The notes beneath the pieces were generated by a model. It was not told the DNA's origin, made no database searches, and saw nothing but the letters and a program-made list of their open reading frames with translations. From NCBI GenBank assembly GCA_951406725.2, contig OX597819.1, forward strand, positions 74,710,001 to 74,774,000: a stretch of 64,000 nt of DNA. Reading direction: 5' to 3'. This document shows positions 1 through 64,000 of this stretch, piece after piece; position 1 is the stretch's first letter; each line of letters starts with the position of its first letter. The stretch is from Octopus vulgaris. Taxonomy: Eukaryota. The position numbers and the translations under genes were made by a program.

Positions 1-175
1 AAAAGTGCCAGCTGTCTCATCTAAGGCGAGGACCAAGTACTGCAATAGCTTGGGATATGTTTTCGACCCTATAACTTAGCGGTTCGGCAAAAGAGAACAA
101 TAGAATAGGTACCAGACTTTAAAAATTGGTTAAAAATTATTCAGTCTAATGACTGAAAACAAATAAAGGTAAAAT
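1..175 (+). mobile_element. SINE family B, 3' part (degenerate)
   Basis: TAACTTAGCGGTTCGGCAAAAGAG..ATAGAATA..CAGTCTAATGACTGAAA matches the 3' half of family B copies elsewhere in the window. Confidence 0.75.
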
Positions 176-339
176 ACAGAGAAAAAATATGTGAAGCTTC
201 AATTGGGAGGCGTTTAATATGGCTGAGTGTCTTTTATGCGATGGAATACGGTAATTCCATGTTGAATTGAAAGTGGAGTGATCATGGTTATTGCAAGAAT
301 GGTCAGTATTGGCGCCATCTTGAATGATAAATGAAAACT

Positions 340-656
340 GACACGCCGTCGGTGATGACGACGAGGGTTCCAGTTGATCCGATCAACGGAACAGCCTGCT
401 TGTAAAGTAAACGTGCAAGCGGCCGAGTATTCCGCAGACACGCGCAAACTTAACGTAGTTCTCAGGGAGATTCAGAGTGACACAGAGTGTGGTCTGATTG
501 GCCCGTTTGAATTACAGGTACAATTCATTTTTGCCAGTTGAATGGATTGGAGCAACATGAAATAAAGTGTTTTGCACAAGGACAACGTGCCGCCAGGAAT
601 CGAACTCGCAACCTCACGATCGTGAGCTGAATACCTTAACCACTAAGCAACATGCC
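340..656 (-). mobile_element. SINE family C, near full length (tRNA head + central domain + tail ending CCGACGGAGTG)
   Basis: Minus strand reads TGCTTAGTGGTTAAGG (A box)..GAGTTCGATTCC (B box)..TTGCTCCAATCCATTCAACTGGCAAAAATG; tail GTTGATCCGATCAACGGAACAGCCTGC shared with 16305, 23450, 58960, 63160. Confidence 0.85.
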
Positions 657-1394
657 TTCGCTGAATGATGAATATGTCTGCAGAAGAGAGGGGAGGAGAG
701 AAAGGAGAATTAATGGAGATGAGAAGAGAGAACAGAGTGAGGAGGAGAAAGAAGTAGAGATGAATAAACAAATAAGAAAAAAGAGCAAGAAAAGAAAAGA
801 GAGAGAGGGAGAGAGAGAGAGAGAGAGAGATAAGAGAAAGTAAAGGAGTTGCAGAATGAGGAGAAAAAGTGAGAAGAGGGTGGTGGGGGAGAGATATTGA
901 GAATCTATTTGTATCTTTAAAAAACCTTCCAACATTTCACAACAGGTCCGTCCCCACCCCTCTCATACGCGCACACACACATAGAGTCAAACCCGAATGT
1001 GTGTGTGTGTGTGTGAAATTCTTAGCTGACTAACCACATATAATAAAGAGAAAGCGTCTAACAAAAATCATCGCTTGACATTAGCAGTTAATATACAAGA
1101 TTCACGACATAACACAGACACACACACACACAATTTAACCCGCTCCCACCCCCAACACACATTATGGAGGTGAAAAACAATGCGCAGCTAAAAAAGCTAT
1201 GTTAAAGTATGCAAAACATGATTGGTTACTGATAGCGCACACTGAGTCATGCTGACACTTGGCTCGATCTATACAGCATATATGTGTGTGTGTGTGCCTA
1301 TATGCACTAGTGCACTGTCTACCAGTGAAACCCGAATACTGATTTTAAATCGAAGATGCATTATATATATATATATATACATTCATCCTCTCTT

Positions 1395-1636
1395 TCACTT
1401 GTTTCAGTCAGTTGACTGCGGCCATGCTGGAGCATCACCTTTTGGTCGAACAGATCGACCCCAAGACATTCTTTCTAAGCCCAATACTTATTCTATCGGT
1501 CACTTTTGGTCGAACAGATCGACCCCAAGACATTCTTTCTAAGCCCAGTACTTATTCTATCGGTCACTTTTGCTGAACCTCTAAGTTATAGGGGTCGTAA
1601 AAAAATACACACCAACATCGGTTAACAAGCGATGGT

Positions 1637-1673
<37 letters not shown>

Positions 1674-1830
1674 TACATACATACATACATACAATGGGCT
1701 TCTTTCAGTTTCCGCCTACCAAATCCATTTACAATGCTTTGGTCGGCCTGAGGCTATAGTAGAAAACACTTGCCCAAGGGATCACACGGTGGGACTGAAC
1801 CTGGAACCATGTAGTTTGGAAGCAAGTTTT
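1395..1830 (-). mobile_element. SINE family B with internal (CA)n/(TACA)n and a ~64-bp internal tandem duplication
   Basis: Head GGTTCCAGGTTCAGTCCCAC..CTTGGGCAAGTG on minus strand; CTTTTGGTCGAACAGATCGACCCCAAGACATTCTTTCTAAGCCC occurs twice (about 1439 and 1503). Confidence 0.85.
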
Positions 1831-2049
1831 TTGGAGTTTTTTCAGAGGTGGAGGTCCGCATCCCATGTGTACGGCAAACACAACTTTTTCTCATTCAGGG
1901 CTTATATACAACAATATTAAATTATTTAACTTAGTCAATGCACGGTACTCGCTTTAAATTTATAAAAACAAAAAAAAATATTTTCCTCATTTACACAAAT
2001 AAGGCGGCAAGCTGACAGAATCGTTAACACGCTGGACGAAATGCTGAGT

Positions 2050-2097
2050 AGTATAATACATACATACATACATACATACATACGTATATATATATAT

Positions 2098-2145
<48 letters not shown>

Positions 2146-2228
2146 TATATATATACATTATATATACATATGTATACACACATATACAATATTTTTACAT
2201 ATACATATATATTATACACACACACACG

Positions 2229-2275
<47 letters not shown>

Positions 2276-2450
2276 TAATATATATATACATATATACATA
2301 TGTATACACACATATACAATATATATACATATATATTATACACACAAACACGTATATAATATATATATACACATATATAATATATATGTATATATATAAT
2401 TTACATAAATATAAAATATCTATAATATATGTATATATATAAATATATAA

Positions 2451-2507
<57 letters not shown>

Positions 2508-2590
2508 AATATATATATATATATATAATATATATATAATATATATAAATATAAGTATATATATAAATATAAGTATATATATAAATATAA

Positions 2591-2631
<41 letters not shown>

Positions 2632-2648
2632 TACATACATACACACAC
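2050..2648. repeat. Large compound (TA)n/(TACA)n microsatellite field
   Basis: Directly visible; includes an 18-bp unit ATATATAAATATAAGTAT repeated about 3 times near 2540-2595. Confidence 0.95.
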
Positions 2649-2721
2649 GGCTGAGTGGACATATGAAAGAAAAAGGCACTCAACATATTTCGTAGGAGTT
2701 GTATATATCTAAAACAGTTTC

Positions 2722-2811
2722 ATTCGGTTCCATCCGACTTCAATAATCTGGGCTGAACTAGTTAGGCTTCAGCCTGAAGCCTGCGAAACTTTAAGTCGGA
2801 TGAAGACGAAT
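2722..2811 (+). ncRNA. Fold-back containing a degenerate hammerhead-like core
   Basis: Outer arms ATTCGGTTCCATCCGACTT / AAGTCGGATGAAGACGAAT; inner CTGAACTA-GTT-AGGCTTCAG-C-CTGAAGCCT-GC-GAAACTTTAAGTC. Confidence 0.45.
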
Positions 2812-2814
2812 CTC

Positions 2815-2846
<32 letters not shown>

Positions 2847-2865
2847 TAATAATAATAATAATAAT

Positions 2866-3053
2866 AATTGCTTCAAATTTTGCCACAAAGGCACCCATTT
2901 TGGGGGAGGGGATAAGTCAATTACATCGACTCCAATGTTTCACTGGTACTTATTTTATCGACCCCGAAAGGATGAAAGGCAAAGACGACCTCGGCGGAAT
3001 TTGAACTCAAGACGTAAAAACTGATAAAATGCGACTATGCATTTTGCTCCACG
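2866..3053 (-). mobile_element. SINE family A (tail type 2), 5'-eroded
   Basis: Plus strand TTATCGACCCCGAAAGGATGAAAGGCAAAG..CCTCGGCGGAATTTGAACTC is the reverse complement of the family A core and B box; (AAT)n tail at 2817-2868. Confidence 0.85.
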
Positions 3054-3062
3054 TGATGATAC

Positions 3063-3444
3063 TAATAAGAGCACTCGGAGAGCGCAATCCTCCGGCAAGG
3101 CAACATCAACGTCCTCTCAATGATTAGCCAGAGATGAATTTTAAAATGAGAATATCTGAAATAAACTCGACTGCTCTCAGAAACGAGAATACTAAAAATG
3201 AACCCGACCACTCTGAAAAGTTAAGTAAAAAAAAAAAACACATAAAAAACAAACAAGAATCCTTGTCCAGTACAAGATCGATCCCAAAATTTAATCAGTT
3301 CGTGCCAGTAACGAGGCCAAACATCCCTGAAAGTTTCATCCGAATCTATCCTGAGGTTCTTGAGATATCTTGTCCACGGACAAAGAAACAAACAAACGCG
3401 ACTGAAAACAATACCTCTGCCTCCGCCAAGGAAGAGGTAATAAT
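3063..3444 (+). mobile_element. Non-autonomous Helentron/DINE-1-like element, copy 1
   Basis: Starts AATAAGAGCACTCGGAGAGCGCAATCCTCCGGCAAGG; (CAAA)n near the 3' end; terminal hairpin TACCTCTGCCTCCGCCAAGGAAGAGGTA; homologous to 7264-7596. Confidence 0.6.
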
Positions 3445-3537
3445 CAGGTAATATATATATATATATATATCTATATTGTATAGAGGGCATTATTACACAT
3501 AAATGCCTCACACTAAGAGGGACAAAGTCATTACTAC

Positions 3538-3586
<49 letters not shown>

Positions 3587-3704
3587 CACATTTATTAAAG
3601 AGTGGGAGTTTATCTTCAAAGACTGAGAATTTTGTGTTCACTGCAGAGGAAGCAGAAGAGAGAAAAAACATTTTATTTTACACAGACACACTCATTATAT
3701 ATTT

Positions 3705-3756
<52 letters not shown>

Positions 3757-3757
<1 letters not shown>

Positions 3758-4010
3758 TTTACTTGTTTCAGTTATTAGACTGTGGCCACGCTGGACCACC
3801 GTTCTTGAATTTTTGGGGTCGAATGAATCGACCCCATTACTTTTTTTTTAAACCCGATACGTATTGAATCGGTCTCTTTTTGCCGAACCGCTAATTGATG
3901 GAGATGGAAACAAACCAGCATAGGTTGTCAAGTATCAATGCAGGACACACACAGACACACACACATATATATATATGTACATGACGGGCTTTTTTTTTCC
4001 GTTTCCGTTT
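3757..4010 (-). mobile_element. SINE family B, 3' half
   Basis: CTTTTACTTGTTTCAGTTATTAGACTGTGGCCACGCTGG..GCCGAACCGCTAA. Confidence 0.8.
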
Positions 4011-4305
4011 ATATATCATTTATATCTCTTAGCATTTTTGTGTTGGTCTTTGTCAATGGAATGCTAAAAATAGAACATGAGTACAAGACTAAGGGAAAGT
4101 ATAAGAGATCCAGAAGAGATCTCCAACTCATTCACCCGAAAACGTGCAGGTTCATAGCTGTTGTTGTATCATATTAATGCAATAATGTATATAATATTGT
4201 GAAACACTCAGCAACTACCAGCTGAGGTTAATAATGTACAGAAACAATTGTAATGAGTTTGATTAAAGCCTGTTCATTCCATCTCCTTGTATTATAATTT
4301 GCGTG

Positions 4306-4385
<80 letters not shown>

Positions 4386-4544
4386 ACACCCCGAAGACTT
4401 CTAAACCCAGGAAACTAAACAGCATTCACCCCCCCCCCCACCGACAACCATCAACACAAAAAAAAGTTGTAGTGACGGCATGAACGTCACAGCAACCCTT
4501 CTTTCCCGTTGTAAAAAAAGGAGAGAATATTACTGTTGAAAATG

Positions 4545-4752
4545 AATTGGCGAAGTCAGTGTTGGACATAACACCGAGCAGTATTTAGTTGTGATAGTTA
4601 ATGTTCTTCGTTCGAATCTTACCGAGGCCAACTTTGCCTTCTATTTTTTTAGGGGCAGATAAAATAAAGTGCCATTCAAATACCAGGATTGACAGCATCG
4701 AATAATCCCTTCTCTTCCAAATTTCAGACCCCTTTCGCCTATGTGGAAGTCA
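4545..4752 (+). mobile_element. SINE family A, old degenerate copy
   Basis: GTTCGAATCTTACCGAGGCCAACTTTGCCTT..GATAAAATAAAGTGCCA. Confidence 0.65.
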
Positions 4753-4914
4753 TTTTATAAAAAATCATTTCGCATATTTCTTTTAAGGGGCTTCTTCCCT
4801 ATCCTCAATGGACCATTGGCCACGCACACGCGCGAGTGTGTGTGTGTGTGTGTGTGTGTTTGTGTGTTTGTGCGTGTATGTGCGTGTGTGTGTGTGTGCA
4901 CTGAATATCCTTCC

Positions 4915-6105
4915 TGACATTCCGTGACTATGCATCTCGTTACCAAAATGTATGAAAGCAGCGACAGTGATTGCTTACACAAAACTGACAAACAATGAAT
5001 GTTTATTATAAATGTTGCTGCTGATGATGAACAGGGACAAATGTCTTGATGCTGAGACGAGGCAGACAAACAACAAGGAGTCCGACCTTTGGCACTCAGC
5101 CACGTGTTGCCACACAGACAACAGCTTATTAAATGGACCCCAAGAAGTCTGATACGTATTATCCGTCGACGTATTTTGAACTGAAAATGTCTTGAAAAGT
5201 GCCCGCCACAACATTTGTTGTACCCCAAGCCGAGCCGTGAGGAGTTCTATATCTTCCGGGATACAATCCCTTAAACGTTCAAACACCATTAAAGTAGTCT
5301 CCAGTCTAAGCCCGCATTTTTTTCTGCTGTTTCTGACAGTTTAGGGTACCTCTCCAGTTTCCTTTCTCTCCCTTTTGTTGCAAGAAACTGGTGTTTATGT
5401 GGAGACGACCTCTCGGTTGTCTCAAGCCCTCCTCCTCTTTCGTTGGTCCCTAAGTATTCTCGCAGCGACATCCTGTAGTGCAACACCAACTATGGTTAGT
5501 CCCAGAGGCTTGCTGTTGTGATATCTGACTCTACTGTTGTCTATTGTCCTTTTCCGCTTCTGTTTCCTTTCTTCCCTCAAGTAGCCCTTAGTCCTACACC
5601 TGTAACAATTGGGATTTCTGCCCTGCACTTTTCTCTCTGGGGTGGGGTGGGAGTTCATCAAGATCTGTATGTCTGGGTACAGCTCCTATTCGACTACGTT
5701 GTTTCCTGTCATCTCTGCCTCACCAGCTGCCCCTGCCTTACTGCATAGGTCACGATGAGCCAAACGTTAACATTCATATTAATATCTCAAGTCACAAACC
5801 TCTATGTTTTATCTACTCCTATACTACAGCCCTTAGCTATTTACGTAGTGCCTCCCACATAGACCAGAATCTTCTCTCACTGCTCGTTCCTTGTTTACTC
5901 AGAAACAGAAGCATGTTACTCTCCTCCTTGGGAATTCCTCGGTGAAATCGTTGAGTAAAGAGGTACAGTCTCTTATGACATACTTTTTGTACATTTTTCT
6001 CCTTAGGGAACTGACTCATGTCATTGGTTTCTTTCTGGCTTGCAACGCTTGCAAACGTTTACAATAGTGATGATGCAATCACACAAATGAATCCGTCTGC
6101 TTCCA
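4915..6105 (-). mobile_element. Decayed LTR-retrotransposon-like remnant (gag-like fragments, putative PBS and 3' LTR)
   Basis: Minus strand: TGGAAGCAGA at 6096-6105 (1 mismatch to the tRNA-iMet PBS TGGTAGCAGA) just upstream of ORF MSQFPKE..; knuckle-like NCYRCRTKGYL near 5590-5610; possible LTR TGTATCCCGG (5265)..AATAAA..CGGAATGTCA (4915). Confidence 0.4.
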
Positions 6106-6162
6106 GATAGAGAGAAAGAAATATACTAAAACCAACCCTGGGTTATCATTTACTAAGAATTT

Positions 6163-6372
6163 AAGGCGGCGAGCTAGCAGAATCGTTGGCATGCTGGGCA
6201 AAATGCCTAGCGGCATTTCGTCCGTCTTTACGTTCAAATTTTGCCATGGTCGGCTTTACCTTTCGTCTTTACGAGGGTCGATAAAATAAGGACCACTTGA
6301 ACACTGGAGGCGATGTAATCCTCTTACCCGCCTCCCCCGAAATTGCTGGCTTTGTGCCTTGAAACCATTATT
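6163..6372 (+). mobile_element. SINE family A (tail type 2)
   Basis: AAGGCGGCGAGCTAGCAGAATCGTTGGC..GTTCAAATT..GGGTCGATAAAATAAG. Confidence 0.85.
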
Positions 6373-7069
6373 TACGAAGGATTATATCCACGAAAACTTA
6401 TTTATAAATGTAACATTTCTGATTGCCATTTCAGTTTCACATTCAGTGTCATAAACAGAAAATACAGCCAACTTTCGAAGAACACGCATCCGAAAATTAG
6501 TGTAATCAAGTGCACTTGTACTAAAGTTGTTGTGGAATCCTGACTGAATACTGCACAATGATGGTTCTTAATTATTTAGATTCATAAAAGTGTTTGTGTG
6601 TGCTTTATTAAATCGACCATGAAACTTGTGTCGTTCAAGTTTGCATCGTCACTACACACAGTCTGTGATGTCAACCGGTCTGATTTACAAACACAAAGTG
6701 ATAAATATGGCGGTAGTGACACGACAAATAAATGTTTTCTTTTTTTGTTTTGTTTTTTTGTAATATAGATATTTGCTCTTAAATGTTGTCTCTTGACCGA
6801 ATTTATCGTTTTCAGTTTATGGGAAATACAACAGAGATGACTCGTAATATCAGCTTTATCTTCTTCAGCACACAGAACCGAATAACAACAACGACAACAA
6901 TGCGCTGAGGTTGTTATCAGCGAAGGATACAAAATCTGAACAAGATTGCAGAGATGGCTAAATAAAATAAAATAAAATAAAATAAAATAGAATCGTAAAT
7001 AAACGAGTCAGATAAGAAGGGAAACAGTATTAGCAGTATTATAATGATGATGATGATGATTTCTATTAT

Positions 7070-7252
7070 AAGCACAAGGCGCGAAATTTTTGTAGAAGAG
7101 TACAACCGATTACATCGACTCCAGTGCGTGACTGGTACTTAGTTCATCGACCTTGGAAGGATGAAAGGCGACCTCGGCGGAATTGAACACGGGACGTAAA
7201 AACGGACGAAAACATTTTGCCCGGCGTGCTAACAAGTCTGCCAGCTCGCCAC
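7070..7252 (-). mobile_element. SINE family A
   Basis: CGGCGTGCTAACAAGTCTGCCAGCTCGCC is the reverse complement of the head; core GGATGAAAGGCGACCTCGGCGG. Confidence 0.85.
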
Positions 7253-7263
7253 ATTCCAAATAA

Positions 7264-7596
7264 TAATAAGAGCACCCAGAGAGCGCAAACCTCCATCTAG
7301 GTAACACTAACGTCCATTGAACGATTTGCCAGAGATGAATTTTAAAATGAGAACATTTGAAATTCTCACAAATGAAAATACTAAAATTGAACCCGACCTC
7401 TCTCAAAAATTCAAAACAATGGGGAAATAACCGGATCGACCCCAAAATCTAATCAGTTCGTGACAGTCACGAGGCCAAACATCCCTGAAGGTTTCATCAA
7501 AATTCATCCAGGGGTTCTTGAGATATTCTGTCCACGGACAAACAAACAAACACGACTGAAAACAATACCTCCGCCTTCGCTAAGGCAGAAGTAATA
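7264..7596 (+). mobile_element. Non-autonomous Helentron/DINE-1-like element, copy 2
   Basis: AATAAGAGCACCCAGAGAGCGCAAACCTCC..(CAAA)n..AATACCTCCGCCTTCGCTAAGGCAGAAGTAAT; colinear with 3063-3444. Confidence 0.6.
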
Positions 7597-7852
7597 AATT
7601 CTTAAACAACTTGTAGAGAGGCGTGTCCCAAACATTTGTAGAAAGGACACAGATTATTGATTTGTGGTGGGTGAGGACTAAATTCTTAGAAGCAACAAAT
7701 GGCACGAGCAGAATTATTTATAAGAAAATTGGATAATTAGTTTAGCATCGATATACACAAATAATGCCTGATAATGGGTCTAACATCGACACTTATTCTC
7801 TATCTGTCGCTCTACGTTTCATACTTTCTCTACCTTTCCCGCCTTCTCTACC

Positions 7853-7893
<41 letters not shown>

Positions 7894-8960
7894 CTCTTCC
7901 CTCTCATTCCCCAATCGTATGCATTTCATTTCTTTATTTCATCAACATCGTTGACCTTTCTCCGTTGAATCCTTCTTATTCAGAGTCTGTATTGTGTCGG
8001 ACAGAACGAATTGAAAAAAAAAAGCAACATTAACAACAAGTAAAAACCATTAAAAAATATAAAAAAACATAGAAACATGGCGGCAAAGTGTGTGTGTGGG
8101 TGGGGGGGGGGTAGACTGAAATAATAAAAAAAAATAGTCGGAACAAAAATAAAACACTACAATCACAAGGCCTTTCGTTTTGACTTTGAAATAGAGAAGG
8201 CGGGTATCTTCCACCCCCTCCTCTCTCTCTCTCTCACAGACACCCATACAACTCACACTTATACTTTCGTGTGCCCCCTAAACACATGGCTTACGGGCTA
8301 ATTATTGTTCACGTATGTGCATGTACATATGTGTGTGTGTGTGTGTGTGTGTATGTGTACGCGCGTGTGTGTGTGTGTGTGTGTGTGCTTTATCCGATTC
8401 AGAATTACAATATGGATCAGAGAGTTATACAAGAAAGGAGGTTGTACATACAAATGTAACCAGAATAAGATTGTGTAGTTAGGAATAAAAATAAGAAAAA
8501 GAAAAGGGAAGAAAAACTGAATAGAAAGACCTGAATAAAAAGAGAAAAGACTAACTCCCAGACGCCATCGAGAGGAAAGAAGAGGGTTCTGTCGATTAAA
8601 TCGACTCCAATACTTCACTGGTTTCTTTTATTATTTTATTGACACTTAAAGGATGAAAAGCAATGTCGGCCCTTGGTGGAATTTGAATTCGACAAAGAAC
8701 GCCACAAAGTACTTTCTACGGTACTCTAAATGCAGTAGCGTGCACCTACCTTCTCCACACCTCATCCACCAGTCTCCTTTCTGCTGTATGAAATATATTT
8801 CGCATAACTAAGAGAACTGCCGGATCCCATGGAATTACCGTTAAGGTTAACTTTGCCGTTTATCCTTCTTAGATCGATAGAATAAATATCATTTATAGTA
8901 CAATCGATAAACTCTTCCCAGCCCCTAAGTTTCTATCTTTTGTGCCTACGCCAGAAACAC

Positions 8961-9530
8961 CGAGCTGGCAGAAACGTCAGCACGCCGGGCGAAATGCTTA
9001 GCGGTATTTCGTCTGCGGTTACGTTCTGAGTTCAAATTCCGCCGAGGTCGACTTTGCCTTTCATCCTTTTGGGGTCGATTAAATAAGTACCAGTTACGCA
9101 CTGGGTCGATATAATCGATTTAATCCGTTTGTCTGTCCTTGTTTGTCCTCTCTGTGTTTAGCCCCTCGTGGGTAGTAAAGAAATAGGTATTTCTTCCGTT
9201 TTTGCGTTCTGAGTTCAAATTCCGCTGAGGTTTCATCGTTTCGGGGTCGATTAAATAAGTACCAGTTACGCACTGGAGTCGACATAATCGACTTAATCTG
9301 TTTGTCTGTCCTTGTTTGTCCTCTCTGTGTTTAGCCCCTCGTGGGTAGTAAAGAAATAGGTATTTCTTCCGTTTTTGCGTTCTGAGTTCAAATTCCGCTG
9401 AGGTCAACTTTGCCTTTCATGCTTTCGGGGTTGCTAAAATAAGTACCAGTTGTACAGCGGAGTCAATGTAATCGATTAAACTCCTTTCCCGTAAACTTCA
9501 GGCCTTGTACCTTTTAGTAGAAAGGATTAT
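8961..9530 (+). mobile_element. Tandem/nested array of three SINE A bodies (two with tail type 1, one with tail type 2)
   Basis: One head, then GCGTTCTGAGTTCAAATTCCGC three times; tail TTAGCCCCTCGTGGGTAGTAAAGAAATAGGTATTTC twice. Confidence 0.85.
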
Positions 9531-11049
9531 TGGCAGCAGTAACAGCTTCGCATCACCACATTCCTGTCGATACTATTCTCTCTCCATCACCACCTACAAG
9601 AGTGAGTGTGTGAGAGGGAGGGAGAGAGATTTGGGACACATCAAAAAATATGAAGTAAACATTGTTGGTGAAAGATGTGGTCAACATTTTCTCTCTCTCT
9701 CTCTCTTCCTTTCTCTCTCTCTCTCTCTTTCTTTCTCTTTCTCTATTTCTTTCTGCCACATGATTTATATCGTAATCGTGCATCTCCGTCGCCTGACCAT
9801 GAGGTTTCAGTTGTTCAATCAAGTAAATTACCTGCTCCTGAACTAACGTGTAAGTAGCCGGGTATTCCACAGACACGTATACCCTTAACGTGTGTAAGAG
9901 CATTAGACGAGGCCATGCCTTTTGAATTACAGGTACAATCCATGCGGACAACAAGAAAATATACAGGAAAAGCGTAGCACAAATGGATGTGCCATATCCA
10001 TTCATCAGCCGTTGACTACAAGTCATTACAATCTCGGCATCTACCTTGTAACAATTTCCAATTGAAAATCGATCAAGGTGTTTTTTTTTACATATCTTTT
10101 GGGACTATATTTCCGGGGAATGTGGGTGTCCTGTATGTTTCCGTATAGTTCGTTTGTGCCACTTTTTGCATGGAATGAAACTACTTGGCGCACCTGTTTC
10201 GACGCTGATGGTTTGGCACGGCTGGCAGGATATTCAACCTGTTTTGGAGACAGTACTTTTTAGCAATGGAGGCAAATGCACACAAATATATACACACACA
10301 GTTATACATGCACGCACAGAAATATACACATAGAGAGGGAGGGAAGGGGAGAGAGAGAGAGAGAGAACAAAAGAAACATTAAAACGTCTAATATCAAGTC
10401 GAATCAGCAACGCCGTATAGTCGGCACCAAAACAGCTGTGCCAAATTGTCTCAGACCCCTTCATGTTATGCAAATATAAAGAAGCTTAAGACGAAAATTT
10501 TGCTATCTTAATTCGGCTCTTTTTTGAAAATGCTGGTAACCCTGGCCAGATGCGTGTGCTTTTGTGATCTTATAAGACAAACTTAATACTTATGCTTTCT
10601 CGCCACCCGATTAATGCCTCCATGCCATAACTGTTACTCAATCAAAGCTGTGCGTAGCTACCCAACAAGGCTGGAACCAAACAACAAATATAACAATAAA
10701 TAGAAAGAAAGGAAGGGGTTTAATAATATACAAAGGTCAGATTTACTTCGATCAAAACTAATCCCAATGCACGGAATAAATTTCGTGGTAAATTATGGCA
10801 GAATTAACGAAATATTTACAAGGGAAGCGCAGTAACAAGATAAGTCACGACTCTTTCTTCCAGAAATATTTATCTGTCTACCTACATACATACATACCAC
10901 AGACATCCATGGAAACTTGTCTCAGTTTACTCTCTCGCTCTTTCTCTCTCTCTCCATCTACACCCTCGCCACCCGCTGTGGGGTGATGAATGCTTCACAA
11001 GGGAGTACGACGTGTTTCGAAGAATTGTAATTTTTCTTAGAAACAAATC

Positions 11050-11390
11050 TTTCACTCGTCTAGACTGCGGCCATGCTGGAGACTTCTTTTTCTTTTAATG
11101 CCTGTAACTTATTCTATCGATCTCCTCTGCCTAACCGCTAATTTATGGGAACGTGGACACACCAACATTGGTTGCACAGCGGTGATGGGGAACAAACACA
11201 GAAACAAATACACACACACGTGTGTGTGTGTATACACGACGGTCTTCTTTCAGTTTCCGTCTACTAAATCAACTCACAAGGATTTGGTCGGCTTGCATCT
11301 ATAGTAAAAAACATTTACCCAAGGTACCACGCAGTGGGACTGAACCCGAAACCATGTGGTTGGGAAGCAAGCTTCTTACCACACAGCCGA
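11050..11390 (-). mobile_element. SINE family B
   Basis: CCCAAGGTACCACGCAGTGGGACTGAACCCGAAACCATGTGGTTGGGAAGCAAGCTTCTTACCACACAGCC. Confidence 0.85.
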
Positions 11391-11648
11391 ATACGTTACC
11401 CATATTTTGCGATCGTGAATGCGACGTTCCTAATCACAAGGTGACGCATCTTCACTGAGAGTAAATCTTTGCCCTAATTAAAATATGTCCGGGAAGGACA
11501 TGATGCTAAGAATGGTCAGAAAAATGATCGAAGGTGTACGAAGGCGTGTCCGGAAAATTCACCACAAACAATTTTGCCGTGGGAAAATTTGCTACAGGAA
11601 ATTTCACTCTAAAGGAGGCTTACAAGCAGACTGTAAACTAGATTTTAA

Positions 11649-12279
11649 CACGTTGGCTCCAGAGCCTCATTTTACATTTTATCCCAGGGTCCCAAAACGA
11701 TATCTTAATTGTAACATGAGCGGTGTAATATTTTTACACTATACCACATGTGAGGCAAGGGCCACATAGGTATTGTTAGATACTCACGTCCCACCGGGGG
11801 GAGGGGGTCATGTGGTACCCTACTTCATATCACATCCTAGATACCACACGACCTACCCGTGGTCAATAAAAAATTTGGGATATTTTTTAGTGGAAGATCT
11901 CGAATTTTTTTCAAAAAGAACTATCTTGGTTTCCATGTCAAGTAAGATATTTTTCATTCCTTCTGTTTCTATTGAAAAATCTACCGATTTTTTCAAAAAG
12001 AACTATTTTTGTTTCAATGGCAAATAAAATTTTCTCAATACTCAATCTCTTATTTTACCTCAGTACATGGTGAAATCAGAGGAAAAACGAATATATATAT
12101 AAGAAATCTATAAAAAAAATTCTCTTAGTGTAGCAAAAGCACAAATCAAAGCAATCGGAGCATTTCAGCTCTCAGAAAGCCTTTAGGAAAGAAATTAAGA
12201 AGCGACCTGCTGGTGGGTCGGGCGGAGCTCGCTAACATACCACTACGACCCACAAGCAGCATGTGTAGGAGCCAATGCG
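11649..12279. mobile_element. piggyBac-type MITE
   Basis: TTAA (11645-48) + CACGTTGGCTCC ... GGAGCCAATGCG + TTAA (12280-83); TIRs 10/12 identical; no ORF. Confidence 0.75.
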
Positions 12280-12699
12280 TTAAAGAAATTATTTTTCTCT
12301 AATTGGTAGGTTAATTGAGGAAGTTGCCATTTTAAGAATACAGCTCATCTTATTTTTTTTTTTTTTCATTTTTAGATTTGGTTTGCAAGATTCTTTATGT
12401 GAAGCATATTCTGCAGTGTCTGGGGAGAGCCATTCTCTTTTAGACACACCCAGACATGCACACACAAGGAGACAGAAGTGCACACACAGTTGCAAACATA
12501 CACACACACACACACACACACACGAATATGCAGAATACATACATACAAACGGACACACATACATACATATATACATACGCATACACATGCATACAAACAC
12601 ATGCATGCACACACATGCATGCATGCACACACATGCATACATACACATGCATATATACACACATGCATACATACACACATGCATGCATACACACACACG

Positions 12700-13211
12700 C
12701 ATGCATACACACACACGCATGCATACACACAAACATACATATATGTGAATGCACACAAACACACACTGACCCACATTCATGTGCACAACCAAAAAGAACG
12801 CAGATTGGAGTCAAGAACTATTGAAAAAGTTGCAAGACGCAACAAAAATTTTAGTAAAGAATAAATCAGTAAATGAGTGAAAATTTCACCGGTGCGTGTG
12901 TTAAATTATAAGGAAGGCACTAAAAGAAGAATGACTCTCCCCAGACACAACAGCTCATGCATACACACACACGCATGCATACACACAAACATACATATAT
13001 GTGAATGCACACAAACACACACTGACCCACATTCATGTGCACAACCAAAAAGAACGCAGATTGGAGTCAAGAACTATTGAAAAAGTTGCAAGACGCAACA
13101 AAAATTTTAGTAAAGAATAAATCAGTAAATGAGTGAAAATTTCACCGGTGCGTGTGTTAAATTATAAGGAAGGCACTAAAAGAAGAATGACTCTCCCCAG
13201 ACACAACAGCT
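12700..13211. repeat. Apparently perfect 256-bp tandem duplication
   Basis: 12700-12955 repeats as 12956-13211; the ORF track gives the same peptide tail ..HSCAQPKRTQIGVKNY twice. Confidence 0.9.
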
Positions 13212-14351
13212 CATCTTTTTATTTTCTGGCAATTTTTTTTTTTTGCGGCGAATTTTCCTCTAACCGTATCAAGGCCCATGGCCTTCTTTAGTACGTTGTA
13301 TAAAAATTCAACATGGCGGCCACTAATCCACGAAAATGTATTAAAAGAGGCATGTTGAAAATATAGATAATAAATTACTGTGGCAAAGTAGATTCCGGTG
13401 GATTAAAATAATCTGGTGGAGTTTTTCTAAAACGCGGGGAGGGGAGGTGTTTGTTAAACACCGACTAGTAAAAGAGGTGGTGGAGAGGAGAGTCCCTGGG
13501 CTACAAAAATGAAGGAGGCACTGACCAATAAGTATCTTGGTGAGATCTGATCATTTCTGTGAATTGGTTGTTGCCTATCAATGTGAAGAAGTATGTGTGT
13601 ATGCGCGCGCGTGCGTACGAGTATGTGTATGTGTGTGTGTGTAGGAGAGAGAGGGAAAGAATGTGTGTGTATGTGTACGTGAGTATGCATGTATAATATG
13701 TGTGAGTGTGTGTGCGTGTGCATATGAGAGTGTGTGTATATGAACGTGTGTGTGTGTGAATAAATGCCTCAACGCATATTTGACAACATAGAAATTGTAC
13801 ATTAAAAGTTAGGTTTCCAAATAGATTTTTTTAGCAGCCACACCTCAGGCTCATTCACTATTGTTCTTACTTGTCATTGTTACAGGGTGTTGTAGCTCCG
13901 GTTTGAACGGGTCAGCCTAACCTAACGCATAAAGATAACAACAACAACAACACTAGAAATTTATACACGGACCAAGGCATTCACCTCGTCGACAGTGAAC
14001 GATGTCCCAATTTTTGATCGTCATCGAATCATCTAATACGCGATGGTAAAAAAAAAATCAGTCGAATCAAAACCGGTTCGTATCCCGTAACCATCTCTCT
14101 CTCACTCTCTTTTCATACACACACACACACAGAAAGGAAAGAGTACGGATAACCAGGGCCGGTCCCAGGAATATTCGAAGGGAGGGCACAAGGTCAGAAA
14201 GGAATACAATTAAAAGAGAAAAGGGCGTAGTAACATTATTTAGAAGGGCGCATTTCTTTTCTTGAAGGGGAACACATGCTACACAGCACCACCACCCCCA
14301 TCCGCCCCTATATAACATCATTTTTACTCCTCAATCCTTTACTGTTTTCAA

Positions 14352-14581
14352 AAGTGCTTCTCAACTCGGGTCCACATGACCCCTTCGGAGCCCGCGTAAA
14401 TTTTTGTTGTTAAAATTTATGCGCAATTTACTTCAACAATACACAAGCTATTTTGACTTTTTATACAATTTTTAATAATATTCAATTATAAAAAAATAAG
14501 AGTTTTGCAATAATCGAATGGGTATGAGGATCGGGTGGAGCAGAATGGGAATCACAGGCAAAAACGGGTTGAGGACCCCTG
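14352..14581. mobile_element. hAT-type MITE (old); related copy at about 57841-58010
   Basis: AAGTGCTTCTCAACTCGGGTCC ... GGTTGAGGACCCCTG; internal AATACACAA..ATTATAAAAA shared with the 57841 copy. Confidence 0.6.
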
Positions 14582-14643
14582 ATTTACATCAATACCCGAA
14601 GACAAATCCATAGCCATCTACACATGCACAATTCTACAGTTGC

Positions 14644-15053
14644 GGGATTTTTTCGGTCTGAACGGCAGTTTTTAACATAATTTCTAGGTAACTAAAAAAT
14701 TTTAAACTTCGTATACTGGTAGAATGTGTTTATAAAACATCTTTTTCTCTTGGCTTTATTGAGAAAATTCCATGGTTTGTAAGATATTTGTTGTTTTTTC
14801 TTCAATATCTGCAATTTCAACCAATCAATGACGTCCATTGAGGTAAAAAAAACACATTCTGTGCCGTATGAATATGTCCCTCGTTTAAGAAACAGATTGG
14901 GTTTATTTACACTTGTGAAGAAAAAAAAAGTTACCCTTCCCCCAACCCTAACCAGATTGAAATGCAATAGATCGATACTAGGGTCATAATTATGGGTGAC
15001 AATTTCATATGACACCGCTAGAAAAAAACTGCCGTTCAAACCGAAAATATCCC
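14644..15053. mobile_element. MITE with ~30-bp TIRs and 6-bp TSD, copy 1
   Basis: TIR GGGATTTTTTCGGTCTGAACGGCAGTTTTT / AAAAACTGCCGTTCAAACCGAAAATATCCC; TSD AGTTGC at 14638-43 and 15054-59. Confidence 0.9.
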
Positions 15054-15109
15054 AGTTGCGAGACGATGGATACTTGATCCTTTCAGACCTGGGTTCCTCA
15101 ATAATGATT

Positions 15110-15480
15110 CAAAGAAAACACAGAAGATGCAACCGGATCGAATGAAAGAAACACGAACGAAACCGCGTCAGGAAGAAAGAATGAAACGGAAGTTTGAAAC
15201 GAGTGAGCGTAAAAAAAAACAAAGAAAAAAAAAAGAAAAAGAAACGAGTGTTACAAAAAGACGAACAAACGTAAAGAAAAAGTAAATATAAAAACTGTAA
15301 AGAAAAAAAGTCAAACGTAAGAGAAAAACAAACGAGCGTAAAAACAAACATAAGAAACAAATAAAGGCAAGAAACAAACAAATGTAAGACACAAACAAAC
15401 AAATAAATGTATGAAACAAACAAGAAGTTTTCAAACGTTAAAAACAAACGAACGTAAGGAAGAAAATAAGAAACAAAGGG
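15110..15480. repeat. A-rich degenerate repeat built on AAACG/CGTAA units
   Basis: Recurrent AAACGA, ACGTAA and GAGCGTAAAAA units in an A-dominated tract. Confidence 0.6.
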
Positions 15481-16304
15481 ATTTGTACGTCGTCGCTCGA
15501 AGTGTTAGAAATAGCAGCAACATGCCTCTTAAAGCAAAGAAGAAAACACTGGATAATGTAGTCCAGGATAAACTTAAATCTGAATGCAAATGCAGGATGA
15601 TTAGTGTTGTAACACACCTTTGATTGTTAGTCCGTCTACTTACTCTAATAGGCACGACTCGGGGTTAAACAGCGACAACACAGACGAAATATAGACGAGC
15701 GAAAGACCCAATAATAAAGAGGATAAAGAGGGAGGGGGAGAGAGAGAGAAAGAGAGTGGGAGTGAGAGTGAATGAGTAAAAGCGTTGGGTGTGTCAACGG
15801 GAAAGGATGCTGTGCATCATGGCAATGAAAGGCTGGAGGAGGCTGGCAGAAAATTGGCTGAACCAATGAGATTGTAGAGTGAAGAATATGTTGTCTGCAG
15901 CAAACAGCCATTTACTGATTCCTGTGTTTGGTGGGAAGGAATGAACAAAAGGAGGGAGGGTTTAGCGAACAACTGATGTAGTCTTCGGGATTCTTACTCG
16001 TTCGTTCGTTCAAGTACGGAATATTCCTTTACAAGGAATTGCCAAGAGGAGGAGGAGGAGGAGGAGGGGAGAAGTCAAAGAGAGATGATAACAGACAGGA
16101 AGACGACGGGAGTCGAAGGAGGGGGGGGGAGTGAGAGATGTTTTATAAGAAAAAGACAAACATTAGTAAACATCTTTTGAGAAGAAAATTATGCAAAATA
16201 TTCCACGAGAAACAATATTCTATGATTGGTTATATCCGGCCATCCTCCCCCCCTCTCTCTCTACAGACACACACACGCACATACATATATATACACATAC
16301 ATTG

Positions 16305-16655
16305 TAGCACTCCGTCGGTTGCGACGACGAGGGTTCCAGTTGATCCGATCAACGGAACAGCCTGCTCATGAAATTAACGTGCAAATGGCTCAGCACTCCA
16401 CAGACACGTGAACCCTTAACGTAGTTCTCGGGGAGATTCAGCGTGACACAGAGTGTGACAAGGCTGGCCCCTTTGAAATACAGGTACAACAGAAACAGGA
16501 AGAAAGAGTGAGAGAAAGCTGCGGCGAAAGAATACAGCAGGGTTCGCCACCACCCCCTGCCGGAGCCTCGTGGAGCGTTAGGTGTTTTCGCTGAATAAAC
16601 ACTCACAATGCCTGGTCTGGGAATCGAAACTGCGAGTCCGCTGCCCTAACCACTG
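16305..16655 (-). mobile_element. SINE with the family C tail but a different tRNA head/central domain (C2)
   Basis: Minus head CAGTGGTTAGGGCAGCGGACTCGCAGTTTCGATTCCCAG, centre GCTCCACGAGGCTCCGGCAGGGGGTGGTGGCGAACCCTGCTG, then the family C tail. Confidence 0.85.
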
Positions 16656-16875
16656 CCCCCCCCCCCACCACACACACACACACACATACATACATGTGTG
16701 AAACGGATGAGATATAATGATTCTCAATATAGAAATCACTGAGTAGCGCGCAAACGATTTGAACTTACACTCCAAAACTTCCGCACAGTAAAAAGTGGCT
16801 ATAAGAGGAATCCGGGTGAGAAGCTATGGAGATAATGATGCGAATTAACAAAACTGCTTGGGTTTGATATATATG

Positions 16876-17335
16876 TATAATTTACGATCTGTTTTCTTGT
16901 GTGAATGGCTAGGCCTGCTTTGTTTCGTGCCACAAAACCACAATGACAGGTAAGGTTTCCATTTAGAGGAGCAGCGTCGTGCCAGCGTGCCCTCATGCTT
17001 GCACGAAGTTGGTCTCGGCGTTTGGAGACGATTTTGTTCAAATTTTTGAAGTGAGGAGAAGCAGGACTGATGCCAGGTCCAGCGTTCTGATACTTTTTGT
17101 TTTACCAGAACGAAAAGGAAATGTCGCATCGTTTCAGATTGTCTTTTGAAGCGCAAGAGTGGCCTTCCAATTGACCTTCCTGTTGGTAATTGGCCAAAGA
17201 GAAGTTGCTTCGGAATTCTGATATCGTTCATACGTGAGATATGACCTGACCATCTAAGCTGTATTTTGATGAGGATGGCTTCAATACCTGATACGTTACA
17301 TTTGTAAGTACTTCACTGTTATGAATATGGTCACT
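16876..17335 (-). mobile_element. RTE-clade LINE, 3' ORF fragment (pseudogenised)
   Basis: GIEAILIKIQLRWSGHISRMNDIRIPKQLLFGQLPTGRSIGRPLLRFK; after frameshifts a C-terminal finger TCHCGFVARNKAGLAIHTRK. Confidence 0.85.
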
Positions 17336-17509
17336 CCGTTTTATGTTTTAATTCACAAGCACTCAAGCAAACTGAGTCCTCAACTTGTACTATTTGCCAA
17401 AAGGTTTGCAAGGCACCAGCAGGCCCCAAGAGAGACATTCGTGTCCACAGAACATGATAAATGCCTTATTTTACTGAACTTTCATTTGTCGTTCACGACA
17501 AGAGAATCC

Positions 17510-17564
<55 letters not shown>

Positions 17565-17569
<5 letters not shown>

Positions 17570-17720
17570 ATCCAAATATGAACAAAGAGAAAACACAACT
17601 ACGCGAAGACGTGGAATAAGTAAGTGTTATTGGACACTCTTCGTCAGAAACATAAAGAAAGTCCAAAGAAGGGAAGACAGAGAAAGAAAATCGCCAACGA
17701 TACACACGCGGTCACATACA
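17565..17720 (-). mobile_element. Family D TA-associated element, copy with the hammerhead partly deleted
   Basis: Minus strand ..GTTTCTGACGAAGAG^TGTCCAATAAC..TTTGGATTAACTATA; colinear with 40212-40375 and 55215-55395; (TA)n on both sides. Confidence 0.7.
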
Positions 17721-17726
17721 TCATAC

Positions 17727-17777
<51 letters not shown>

Positions 17778-18057
17778 ATCCCGTCGTCACACCTTACAGC
17801 CTTCATCCACCTCCCCGCTTTATTTATTAACCCTTTACCTACCCACTTTCCTCGTTGACGGCTCAGGGATGCTAGGCTAGTTTTGTCTACTGCTCTGCCA
17901 TTCATACATATTGCCAGCCGACGACCCAGACACCTCGGACAATGAAGCTTGGCACAGTTAAATACCATCATCTTTATATTGTGCCAGATTTAGGACGAAG
18001 AACTATTCTCTCGTCTTCTGAGGGCATTTTCTAACGCATATAAATGAATACACATAC

Positions 18058-18126
<69 letters not shown>

Positions 18127-18413
18127 TGCAGTTGGTTTTGAACGTGAAACTTTTCCCTTTGAAGAAGAGTTTCCATCCCTGAGAACGATGTGGTTATAGA
18201 ATCTGTGTACTAAAGTTTTAGTGGCTAGGGTATTCGGCTCACAATCGAAGGGTCGCGAGTTCGATTCCCGGTGGCGCGCTGTATCCTTGTGCAAGACACT
18301 TTATTTCACGTTGCTCCAGTCCACTCAGCTGGCAAAAATGAGTTGTACCTGTAATTCACAAGAGGCTAGCCTTGTCATATTCTGTATGTCATGCTGAATC
18401 TCCCCGAGAACTA

Positions 18414-19110
18414 CGAGGGGGAGAGAAAAACTATACGCGCTCTTGTTTTTCCAATGTATTTACCCAAAAGCAAGGGATAAACAAGTTATTTTTCTGTATA
18501 GACTCCTTCCTTTTCGATGTACTTGGTCTCAGCGGTCGACAAGCTTGCATATTCCTTCCAAGAAGACGGTTTTCGGTTGGTTGTGCAGCCATTTATGCAC
18601 CGCTTTCTTCACATCATCCGTAGGAAATCGACGCCCTCGTAAACCATCTTTGAGCGGTTCAAAGGTATAATAGTCGGAAGGGCCGAAATCTGGGCTGAAG
18701 GTAGGGTGTTCCAGCACCTCAAATCCCAATTGGTTAATGGTTTCAACGGTCTGGGCGGCCGTGTGTTGGCGAGCATTGTCTTGCAGCAACAAAACTTCCT
18801 TCAACAATAGGCTTCGGCGTTTGGTGCCAATTGCTGGCTTCAGTTTCTTGGACAGCGAAGCACTGTGTCTTGCACTGTTGATCGTACACCCATTTTCCAG
18901 AGAAATCGGATCATTGCACTTTGTTCTTCTTTGGTGCACATTGTTAGTGGAGCGGCCATGCTTACACTGTAAAGCCAGAAAGAAAAATGGCGCGACCAGT
19001 TCAAACTTCGGTCATGTGACCACAATAGTACCAACTATGCGCTGAAGGCAGTGTGACAATAATAAAGATATGTCGCGATGAAAGTGCGGATAATTTTTGA
19101 CTTCCCCTCG
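18414..19110 (-). mobile_element. Internally deleted mariner (Tc1/mariner, probably irritans-like) transposon
   Basis: TA TSD at 18412-13 and 19111-12; TIRs CGAGGGGGAGAGAAAAACTATACGCGC / GTGCGGATAATTTTTGACTTCCCCTCG; peptides MAAPLTMCTKEEQSAMIRFLW and LLLQDNARQH..HPTFSPDFGPSDYYTFEPLKDGLRGRRF. Confidence 0.92.
18529..18960 (-). pseudogene. mariner transposase remnant (N-terminus fused to the C-terminal catalytic part)
   Basis: Degenerate DNARPH and YSPDLAPSD motifs; HTH and first Asp region missing; frameshift after IRFLW. Confidence 0.88.
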
Positions 19111-19607
19111 TACATTAAGGGTACACGTGTCTGTGGAGTGTTCAGCCACCTCTCCTCTCTCGATGTCCGCCGCCATAAGCTTAAAGCCATAGTTATCTGA
19201 TATGAAGGACTTCTATTAAAGGTCACACAGTCGGGTGGGCTTTCTTGAGAGAGGTGGGGAAACACGGGGAGAGAGAGAAAGAGAGGTTGAAACTTGGAGA
19301 TAGATAGAGAGGGGGGATGAAAAGAGAAAGGCTGCAATTTGTTCCCCATGAAATAAGTAGATGGCCAGATAAATGGTGGTTACTGGTTCAAGTTATGATG
19401 TCACTTTTTTTTTTATCGAAAACAGTTATCAGTAAGAAACGAGACTTGCTGTCTCGACACTGAATGACTGATGTATTATATATAATTTAAAGTGAAGAAA
19501 GGAGTGGAACAGCACCAATGTATGACTGGTACTTTGTTTAGTAAACAGATATGAAGTCAAGTTAAAAAATTTTAAATTACGGAAATTATGGCAAGGAAAA
19601 AAAGAGC

Positions 19608-20170
19608 AGCCATGGGTGTGTGGTAAAGCAGCTCGCTTTGGAACTATGTGGTTTCAGGTTCAGTTCCTCTGAGCAGCACCTCAAATAAGGATCTTCTACT
19701 ATAGCCTTGAGTGAGTGAATCTGGCAAGCAGAAACTGTATGGAAGCCCGTCTTGTGTATGTGTATCTGTGTGCGTGCGTGCAGCTTTTATGTTTTTTCCA
19801 CCACACTACCACCACCACCTGACAACCAGAGTTGGTTTGTTTACGTCTTCGTAACTTAGCGGGTCGGCAAAAGAGGTCGATAAAATAAGTACCCATCATA
19901 AAAGAAAAAGAAGTGCTGATGTCGATTTATTTGATTACAACATTGCAAGGTGGCACTACCGTAGCTAGAGTGTGTGCCGCTCGGGGCAGCCATTCTGTTT
20001 GCTGCCCCCGGAACCCACAAAAAACACATTGACTACAGCCGACCCAAAAGTGCCTCCCCTTTGAAAATGCCGCCCGGGGCGAATCCACACTCTAGCTACG
20101 CTAGTTTAAGGCGGTGCTCCAGCAAGGCCGCAATTTAAGGACAGAAATAAGCATAAAGAAAATAGATGAA
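19608..20170 (+). mobile_element. SINE family B interrupted by a hAT-type MITE
   Basis: GTGTGGTAAAGCAGCTCGC..GGTTCAGTTCC; 3' part AAGGCGGTGCTCCAGC resumes at about 20108. Confidence 0.8.
19954..20106. mobile_element. Small hAT-type MITE (about 150 bp)
   Basis: TIR ACTACCGTAGCTAGAGTGTG / CACACTCTAGCTACGCTAGT; flanks CAAGGTGG and TAAGGCGG each differ by one base from the SINE B consensus CAAGGCGG (8-bp TSD). Confidence 0.75.
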
Positions 20171-20479
20171 AGATAGCTGAAGTCATTAAAGCGACTAATT
20201 TTAAGTCGTTCTTGACTTACAATTCAGGACTTGTAAACAATGATAACACGGTTTATTCCATGGCCATTACACGTTTCTAGAACAGAAGCACGTTTAGGTC
20301 AATGTCTAAAATAAAACCATTAAACGAGTCATTTATCTAAGGTTTTCCTGTCGAATAATAATCTCTCTGACTTGTTTAATTTTTGGATTTATATTTCTGG
20401 ATAACGTTAACAGTCTTTGTGGATTATGTATTACCTTGGGGCTTCGTGATACATATTACAATTTTTATATATATGCACA

Positions 20480-20850
20480 GGAGTAGCTGTGTGGTAAGTA
20501 CCTTGCTTACCAACCACATGGTTCCGGGTTCAGTCCCACTGCGTGACACCTTAGGCAAGTATCTTCAATAGTCTCGGGCCGACCAAAACCTTGTGAGTAT
20601 ATTTGGTAGACGGAAACTGAAAGAAGCCTGTCGTGTGTGTGTGTGGGGGGGGGGGGTTGTCCCCACCATCACTTAACAACCGATGTTGGTGTGTTTACAT
20701 CCCCGTAAATTAGCGGTCCGGCAAAGGAGACCAATAGAATAAGTACTAGGCTTACAAAGAATAAGTCCTGGGGTCGATTTGTTCGATTAAAGGCGGTGCT
20801 CCATCATGGCCGCAGTCAAATGACTGAAACAAGTAAAAAGATAAAAGAAT
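20480..20850 (+). mobile_element. SINE family B, near full length
   Basis: GGAGTAGCTGTGTGGTAAG..GGTTCAGTCCCACTGCGTG..GCAGTCAAATGACTGAAACAAGTAAAAAG. Confidence 0.9.
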
Positions 20851-21054
20851 ATATATACATAGAGTGAGTGAAAAGTAGCGCTCAATTGCTGTTTTAGAGT
20901 TGATATGTTTACAGACTAGGATATCAAAGAGTATCAACATAGTAAGCCGCAAAACAAAGACAGGCATAGCTTCCCCAGAAACTGGGCGCTACTTTTAGCT
21001 CACCATGTATATAAAGATACATATACACACACACACATATATATACATACATAC

Positions 21055-21870
21055 ATTACATGGAAAAATACGAGCAAGAGAAAAATTATTCCTACGATTA
21101 TAAACCTAGAAAATTACAGGACAATTTATTACGCTTGGAAAAGTTCGGGGCAAGTTATTACATCTGGTAAAGTACAGAACAAGAAAGTTTTTACTTAAAA
21201 TATTGCAGCTCAGGATAAAATTTCAAATAAAATATTTAGATTCAGAAAATATTTTCATTTATTAAAATTAAAAATTTTATTACAAGTTATTACTGCTATT
21301 TAAATTTTTTTAAATAACTCAAAATATTTTTAGCACTTCAAAAAAATTCATTTTTTAAATTATTATTTAATAATTAGAAATTTGAAAATAGGTTGTAAAA
21401 AATAATAGTAGTACATAATTAGTACAATAAATAGAATAATATCAAAATTAGTTATATATTACAGTAAATTCACAGTAAAATTTGCTTGAGTTATTGCCAA
21501 GTCTTCACATTTTTAGTCTTGACCCAATGCCTATTTTTTACATAATGAATTTGCCTACCATATATACTATTCTACTTTGTATAAAACTGTAGCTATATTA
21601 GTACTTCTGGCTCTCATTTTTTAAGTATTCTAGAGTGTCGATATTTTAATAAAATGGTACCTTTTTAAATTATAATGTTACTTTGTAAATTAAAATCAAA
21701 TAATTTTTGATATTCAAATTTTACCCTGAGCTGCAATATTTGAAGTAAAGAATTTTCTTGTTCTGTACTTTACCAGACGTAATAAGTTGTCTTGAACTTT
21801 TCCAAGCGTAATTTTCCAGGTTTATAATCTAAAGAATATTATTTCTCTTGCTCGCATTTTTCCATGTAAT
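21055..21870. mobile_element. Fold-back element/MITE with about 170-bp terminal inverted repeats
   Basis: ATTACATGGAAAAATACGAGCAAGAG..GCAGCTCAGGATAAAATTT versus AAATTTTACCCTGAGCTGC..CTCTTGCTCGCATTTTTCCATGTAAT; AT-rich non-coding spacer. Confidence 0.85.
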
Positions 21871-22574
21871 CCATGTTTTTCCCAGGCTATGCTATTATGC
21901 TAATTAATAATGTGTCAAATGTGTCAATTACAGGTGTCGTTGATAATTTTTCCTTACCTCAATGACGCCCGTGACATATATTAAAAGTCCCCATACAGAA
22001 CTACATTCATAAAAAAAAGTATAGAACTATATTATCACTCACAAATTTGAGAAACAAACACTCACAAAATTATCTTTTGAAACTTCATTGCTCTATCATT
22101 TAAGCTTAATTAGAATATAGTTTGTTTTTAACATAAAAAAGTTAATTATACTTCAATCCAATTTTTTTTCTTCCTAATATTTTTTCTATGATATTTTATC
22201 TCTCAACTTTTTTTATACAAATTTTTGTTGCATGGGAACAAAACTACCAAATTTTTCATGCTTTCTTCTATCATTGAAGCTAAGATAAATATATTTTGCT
22301 CTTAAAATAAAAAAAGTTATTTAGATCTAAACTTGATTGGTGGCTTTACTCACTCGTCTATAACATTGCTACAAATTCTGATGTAAACTTTTCTCTACTG
22401 GATCAAATCTCAATTTTTTTATGCCAAAATGTAGCAAGGGACCAGCCCCCTTCAAAAATGTTAACGGCTTTCAATTTGGTTATGAACTTAATTAGCGACA
22501 AAGCTCTGAAAAGTGCTACGTGTGAGTAAATTGCGACCTTAAGAATAATATTATCAACTACGGTAGTAGTTGAA

Positions 22575-22611
<37 letters not shown>

Positions 22612-22661
22612 CACACAAACACACATATATATATACACTATATATGTACACACAAAGGTAT

Positions 22662-22708
<47 letters not shown>

Positions 22709-23373
22709 AAGAGAGAGGGGGATTAGTGATGCAAACAGGAAAATAGAACACAAAACGTGAGTATTTATATATTTTTCCTTGATAATCAGCTGAAGTTACG
22801 GAGTGACTCAAGGACCGATATTTTCGTGCGTTGTTTGATGAGGGCCAACGCATGAAACTCTCGCTCCTTGAATTACTTCGTGGCTTCTACTGTTTATTAT
22901 TTGAAAAAAAAAAAAAAAAGAAAAACGTGTATGTGTGTGTCTATATAAATATGTTTGTGGATAGATAGATAGATAGAGAGACAGACAGACAGATAGGTAT
23001 TCCAATATGGGTACACCTCATAACATTGGGGGAGGCAGAGATAACTTTTTATTGAATGGAATTCCAAAATTTAACAGCTGGTTATTTTATCAGTGTTTGA
23101 AGGCAGAAAAATTGAAAAATAAACCCAAGCCCTGCCAGATGTGAACTTGGAATCTATAAAAACGTAGAGGAAATCTACAAAAACATAATCTTGGTCAATG
23201 TTGCATCAATTCCGTCGTTTAATCACCAAGGCTGTATGGTTATATAAAATGATAAAGAACGCTATGCTTTCTTGAAGTGATAAAAGCTTTATGGTGAGTC
23301 AGCTCTAATGTCAAAAACTAGAATACGAAACAACTTGCGTCTCAGAATTAAAAAAAAAAAAATCAAAAGGAAA

Positions 23374-23496
23374 AAGAACTACATAAAGGGTACGCGTGTC
23401 TGAGGAGTGCTCAGCCACTTGCACGTTAATTTCACGAGCAGGCTGTTCCGTTGATCGGACCAGCTGGAACACTCGTCGTCGTAACCGACGGAGTGT
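23374..23496 (+). mobile_element. SINE C tail
   Basis: GGAGTGCTCAGCCACTTGCACGTTAATTTCACGAGCAGGCTGTTCCGTTGATCGG..CCGACGGAGTG. Confidence 0.85.
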
Positions 23497-24092
23497 CAGG
23501 TGATGAGAATATACATGTGCGTCTTTCGACTTCTCATGCGTAATCTCTCTTCTTCTCCTCCTCTTCCTACTACTACTACTACTACCACCACTTAGCCCGT
23601 TGTGAATGGCAACCATAAAACTTGGGCAACTAATGCTGTTGGACGATGAAACGTCATTAACATCACCACAAAAGGCCTCCAATTACTTTAGAAAAGATTT
23701 TGGCTTCTGCAATCAATTTCCAAAGTTTTGGAAGTTGTATAACCCCCTCCCCACACACACACAAACTCTCTCTCACTCTTTCCTCCAATAGATCCGCGCG
23801 TGTGTGCGTCCTTCCATACATTGCTTTCTCTGAAAGTTCTGTACCAAATGACATTATACTGTGGGTCGCCTTATCAGAAATAGCCAAGTCGTGAGGGTTG
23901 CTAATGTCAACGTAACTGCATTCACGCACACACACACACACACACACAACAGCGCTGTTTTTGTAAAAAAAAAATAAAGTACTTACATCAGTATTGTGTG
24001 TGCGTGCGTGTGTGTGTAGATTGTATGTAGCGTGTTTGAGTGTTGATATTTGATTTGTAAGTAATTTTTAAAAAAATTAATATTTGATGAGG

Positions 24093-24910
24093 AAGGTGGC
24101 AAGTTGGCAGAATCGTTAGCACGCCGGGCAAAATGCTTCGGCAGCATTTCGTCCGTCTTTACGTTCGGAATTCAAATTCCGCCGAGGTCGGCTTTGCCTT
24201 TCATTTTCTCGGAATCGATAAAATAGGTACAAGTTAGACACAATTTACCCAATTCCTTAAAATTGATGGCATTGTGCAAAAATTTGAAACCGATATTTAA
24301 TGAGAAGAGATAGAAATATGATCGAAGTCGGATCATATTAGTAAAGACTGAATCACAAATCAAGTCTGGTGTATTTTGTGGGTCTGAAGAATAAAGCTAA
24401 TCTTTGGGATGCAGTTTTCACAAAGATATCGAGATGTGACCAGGGTGTACAAGATGGGAGAGATAGGTCACCTGATACATCTATCCGGGGCTCATTCGAG
24501 ACAAGCAAGAACCAAGACAATAAATATCTGAAGGGGACCCTGCACTAAAAGAAAAAATAAATGTCTGACGGTCATTTGAAATTGAAGAAGCGATCGTCCC
24601 CTACCACCCGGGGCCAGAAAGCAAATCCCGTTTAGCCAAGTAAAATTCCTGTTGCAGTCTTCCCCATCCCTGGATAAATATATATGGCTACCATGACAAA
24701 TCAACGAAATATTATATAAACTAAATTTGTTGAAGGGTTGTACATTTAATAGGCACAAGGCCTGAAATTTAGGGAGATTCGGGTGGTCGATTACGTTGAC
24801 CTCAGTGCTCAACTGATGATAAGGATGACCTCGGCAGAATTTAAATCCAGAACGTAGAGACGGACGAAATACCGCTAAGCATTTGGCCCGGCGTGCCAAC
24901 GATTCTGCCA
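24093..24910. mobile_element. Two SINE A copies in opposite orientation (24093-24295 +, 24750-24910 -)
   Basis: AAGGTGGCAAGTTGGCAGAATCGTTAGCACG.. and ..CGGCGTGCCAACGATTCTGCC. Confidence 0.8.
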
Positions 24911-25449
24911 TCAAGTATCCAATTCAGCGATACAACCAAGCAGGAGCATTTTCTTAACGACACCATGACCCCCACCTCCGTTACCTGCCTGTCTGGATTC
25001 AAATGCTCTCAGTGGTAAATCGTTACAAACATTGAACATAAGACCACTGGTGAGAAAAGTTCAGGAAATGTTTCTTTATTATTAAGCGGACGGAAAACAA
25101 TGTCTGCGGTACAAGTGGAGAGAACGCTAGTCTGTCACATGCAGCTTCCTCTACATGACGTGGTAGACATTTTTGATAAGTTGATGAATTGAGACGCTTT
25201 CGATGGGTCCTGCTCTGGAACGTACTGAAATATTTCAAGTGGAACCGAACAACACACACACACGCACATACAGCAAAATAAAATAAGGACGGAATAAACA
25301 GGTGTGCTGGCATTAGTATGTCAAGGTGTGTGTGTGTGTGTGTGCGCGCGCGCGCTAATGTGTGTCAATGAATTAGTGTGCGCGCGTGAACTTCAGTATC
25401 AATGAATGAGATTTGTATGTCATGCATACTTAAGCTTATATATTTATAC

Positions 25450-25492
<43 letters not shown>

Positions 25493-25639
25493 GTTAATAG
25501 ACAGCCATGTGCAATGTTTTACCAAAAAGGAAAACTATAATTGCACCCATATATGTGACCGGGAAGGGGGAGCGCACGCATGCGCAGAAAAGCAGATGCA
25601 GGAGAAAATTTTAAGTTGCCCCTCACTTTCGTCTTATAC

Positions 25640-25835
25640 ACTGGTTTCAAATTTTGGCACAAGGCCAGCAAGTTTAGGAAAAGCGGGTTAAGTCGATAGC
25701 ATCGACCCTAATTATTAACTGGTACCTGAAAAGCAAAGTCGACCTCAGCGGAATTTGAACTCAGAATGTGAAGATATGTGAAATGCCACAAAGCATTTTG
25801 CCGGACGTCGCTAACCATTCTGCCAACTCGCCGTC
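25640..25835 (-). mobile_element. SINE family A
   Basis: GCAAAGTCGACCTCAGCGGAATTTGAACTCAG..TTCTGCCAACTCGCC. Confidence 0.8.
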
Positions 25836-26194
25836 CTACTTTCGTCATATATGTCGCGATACTGTAATAAAGGTAGCAACATAAATTAGTTTATCTTCAT
25901 TGAGCTTTCCGGTTCCATTGATTGATCAGAGCAGGAAGAAGACAATATAGGGACTGAACGCCTGAGAGAGGGGAGGAGGGACGGAACAGGGTGGCCTCTT
26001 TTTGGCAGGTCACCACTAAACGGGCTGCTTGCGCCAAATTATTTTTCTATAGCAGCCTCTACTGCATCATCGTTCCTGTATCATGATGATGACTAGAGAT
26101 GAATGATGGACAGAAAATACCGAGGGACACCGGCTGCAAGTAAACTTAATAGTGAAAAGGATGCCAGCTTACTTCATATTATAGGGATTTTGTT

Positions 26195-26532
26195 TTTACT
26201 TGTATCACTCATTACACTACGGCTATGCTGGAGCATAACCTTGAAGAATTTTAGTCGAACGAATCAACACCCAATACTCACTTTTTTTTTAAAAGAATGG
26301 AACTTAATCTATCGATCTCTTCTGTCGAATCGCTACGTTACAAGGACATAAACACACACACACACACACACACATGACGGGCTTCTGTCAGTTTCCATCG
26401 ACCAAATCCACTCAAAAGGCTTTGACTGGCCCGAAGTTATAGTAGAAGACACTTTCCCAAGGTACCATGCGGAGGGACTGAACCTGAAATAATATGGTTG
26501 GGAAACAAACTTCTTACCACACAGCCACGCCT
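26195..26532 (-). mobile_element. SINE family B
   Basis: ACCAAATCCACTCAAAAGGCTTTG..CTTCTTACCACACAGCCACGCC. Confidence 0.85.
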
Positions 26533-26959
26533 GAATTTCTAAGGCCCTTCAAAGCCCTGTACATTCTTCCACCTGAACTCATTCCATTCTAGAAGTATTT
26601 ACCAGAAGTGTGAGGGGGTGAATACCAGCAATATATACAAGATAATAACACAGGAAGTTGTAGAGGGGTTAACAATATACTCAATGGCCCCTTTTTAAAG
26701 AATGTCTTATAACGCCTCCTTTACAATCTGAACGCCCACTTTAGTAGGCGGTGGGGCGTGTCTGTAGGACCCACATTGGGGCCAGTCATTGGGCAAACTG
26801 ACTCTTCTAGCTTCCAATTCTGCAGCAGAGACGACTTAGCTTTTAATAATGCAGGATCGATAAAACAAATCGCAGTAAAATAAGGTTATCGATAAAAACC
26901 ATTAGGACACCTCCCCCACCAATTCTTTCAAATCATCATCATTATCGATGATGACGATA

Positions 26960-27181
26960 ATGGTTTCCGCTCCGGGAGAAGATCAGTAATTTTGTAGGGA
27001 AGGGGCTAGCGGTATCACCCACCCCCAGTACTTGATTGGTACTTTACTCTTTCGAGGATAAAAGGCTATGCTGACCTAAACAGGATTTGAACTCAATGCA
27101 TAAAAAGCAGGACAAATATCACAAGGTAAATTTTTCGACACTAACAATTCTGCCAGCTTCCTGCCCACATCCCTATTATTA

Positions 27182-27236
<55 letters not shown>

Positions 27237-27380
27237 GGCGGCGAGCTGGCAGAGTCCAAATTCCGCCGAGATTCACTTTGCCTTTCATCTTTTCGGCGTT
27301 GAAGACTGGGGTCGACGTAATCGACTCATCCCTTCCCCCAAAACTGGTGCCCTTGAGGCAAAATTTGAAACCATTATTAT
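26960..27380. mobile_element. Head-to-head SINE A pair around an (ATT)n tract (26960-27165 -, 27234-27380 +)
   Basis: CTAACAATTCTGCCAGC then (ATT)n then AAGGCGGCGAGCTGGCAGAG. Confidence 0.75.
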
Positions 27381-27384
27381 TAAA

Positions 27385-27565
27385 CCTTTCTATGCTATGT
27401 ATATGTCCCTTCGATTCCAGTGTATACCCTGTATACTTTTTTTTTATCATTTCATTATTATACGTGAACCTCCACACTTTATGTTTGTCTCTGTATTGTC
27501 CCCCTCAGCCATCGCCCTTGAGGCAAATAAATGAAATCATCATTATTATTATTATTATCATCATC
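27385..27565 (+). mobile_element. LINE 3' UTR fragment (same family as 52328-52730) with (ATC/ATT)n tail
   Basis: CCACACTTTATGT..TCGCCCTTGAGGCAAATAAATGAAAT matches CCACACTTTATGT..TCGCCCTTGTGGCAAATAAAAGAAAT at about 52627-52691. Confidence 0.65.
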
Positions 27566-28132
27566 ATTGTTAATCACAAGGTACCGGCTGCTCATGACTA
27601 CACCAGAAGACAATCGCTATGAAGTTGTCACACAGTGGGATCGAACCCAAAGCTACTTGATTTTGAAACAGACTTAACCACACAGCTACGCTTCAGAACC
27701 TGCGCGTGCATTCGTGTGTGCGTGCGCGCGCGCGCCTCTGTATAAAACTGTGGAAGGAAGCCAAATACCACAAATAACAACAAAAGTGAGGAAAATGACT
27801 CAATGAGAGTCAACCATGACACATTTTGGTTGACTCCAGCGGTGAACCCGAGGTGTTTACTCTACGACCGACCACTAACGCACATACATACGTACACACA
27901 CACACACACACACACACACAAAGCATAGGTTAAATATACAACACTCCGTCGATTTGATACAAAATTACCGACTTCCGGTTTCCCCAGAACAAAGGAAGCG
28001 AAACCGTCCTCATCTTTTTACCTGCAATCCGTCCTTTTACCTCGACAATCAAATATATTCGATGTACCGGAAGTCACCGATTTTTCGCCCTCCGCATCCC
28101 CATCCTCCCTCTTTATTTTTCTTACACACACA

Positions 28133-28225
28133 CAGAACGGGTGAAAGAGAGAGAGAGAGAGAGAGAACGGGTGAAAGAGAGAGAGAGAGAGAGAGAACGG
28201 GTGAAAGAGAGAGAGAGAGAGAGAA
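28133..28225. repeat. 30-bp minisatellite GAACGGGTGAAA(GA)n, three units
   Basis: Directly visible. Confidence 0.9.
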
Positions 28226-28383
28226 AAAGATTGACTTCTAATTAAAAAGTTAGCTGCTGTAGATCAAAAGCGATGTGAAGTGAAACTTTTATTCCCAAAT
28301 CTGTCCCAAGTCGGTTATTGTAATATCACACGCTAACAATAAACTGGGTTTATTTAGTAAATATAAATAAACGAAATAGGCCC

Positions 28384-28810
28384 AGGCGTGGCTGTGTGGT
28401 AAGAAGCTTGCTTTCTAACCATATGGTTCCGAGTTCAGTCCCACTGCATGGCACCTTGAGCCGACCAACGCCCTTTAAATGGATTTGGTAGACGGCAACC
28501 GAAAGAAACCTGTCTTGTGTGTGTGTGTGTGTGTGTACACACATACACGAGGTGTGTGTGTGTGTGTGTGTACACACATACACGAGGTGTGTGTGGTCTT
28601 TATACTTGTGTGTCCTCCACCACCGCTTGACAACCGGTGTTGATTTCTTTTTAGGTCCCCGTAACATAGCAGTTCGGCAAAAGAGACCGAAAGAATAAAT
28701 GCCAGGCTTTAGAAAAATAAATAAATACTGGTATCGATTCATTCGACTAAAAATTCAAGGCAGTGCCCCAGCATGGCTGCAGTCCAATGACTGAAGCGAG
28801 TAAAAAGGAA
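28384..28810 (+). mobile_element. SINE family B
   Basis: AGGCGTGGCTGTGTGGTAAGAAGCTTGC..CAGTCCAATGACTGAAG. Confidence 0.88.
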
Positions 28811-29721
28811 AAGAAAGAAACTCTGGTGAACTGGATTTATTCTTGAAGGATTAGGATTAGCGAATTTGGCAGAATTGGTTGGAGAGGGGACAAAATACTG
28901 TGAAATATCTAGTGACGGGTTCAAATCCAGCCAGGGATCATCTTAGTGTAATGCTTCCAAGAAGAATTTTTCCAAGTTTTAATGTCATTCACTACATTAT
29001 AGGGATACAGATGATCCCGGTCCCCAGTTATTGACTGGTACTCTATTTTATCGGCCCTGAAAGGATGAAAGGCAAAGTACACTTCGGCGGGATTTGAACT
29101 TTGCACGTAAAAAGTTGAAAGAAATTTCACCAAGTATTTTGTCCGGCGTGCTAACGATTTTATTAATTTACCACCCGGACAATACTCCTTCCTATTATAG
29201 GTACAAGGCTAGTAATTTTGAGGGGAGGGGAGAAGTCTATTACACCGACTCTCCAGCAATTGGCCGGTATTTTACTTTATCAGCCCCGAAAGGATGAAAG
29301 GCGTTTGAACTGAGAACGTATAGAGTCAAAAGAAATGCTTGTAACTCAGACATGCATTGCCCTATGTTTTGAGACAAACATACAATCATCAGCGGTGTTG
29401 GTGTTGGTGGTGGTGCCGTCGCCGCCGCCGCAAAAGCGCAAAATAGATGTGGGTCAGTGGCGAATAAAACTAATTGTTCAGAAAAGCATCGCCAATTATA
29501 TCAATACAGCAACATTTCTTTAAGGCAGTAAAATGTGTAAAAGAAAAAAAATATAAAGGAAAAAAGGATGAGTCACCTATGACGTATTTGAAGTCACAAT
29601 TGAAGTATGAACCGAACTGAACATCATCGAAGTTAAGCTTTATACATTGTGTGGGAGGTGAACCTCTTTACAATGCGCACAACTACAAACTGTTCTGGGA
29701 AGTAACAGGGAAGGAGACCCA

Positions 29722-30295
29722 AGATGTGGCTGTGTGGTAAGAAGCTTGCTTCCCAACCACATGATTCCAGGTTCAGACCCACTGCATGGCACCACGGGCA
29801 AAAGTCTTCTACTATAGCCTTGTGAGTGGATTTGGTTGTATGTATGTATGTATGTATGTGTGTGTGTGTGTGTATATGTTTGTGTATATGTTTGTGTGTC
29901 TGTGTTTGTCCCCCAACATCGCTTGACAACCGATGCTGGTGTGTTTGTAAAAGAGTATAAATATATAATGTCGTGTGTGTGTGTGTGTTTGTCTGTATCT
30001 GTGCTTGTCTCCGCTTGGCAACAGGTGTTGTGCTTACGTCTCTGTAACTTAGTGGTTCGGCAAAAGGGACGATAGAGTAAGTAAATTCTTCAAGGCGGTG
30101 CCCCAGCATGGGCGCGGTCAAATGACTGAAACGACCAAAGCATAAAAGAGAAAACCTTGAGAGAGAACTCACTTCATCGCTTAACAAGATTGCTTTGCAA
30201 CTGTGTGGTCTCAAGTTCACTCCCATTGTGCGGCAACTTAGGAAAAAATGTCTTGTGACTGAATTTGACTGGACGGAGAGTATAAGGAAAGCCTG

Positions 30296-30372
<77 letters not shown>

Positions 30373-30556
30373 TTTCAGTCGTTTGACTGCAGCCATGCTG
30401 GAGCAACGCTTCTAACCGAAGAAATCGACCCCAAAACTTATTCTTTGTAAGCCTTGTACTTACTCTATCGGTCAGTTTTTGCCGAACCGATAAGTTACGG
30501 GAACGTAAACACACCAACATCGTTTGTCAAGCGATAGTGGGAGGGGACAAACACAG

Positions 30557-30560
<4 letters not shown>
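29722..30560. mobile_element. Convergent SINE B pair (29722-30150 +, 30370-30560 -)
   Basis: 3' ends GCGGTCAAATGACTGAAAC and GTTTCAGTCGTTTGACTGCAGCC face each other about 220 bp apart. Confidence 0.8.
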
Positions 30561-30594
<34 letters not shown>

Positions 30595-30940
30595 CACGTG
30601 CCGTCAGTAATTACTCAGGGTAGGCAGTTGGTGACATTTATATAGAAAAACAAAAAAAAAAATGCGAAACACGTTGTTGTAGGAATGTGTGCAGCACATG
30701 TACTACGTGTACTCTGCATAGCTTAAATACTGAGATTGAGAAGCAGGGGTGAATTATGCCTACTAAATCTACAAAAAAAAAAATTAAATTTGCATTTTAT
30801 GCATAGTAATCATCACAATATTTTATTGAATTAGGGGCATATTTTGCCATAAAAGGAAAATGTTGCTGTCGATATATTTTATTCAAGGTAGGCACATCCC
30901 TGGTGTGCATACATCTTATATATACATACATATATATATT

Positions 30941-31179
30941 TTTTTATGGTCTTTATGACATACACGTGTTTCAACTGCACAGCTTACGGGTAGTTGCAGA
31001 TGCAACCTGGTACAATTTTTGGTGCAGCTTCTTCAGAGCCCATCCATTTGGCTAGTTTCGAAGCGAGCTAAATGGATATAACCCTGAATAAGCTGCACTG
31101 AAAATCGTGCCATGTTGCATCTACAACTCCCTGTAATATGTGCAGTGGAAACACCTATAGGTCATAAAGACCATAAAAA
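30941..31179. mobile_element. About 240-bp fold-back palindrome with a hammerhead-like core in each arm (Penelope-like pLTR derivative?)
   Basis: Arms TTTTTATGGTCTTTATGAC..GTTTCAACTGCAC..GTGCAGCTTCTTCAG and CTGAATAAGCTGCAC..GTGCAGTGGAAAC..GTCATAAAGACCATAAAAA; central hairpin ATCCATTTGGCT/AGCTAAATGGAT. Confidence 0.75.
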
Positions 31180-31277
31180 TATGCCGCATAAAATTGAAAA
31201 AATAGGAGGAAATAAATTCTGGGGATGAACAAGTCTCCATATTCTATATTGTTATAATTATTATTTATACTCTAGAC

Positions 31278-31551
31278 CAGTGCTTCTCAAACTATCTGAT
31301 GTGACGTAACGGAAGTTTTTTTTTCCAATGTGCCAGGGTTTGGTAATATTTCTTAGTAATATTAATTTATGCCGGAAACAATATATATATAATGAATATA
31401 CTAAAAGATGACAATTTCTTTTTTTATCTTATATTTCTTTTGTAAACAAATAATACAAAATTACATAAACATTTTATAATGTTTCTTTCTTTTCTGGAAA
31501 CTTGCCGCGGACCGGCAGCTGATGACTCGCGGACCAGCACCGGTCCACGGT
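31278..31551. mobile_element. hAT-type MITE, truncated by a SINE A head; inverted full copy at 52024-52316
   Basis: CAGTGCTTCTCAAACTATCTGATGTG is the reverse complement of CACATCAGATAGTTTGAGAAATGCTG at 52291-52316. Confidence 0.7.
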
Positions 31552-31591
31552 CCTAACGATTCTGCCAGCTCGCCGCCATAGTAGTAGTAGC

Positions 31592-31628
<37 letters not shown>

Positions 31629-32032
31629 CTAGTGGTGGTGGCATCCACTGCATGATAGATGACCAACAAAATGCCTGCATATCTTTATTTTTGTTTTTGT
31701 GTCACTCTCCATGATTTTAGTTATTGAAGCCAGCGCGCGCAATGCTATAAAGTGTCAAATTCCCCTCCTCTCTCTCACTATCCCTCCTACTTTCCTACCA
31801 CCCACTTACTCACCATCTCCCCCTCCTACTCACCGTCTCCTCCTCCTGTTCTCCCTCTCCTATCTTCTTCCCTTCCCTCCCAGAGAGAGATGTGTCTCGT
31901 TCGACATTTTCCTAAATTTTTTTTTTACAACTTTCAGCCATTCAAATGCAACGACACGTCCTAATGGCTTTGATTGATTTTGTATCGATTCCAGTATTTT
32001 ATGGAAATTTATTTAACGAATGACCACGTCTA

Positions 32033-32250
32033 TAAGACGGCGAGCTGGCGGAAACGTTAGCACACCGGGCGAAACGCTTAGTATTATTTCGTCTATCTCT
32101 ATGTTCTGAGTTCAAATTCCGCCGAGGTTGACTTTGCCTTCCATCCTTTCAGGGTCGATAAATTAAATACCAGTTGTGTACTGGAGTCGATCTATTCGAC
32201 TGGGCCCCTCCCCAAAAATTTCGAGCCTTGTGCCTAGAGTAGAAAAGAAT
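32033..32250 (+). mobile_element. SINE family A, tail type 2
   Basis: Full head, GAGTTCAAATTCCGCCGAGG, tail CCCCTCCCCAAAAATTTCGAGCCTTGTGCCTAGAGTAGAAAAG. Confidence 0.9.
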
Positions 32251-32599
32251 GACCACATCTATGTAACGGGATATAACTCCATAAACTGAATATTTTGTCC
32301 GACGCACCAACTCTACGTGTGTGTGTGTTACGGTTTTCTGCAGTTTTAGGTCCACCAAGATAGATAAATGCAAGGCATTGAAAGAGCTAATGCTATTGCA
32401 AATGCCTTTGCCCAAAGAGTCGCGATTAAGAATCTAATTGCGTTTCTACATGCTTTACCTTTACCAGCGCCACACATTGCGAGCAAGAAAGAGACAGACA
32501 GATCGATCGATAAACAGATCGATAGAGAGAGATACAGACGGGTAGAGAGAGAAAGTGAGAAACAGACATGATATTAAGACAGGCAGAGATATACAGACG

Positions 32600-32704
32600 G
32601 GTAAAGAGATAGGGAGGGAGGGAGGGAGGGAGGGAGGGAGGGAGGGAGGGAGGAAGGGAGAAGGAAGGAAGGAAGGAAGGAAGGAAGGAAGGAAGGAAGG
32701 AAGG

Positions 32705-32749
<45 letters not shown>

Positions 32750-32780
32750 GGATAGATGGATAGAGAGAGAGAGAGAGAGA
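32600..32780. repeat. Compound purine microsatellite (GGGA)n(GGAA)n(GATA)n(GA)n
   Basis: Directly visible. Confidence 0.95.
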
Positions 32781-33713
32781 AGTAGAAGCGAAGCACCGTG
32801 TAGACAGAGACGTCTATTATAGAAGAGAGAGAATGCGTTGTTGAGTAGAGTGAAGTAGAAAGTGAGAATGAGAATGGAAGATAGCGTCGAGAGAGAGAGA
32901 GAGAGAGAATTAGTATGCGATAGAGGAGGAGGAATGGAGAAAATGAAAAGAGGGAGAAGGGGCAAAGGTGGAAGAAATGAAGAAATTGAATGAGAGAAAG
33001 AGACCATGAAACAGGACCATTAAAGAGTGAGCGATAGAGAGAGAGGGGGGGGAGGAGAGAACGAAAGGGAGATAAATGAGAGGAAAGTAGAGAGAGAATC
33101 TGTGCGTGTTAGAGAGAGAGTTTATAACATGTCAGAGAGAAAAATGCGTACGTGTGTATGCGTGTGTCTGTGCGTGTGCGTGTGTGTGTACACTGACACA
33201 CACACACACACACAGACAAACTGACACATACACAGATTTTCGACTTGTATTGGCGTCAACGACATATTTAAATACACGACAGCACCCAGTAGCCTCTCAC
33301 TATTGTAACAAGCAGTAAGGCTGACAAGATGAAAGAGCCACTCGGTACGATTCATCCACTCCCCCTCCATCTCCCCATCTTTTTTTTTTCTCTCTCTCTA
33401 TTTCTTCTACTTACTATTGTTGTTGATGTTATTATTGCAGAAGGCTTCACTTCTTCCAAAAAAAAAAAAAAAAGAGAAAGAGAGAGAGATCAAGTGGAAA
33501 ACGTATCTCTACGGCTTTCTTTTTTTTTTTTTTCCAAGTTATTATGATTTTCATGATGTCGATAGATCTTGTTGTTTGCATTTATCCTTCTTACTGTGAT
33601 TATGTTGGTTGTTGATGGGGTAACTAGGAGCAGGATGATATTGATAAATAGCTGGGTATTCACCGGTTGCTGTGCAAAGGAATCACGTGTGTGTGTGTGT
33701 ATATATATATATA

Positions 33714-33774
<61 letters not shown>

Positions 33775-33921
33775 CTACATATATCACACGAACACAAATA
33801 ATTATTGAGTAATGTCTAGGGTTTCAACTGATACAGATCATAGACAGATATAAAATACACACATATATATATAGATTCAAAACATACGTATATACATACG
33901 CATGTGTACGTGTGTGTATGT

Positions 33922-34149
33922 AAGGTGGCGAGCTGGCAGAAACGTTAGCACGCCGGGCGACCTGCGTAGCCGTATTTCGTCTGTCGTTACGTTCCGAGTT
34001 CAAATTCCGCCGAGGTCGACTTTGCCTTTCATCCTTTCGGGGTCGATAAATTAAGTACCAGTTACGCACTGGGGTCGATGTAATCGACTTAATCCCTTTG
34101 TCTGTCCTTGTTTGTCCCCTCTGTGTTTAGCCCCTTGTGGGTACTAAAG

Positions 34150-34153
<4 letters not shown>
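33922..34153 (+). mobile_element. SINE family A, tail type 1 (young-looking)
   Basis: AAGGTGGCGAGCTGGCAGAAACGTTAGCACG..TTAGCCCCTTGTGGGTACTAAAGAAATA followed by (TA)n. Confidence 0.92.
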
Positions 34154-34192
<39 letters not shown>

Positions 34193-34316
34193 CAACGATA
34201 AATTCTTATATATTTATATGAATGTATACACAGAGTAAAAGGAGATCGCACACATACCCACAATTAAGACAGGCAACGCGATTTGATGCTTTCGCAGTGG
34301 CAGGAGGGTGATAGAC

Positions 34317-34381
<65 letters not shown>

Positions 34382-34724
34382 GAGAGCGGAGAGAGGGAAG
34401 GAGAGGGACAGTGTGTATATGAGAGAGAGAGTTTATGCACGCTGGATCGAAGAGTTTTGGATAATGGTAAAGAAATTCGAGATTTGAATATCGAAATGTT
34501 TCTATTAATCTTGTATTTAGTTTTCTAAATAATAAATATTCCTACCAAACCAATTAACGATAAAGTCGACGAGTTAGTGAGATCGAATCCATGTTCTGCC
34601 TTCTCCTGCGCCTCTCCAAACACGTACAGGCAGAGAACATCCCATGAGAAATTTTGCAAGACGGAATTAGATTGCCATCGAATACCATAAAAAAGGTGTA
34701 GGACAATATATCCCAAAGGTAGTA

Positions 34725-34946
34725 CTGGGGAGGGGGGATTAAATTCAAAATTTCATGCATGTATGTATGTATGTATGTATGTATGTATGTATGTATGTAT
34801 GTATGTATGTATGTATGTATGTACGTATGTATGTACGTATGTACGAACGTGCGTATGCATAATGATAAGCATATTAAAAAAGGTCCGCGGGACAATTCAT
34901 TCAAATAAAAGTGGTCCTTGGTATTGAAAAGGTTGGGGACCACTGG
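34725..34946. mobile_element. hAT-type MITE with an expanded internal (TATG)n; related copy 58092-58217
   Basis: AAATTCAAAATTTC..GGTCCGCGGGA..TCCTTGGTA..GGTTGGGGACCACTG shared with 58092-58217. Confidence 0.65.
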
Positions 34947-35021
34947 TGTAGGGGATCCACTAACCACTGCCCCGGTCAGTAGTTTCTGACAAGTCCATTC
35001 CGGAAATTTTATGCCCTAGAC

Positions 35022-35240
35022 TAGTGCTTTTCAAACTTTTTGCTGGCGCGGAACCCCAACGAAACATTCCACTGGCTCGAGGAACCCCTGTGCAATAATT
35101 TAATAGTCTTATGCACACATATCTGCACAGGAGAATTAAAAATTACTGCCGATTTTAGCAGTTTTGTAACTTCTTGCGGAACCCCTGGACTGTACTGGCG
35201 GAACCCTAAGGTTCCGAGGAACCCTGGTTGAAAACCACTG
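35022..35240. mobile_element. hAT (Charlie/Buster-like) MITE with a perfect 8-bp TSD
   Basis: TAGTGCTTTTCAA ... TTGAAAACCACTG; TSD CCCTAGAC at 35014-21 and 35241-48; repeated subterminal GGAACCC motifs. Confidence 0.9.
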
Positions 35241-35357
35241 CCCTAGACAAATGTATCCGTTCAACAACAAACCCACCCGTTTACGAGCCCCGTGTGTGGA
35301 CACAACATGTATAAATATAGATATACGTAGCACACATACACACACACAATTGCATAC

Positions 35358-35390
<33 letters not shown>

Positions 35391-35391
<1 letters not shown>

Positions 35392-36400
35392 TTTGATACT
35401 TTGATAGGTTTCGGCCATTATTGGCCCAGGCCATGTCTAACTTAATAGCACCACCTGGTGAAGTCTTTCAAGTCAGAATTTGGGCACTATGGCCCACTCA
35501 AGTAGAGAGTTATTGTTTACAGAGACATATCCGGGTGTAGGGGGTTTATCCGGGATTTCTTGAAGGAATCTGTCCAAAGACTTCTTGAACCCTATAGGGT
35601 CAGTTTCTGTTTTAATGTGTTTTGGTGTAATGTTAAAGAGAGCGGGGCCAATTGAGGTGAAATAATTGTGCCGTATTGTTGTTATGAGATGAGAGTGCGA
35701 TTTTTGTTTTGGGCGGATGGCACGGGGCCCAAGCCTTGGATGTACCTTAAAGGTGATGCCAACATCATTTGGGCAATGCTGATGGAATATTTTCCACATC
35801 ATGCAGATGATGTAGCGCTCACGACGACGTTGGAGAGAATAGAGTTTTAGCTTTTCTAGTCGACCCCAATAGTCGAGGCCTGTCATGCCATCTATCTTTT
35901 TTTGTGATTGCCCTTTGAGGTGCTTCGACTTTTATGATACCTTGTATTGTGTGGGGAGACCACAGTGGACAACAGTATTCAAGGTGGGGTCGGGCAAAAG
36001 TGGAGAAGAGAAGGATAATGGTGTGGATATCTCTCGACTGGAAAGTTCTGAGAATCCAGGAACACATTCTGCGGGCCATGTCAACTTTGGTGTTTATATG
36101 AGTGGCCCAGCTTACGTTGTTGTCCACAATTACTCCCAAGTCTCTGATGTTGTTGGACGCCGTGAGAGTTTCACCTGAAGGAAGGGAGTATGGGAGTTTC
36201 AGGGCATCCTCTTTTCCAAAGTGGATTAGCTCAAATTTATCCTCGTTCAGCAGCATATTGTTTTTTTCTGCCCATTGGATAACAGCCAGTAGATCTGACT
36301 GAAGGCATGTCCGGTCACTCGCCTCATTTATGACCTTCTGTAGCTTGGAGTCATCTGCAAAGATTTTTATGTTGCTGTGCTTGATGATGTCATTAATATA
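35391..36400 (-). mobile_element. 5'-truncated CR1-type LINE (RT C-terminal half, ORF end and 3' UTR) embedded in (TA)n
   Basis: YINDIIKHSNIKIFADD..RDLGVIVD..RPHLEYCCPLWSP..QRAITKK/ frameshift /..YWGRLEKLKLYSLQRRRERY..; 3' end GGCCGAAACCTATCAAAGTATCAAAG; (TA)n on both flanks. Confidence 0.92.
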
Positions 36401-36428
36401 TATATAATGTCATTATATATTAATGTCA

Positions 36429-36496
<68 letters not shown>

Positions 36497-36499
<3 letters not shown>

Positions 36500-36730
36500 G
36501 CGGCGAATTGGTTGAAACGTTAGCACGCCGGGCGAAATGCGTAGCCGTATTTCATCTGCCGTTACGTTCTGAGTTCAAATTCCGCCGAGGTCTACTTTGC
36601 CTTTCATCCTTTCGGGGTCGATAAATTAAGTACCAGTTACGCTCTGGGGTCGATGTAATCGACTTAATCCGTTTGTCTGTCCTTGTTTGCCCCCTCTGTG
36701 TTTAGCCCCTTTGTGGGGAGTAAAGAAATA
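36497..36730 (+). mobile_element. SINE family A, tail type 1, inside (TA)n
   Basis: AAGGCGGCGAATTGGTTGAAACGTTAGCACG..TTAGCCCCTTTGTGGGGAGTAAAGAAATA(TA)n. Confidence 0.92.
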
Positions 36731-38548
36731 TATATATATATATATATATATATACGATGTATATATACATATAAATGCATCAACATCTTACTCTCTCTGT
36801 GTGTGAGCGCGCACGTGTGTATGTATGTGTGTGTGTCCCAACACCGCTTCACAACCGGTGTTGGTGTGTTTACCTCCCCGTAACTTAGCGTTTCGGTAAA
36901 AAGTGACCAACAGAATAAGTACCAGGCTTTCAAATACAAACAGGGGGTTGATTCGTTCGACCAAAAAATTGTTCAAGGCGGTGCCCCAGCATGGCCGCAG
37001 TCTGCCGACTGAAACATGCAGGGGATAATCTATATATGTCAATATACGTGCTTCTGTTCTCCTGCATACACAACAGACATGGACAAGAGACAGCAGAGAC
37101 AATCGGCTTTTATAATGCAGTCATTTTATATAATAACAGGTTGAAAGTTGCTAAATCTATAGAACAAAGAGAGAGAGAGAGATTTATATAAGGAGATAAT
37201 TGAAGAAGGCAATAATAATAATAATAATAATAATAAATGAGATTTTAAATGGAGGAGAGAGAAAGAAATAGAGGCGGATGAGAGAGAGACAGAGATACAG
37301 ATGGAGATGTGTGTGTGTGTGTGTGTGTGTGTGTGTCTAAACGTGAAAACAGTACAAAGTTCATTTTTATATACTTCGATACGTACACACACACATGCAT
37401 ACACACACGTATATATAAATACACACATGTATAAATATATACATATTTACACATGTGTGTGTGTGTCTATATATATACACACACACACACACAAGTATAC
37501 ATATATAAATATATATGCATACAGACACACATACATCGATAAAAATATATGTAGCTGTACCTATGCACACACACACGTGTGTGTGTGTGTGTGTGTGTGT
37601 GTGATAATATGTTCGGAGGTGGGGCACTATCCCGCCTCCTATGACACAATAAAAAGATAAATAAATTAACTAAAAGATAAATACAGGAAAAATATATATA
37701 AAATAGATGTTGGTAAGGCAGTTATAAAACATCAACTCAGTTAAATAATGGATTATGTAGGATGTATAATGCTGTATATATATGCCTATATATATCAGTT
37801 TCTGTTTGTGACAGCGCTGAGAGCGGCTGGTCTGTGAGAATGAGACACCTGAACAAATGATTGGTGACGCTCTGCGCCACTCCTTACCCAATTGCTGTTC
37901 CACTATTGTCTCAAATTTCTTATTCCTTTCACCTCAACATATAGCGTCTCTCTCTATTTTTTTTGATACGGATCGATGGATCTCCGTCGTCCGACGACGA
38001 CGTGGATTCAGTAGTGCAATAAACTGAATAACCTGCAAATTGAATTGATATGTAAGCGGCTAGGAATTTTACAAAGATTGTACCTTGAACGTAATTCCTA
38101 GGCAGGTGTGTGTGTGTGTGTGTGTGTCAATGCTTTACCTTTCCAATTACATCTACAATTCACCCATGTGTGTGTGTGTGTGCTTTCGATTTCTGGATTA
38201 GGCGATGCATCGTGTTCTTGAGCAAAGCATTTCATTTCGCGTTGCTCCTGGCCACTCAGTTGGCAAAAAATGAGTTATCCTGAAACGGACCGGCGTCCCG
38301 ACCAGGGAAGGGGAAATCTATACACCACAGAATCCAGAAAACCGGTTTTATGAAACTCCGATGAAAGATCAACAATCCTTTTTATATATATGGAGCGAGA
38401 GAGATTTATATGAGGGACCAATGAAACCCGATGTTGTCTAAGTTACTAAAACTACATGCCCGCTTATTTGTGATGGTGAATGTGTTCTCTTTTACCATTT
38501 CGTTTTGTTCTGTCTTGGGGGATTTTTTTTTTTTTTTTTTTTTTGCAG

Positions 38549-38731
38549 TGTGGCACTAAATTCCTTGATTTTCGGTATGTCCATCTCAGTGACGTTGCCG
38601 TCATCCACCTATAGTGACACGGCCTCCGCACGCGCCAGTTCGAGCGAGAAATCTTTTCATCCCTCTAATACACAGAAATGGCCACAACGGCTCAAGAGCC
38701 AACAACCAAGAGTCCAAGGTCATGATAAAAG
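38549..38731 (+). CDS. Candidate 183-nt symmetric (phase 2-2) exon of an unknown host gene
   Basis: Long T tract + GCAG acceptor ending at 38548; AAAG|GTACCG donor; open frame VALNSLIFGMSISVTLPSSTYSDTASARASSSEKSFHPSNTQKWPQRLKSQQPRVQGHDK; non-repetitive; no recognised homology. Confidence 0.3.
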
Positions 38732-39293
38732 GTACCGTTAACAAAACGAGACCTCATCACCCAGTTACTCTGACCTCCGAACAGACGTCACAGTGTGATG
38801 ATGTGATCCAGCTGTAAATGTCCGGTATCAAGTATTGATGATCAACCTTGTCGAAGGTTTGGGGTTGGTCTGAATGGATCTCACACCTATCGAGGCCAGG
38901 CTTATTATCCAAGCCTTTGTGGCATGTCAGAGGGGGAGAGCGGGAGGAAACAGAGGGAGAAAGATAGGGGAGAAAGAGAGACAGAAGATCGGGGAAAGAG
39001 AGCGACAAGTCATAGTAACTGGCTGTTGCTTTATTTATCGACCCCGAAAAGACCTAAGGTAAAGTTGGACCTCGGCAAGTATTTGAACTCAGAAAGCCCG
39101 AATAAATAGCTCAAGGAATTCGTTCTATTGATTTGGGCAATTCACAGCCTGACATAGACAAATGAACACACACAGCAACGATGATGGAAAAAATACATCG
39201 TCAGCAACAATGATCCAACTGATAAACTTCTGTTGCGTGCGGGTGTGTATGTATGTGGTTCACTTTTAAGGCTGCTGAACACACACACACATA

Positions 39294-39367
<74 letters not shown>

Positions 39368-40042
39368 TCTTACACGCACATATTTAAATAGTAAAAAAAG
39401 AAAATGAAAAGAGGACAGCAGCCTGTGCTCCAGGTGATGGAGAAACTAAAATGGCGGCGGTGGCGATTGTGGTGGTGGTGGTATTGATGATGGAGCCTTT
39501 ATGCAAGTAACGAACAATAACAACAGCAACAACAACTGCTAAATGAATAAATGAAAATAAAATAAAACACACACATAAAACAACTAGCTGACAATATGGA
39601 CGTTAAGATCGATGTTGCAACATCTGGAAGCAAGAGAATAGATCGAGCAGAAAAGCTAAACTGTACTTAGTGGAAGAGCAGCAGTTAGGGACTTCAATGA
39701 AATACACGCGCCACAGAATGTTCTTCCCAGCTCACACACACACAAACACACACACACACACACACATAAATACTTATGTTTCTTTCCCTCTCATGATGCA
39801 TATTTATGACTACATGTTGGCAGGCGAATATCCACACCCGCTTCAGCCTTGTCTCTAAACACCATCCATCTGCACACACACACACACCAATAAAAATGTA
39901 AGATAGTCTTTTTTTAGTTTCTTTTTTAATCTGTTACAGCTATGAATGCAAACAGTTGTGTACATATGTGTGTGTGTGTGTGTGTGTGTGTATACACACA
40001 CGCACACAAGTAGCGAGGCAGATAAACACAATTAGGTTTCAG

Positions 40043-40100
<58 letters not shown>

Positions 40101-40120
40101 TTAATTTGCCAAATATTTTT

Positions 40121-40185
40121 GTCGCTTCGAGACCGCGACCTCTTCACTGACAAAATTCCGTGCTAGGTCGCGGTCTCAAAGTGAC
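40121..40185. other. GC-rich 21-bp hairpin between two (TA)n tracts
   Basis: GTCGCTTCGAGACCGCGACCT / AGGTCGCGGTCTCAAAGTGAC with a 23-nt loop. Confidence 0.8.
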
Positions 40186-40211
40186 GAATATATATATATA
40201 TATATATATAT

Positions 40212-40375
40212 AGTAAATCCCCAAAAATGAAGAACAAACACAAAAAACAACAACAATACAAGGACGTGGTACATGTAAAGTATTAGCAGACGCTCAGGGA
40301 AGGAAAGAAAGGTGGTCTTACGTTTCGAGTAAAGCGCTTCTTCAGAAACAGAGAAAAGAAAGAAAGAAAGATAGA
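40212..40375 (-). mobile_element. Family D TA-associated element with a minimal hammerhead (40315-40349)
   Basis: Minus strand GTTT-CTGAAGA-A-GCGC-TTT-ACTC-GAAAC-GTA-AGAC; 3' end abuts (TA)n. Confidence 0.7.
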
Positions 40376-40417
40376 TATAAAGTGGTGGTATGCTGCTGAC
40401 AACTTAATGTGACACCC

Positions 40418-40450
<33 letters not shown>

Positions 40451-40589
40451 AATACATACACACAGATAGATGTATATATATATATATGTATATACACGAA
40501 TATATTTACATAGAATATGAAATATATACATACAGACACACATATAAATATATATATGAACATACATAGATATACACACGCACACATAG

Positions 40590-40624
<35 letters not shown>

Positions 40625-40761
40625 AGGCCATCATAATTGATGAAAGACCGGAGCTGCAGCTAACAAGTTACATCCAGAAGACTAGTCGTCTTTCTGTTCC
40701 ATACTACTGGCCCAGCCCCCGTTTCCCCTTATCTCCACATCCTCACGACAACAACTAGAGA

Positions 40762-40797
<36 letters not shown>

Positions 40798-40836
40798 TAG
40801 AATTTACGGAATCAGCTTTATTTCCAACTACTGCAC

Positions 40837-41375
40837 GCAAATTTTTTCCCCCACATGAGATCCGGACCCCCGTAATGAACTCATTTGCATATACCAATCA
40901 GAGCTCACCTTGACCATGTCAAGTTAACAAACACACTCTACCAAGTAAACTCAATATGAAAAACGGTGTTGCAAGTCGAACACTCGCCAAGTTATGCCTG
41001 ATTTTAGAAGGAGACAATTAATTAGATAGATTTGCATCTATACCTGTTATCGGATTTTGTTAGGGCCCCTTATGGTAAAGATGTGGATGGGAAAAATACG
41101 GGTAGAGAGTGATGTGCGAGCAACCCCCTCCCCTTACTGTTTTAGAAAGTAAACAACAACACGAATAACTAAGCAGAGGCAGCCATAGTTGAAACAAGAA
41201 CAAGAAGTATTAAAAGAGAAAAGAAGCATGGTCATTCCTTACCCAAGTGACCTTATCTTATCGCCCATCACTTGTCATGCGCTCATAAATTAGTTTGATA
41301 GTTGAGCTCTGGTTGGCTGTATGCAAATAAGTTCATAACTGGGGTCCGGAACTCTCGTGGAAAAAAAAACTTTGC
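40837..41375. mobile_element. Mutator-like (MULE) MITE, about 70-bp TIRs, 9-bp TSD
   Basis: TSD CTACTGCAC at 40828-36 and 41376-84; TIR ..TCCGGACCCC..ATGAACTCATTTGCAT..CAGAGCTCA versus TGAGCTCTG..ATGCAAATAAGTTCAT..GGGGTCCGGA. Confidence 0.75.
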
Positions 41376-41966
41376 CTACTGCACGCAAGATTTGGAGAGG
41401 CTAAACTTCGCTATTTTTTGCAAACTTTAGAAAGTTTTTCTAAACAAACACATCATTCTCCGCATCAAGGTTCTCGCCCAACGTGTACTCCATTTCATTG
41501 TCTTGTGGCCTGATTGCAGAACCAGAAAATAAAGAATCCCAGCTATGGCATTCACGGACGCCGAAATATGTATTCCTCAAATTGAAAACCATTGAAATAT
41601 TTAAATAACCTCATTTTCTTACAGCCTTTTAAGGTTAATTTTATGGTAGCCCTGCATCACAAAACAAAACATTGCCACTTATGCACGGCTCCAAAATCGT
41701 TTTGTCCTCATTTGCACCAAAGAATATTTTGGTGTGACAGGAACCAACCCTGGAATTGAAATTAGACCGTTTGACAGAACTCACAGTGACCTCGACATCA
41801 TGACATCATACCCCCCACCACACACACACAGAGTTAAATAAGATTCGAGTAAAAACCCTTATCGAATGCTATGCAAAGCCCATCCACAGTTATTGGCTAC
41901 CTGATGTTATCATACAATGTAAAATGCTCCTCCGATCAGGAGTTTATTGAAATAGATAAATGATAG

Positions 41967-42145
41967 AAAATGAAATGAACGACAATCTTTATTTTTAAAA
42001 TCACTACGATTGTTTCGACACATTTTTACACCTGCGGTAAGATGTTGATTCATAATTGCTCAACATCTCATCAATGTACCACAGGGGTGCAAAAATGTGT
42101 GGAAACAATTGCAGTGATTTTAAATAAAGTCGTCCATTCCATTTT
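41967..42145. mobile_element. About 180-bp fold-back palindrome with GAAAC-palindrome-GTA and AATAAA in the arms
   Basis: AAAATGAAATGAACGAC..AAAATCACTACGATTGTTTCGACACATTTTTACACC..AGATGTTGA / TCAACATCT..GGTGCAAAAATGTGTGGAAACAATTGCAGTGATTTT..GTCGTCCATTCCATTTT. Confidence 0.75.
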
Positions 42146-42147
42146 AT

Positions 42148-42523
42148 ATGAGTGGCCGTGTGGTAAATAGCTTGCTTACGAACCACATGGTTCCTGGTTC
42201 AATCCTACTGCGTGGCACCTTGGGCAGGTGTCTTCTACTATAGCCTCGGGTCGACCAAAGCCTTGTGAGTGGATTTGGTAGACGGAAACTTAAAGAAGCT
42301 CGTCGTGTGTGTATATGTATGTGTGTGTGTGTTTGTCCCCCAACATCGCTTGACAACCGATGGTAGCGTTTACGTTCTCGTAACTTAGCGGTTCGGCAAA
42401 AGACACCGATAGAATAAGTACTAGGCTTACAAAGAATAAGTCCTAGGGTCGATTTGTTTGAGTAAATGCGGTGCTCCAGCATGGCCGCGGTCAAGTGACT
42501 GAAAGAAGTAAAAGAATAAAAGA
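42148..42523 (+). mobile_element. SINE family B, near full length
   Basis: GAGTGGCCGTGTGGTAAATAGCTTGC..GCGGTCAAGTGACTGAAAGAAGTAAAAGAATAAAAGAATA. Confidence 0.9.
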
Positions 42524-42530
42524 ATATATA

Positions 42531-42910
42531 CAGTAGAAACCTCGCAGTACGAGTAATTTGCTTTACAAGCCGAGACTTGTGTGAACTTTTGTCTTGAAGT
42601 ACGAGCGGAAATATGCCGTACAAGCACACAAATTGTCCCGCTTTAAAAGGTAATTCAATTAATAAAACCAGTTTACATATTTCTTTTGCATTCTCTTGCT
42701 TTATAATTGTCATTTTACTGGTTAACTACACCTCTTCTGTTTTAAAACTCATAGAAAAATTATTTCTGAGTGGTGGTGGTGGTGGTGGCTGGTAGGGAAT
42801 AATTATATTTTAGTCAATTTCAATCGGAAAAATTGATTTGTAAAACGAGTAAATCATAAGACGAGCTCGGTCATGGAACGAATTAATCTCGTACTGCGAA
42901 CTATCACTTG
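42531..42910. mobile_element. pogo/Tigger-type MITE
   Basis: TA-CAGTAGAAACCTCGCAGTACGAG ... CTCGTACTGCGAACTATCACTTG-TA. Confidence 0.7.
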
Positions 42911-43198
42911 TATGTGAGTGCCCGGCAACTTCTTGCTGGACAAACTACCCAGATGACCTGTTTACAGCGATCCAACGTTGTGCTGTACATTAGCTCACTC
43001 TGACCTTCAAATGGACCATTGCCTGTAAAAGTGCATAGTGTACCACGCGCCAGGTGTCGAGAGGAACGCAAGATCAAGTGTTTTGGTCAAGAACACAACG
43101 CAGCACCTGGTCCAGGAATTGAAACCACGATCACACGATCAAAAGTCCAACACCTAAACCACTAAGCCACACACCCTCACGATATCCATACACTCCCA

Positions 43199-43297
<99 letters not shown>

Positions 43298-43699
43298 TGA
43301 TGAAAGAGAAGGAATCCTTCGCAGATAGACGCATTGTGTTTGAAGGAGAAAGTTCGAGAAATAGTCATAGGTTGGAATGTCTTTGAATGCGGGCTTTGTT
43401 AGATTGAATATTGGTGTAAAGTCAAGTTAAAAGAGAAGTAAAGAAAGAAAGGAAAAGAGAAAGACATGGTTATATAGTTGCCTGTTTGTTTGTTGTCAAC
43501 AATAAAAAAAAAAAATGATATTTAACATTCTCATGGAGAGGAAGAAAAAAATTTATCGGGGTAAATATTTGTCGGATAAAAACTCATAAATCCGTTTATC
43601 CGGATTTATGAGCTATTCATTATTTGTTAACAATAAAAACACGTCGAATAGTAATGATAAAGTAAAATAAATGAGAGAGAGAGAGGGGGAGAGAGAGAG

Positions 43700-43733
43700 A
43701 AGGAAGATAGATAGACAGACAGACAGGCATACT

Positions 43734-43809
<76 letters not shown>

Positions 43810-43890
43810 AATAGATAGATAAATAGATAGATAGATAGATAAAAAGATAGATAAATAGATAGATAGATAGATAAAAAGATAGATAGAATG
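43700..43890. repeat. (GATA)n microsatellite
   Basis: Directly visible. Confidence 0.95.
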
Positions 43891-44330
43891 GATCGTGAAG
43901 GTCTTCCCTAGCAGGTATCTCAATAGTCAAGTTTTATTTAAAATTTTACAACTAAAAAATTCCAGTGATAAAAAAAAAAAAAGTGGAAAATAAACGAAGG
44001 TAGAACATGTCGGTACAGGATTCTTCTACGGTTATTTGTCAAGGGGTAGATTTATTTTTATTGCGGCTTATTTTGAACTAAATATAGTAAAGACAAGGAG
44101 AAACGTCCGATTTGATAACATGTAAAGGACTAGAGAGAAAATAACATTGCATTGTGGGTAATTAGCACGCAACAGGTTTCTTAGCGGATTTGCTGCTGCA
44201 GTTATGGTTAATATGGCACTGCTTTTGCAGGGTTAGACATAGTCATCGCACGTACAATGAGATGATAATTACGTGCATGTGAATGGATGCATACATGCAG
44301 TTTTATACATATTATATACACACATACATC

Positions 44331-44424
<94 letters not shown>

Positions 44425-44533
44425 GTACGTGTGTTATGTTAATTATGGTTGTAGTTTTGTTAATTAAATAAGCCATTCTAATATCCTAAAGCTGATAAAC
44501 CAACTAATGTGTTTCTCTATTTTATTATTATTT

Positions 44534-44574
<41 letters not shown>

Positions 44575-45509
44575 GCACCTGACCACTCTATATAGAACAA
44601 GTTCGTTATATATACACACACACACACATATATATATATATGCTTACTGGGATCCACTACAAGAGCACTCTGTGAGAGATAAATGTCATTTGATATGTGT
44701 GTGTGTGCATGTTTGTATACTCACACACCTATACATATATAGATATATAAATATACATATACCTATACAAACACACATAAACGTACGTACATGCGTATCT
44801 ACATATACATACACACGTTTATACATACCTGCATACATGCACATATGTATGCGTGTGTGTGTGTATATATATATATATATAGATAGATAGATAGATAGAT
44901 GAGAGAGACAGGGAGGTTTGTGAAAGAGTGAGACGGCAATGTGTGTGTATGAGAGAGAGGGGGGGAAGGAGCAGTGGTTGAGTGAGTGAGTCTGGTGGGA
45001 CAAGCAGACATCTGTGGCTTCTCACACGCTTGCGCGCACCTCCTCTTCTCCTCCTCCCAACCCCCATCTCCAATACCGATGGCAGGATGTAGCTTGCTGG
45101 AAACAATTGTAAACCAAACACCACCGCCGCCACCATCATCACTACACCCTCCCTCCCTCCCCCCAAATACATTCCTCCCCATCGCCTCGGCCACCGTCAC
45201 TCATCTGACTCCCCTCCAACCTCACGTCCATCCATACATGTCCATCCTTTTAGCAACCACCTCCACCAACAACATGCATATTTCCTCACCACCACCACCA
45301 ATCTATAAACTACTGAAGCAGATTGCTACTACCACCACCACAACAACAATCACTATAATAACTGACTCACATTCTGTCTCCTACTCTTACCATCTCCACT
45401 TTCATAACTCACCATTTCTCTGCCAACCCATTTACTTGTCTCACATCTATCTACCGCTCCATCTTCCCGTCTATCTATCTATCTATCTATCTATCCATCT
45501 GTCTATCTG

Positions 45510-45544
<35 letters not shown>

Positions 45545-45594
45545 GTCATCTGTCTATCTATCCATCTGTCTGTCTGTCTATCTATATCTATCCA

Positions 45595-45631
<37 letters not shown>

Positions 45632-46097
45632 ATCTATCCATCTGTCTGTCTGTCTATATCTACCCATCTATATCTATACCCATCTGTCTATCTATCTATC
45701 TATCTATATCTATACCCATCTGTCTGTCTATCAATCTATCTACCCATTTACATATCTATCTACCTACCTGTGTGTGTCTCTTTCTCCCATCCTTACCAGC
45801 CAGAAGCGATACGCACAAACTCAAGCTCGGCCGCCAAACAAGTAAGCATTCACACATCCCCAGATGTTACACAGAAGCCAGCTTAAAACCCACACAGATC
45901 AATGTCATTTCATTGTTTAGTTAAAGAAGAAGCTAGCATGATGCTGATCAGAAGCCAACACCCACCCACTCAGCTGAGACTACAACACGCATGTCCTACA
46001 TTCAAACCAGACGCGCGCGTGCACACACATACACCGGTAATTGGAATAAAATCGGAGCGTGTGTAGGTATATATACATGTGTGTATATATACGTGTA

Positions 46098-46147
<50 letters not shown>

Positions 46148-46584
46148 CATACACATGAATATGTAAGTGTAGGTGTATATATATATATATATATATACAC
46201 ACACTCATGCATATAGATATAGGTATGTATTTATACACACATTCACACACAAATGTGTTTACATGTATGTATAAAACTAAATGGATGTCCGTCAGTCGTA
46301 ATCATTCAATATTCCAACTTCGCGATCAACCAAACTAATTACGTAATTTACGTCTAAGTGGCTGAGTACTGCGCAACGACTTGTCTCCTTAACATAATCT
46401 CCAGAGAGATTTACATGAAGAGTCCATTGGATAGGCTTCTACACAGTTTCTGTCTTGCCAATTTCACTCACAAAGAATGGACTGATCCAATGTCATGGCA
46501 AAGGACCCAAGAAAGCAGAACACTGCGATGGGGAAGTGAACTTGCGAACCACTTGGTCATGTCAGTGCGTGCGTGTGTGTGTGC

Positions 46585-46631
<47 letters not shown>

Positions 46632-47094
46632 AGAGAGAGAGTTTCTTTGTGTGTGTGTGTGTATTTTTATCTTTGTCTTTTACTCGTTTTAGTCATTGAA
46701 CTGCGACCATGCTGGGGCACCGCCATCGACCCCAATACTGTTTTAAAGCCTGCTACTTATCCTATCGGTCTCTCTTTGCCGAACCGCTTCTCCATACTTC
46801 ATGACAGGCCGAACCGTACTGCGAATTATATTCAAGGCACCACACGACATCTTGGACGACTGTTTCCAGCTTACATACTGACATACTCTAAACTCGTGTC
46901 TTCATGTTGGTTGTTCCAGTGCCAGTGGTACTGTCCGGTCTTCGGCAGGTGCCTACCATAGGCACTGAGTAGGAAATATTGGAATATTACCACTCGGAAG
47001 CATTAGAAGAAAGCTAGTGTACAGTGGGGAAATATGGCAACGGATAACCCTTACAAACACTGCGTATGCATATATATGTATATACACATACACA

Positions 47095-47267
47095 CCGTGT
47101 ATGTATATATGTGTATATATATAAATACACATATATACTGTGTATGTGTATATATATATATGCATACACAGACCATGTATGTAAATATATATACATACAC
47201 AGACCATGTATGTAAATATATATACATACACAGATCATGTATGTAAATATATATACATACACAGATC

Positions 47268-47299
<32 letters not shown>

Positions 47300-47514
47300 C
47301 ATGTATATATATATATATATGCACACACCATGGATATATATATACATGCACACACCAAGTATATATATATATACGTATACACACACCATGTATATATATA
47401 TATACGTATACACACACCATGTATATATATATATACGTATACACACACCATGTATATATATATATACGTATACACACACCATGTATATATATATATACGT
47501 ATACACACACCATG

Positions 47515-47557
<43 letters not shown>

Positions 47558-47561
47558 CCTG

Positions 47562-47630
<69 letters not shown>
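47095..47630. repeat. TA-derived minisatellites (about 32-bp CATACACAGACCATGTATGTAAATATATATA and about 31-bp CACACCATGTATATATATATATACGTATACA) plus (TA)n(TG)n
   Basis: Directly visible repeated units. Confidence 0.9.
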
Positions 47631-47876
47631 AATGCACGTGTCTCTTTGTATCTGTTTATTCCCACACCACCGCTTGACAACTGGTGTCGGTGTGTTTACG
47701 TCGCCGTGATCTAGCGGTTCAGCAAAACGGTCCGATAGAATAAGTACCAGATTTTTAAAAAAGGGTCGATCCGTTCGACTTGAAAAAGATTAAGACGGTG
47801 CTCTAGTCTGACTGACTGAACTAAGAAAAAGATAAAGATCACAACTGTTTCATAATAAAGAAATCACTACTACAAC

Positions 47877-47909
<33 letters not shown>

Positions 47910-47910
47910 G

Positions 47911-48128
47911 AAGGCGGCGAGGTGGCAGTAACTGTAGCACGCCAGGTGAAATGCCTAGCGGTATTTCGTCTGTCGCTATGTTCTGAGTTCAAATTCCGCC
48001 GAGGTCGACTTTGCCTTTCATCCTTTCGGGGGTCGATAAATTAACTACCAGTTACGTACTGTGGTCGATATAATCGACTAGCCCCCTTCCTCCAAACTCT
48101 TCAAGGCCTCGTGCCTAGAGTAGAAAAT
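47911..48128 (+). mobile_element. SINE family A, tail type 2
   Basis: AAGGCGGCGAGGTGGCAG..GAGTTCAAATTCCGCCGAGGTCGACTTTGCC..GTGCCTAGAGTAGAAAA. Confidence 0.9.
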
Positions 48129-48229
48129 TATAATTATTATCATCATATATTTATACTACACACACACACACACACACTTAGTTGAGGCTGTATAAAATCA
48201 TCTATACGCTTGAATTAATAATATATACA

Positions 48230-48270
<41 letters not shown>

Positions 48271-48298
48271 CATACATATAAGGAACATATGTGTGTAT

Positions 48299-48350
<52 letters not shown>

Positions 48351-49357
48351 CTGTCTGTCTGGAGGTGAATCGTTGTGTACTAAATCAAATTTGATGTTTG
48401 TTACCTTCAAAAGAATTGACAAACGATTACATACACACACACGTATGTATGTTTCTATCGAGAGTGAAGTGCTAACTTATATTACACACACACAGCCCTG
48501 TCACAACGTCTTCGACTAACTGCTGCTGCTGCTACGACTGTTGCCACTACGACTACTGCTACTACCACTCACTACAACCAGGTAACGATGCTTCTACGTG
48601 GCCAGTCTACCTGCTAAAAATATCAACCTAATCTCACCATCACCACCACCAAATAAAAACCCCTATCCACTTACAAGACGATATTAAGTCAATGTCATCC
48701 CAGATGCTTTGTATCTGAATAGATTTGAGGGTCACGGATGGAACGCCCTTTTTTTCTTTGGTTAGCTTGATCAAGGCTGACCTAAACTTCAAAAACAACA
48801 ACAGCTACAATGATATAGATATCGCTATGAATCACGTCAGTTGACAAAATTCCACGAATTTTTTTTTTTCTTTTCTTAAATTTTTTTAATTTATCAAAAA
48901 CGAGGTTAAAACACTCTGAATAAAAAAAAAACCCTGCACGTGTGTGTGTGTGTGTATGGGGGTGTTAACCTAAAGTTGAAATACCGTCTCTGGGGGAGTG
49001 CACGCTCCCCTCACACACACACATACACACACGGCTGTTAACCGTTGAACCAATATACAAGGTGTTGTTAGGCGTGGCCCTCACGTAGAGGGTAAATATT
49101 GCAATGCATCCCGGGAATGCAGAGAGAGAGAGAGGGTAGTAGGAGATGAAAATCTCTCTCTCCCTCTCTCTCTCTTTCTCTCTCCGGCAGTGATTGTTCA
49201 AACATTCCCAGTATTTTTATACTTCGGGACGGTCATCCCTTCCTCTTTTTTGGCCAAATAAACACACGCACTATATTATATTCGTTCTTCACTTCAGCTT
49301 TATTACAGTTCTTATTGTTCTTTTACAGTCCTCCAATATTCTTATGTATCTAAGGTG

Positions 49358-49686
49358 AAGGTATGGCTGTGTGATGAGAAGTTTGCTTCCCAACCATATG
49401 GTTCTGATTTCATTCCCATTGTGTGGTACCTTGGGCAAGTGCTTTATGCTGTAGACTCGGGAGTGAAGTTGGTAGACGGAAACTGAAAGAAGCTCGTCGT
49501 ATAAATGTGTGTGTGTATGTGTCCCTGTTTGTCTCCTGTCACTGCCTGACAATCAATGTTGGTGTTACCCATAACTTAGCGGTTCAGCAAAAGTGATTAA
49601 GTTGGCTTAATGAAAAAATACTGGAGTCAATTCATTCGACTAGAAATTGAAGATGGTGCTCCAGGGTGGCCGCAGTCTAATAACTG

Positions 49687-49781
<95 letters not shown>

Positions 49782-49865
49782 CAGGCAGGCAGACAGACAG
49801 ACAGACAGACAGACAGACAGCAGGCAGGCAGGCAGACAGACAGACAGACAGATAGACAGATAGAC

Positions 49866-49920
<55 letters not shown>

Positions 49921-50379
49921 CAGACAGATATTATACACACACGAGGCTGTACAATATGTGTGAGTCTGTATGTAGACATATTCCCAGACCTAACTAGACA
50001 GACAGACATGGTTTGTTGATCGATGTTTGTCCATATTTAATCCACGGAAATGCAGTCCTGGTTTAAGATGTCTCCTGGAAACTAACAGCTGTGCTTGCGT
50101 CATTCTTAATCACTTCCTCTGTCATTCATTAACATTGATACAGACCGGCTTCTTGCACATACGCCATTAGAGAGACCAGGCAATCTGAGACAAAGTCTAT
50201 ATACGCTGGCACTACATACCGTCATAGATAACACACACACACTCACTCACTCTCTCATATATATATATATATTATATATGTAGAAAAATACAAACTGGGA
50301 CAAGAACGTAAAACATTTAGAAGACGATACAAAAAACACAAAAAAGCCTTCAATCTTCAGTCAAAAACCGGATCATCCT

Positions 50380-50416
<37 letters not shown>

Positions 50417-50826
50417 TTTATTCTTTTACTTGTTTCAGTCATTTGACTGTAGCCATGCTGGAGCAGCGCCTTTTAGTCGAGCAAATCGACCCCAGAACTT
50501 ATTCTTTGTAAACCTAGTACTTATTCTATCGGTGTCTTTTGCTGACCCGCTAAGTCAGGGTGACGTAAACACACCAGCATCGATTGCCAAGCGATGTTGG
50601 GGGAACAAACACACACATACGCACGCACGCACACACATACACACACTCACACACACATGTATATACGACGGGCTTCGTTCAGTTTCCGTTTACCAAATTC
50701 ATTCACAAGGCTTTTGTTGGCTCGAGGCTACAGTAGAAGATACTTGCCCAAGGTGTTACACAGTGGGACTGAACCCGGAACCATGTAATTGGTAAGCAAG
50801 CTACTTACCACACAGCCACTCCTGCG
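49358..50826. mobile_element. Convergent SINE B pair (49358-49690 +, 50415-50826 -) with microsatellites between
   Basis: Heads GGTATGGCTGTGTGATGAGAAG (+) and CTTACCACACAGCCACTCC (-). Confidence 0.8.
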
Positions 50827-51005
50827 TGTATAATATATACACACACAGGGGGAGAGAGAATTATACATATATGTATATATGTACACAGATAAACAGATAT
50901 ACACACGTTAGACACTATGAGATAAACTCACATTGCCTTTTAGTGCAAAATGCAGTCTTGTTTCTATTGCTTGCTTGTATATATACATATGTATATATAC
51001 ATATG

Positions 51006-51055
<50 letters not shown>

Positions 51056-52023
51056 TAGATAGATAGATATATATATATATACACGTTTGAATATAGAGTA
51101 AAACATTTAAATCCAGAGGGTCTGACAACAGCAGAAAACTTTTGAAATTGATTTGCCCAAGTTTATGTCCCTAATGAGAAAGTGACGGGGTCACTTGGCT
51201 TCGAAACCGCATCTGTCGTTCGACAATGAGTATTCAGTCGTTCAGTCCACCAAATTACCTCCTCCTGAATTATCGTCTTAGTAGCCGAGTATTCCACAGA
51301 TATATGTACTGTTAACGTAATTCTCAGGCAGAAACAGGGGACAAGGTTGCGCCTTTTGAGTTACAGATATAATCCATTCAATGGGCTTCCATACACTTTC
51401 CATCGATCTCATTTCAATCTCAAGATATAGATCGACCCAAAAATGACATCGGCTCAAAATGGTATATGGTGAGATCGACATTACAAAGCAAACCTCTTAA
51501 CCATTCGGCTATATTGCGCCAATATCATAAAATTGACAGGAGATTATAATTCCTGGCTGTCGCTTAGCATGTCACACAAGATCTTGACGCGCAGGATTAC
51601 ATAATGTATGAATTGGATAGCATTGTATGAGATATGGAATAAATATATGGTCAGTTTACGGAAACAATTGTCATTTGCCAGCAAGCAGGATTAAAATCTT
51701 TAAATAATTTAGAGATTTCTGATATAGTCAAACACTATATTCAAATAAACCATTGAATTGTTTCTAAGATCTGATAAGGTGTTATGTTTATCTCGAAGAA
51801 GATACAGGAATGGCGATGATGAAGCATCCACGTTGTGACCTCTTAACTAAGACACTCGAAAGCAAAGCACGCCAATAGTTTTTGAAAAGCACAAAAGACA
51901 GACTGGAGGTTTTACTGAACTTTATATCAAGGTTGGCCATGGAGAATAAGTGGTATTTAGTAGAGCCCTCATCGACATTTTCAAGTTCCGCTTGAAAAAG
52001 GTGGAAAGGGAAGTACTATAATT

Positions 52024-52174
52024 CAGTGCTCCTCAAAGTGGTGGTCCACGAGCCATCAGCTGCCGAGTTTCCAGAAAAGAAAGAAACATTATAAAAATGC
52101 TTATGTAACATTGTATTATTTGTTTACAAAATAAATATAAGATAAAAAAGAAATTGTTAACTTTTATTATATTC

Positions 52175-52213
<39 letters not shown>

Positions 52214-52316
52214 TACAGTACAAATTAATATTATTAAGAAATATTACTGGTCCCTGGCACATTAGAGAAAAAAAAAAACTGCCCATACAACACATCAGAT
52301 AGTTTGAGAAATGCTG
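52024..52316. mobile_element. hAT-type MITE
   Basis: CAGTGCTCCTCAAA ... TTTGAGAAATGCTG; homologous to 31278-31551. Confidence 0.7.
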
Positions 52317-52327
52317 AATTTATTCTA

Positions 52328-52730
52328 AGGTGAGCGAAAGCAGCAAAAATGGCGCGAGCAGATGGTCCCACTCTGAGTATAAACCTGTGAGTTGGAGAAC
52401 AGACATTGGGGAGGGCATTTGCCCTTGGTATTCAGAAAGATCTTGGATGGTGGAGTTCTTCGATTAGCCCCAGAGATCCTATCAGGAAGACTGCATCACT
52501 ATCTTCCTTTTATTTTCTAAACTGATGTCTGCCCCATATGCTGCTTTTTTGTTGTTAATACTGCATACTATGCACACTTGATTTTTTTTTTCTTTTCTCT
52601 CTAATCATGCTACTCTGTGTATATCCCCACACTTTATGTCCATCTTTGAATTATCCCTTCACCCGTCGCCCTTGTGGCAAATAAAAGAAATAATAACAAT
52701 CATTATTATTATTATTATCATCATCATCAT
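52328..52730 (+). mobile_element. LINE 3' end (probably Tx1/L1-type): ORF2 C-terminus + 3' UTR + (ATT/ATC)n tail
   Basis: R*AKAAKMARADGPTLSINL* (TGA probably from TGG), pyrimidine-rich UTR, GCCCTTGTGGCAAATAAAAGAAAT; clade assignment is inference. Confidence 0.55.
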
Positions 52731-53064
52731 AGTAGGAGGTAGTGCACCATGATGACAAGCCGGAAGTGGCAGTGCATCGTTGCAAGAGGGTAGAGTGCAG
52801 TGGAGGAGGAGGACTGCCAATCATCATCATCTACCACAGCCACCACCACCACCACCACCACTATAACCCGTGTATAGATATCTGCAAGCCAGAGGATGTG
52901 ATATGTGTACTCAAGACACAACAAAAACACACACACACATATGAAAGAGAGAGAGAAAGTGAATGAGTGGCAGAAAGGGAGAAGGTGTCATGAAGTCCAT
53001 TATAGTTGAAAGGTCAATGGGAAAAATATATTTCAGATAATATAGACACATCTTTTGTCTTTCC

Positions 53065-53437
53065 TCTTTTACTTGTTTCAGTCATTAGACTGCAGCCACA
53101 CTGTGGCACCACCTTGGAGAATTTTAGTTGAACGAATCGACCCTGGTACTTATTTTTTTAAGCCTGGTATTTATTCTATCGGTCTCTTTTGCTGAAATGC
53201 TAGTTAACGGGGAAGAAAACAAACCAACACCAGGTGTTAAGCAGTGTAGTGGGGGACAAACACACACATGTGTGTGCGTGTGTACGACGGGCTTCTTTCA
53301 GTTTCCATCTACCAAATCCACTCACAAGGCTTTGGTCGGCCCAAGGAATAGTAGAAGACACTTGCCCAAGGCGCTATGCAGTGGGACTGAACCTACAATC
53401 ATGTGGTTGGCGAGCAAACTTAATACAGAGCCACGCC
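53065..53437 (-). mobile_element. SINE family B
   Basis: TTTTACTTGTTTCAGTCATTAGACTGC..CAGAGCCACGCC. Confidence 0.85.
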
Positions 53438-53468
53438 TGAACCTTATATGTATATATATGTATGTATA

Positions 53469-53516
<48 letters not shown>

Positions 53517-53969
53517 ATTATTATTATTATTAAATGTTATTGTTTAAAATTTATTCATTTATGTAGTTTTATAAGCAGATATAATGCTAAGATTAATTTC
53601 AATGCATTGCACTCCACCGATGGCTTAACTGGCCGAGACTTCGAAGTCACAGTCAATAATATTTTTATTTAAGAATAATAAATTTGTACTCTACAAAAGT
53701 ATAAAATAACTCGATTCATGTAAAACTTATTTTTCATTTTAACAACATAAACACACACACACGCATATATATATATATATATATTAAAATGAAAAAATGA
53801 AAATGGAGATAAGGAAGTTAATTGTTTATTCTTAAGAAATTAGTCATCTTCGCTTCATGAGTATATATGTATATACACTTTTGCTCTGAGTTCAATTATC
53901 CTGTTTGCATCACCACACCTACACACACACATATCATTTCCAAAATATGAGAGCAAAACTACACAAAAC

Positions 53970-54019
<50 letters not shown>

Positions 54020-54382
54020 TACACACACATATATACACACACATATATATATTTCGTGTGTCGCACACGCGCACGGCAATTACCCTCTCTACTGTTTCTC
54101 CATGATGTAACAGACAAACGGTTTTCAAGGTTATTTCGATAGAGTCACATCAGCCGTCGGTCGATCTGACGACTACATTACACAGCTTGAGGCGGCAGGC
54201 TTAACCATGAGTAAAAAAAAAATTTTTTTTTTTAACACTGTAGTTGATGTGCTCCAGTCTGGCCAGAACTATTTGTTATTAATAAAGTTTCTTGAGAAAC
54301 TTTATTTCTTGTAAAATTGAGTCAAACAGAAAATAAACACTGTGTGTGTGTGTGTGTGTATGTATTCACTTGCTAGTGTGTA

Positions 54383-54450
<68 letters not shown>

Positions 54451-54580
54451 ATATATATAGATATATATAATGATATAATAAAAAATATGTAATGATATTA
54501 TTGTTTACAATGATATCAAGTGGTATTACAGCATGCGTAAATAACCATGAAGGTAATACTATAAGGTAAAAAAAAAATAA

Positions 54581-54649
54581 TTAATAATTCAGGGTGCTAC
54601 AAATGGCACCAGTAAGCGTGGTGTCATTTGTAGCATCCTTAATTATTAA
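54581..54649 (+). other. 31-bp stem hairpin with a 7-nt loop (pre-miRNA-sized)
   Basis: TTAATAATTCAGGGTGCTACAAATGGCACCA-GTAAGCG-TGGTGTCATTTGTAGCATCCTTAATTATTAA; one mismatch and two G:U pairs on the plus strand. Confidence 0.8.
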
Positions 54650-54798
54650 CACACACACGTGTGTGTGTGTCTGTCTTAAGTATGTATACATACATATTGT
54701 CTGGGAGACTCTTCTTATAATAGGAGAAATAGCTAAATTCTTTGGCTGCTATTTCAAAAACTTCGGTGAGTGGTAAAGTAAATTTTTTTGATGAACCC

Positions 54799-54802
<4 letters not shown>

Positions 54803-54838
<36 letters not shown>

Positions 54839-55215
54839 GTAGTATATATGTATGTATACATATATATATATATATTATATGTGTAGTATATATGTATGTA
54901 TACATATATATATATATATATATGTGTAGTATATATGTATGTATACATATATATTATATGTGTAGTATATATGTATGTATACATATATATATATTATATG
55001 TGTAGTATATATATATGTATACATATATATTATATGTGTAGTATATATGTATGTATACATACATATATATATATATTATATGTGTAGTATATATGAATGT
55101 ATACATATATATATTATATGTGTAGTATATATGTATGTATACATATATATATATATTATATGTGTAGTATATATGTATGTATACATATATATATTATGTG
55201 TAGTATATATGTATG
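54803..55215. repeat. TA-derived minisatellite, core TTATATGTGTAGTATATATGTATGTATACATATA, about 10 units
   Basis: Directly visible. Confidence 0.92.
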
Positions 55216-55395
55216 TCGATTTCTTTCCCCTGTCCTCCCTTCTCGGGATCTTTCCTTCTCCTATGTTTCCGACGAAGAGCTCCGCTCGAAACGTCAAACC
55301 CTCCTTCTTCCCTTAGCGTCCAATAATACCTTATTTGTTCTACGTCCTTGCGTTGTTGCTTTTTTGATTTTGGTTTCTTGTTTGGATTAACTAAC
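55215..55395 (+). mobile_element. Family D TA-associated element with a minimal hammerhead (55265-55299)
   Basis: GTTT-CCGACGA-A-GAGC-TCC-GCTC-GAAAC-GTC-AAAC; ends TTTGGATTAACTA. Confidence 0.75.
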
Positions 55396-55400
55396 TATAC

Positions 55401-55441
<41 letters not shown>

Positions 55442-55445
55442 ATGT

Positions 55446-55500
55446 AGGTGGTGCTATTAAGTTAGACATGGCCTGCGCCTATACTGGCAGAAATCTATCA

Positions 55501-55503
<3 letters not shown>
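55446..55503 (+). mobile_element. Extreme 3' end (about 55 bp) of the same CR1-type LINE as 35391-36400
   Basis: AGGTGGTGCTATTAAGTTAGACATGGCCTG is identical to the reverse complement of about 35427-35456; followed by (TA)n. Confidence 0.85.
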
Positions 55504-55548
<45 letters not shown>

Positions 55549-55553
55549 TTACA

Positions 55554-55603
<50 letters not shown>

Positions 55604-55681
55604 TGTATGTATGTAAATATGTGACTGACAACAGAATAAAACTGGATATATATAAATCTGTTCTCATTATTAATTTGTGTT

Positions 55682-55812
55682 CACCGAGGTCGACTTTGCC
55701 TTTCATCCTTTCGGGATCGATAAATTAAGTACCAGTTGTATACTGAGTTGATCTAATTGACTGGTCCTCTCCACCAAAATTTCGGGCCTTGTGCCTAGAG
55801 TAGAAAAGATTA

Positions 55813-55866
<54 letters not shown>

Positions 55867-56240
55867 CGTGTGTGAGGCGTGGTTGTGTGATAAAAAGTTA
55901 GCTTCACAAGCACGTGGTTCCGGGTTCAGTCCCGCTGTGTGCCACCTTAGTCAAATGTCTTCTTGCTTTCTACTATAGCCCAGGGCCAGCCAAAGCCTTG
56001 TGAATGGATTTGGTAGATGGAAACTGTAAGAAGCCTGCTGTGTGTGTACCCCTTCACAGCTTGTCAACCGGAGTCGGTTTGTTTACATCCCTTTAACTAG
56101 CGGTTCAGCGATAGAGACAAGCAGAATAAATATCAGACTTAAAAAAGTGAGTATTGGGATCGATCTGTTCGACTTAACCATTCAATGCGTTGCCCCAGCG
56201 TGGCCACAGTCTAAACGGAGATAAGTTCAAAAGATAAAAA
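55682..56240 (+). mobile_element. 5'-truncated SINE A (55682-55812) followed by SINE B (55875-56240)
   Basis: CCGAGGTCGACTTTGCCTTTCATCC..; AGGCGTGGTTGTGTGATAAAAAG..GGGTTCAGTCCC. Confidence 0.85.
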
Positions 56241-56666
56241 CTGGATGGATGGATGGAACATCGGGAGAAGGACAAGTATAGACATGAGTGAAAGGGAGAA
56301 GCTTAAACAAAAGGAGTAAGAGAAGTGAAAGTGAAAGAAATGAAGCGGAAAGAGGGAGAGGGAGGAAATATATGATGGTGAGAGAGAGGCGGAGAGGAAG
56401 AGAGGGTAGAGGGGAAGTTAAAGAGTTACTTGGGAGGAAGCGACTGGAATTTGAGTGGAGGTAGAGAGAAGGAGAAAGAGTAAGAGATACGAGGTACGAT
56501 TAATAGAGTTAAAAGCTAGAGGGAGGGGGAAAGCGAACAGCAGAGAGAAGGCAGACAGAAAAAAAAATAAGAGAGAGAGGAGGAGAGAGGAAGGGAGGAA
56601 GGAGAAATAATCACGGAGTGAAAGATAATGACAGGAACATTTATGAAGAAACAAAGAGGAGTGGGT

Positions 56667-56703
<37 letters not shown>

Positions 56704-57431
56704 CAGAAAGGATATAGAAAAGGTGAGAGTGACAGAGTATAACTGATGGAGATGGTGAGAGTCAAATAGTTAGGTAGTGGAAGAGAGAAAATAGACAGAA
56801 ATATGAGAGAAAGGGTGTAAGAGATGAAGAAACAGAGTAAAGACGAAAAAGAGAGAGAAGAGTAGATAAAAGAGTCAGAGAGAATAGGGGAGAAAAAGAA
56901 AGAAAGAAGAAAGCGAAAAGCCATGTAGTTAAAGCAAGATTTGAGCAAGGTAGATTTGAAGTGAATACGGACGGACGGACGGATAACAGCTATTAAGTAG
57001 AGTTATCTATTGCTGAATCATCCTTTAATTATTGACTTGGCAGTTGTTGTTCTTATATTATCGCTTGGTTGAGGTGTCAGACGACACTCTACCCACGACG
57101 ACGATGGCGGCGGCTTCTTCATATTGGAACCAAAAATAATAAAACGACAGTGAGGAGATGGAGGGGAAATGGAGGACGGAGGAGAGACGAAGACGGGCAG
57201 GAAAGAGTACAAATAAACTTGGTTTCTGTTTTCTTTTTCCTCCCTTATCATACGTGGTCCAACTGTAGTTTGTGATTACGAGTAAATTCAAGGACCCAGT
57301 ATCTAGTAGCCCAGCAATATTGGTAAAAGGAACCGCAGTTTCAGATTTCTGGTGGTGGAGTTAGGCGATCTTTAAGTTTAGGGCATCGTTTTCACGTTCG
57401 TTAATGGCTCAATGATAAAACTGAAAGAAAT

Positions 57432-57825
57432 GGGATCTTTTCGGTTTGAACGGCAGTTTTTTCTAGCGGTGTCATATGAAATTGTCACCCATAATTATGA
57501 CCCTAGAATCGTTCTATTGCATTTCAATCTCTTTTAGGGTTAGGGAAAGGGTATCTTTTTTTCTTCACAAATGTAAATAAACCCAGTCTGTTTCTTAAAC
57601 GAGGGACATATTCATACGGCACAGAATGCTTTTTAACTGATTGGTTGAAATTGCAGAAATTGAAGAAGAAAAAAAACAACAAATATCTTACAAACTATAG
57701 AATTTTCTCATAAAGCCAAGAGAAAAAGATGTTTTATAAACACATTCTACCAGTATACGAAGTTTAAAATTTTTTAGTTACCTAGAAATTATGTTAAAAA
57801 CTGCCATTCAAACCGAAAAGATCCA
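57432..57825. mobile_element. MITE with ~30-bp TIRs and 6-bp TSD, copy 2 (inverted relative to 14644-15053)
   Basis: GGGATCTTTTCGGTTTGAACGGCAGTTTTT ... AAAAACTGCCATTCAAACCGAAAAGATCCA; TSD AGAAAT at 57426-31 and 57826-31. Confidence 0.9.
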
Positions 57826-58769
57826 AGAAATGTACTGAAACAGTGATTCTCAACCAGGGTCCATATGGTGTTAAAATCTATTAGCAATAAATCGGTTATG
57901 CTTCTACAATACACAAAATATTTTACCTTTTTTTTTTCATGCAATTCCTAATAATATTAATTATAAAAATATAACAGGATTTTAAAAACATCGAATGGCT
58001 GGGAGGCTCCAGTATATGACTGGTATTTGTGCTATCGATATCGGAGAGATGAAAGAGGGAATCAAATGACTGACGTCACTTGAACCCTGAGCAGTGGTTC
58101 ACAACCTGTGGTCCACGGGAACTAAATTCAAAATTTCGTGTCATATCAAAAGAGGTCCGTGGGAAAACTCATTTAAATGAAAGGCGTCCTTGGTAATGAG
58201 TAGGTTGGGAACCACAGACCCAGTGTAAAAGAAGGGATTAAGAACTTCGGCCTTTCCATCACCTTAATCTCATTATCATTAATTAATTAAGGGAGGAGGA
58301 GCAAGTTCTGGCTTTAACTCCTCATTGAGTTAGACCTTCAAAATTACACATTACAGTGTTAAAAATAAACGAGGGACACTTTGAATATTAGAATCTTAGA
58401 AATTAAATGCGATGCTCATGGCTGGAACGCTTTGATCTTAAGTGCAGTTGATTTGGGGCTAAGCACTTCTACTAACCACAGCTCTTTCCTAAAAATTAAG
58501 AAATTATCCAAAATTGCAGAAGATTGGCAGTTTGACCAACGGCCAAGTTGCCTTGTGGTACTCAATACCGCCCTTTTCTGAGTTCAGTTTCATCCGGTCA
58601 TCTTTGCCTTTCGTTCTTCCCTCAGCAATAACATAAAGCACATTCACACAAATGGTTGATTTAATCAACTCCACACCACACCCCGACAACTTTTTCCTCT
58701 TTCGTCCCAACAAATTTACGACTTTCTGCTAAAATAAGAAATTCGTGGGTATTTTACTCGTTTCTAGAA

Positions 58770-59200
58770 CAACACGTTGTCTCCTTCAGCAAGACACTTT
58801 ATTTCACGTTGCTCCAGTCCACTCATTTGCAAAAGTGAGCAGTAATTCAAAGGGCCAGCCTTATCATATTTCTGTGTCACGCTGAATCTCCCCGAGAACC
58901 ATGCTAAGGGTACACGTGTCTGGAGTAATCAGCCACTTCCACGTTAATTTCACTAACAGGCTGTTCCGTTCATCGGATCAGCTGGAACACTCGTCATCGT
59001 AACCAACGGAGTGCCATTAATATATATATATGTATATATATATACACACATACGACGGGCTTCTTTTCAGTTTCCATCTACCAAATCCACTTACAAGGCT
59101 TTGGTTGGCCCGAGGCTATATAAGAAGACACTTGCCCAAGGTGCCACGCAGTGGGACTAAACCCGGAATCATGTGGTCGGGAAGCAATTTTCTTACCACG

Positions 59201-59202
<2 letters not shown>
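58770..59202. mobile_element. SINE C (58770-59016 +) and SINE B 5' half (59050-59202 -)
   Basis: GCAAGACACTTTATTTCACGTTGCTCCAGTCCAC..AACGGAGTGCC; CCCAAGGTGCCACGCAGTGGGAC. Confidence 0.85.
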
Positions 59203-59250
<48 letters not shown>

Positions 59251-59491
59251 TATTTTTATATGATATATCTATATATGATATTTTTATATGATATAGCTAT
59301 ATATATATTTTTATATGATATATCTATATATATATATATTTTATATGATATATCTATATATATATATTTATATGATATATCTATATATATATTTTTATAT
59401 GATATATCTATATATATATTTTTATATGATATATCTATATATATATTTTTATATGATATATCTATATATATATTTTTATATGATATATCTA

Positions 59492-59525
<34 letters not shown>

Positions 59526-59615
59526 ATTTTATATGATATATCTATATATATATATGATATTTTATATGATATATCTATATATATGATATTTTATATGATC
59601 ATATATATATATATG
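59203..59615. repeat. TA-derived minisatellite TTTTTATATGATATATCTATATATA, more than 10 units
   Basis: Directly visible. Confidence 0.92.
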
Positions 59616-60504
59616 TGATGTTTAATTCCAAGTATTAAGGAGTCCGGTGGAAAGTGAAGGTGCAACGATTCAGTGGATTTGGTGGAATCGTTAAGTGTCC
59701 AACAAAATACCTTGCTGTGTCTCTTCCGTCTCTTTGCGTTCTGAGTTGAAACACTTCCGAGGTAACAGTGATTTTCATCTACATGGAGGCAATAAAATAT
59801 GGAACTAATCAAGTTCTGTATCTTATTGACTAACCTATTCTCCCACCCCACGAAATTGCTGACCTTGTGTCAAAATTAGAAGCAATTCCTTTAATTCCGT
59901 TTCTGTTCTTGTGATGTTTGAAGATATTCATCAAACGAAAGATGGCGATGTTAAAGTGGAAGTTTCCAGTCAGAAATCGAAACTGTATCTCAAAATAATT
60001 CACTCTAATACCACGACACTCATCTAAACAATTTTTTTTCTTCACAAGCCATCACTCAACTCCATCTCATTGTTATTGCTGTGGGGAATCATAAATTTGA
60101 ACACTATTCTAAACCATGGAGGTGACCCCTAAATTTTGGCTTGTAAAACTTAAAGGCACCAAACAATTACAATTTTGAAGATCCTGCTACGAAACATGCC
60201 TAAATCACATAAATTTTCATGTGACTTGAGTTCTAGATTGATTTCTAAAACGGTCTCAAATTCTGGGCGGAGGAATAAACGATCTTAAAGACCCTAATAC
60301 CTGACTGATACAATTTTATCAACTATCCCCCGCTTCCGAAAGATAAAAGGCAAAAATCTATGTGGTAAGGATTCGTACGCAAAACGTCAAGAGGCGTCAC
60401 TAAGTACTACAAAATATTTCGTTTAGTGACTTTGGGAGTGTGAAAAATAAAACCTTCCCAAGTTGAGAGTATTGGCTTGAAAGTTAAGGATCAAAGCTGA
60501 TTTC

Positions 60505-60712
60505 GTAATCCTTTCGAATTCAGATTACTCTATCAAATGCAATGCTTCTGCATATTATTATGAAATAATCATAGATTATCTTGTAGCTTGGAGATTTCAA
60601 TGATGCGATGACATTGCAGGGTAGGTGTAAGAGGCTGGCTCTGGTCAGTTTTAACAAGCAATAGGGAGAATATTTGGGCTGGATATGACCGGTTTAAATG
60701 TTAGAGGATTGA
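60505..60712. mobile_element. Degenerate piggyBac-type MITE
   Basis: GTAATCCTTTCGAATTC ... AAATGTTAGAGGATTGA resemble eroded TTAA-CCCTTTAGCATT / AATGCTAAAGGG-TTAA ends. Confidence 0.45.
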
Positions 60713-60805
60713 GGATATATTTACTGATTAAAATAAAATATTATACACAAGGAAGATGACTTGTGACGGAGACCATGGAAGAGTAAAAATAATCTGGTCA
60801 CATTA

Positions 60806-60855
<50 letters not shown>

Positions 60856-61261
60856 TTATAACTAAAAATATACAGATGTGATTTTTATACATTAGTTACA
60901 AATTATCGATGTTAAGCTCCACGTTAGCCCGGATCGAGTAGCCCTCTGGTTACAGGCTTTCCTACCGTGACCATAATGTTCGACGCCGTAACGATTCAGT
61001 TAATGCACTAGAAAGGAATAATGACAATTTCAAAGTTTAGCACCACGCATCCCAAGAATTTTATTTACTTTTGGAGGGGGTGTATAAAAAAGATTATTGT
61101 CGAATTAATGGACTTTATGGCACCGACCTTTAAGATTAAAAAAAGTAATAAAGTGACTTTAGCGGGATTTGAACTCCGAAAGTAAAGCAAAAAGTAAAAC
61201 GCCACTACACACACACACACACACACACAACAAGTAGCGAGTCAAATATTTGTCTTATATT

Positions 61262-61575
61262 TTGTTTTACTTGTTTCAGCCATTAAACTGCGGTCATGCT
61301 GGAACACCGCCTTAAAGGGTTTTAGTCGAAGAAGCCTAAACTAGAATTTATTCTTTTAAGCCTGGTGCTTATTCTATCAGTCTTTTATCGAACCGCTAAG
61401 TTACAGGAGCGTAAACATACCAATACCGGTTATCAAGCGGTGGTGGTGAGACACACACACACACACACACACGCACATATGTATCCACTCACAAGGCTTT
61501 GGTCGGTCCGAGGCTATAGCAGAAAACTTGCTCATGATGCCTCGCAGTGGGACCGAACCCGGAACCATGTGGGGA
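61262..61575 (-). mobile_element. SINE family B
   Basis: TTTTACTTGTTTCAGCCATT..CGCAGTGGGACCGAACCCGGAACCATGTGG. Confidence 0.85.
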
Positions 61576-61833
61576 AAGAAAAAATACAAATCAAGCGATG
61601 ATAACCTAATGTTACGATTGGATTTAGGATGGCTGTTCTCTAAATAATTAATTAAATAAATATTTTAGTTAAAACAGAATCCGAAGAGGGTGATGGTAGT
61701 GGTAGCCTGCATCGGTAAGTCTTGTCTTATTTCGAGAAAATCTGAATTCTTCGAGCTGTGTCCGATACACCCATCCCACCCTTTTCTTTCAAAGCCCTAC
61801 ATTTTCTTGGATAAAATAGCACTGTTTGCCGAA

Positions 61834-62123
61834 ATTGTAAAGATAATCTGGAACTCGACTGAGGATAGAAAACTCCGAATGACACGTCCTTGTTTCCTTG
61901 TATCGTCTGTCTGGATGTTTTGCGTTCTTGTCCCATTTTTGTATTCCTTTACATATATATATACGTACACACATAAAATACTAAAATGGGACAAGAACGC
62001 AAAACATCAAGAGAGGTGATACAAAAACGGACAACAAAACACCCAGACAAACGATACAAGGAAACAAGGACGGGTCATTCGGAGTTTTCTATCCTCAGTC
62101 AAGTTCCTGATTATTTTTGCAAT
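61834..62123. mobile_element. Inverted pair of family F elements tail-to-tail around a short (TA)n; third partial copy at 50282-50382
   Basis: GACTGAGGATAGAAAACTCCGAATGAC..GTTTTGCGTTCTTGTCCCATTTT versus AAAATGGGACAAGAACGCAAAAC..GTCATTCGGAGTTTTCTATCCTCAGTC. Confidence 0.8.
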
Positions 62124-63130
62124 ATAATATATAATCTTTGTGTATGTGTATGACACACTTACACACACATTTATATATTCACACATACAGAGAGAGGGGA
62201 GCGAGAAAGAGAAAAAGAAAGAGATGTAAGATGAGGTGTTCTTGTTTCTAATTTGGGCAAAAGAACTTTTTGGGGTGAGATAGGGAAAAGGGATTTGTCG
62301 ATTAAATGTGCTCTGGTACTTGATTGCTGTTTTATTTTATCGATTCTGTGAGATGGCAGGATAGGAATCATCTCAGTGGCATTTTGAAATGAGATCGAAG
62401 AGAGAGAGAGAGAGAACAAGAAAAACGAAGGAGGAGAAGCAGGAGGAGTTAATTTAAGGTTGATGAGACGAAAGAGACGGAGTAAAGTTATGAGAGAGTA
62501 AGAGAGAGAAGGGGAGGGAGGAATTAATGTTGATTAGTGAGTATTGTGGAGAGGGTGAGAGAGAGAGAGAGACTGTGCAATAGAGGAAGGGGAAGAGGTG
62601 ATGCTTACAATTGATTGTTAATGGAGAGGGACTGTGTATGTGAGAGAGAGAGAGAGGGAAAGGGTAAAAGTGTCAAACATACGCAGAAAAGATAACCGTG
62701 TGTGTGTGTGTGTGTGTGTGATATCAATAAACATGTAGATTTAGTTTATCTTTTTACTACAACATCGTAAATTAATTAAACTTTAAATCATGAAAAGAAA
62801 ACCGCAGGACAAATTACGTTTTACCATGTTTGACGGCATAAGAGATGCCTGTAGTCGCACCCCTTATTTCAGCAGCTCATTTTGAGGAAAACAAGTTTTT
62901 TAGTGCTTTAACACATGTAATATAGGTCCAAATTGGCATCTAGGATCCAAGGTGATTTTTTTAAAAAAACATTCTGGTGGGATAAAAAAAAATGTTTCAT
63001 ATATGGCATCAAATATTGTATTACTATACTGGAATTTGGATAGAGATGGATTTACTTGCAGTTCTAAGTATTATGTAAGTGCTTCGCTATCTTATTCAAA
63101 ATAGAAATTCTTGAAAACACACACACATAC

Positions 63131-63330
63131 TGACACTCCGTCTGTTACGATGACGACGGTCCCACTTGATCCGATCAACGGAACAGCCTGCTCATAAAAA
63201 TCAACGCGCAAGTGGCTGAGTACTCCATAGATATGTGTACCCTTAACGTAGTCCTCGGGGAGATTCAGCGTGACACAGAATGTGACAAAGCTGACCCTTT
63301 GAATTACAGGTATAACTCATTTTTTGCCAA
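63131..63330 (-). mobile_element. SINE C, 3' part
   Basis: CACTCCGTCTGTTACGATGACG..TTGATCCGATCAACGGAACAGCCTGCTC..GAATTACAGGTATAACTCATTTTTTGCC. Confidence 0.85.
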
Positions 63331-64000
63331 AGGTTTGCTAGTCCACACCCATCAGAAACGGATTATAGTTTTAGGATACAGAAAAAGAAAGAAAAAAAGA
63401 ACGAGACAAATGAAAAAAGCGCCCACCCTCATACTGTAAAATATCAGCAGTGATAAAGGGAGAGAGACATGATGGATAAAAAGTTATAAAAATAATTTAT
63501 CAAACAAACCTAACCCAGTTATCGATCGGGGATTGAAATGACTCGATCTAACATTCCCTCCTTTTTTACCTCTCATCGCGAAGAAAAGAAGCTCAAGTAG
63601 AATATCTTTGTGTTCTAAGACACAGTAATCCCTAAAGATCCCTTCAGATTTTCGCAACGTTAACATTCACTACTCAGGTGTGTAGACATGTTTAAACATA
63701 TACACCAAATATATACAATAGCCAACACGGATGTAATCAGCCCACACACACATACACACACACATTCGTTATCATCCCATATGCATCAGTATTTTCCACG
63801 AACTATACACACGTACTCAATCAAGATATGCACACACACACATTGAACATTACATATATATATATACTAAAATTGCATACACACCGAACTCATCAATACT
63901 ATACACCCTGTATTTACAATCCACCATCTATATTCTACATCATTTACACTCAGCAGTGTGTCTAATTTCATAGAGAATTTACTCAACACCTGAACATTAA

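What the first reader, a model, noticed from the sequence alone, without database searches (positions are those of the whole stretch)
55215..55395. Short non-coding repeat family (D) carrying a minimal hammerhead ribozyme and sitting in TA-rich microsatellites
Seen: three colinear copies of about 160-180 bp (17565-17720 -, 40212-40375 -, 55215-55395 +). All end TTTG(G)ATT(A)ACTA against (TA)n or related tracts and have no ORF, tRNA head or TIR. 55265-55299 folds as a type I hammerhead: stem I GTTT/AAAC, core CCGACGA (CTGAAGA in the 40315-40349 copy, CTGACGA in the 17640 copy), an extra A, stem II GAGC-TCC-GCTC, GAAAC, then GTC. In the 40k copy stem I is kept as GTTT/AGAC and the triplet is GTA, i.e. 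changes compatible with the structure. Stem III is only the loopless palindrome AC/GT. Established: minimal hammerheads with palindromic stem III occur in Penelope-like element (PLE) pLTRs and retrozymes and are reported to cleave as dimers. Inference: this is a non-autonomous retrozyme/PLE-derived family that targets TA microsatellites; each copy here carries some decay, so activity would belong to the consensus.
Basis: partly seen in the sequence, partly recalled or inferred. Interest (0 to 1): 0.8.

Follow-up and report, generated by a model that had tools for sequence, protein, structure and literature searches.

The report
Penelope-like retroelement ends with minimal hammerheads
This is a very abundant short repeat whose self-cutting-RNA (hammerhead) motif matches an already described type, and it is most likely the leftover tail end of a Penelope-like jumping gene, which is ordinary in animal genomes; the one oddity is that a large share of the copies carry a core change that would likely weaken the ribozyme.

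Summary
The three copies are real (blastn E 2e-16 and 8e-10; 76-81% identical). The motif at 55265-55299 fits a minimal type I hammerhead descriptor that hit 0 times in 300 shuffles. It matches the published consensus for hammerheads of Penelope-like elements (PLEs) at every position except U4. Contigs from 4 public runs (17,079 laid) show a high-copy family with a shared 3' end against TA tracts, sequence continuing 5' of this copy, and almost no tandem joints. This fits 5'-truncated or solo pseudo-LTR ends of a TA-inserting PLE (0.6) better than a dedicated non-autonomous unit (0.3). It is not a classical retrozyme. The coding partner was not found.

The CCGACGA core is not decay of this copy: C holds about 68-77% of laid depth. 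The family triplet is often GUU. This is a new member of a known kind. The amplified U4C variant is the only lead worth a bench test.

The parts
55215..55393 (+). Copy 1 of the repeat (likely pLTR-type 3' end of a PLE); 5'-truncated by at least 22 nt relative to other copies
   Evidence: loose ends before 55217 match the upstream part of the 17k copy
55265..55299 (+). Minimal type I hammerhead motif: stem I 55265-68/55296-99, core 55269-75 (C at position 4, 55270), extra A 55276, stem II 55277-87, GAAA 55288-91
   Evidence: descriptor hit, 0 in 300 shuffles; matches Fig. S3 consensus of PMC4209133 except U4
55291..55295 (+). Loopless palindromic helix III (ACGT) and N17; predicted cleavage after 55295, 98 nt from the 3' end; N17 is T in 46-94% of laid depth
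54803..55214 (.). TA-derived microsatellite/minisatellite array on the 5' side of copy 1
55394..55440 (.). Degenerate TA then (TG)n tract on the 3' side of copy 1, after a repeated ACTA
40212..40375 (-). Copy 2; ends directly in (TA)n; its upstream ~45 nt are not detectably homologous to copy 3
40315..40349 (-). Hammerhead motif of copy 2: canonical CTGAAGA core, GTA triplet, stem I with one wobble, stem II with 2 of 4 pairs broken
17565..17716 (-). Copy 3; longest 5' end; (TA)n on both sides; 42-nt deletion removes the 3' half of the ribozyme
17641..17651 (-). Stem I 5' strand and CTGACGA half-core left in copy 3

Best explanation
The three copies are most likely the pseudo-LTR (3' terminal) segment of a high-copy Penelope-like retroelement, left as 5'-truncated or solo ends after inferred target-primed reverse transcription into TA-rich DNA, and the segment carries a minimal type I hammerhead motif. 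Shown: the family, its abundance, the motif, the shared 3' end about 100 nt past the predicted cleavage site, different 5' ends, monomeric layout, TA flanks. Inferred from known PLE biology: an RT plus GIY-YIG protein (Neptune-type is the best guess, from TA bias plus a hammerhead) binds the element RNA, nicks AT-rich DNA and starts cDNA synthesis at a fixed site downstream of the hammerhead, so most insertions are short 3' pieces. In tandem transcripts two motifs would pair through the ACGU palindrome and cut after GUH, slowly and probably with protein help. The single copies here are predicted to be inactive as monomers.
For: The motif matches the published min-HHR consensus (U-rich leader, CUGANGAH, G10.1-C11.1, GAAAN, palindrome, UH) except U4, and CGUC, CGUU and CGUA endings all occur among its 56 examples, 30 of 40 species tied to PLEs. 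That paper says most motifs are single and probably from truncated PLEs. Chance excluded: 0 in 300 shuffles. 2,079-6,436 contigs per run laid in 4 of 4 runs. Several long pieces stop at 55392-55393, and loose ends continue 5' of 55217. In Poseidon of Anolis, reverse transcription starts 111-118 nt into the ORF with the cut at 26, about 90 nt past the cut, on AT-rich targets; here the distance is 98 and 107 nt. Microsatellite bias is reported for Neptune and Naiad PLEs.
Against: No RT or GIY-YIG sequence was linked to the family: none in the window, no genome held, 0 hits in 6 of 6 collection scans. All 3 copies are under 210 nt with no ORF remnant. The TA-to-TA span is about 204-206 nt in copies 2 and 3 once the deletion is counted (my arithmetic), which would suit a fixed-length unit. 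No two-sided covariation, and no variant of 5% or more in either stem or in loop II. U4 is C in most of the laid depth. The clade is a guess.
Confidence: 0.6

Rival explanations
1. A dedicated non-autonomous unit of about 200 nt, derived from a pLTR and mobilised in trans by a PLE protein.
For: 3 of 3 copies are short and ORF-free. TGT(G/C)AC starts 65 nt upstream of stem I in both copy 2 and copy 3. The three loose-end consensuses agree over TGTGACC but differ upstream of it. Non-autonomous pLTR-like derivatives are described for Chlamys PLEs and argued for animal retrozymes.
Against: The upstream parts of copies 2 and 3 do not align better than shuffles (1616 of 2000 as good for the 5' part, 191 of 2000 for the whole). 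Copy 1 is 5'-truncated. Most PLE insertions are 5'-truncated with a single terminal repeat anyway.
Confidence: 0.3
2. A classical non-LTR retrozyme: tandem 150-400 nt units that self-cleave into circular RNAs.
For: Unit size is in range and monomer derivatives of retrozymes exist. One contig in run X13 shows a back-joint 55339 to 55249.
Against: 0 of 3 copies are in tandem. 1 back-joint contig among 17,079. Depth 7-14 nt past the 3' end stays at 63-77% of the depth just inside it, so most contigs holding the tip run into TA-like letters, not into a next unit (biased by the TA flank in the reference). Minimal motifs are assigned to PLEs and canonical ones to retrozymes.
Confidence: 0.05
3. An ordinary LINE 3' UTR or SINE tail whose hammerhead look is coincidence.
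For: No Rfam match; no covariation; the fold is not the minimum-energy one; LINE-type 3' ends at 35402 and 55500 also run into (TA)n.
Against: 0 hits in 300 shuffles; the features outside the core (extra nucleotide after A9, G10.1-C11.1, palindrome, U-rich leader) all match PLE min-HHRs; no match to the LINE or SINE families of the window.
Confidence: 0.04

Closest known systems
Minimal hammerheads (min-HHR) of metazoan Penelope-like elements (Cervera and De la Pena 2014, PMC4209133)
   Same: Type I topology, 4-bp helix I, extra nucleotide after A9, G10.1-C11.1, loopless palindromic CG, UH triplet, U-rich leader, mostly single dispersed motifs.
   Different: Position 4 is C in copy 1 and in most of the laid depth; all 56 examples in Fig. 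S3 have U4, though that search required the canonical core. Stem II is short (4 bp, 3-nt loop). No cephalopod example is in that figure. The link to an ORF is not shown here.
Neptune-clade (and Penelope/Poseidon) EN+ PLEs (Craig et al. 2021, PMC8557442; Frangieh et al. 2024, PMC11167929)
   Same: Hammerhead near the 3' end, fixed end about 90-110 nt downstream of the cut site, AT-rich or microsatellite targets, no clear target-site duplication.
   Different: No protein evidence. In Anolis Poseidon the segment downstream of the hammerhead is the ORF start and priming is in an AC-rich stem-loop; here it is T-rich with no Pfam match.
Non-LTR retrozymes of animals (Cervera and de la Pena 2020, PMC7229834; Li, Clavereau and Pollet 2026 preprint)
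   Same: Short, non-coding, type I hammerhead, PLE-related.
   Different: Retrozymes are tandem arrays, mostly with canonical hammerheads; these copies are monomers with a minimal motif and a fixed end on TA.
Naiad PLEs of Octopus (Naiad_Obim, Naiad_Ovul in PMC8557442 supplement)
   Same: (TA)n insertion preference.
   Different: Naiads lack canonical hammerheads; 4 of 4 short family motifs were absent from the supplement's sequences (exact match only, line breaks can hide hits).

Membership tests
PLE minimal hammerhead (min-HHR) | Core CUGANGA ... GAAA, UH | tested here: inconclusive
   Met in copy 2 and half-met in copy 3; copy 1 has U4C. T share at 55270 is 32/26/26/23% of depth in 4 runs, so both alleles are family-level.
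PLE minimal hammerhead (min-HHR) | Nucleotide between A9 and 10.1; G10.1-C11.1 | tested here: met
PLE minimal hammerhead (min-HHR) | Palindromic 15.2-16.2, no loop III; helix I of 2-5 bp | tested here: met
   C-G, 4-bp helix I in 2 of 2 complete motifs
PLE minimal hammerhead (min-HHR) | Covariation across the family | tested here: inconclusive
   0 two-sided changes in 2 sequences; no variant of 5% or more in stems or loop II among laid contigs; single copies were not available for alignment
PLE minimal hammerhead (min-HHR) | Self-cleavage as a dimer or with protein | not testable with these tools
   contigs cannot show RNA ends
EN+ Penelope-like element | RT plus GIY-YIG ORF between pLTRs | tested here: inconclusive
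   none in the window; no genome held; 6 collection scans empty
EN+ Penelope-like element | Fixed 3' end downstream of the hammerhead, variable 5' truncation | tested here: met
   3 copies share the 3' end and differ at the 5' end; loose ends continue upstream; n is small
EN+ Penelope-like element | AT-rich or (TA)n target bias | tested here: met
   2 of 3 strict against 295 of 72,821 background, third in degenerate TA/TG; other repeats of the window share the trait
EN+ Penelope-like element | Partial tandems, inverted 5' pieces, optional 30-40 bp tail | tested here: not met
   none of these in 3 of 3 copies; they are optional for truncated copies
Non-LTR retrozyme | At least two head-to-tail units, each with a hammerhead | tested here: not met
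   0 of 3 copies; 1 back-joint contig of 17,079
Non-LTR retrozyme | Canonical hammerhead with loop 1-loop 2 contacts | tested here: not met
   minimal motif; no Rfam hammerhead match
Non-LTR retrozyme | Circular RNA of unit length | not testable with these tools
   no raw RNA reads among the 24 runs listed
Naiad PLE | No canonical hammerhead; similarity to Naiad consensus | tested here: not met
   full motif present; 0 of 4 motifs found in the supplement

The most novel reading that the evidence does not exclude
A subfamily whose hammerhead carries U4C, a core change reported to cut activity sharply in vitro, amplified to thousands of copies and may outnumber the canonical subfamily. Either ribozyme cleavage is dispensable for PLE spread in a real genome, or U4C minimal hammerheads stay active with protein help and form a class that canonical-core searches cannot see.
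Probability: 0.3. Interest if true: 0.5.

Novelty: new member of a known kind. Interest (0 to 1): 0.24.

Why it matters
As a family it adds one more lineage to a described pattern. The role of the hammerhead in PLE transposition is still open: catalytic mutants did not affect insertion in vitro (PMC11167929), and Craig et al. suggest hammerheads may simply ride on PLEs. A high-copy family with both U4 and C4 subfamilies is a natural pair for testing that question.

Tried and rejected
Whole-genome copy collection: no genome held. Rfam: 0 matches at gathering level over the window; 13 weak matches around copy 1, none a hammerhead. Pattern scans for relatives: viral contigs 0 in 3 scans, metagenome contigs 0 in 2 (the first pattern left out the GTT triplet), prokaryote genomes 0 in 1. 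Pfam on 194 of 490 ORFs: only a sub-cutoff DDE_3 hit and three other weak hits. Match to Octopus Naiads: none. Homology of the 40k upstream segment to the family: not significant; its weak match to another repeat (E 0.32) was not pursued. Depth was not used as a copy number. Other core-like strings at 4391, 35214 and 58976 fail the descriptor. Lunse et al. 2017 was not held. PMC12602865 had nothing on pLTRs or hammerheads. Earlier scan notes: nothing by sequence or place.

Full report
OBSERVATION. With 55215-55400 as query, blastn finds 40367-40205 (E 2e-16) and 17638-17558 plus 17689-17637 (E 8e-10, 1e-06), and nhmmer finds these 3 loci and no other. Downstream of the ribozyme the copies are 76-81% identical. 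They share a 3' end and have different 5' ends. ARAGORN finds one tRNA-like gene in the window, at 18205-18280, outside the family. The only inverted repeats around the copies are the TA flanks.

THE MOTIF. 55265-55299 reads stem I GTTT, core CCGACGA, A, stem II GAGC-TCC-GCTC, GAAA, C, G, T, C, stem I' AAAC. My descriptor (4-bp stem I, C[C/T]GAnGA, optional extra base, stem II of 4-8 bp closed by G-C, GAAA, palindromic pair, TH) gives this one strict hit; with two stem II mismatches it adds the 40k copy; 300 dinucleotide shuffles gave 0 hits under either setting. I wrote the descriptor after seeing the motif, but it follows the published one apart from allowing C4. In the 40k copy stem I keeps 4 of 4 pairs with one wobble, while stem II keeps 2 of 4; no pair changes on both sides. 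The 17k copy lacks 42 nt after CTGACGAAG, so it has no ribozyme. Nearest-neighbour energies do not favour the hammerhead: monomer -3.8 against -8.8 kcal/mol, dimer -5.9 against -22.5. Rfam has no match.

THE FAMILY OUTSIDE THE WINDOW. No genome is held, and 6 of 6 pattern scans of viral, metagenome and prokaryote collections were empty. Public runs hold the sequence: 24 runs were listed and I laid 4 of them at 80% likeness. 6,436, 6,299, 2,079 and 2,265 contigs were laid, 17,079 in all, under three organism labels. Summed depth is not a copy number, but thousands of distinct contigs, and 3 copies in 64 kb, show a high-copy family. Four results matter. (1) Loose ends before 55217 match the upstream part of the 17k copy, so the 55k copy is 5'-truncated. 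(2) Five of the 32 pieces shown stop at 55392-55393, and depth 7-14 nt beyond the end is 63-77% of the depth just inside it; the TA flank in my reference favours such contigs. (3) One contig shows a back-joint (55339 to 55249); none joins the 3' end to an earlier part. A junction upstream of my reference would be missed. (4) At 55270, core position 4, T holds 32, 26, 26 and 23% of depth, against 2-8% for the decay allele at three other CpG sites. C is therefore a family-level allele, although laying on a C-bearing reference inflates its share. At 55295 T holds 46, 80, 92 and 94%, so the triplet is often GUU. No stem position, and no loop II position, varies at 5% or more, which gives no evidence for or against covariation.

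TA FLANKS. 295 of 72,821 non-simple positions are followed by (TA)4 within 6 nt. Copies 2 and 3 meet this by inspection; copy 1 does not, but lies between a 410-bp TA-derived array and a TA/TG tract. The trait is not unique: two full copies of another short repeat have (TA)n on both sides, and LINE-type 3' ends at 35402 and 55500 run into (TA)n. Insertion into TA and growth of TA afterwards cannot be separated here.

COMPARISON WITH WHAT IS KNOWN. Cervera and De la Pena 2014 (PMC4209133; parts 1-2 of 4 of the text and parts 1-2 of 3 of supplement 2 read; supplement 1 not available) define min-HHRs by an extra base after A9, G10.1-C11.1, a palindromic 15.2-16.2 and a short helix I. They report thousands per genome, mostly single and probably from truncated PLEs, with no activity as monomers and low activity as dimers. 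This motif matches their consensus except at U4. All 56 examples of Fig. S3 have U4, but their descriptor required the canonical core. CGUU and CGUC endings are both common there, so GUU is ordinary. Frangieh et al. 2024 (PMC11167929; parts 1-2 of 4) show nicking of AT-rich DNA, priming about 90 nt past the cut site, a protein-assisted ribozyme, and no effect of ribozyme mutants on insertion in vitro. Here the distance is 98 and 107 nt. Craig et al. 2021 (PMC8557442; passages, introduction and supplement searches) tie microsatellite bias to Neptune and Naiad PLEs; Naiads lack canonical hammerheads and do not hold 4 family motifs. Retrozymes are tandem units (PMC7229834, passages; preprint 10.64898/2026.07.22.740005, parts 1-3 of 5; its supplements are closed). 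Perreault et al. 2011 (PMC3088659, passages) state that U4C considerably lowers activity in vitro yet allows viroid infectivity. Lunse et al. 2017 was not held; I saw only a review's account of it (PMC6765202, passages), and it may list U4 variants.

HOST. The neighbouring short repeats look like octopus SINEs to me; this is recalled and untested. If right, PLEs cover 6.83% of the Octopus vulgaris genome in 190 families (PMC13282606, passages and supplement rows), so this family may already sit in that library or in Repbase, which I could not search. Searches for octopus plus hammerhead ribozyme, and for U4C-type cores, listed no paper describing this family or a U4C hammerhead in a PLE; these were judged from listings.

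MECHANISM. Shown: family, motif, abundance, end structure, flanks. Inferred: PLE protein nicks TA-rich DNA and primes on a site about 100 nt past the hammerhead; short cDNAs integrate as solo ends; tandem transcripts could form dimeric ribozymes through ACGU. Not shown: the coding partner, the clade, transcription, cleavage. I put truncated or solo PLE ends at 0.6, a dedicated non-autonomous unit at 0.3, a classical retrozyme at 0.05 and coincidence at 0.04.

VERDICT. Real, well above chance, and a new member of a known kind. Interest 0.24. The amplified U4C allele is the one part that a specialist might want to test.

Noticed in passing
window:33917-34154 and 36497-36730: Two full 235-bp copies (93% identical) of another short repeat, each with (TA)n on both sides; many partial copies elsewhere.
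   Followed up: partly
window:35402-36409 (-) and 55446-55500 (+): Frameshifted LINE reverse-transcriptase remnant (CR1/L2-like by recalled motifs; no Pfam hit) whose 3' end recurs 50 nt downstream of copy 1; both run into (TA)n.
   Followed up: partly
window:40113-40190: About 76-bp imperfect inverted repeat (MITE-like) directly beyond the TA tract of copy 2.
   Followed up: no
window:18205-18280: tRNA-Val-like gene call next to a copy of a repeat family also at 339-589, 16307-16481, 58773-59016 and 63131-63307; likely a tRNA-related SINE part.
   Followed up: no
window:18532-19011 (-): Transposase remnant, weak DDE_3 match below cutoff.
   Followed up: no
window:16848-17312 (-): ORF remnant resembling the C-terminus of an RTE-type LINE protein (recalled motif; no Pfam hit), 250 nt beyond copy 3.
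   Followed up: no
window:14645-15057 and 57428-57824: Two copies (88-89% identical) of a 410-bp repeat whose ends look like inverted repeats.
   Followed up: no
window:55262-55317 (+): An ATG just 5' of stem I opens a short frame through the hammerhead that stops after 18 codons in copy 1 (read by eye); in Anolis Poseidon the ORF also starts at the hammerhead.
   Followed up: no
window:40212-40418 and 17566-17727: TA-to-TA spans of copies 2 and 3 are about 206 and 204 nt once the 42-nt deletion is counted, though their 5' parts do not align.
   Followed up: partly
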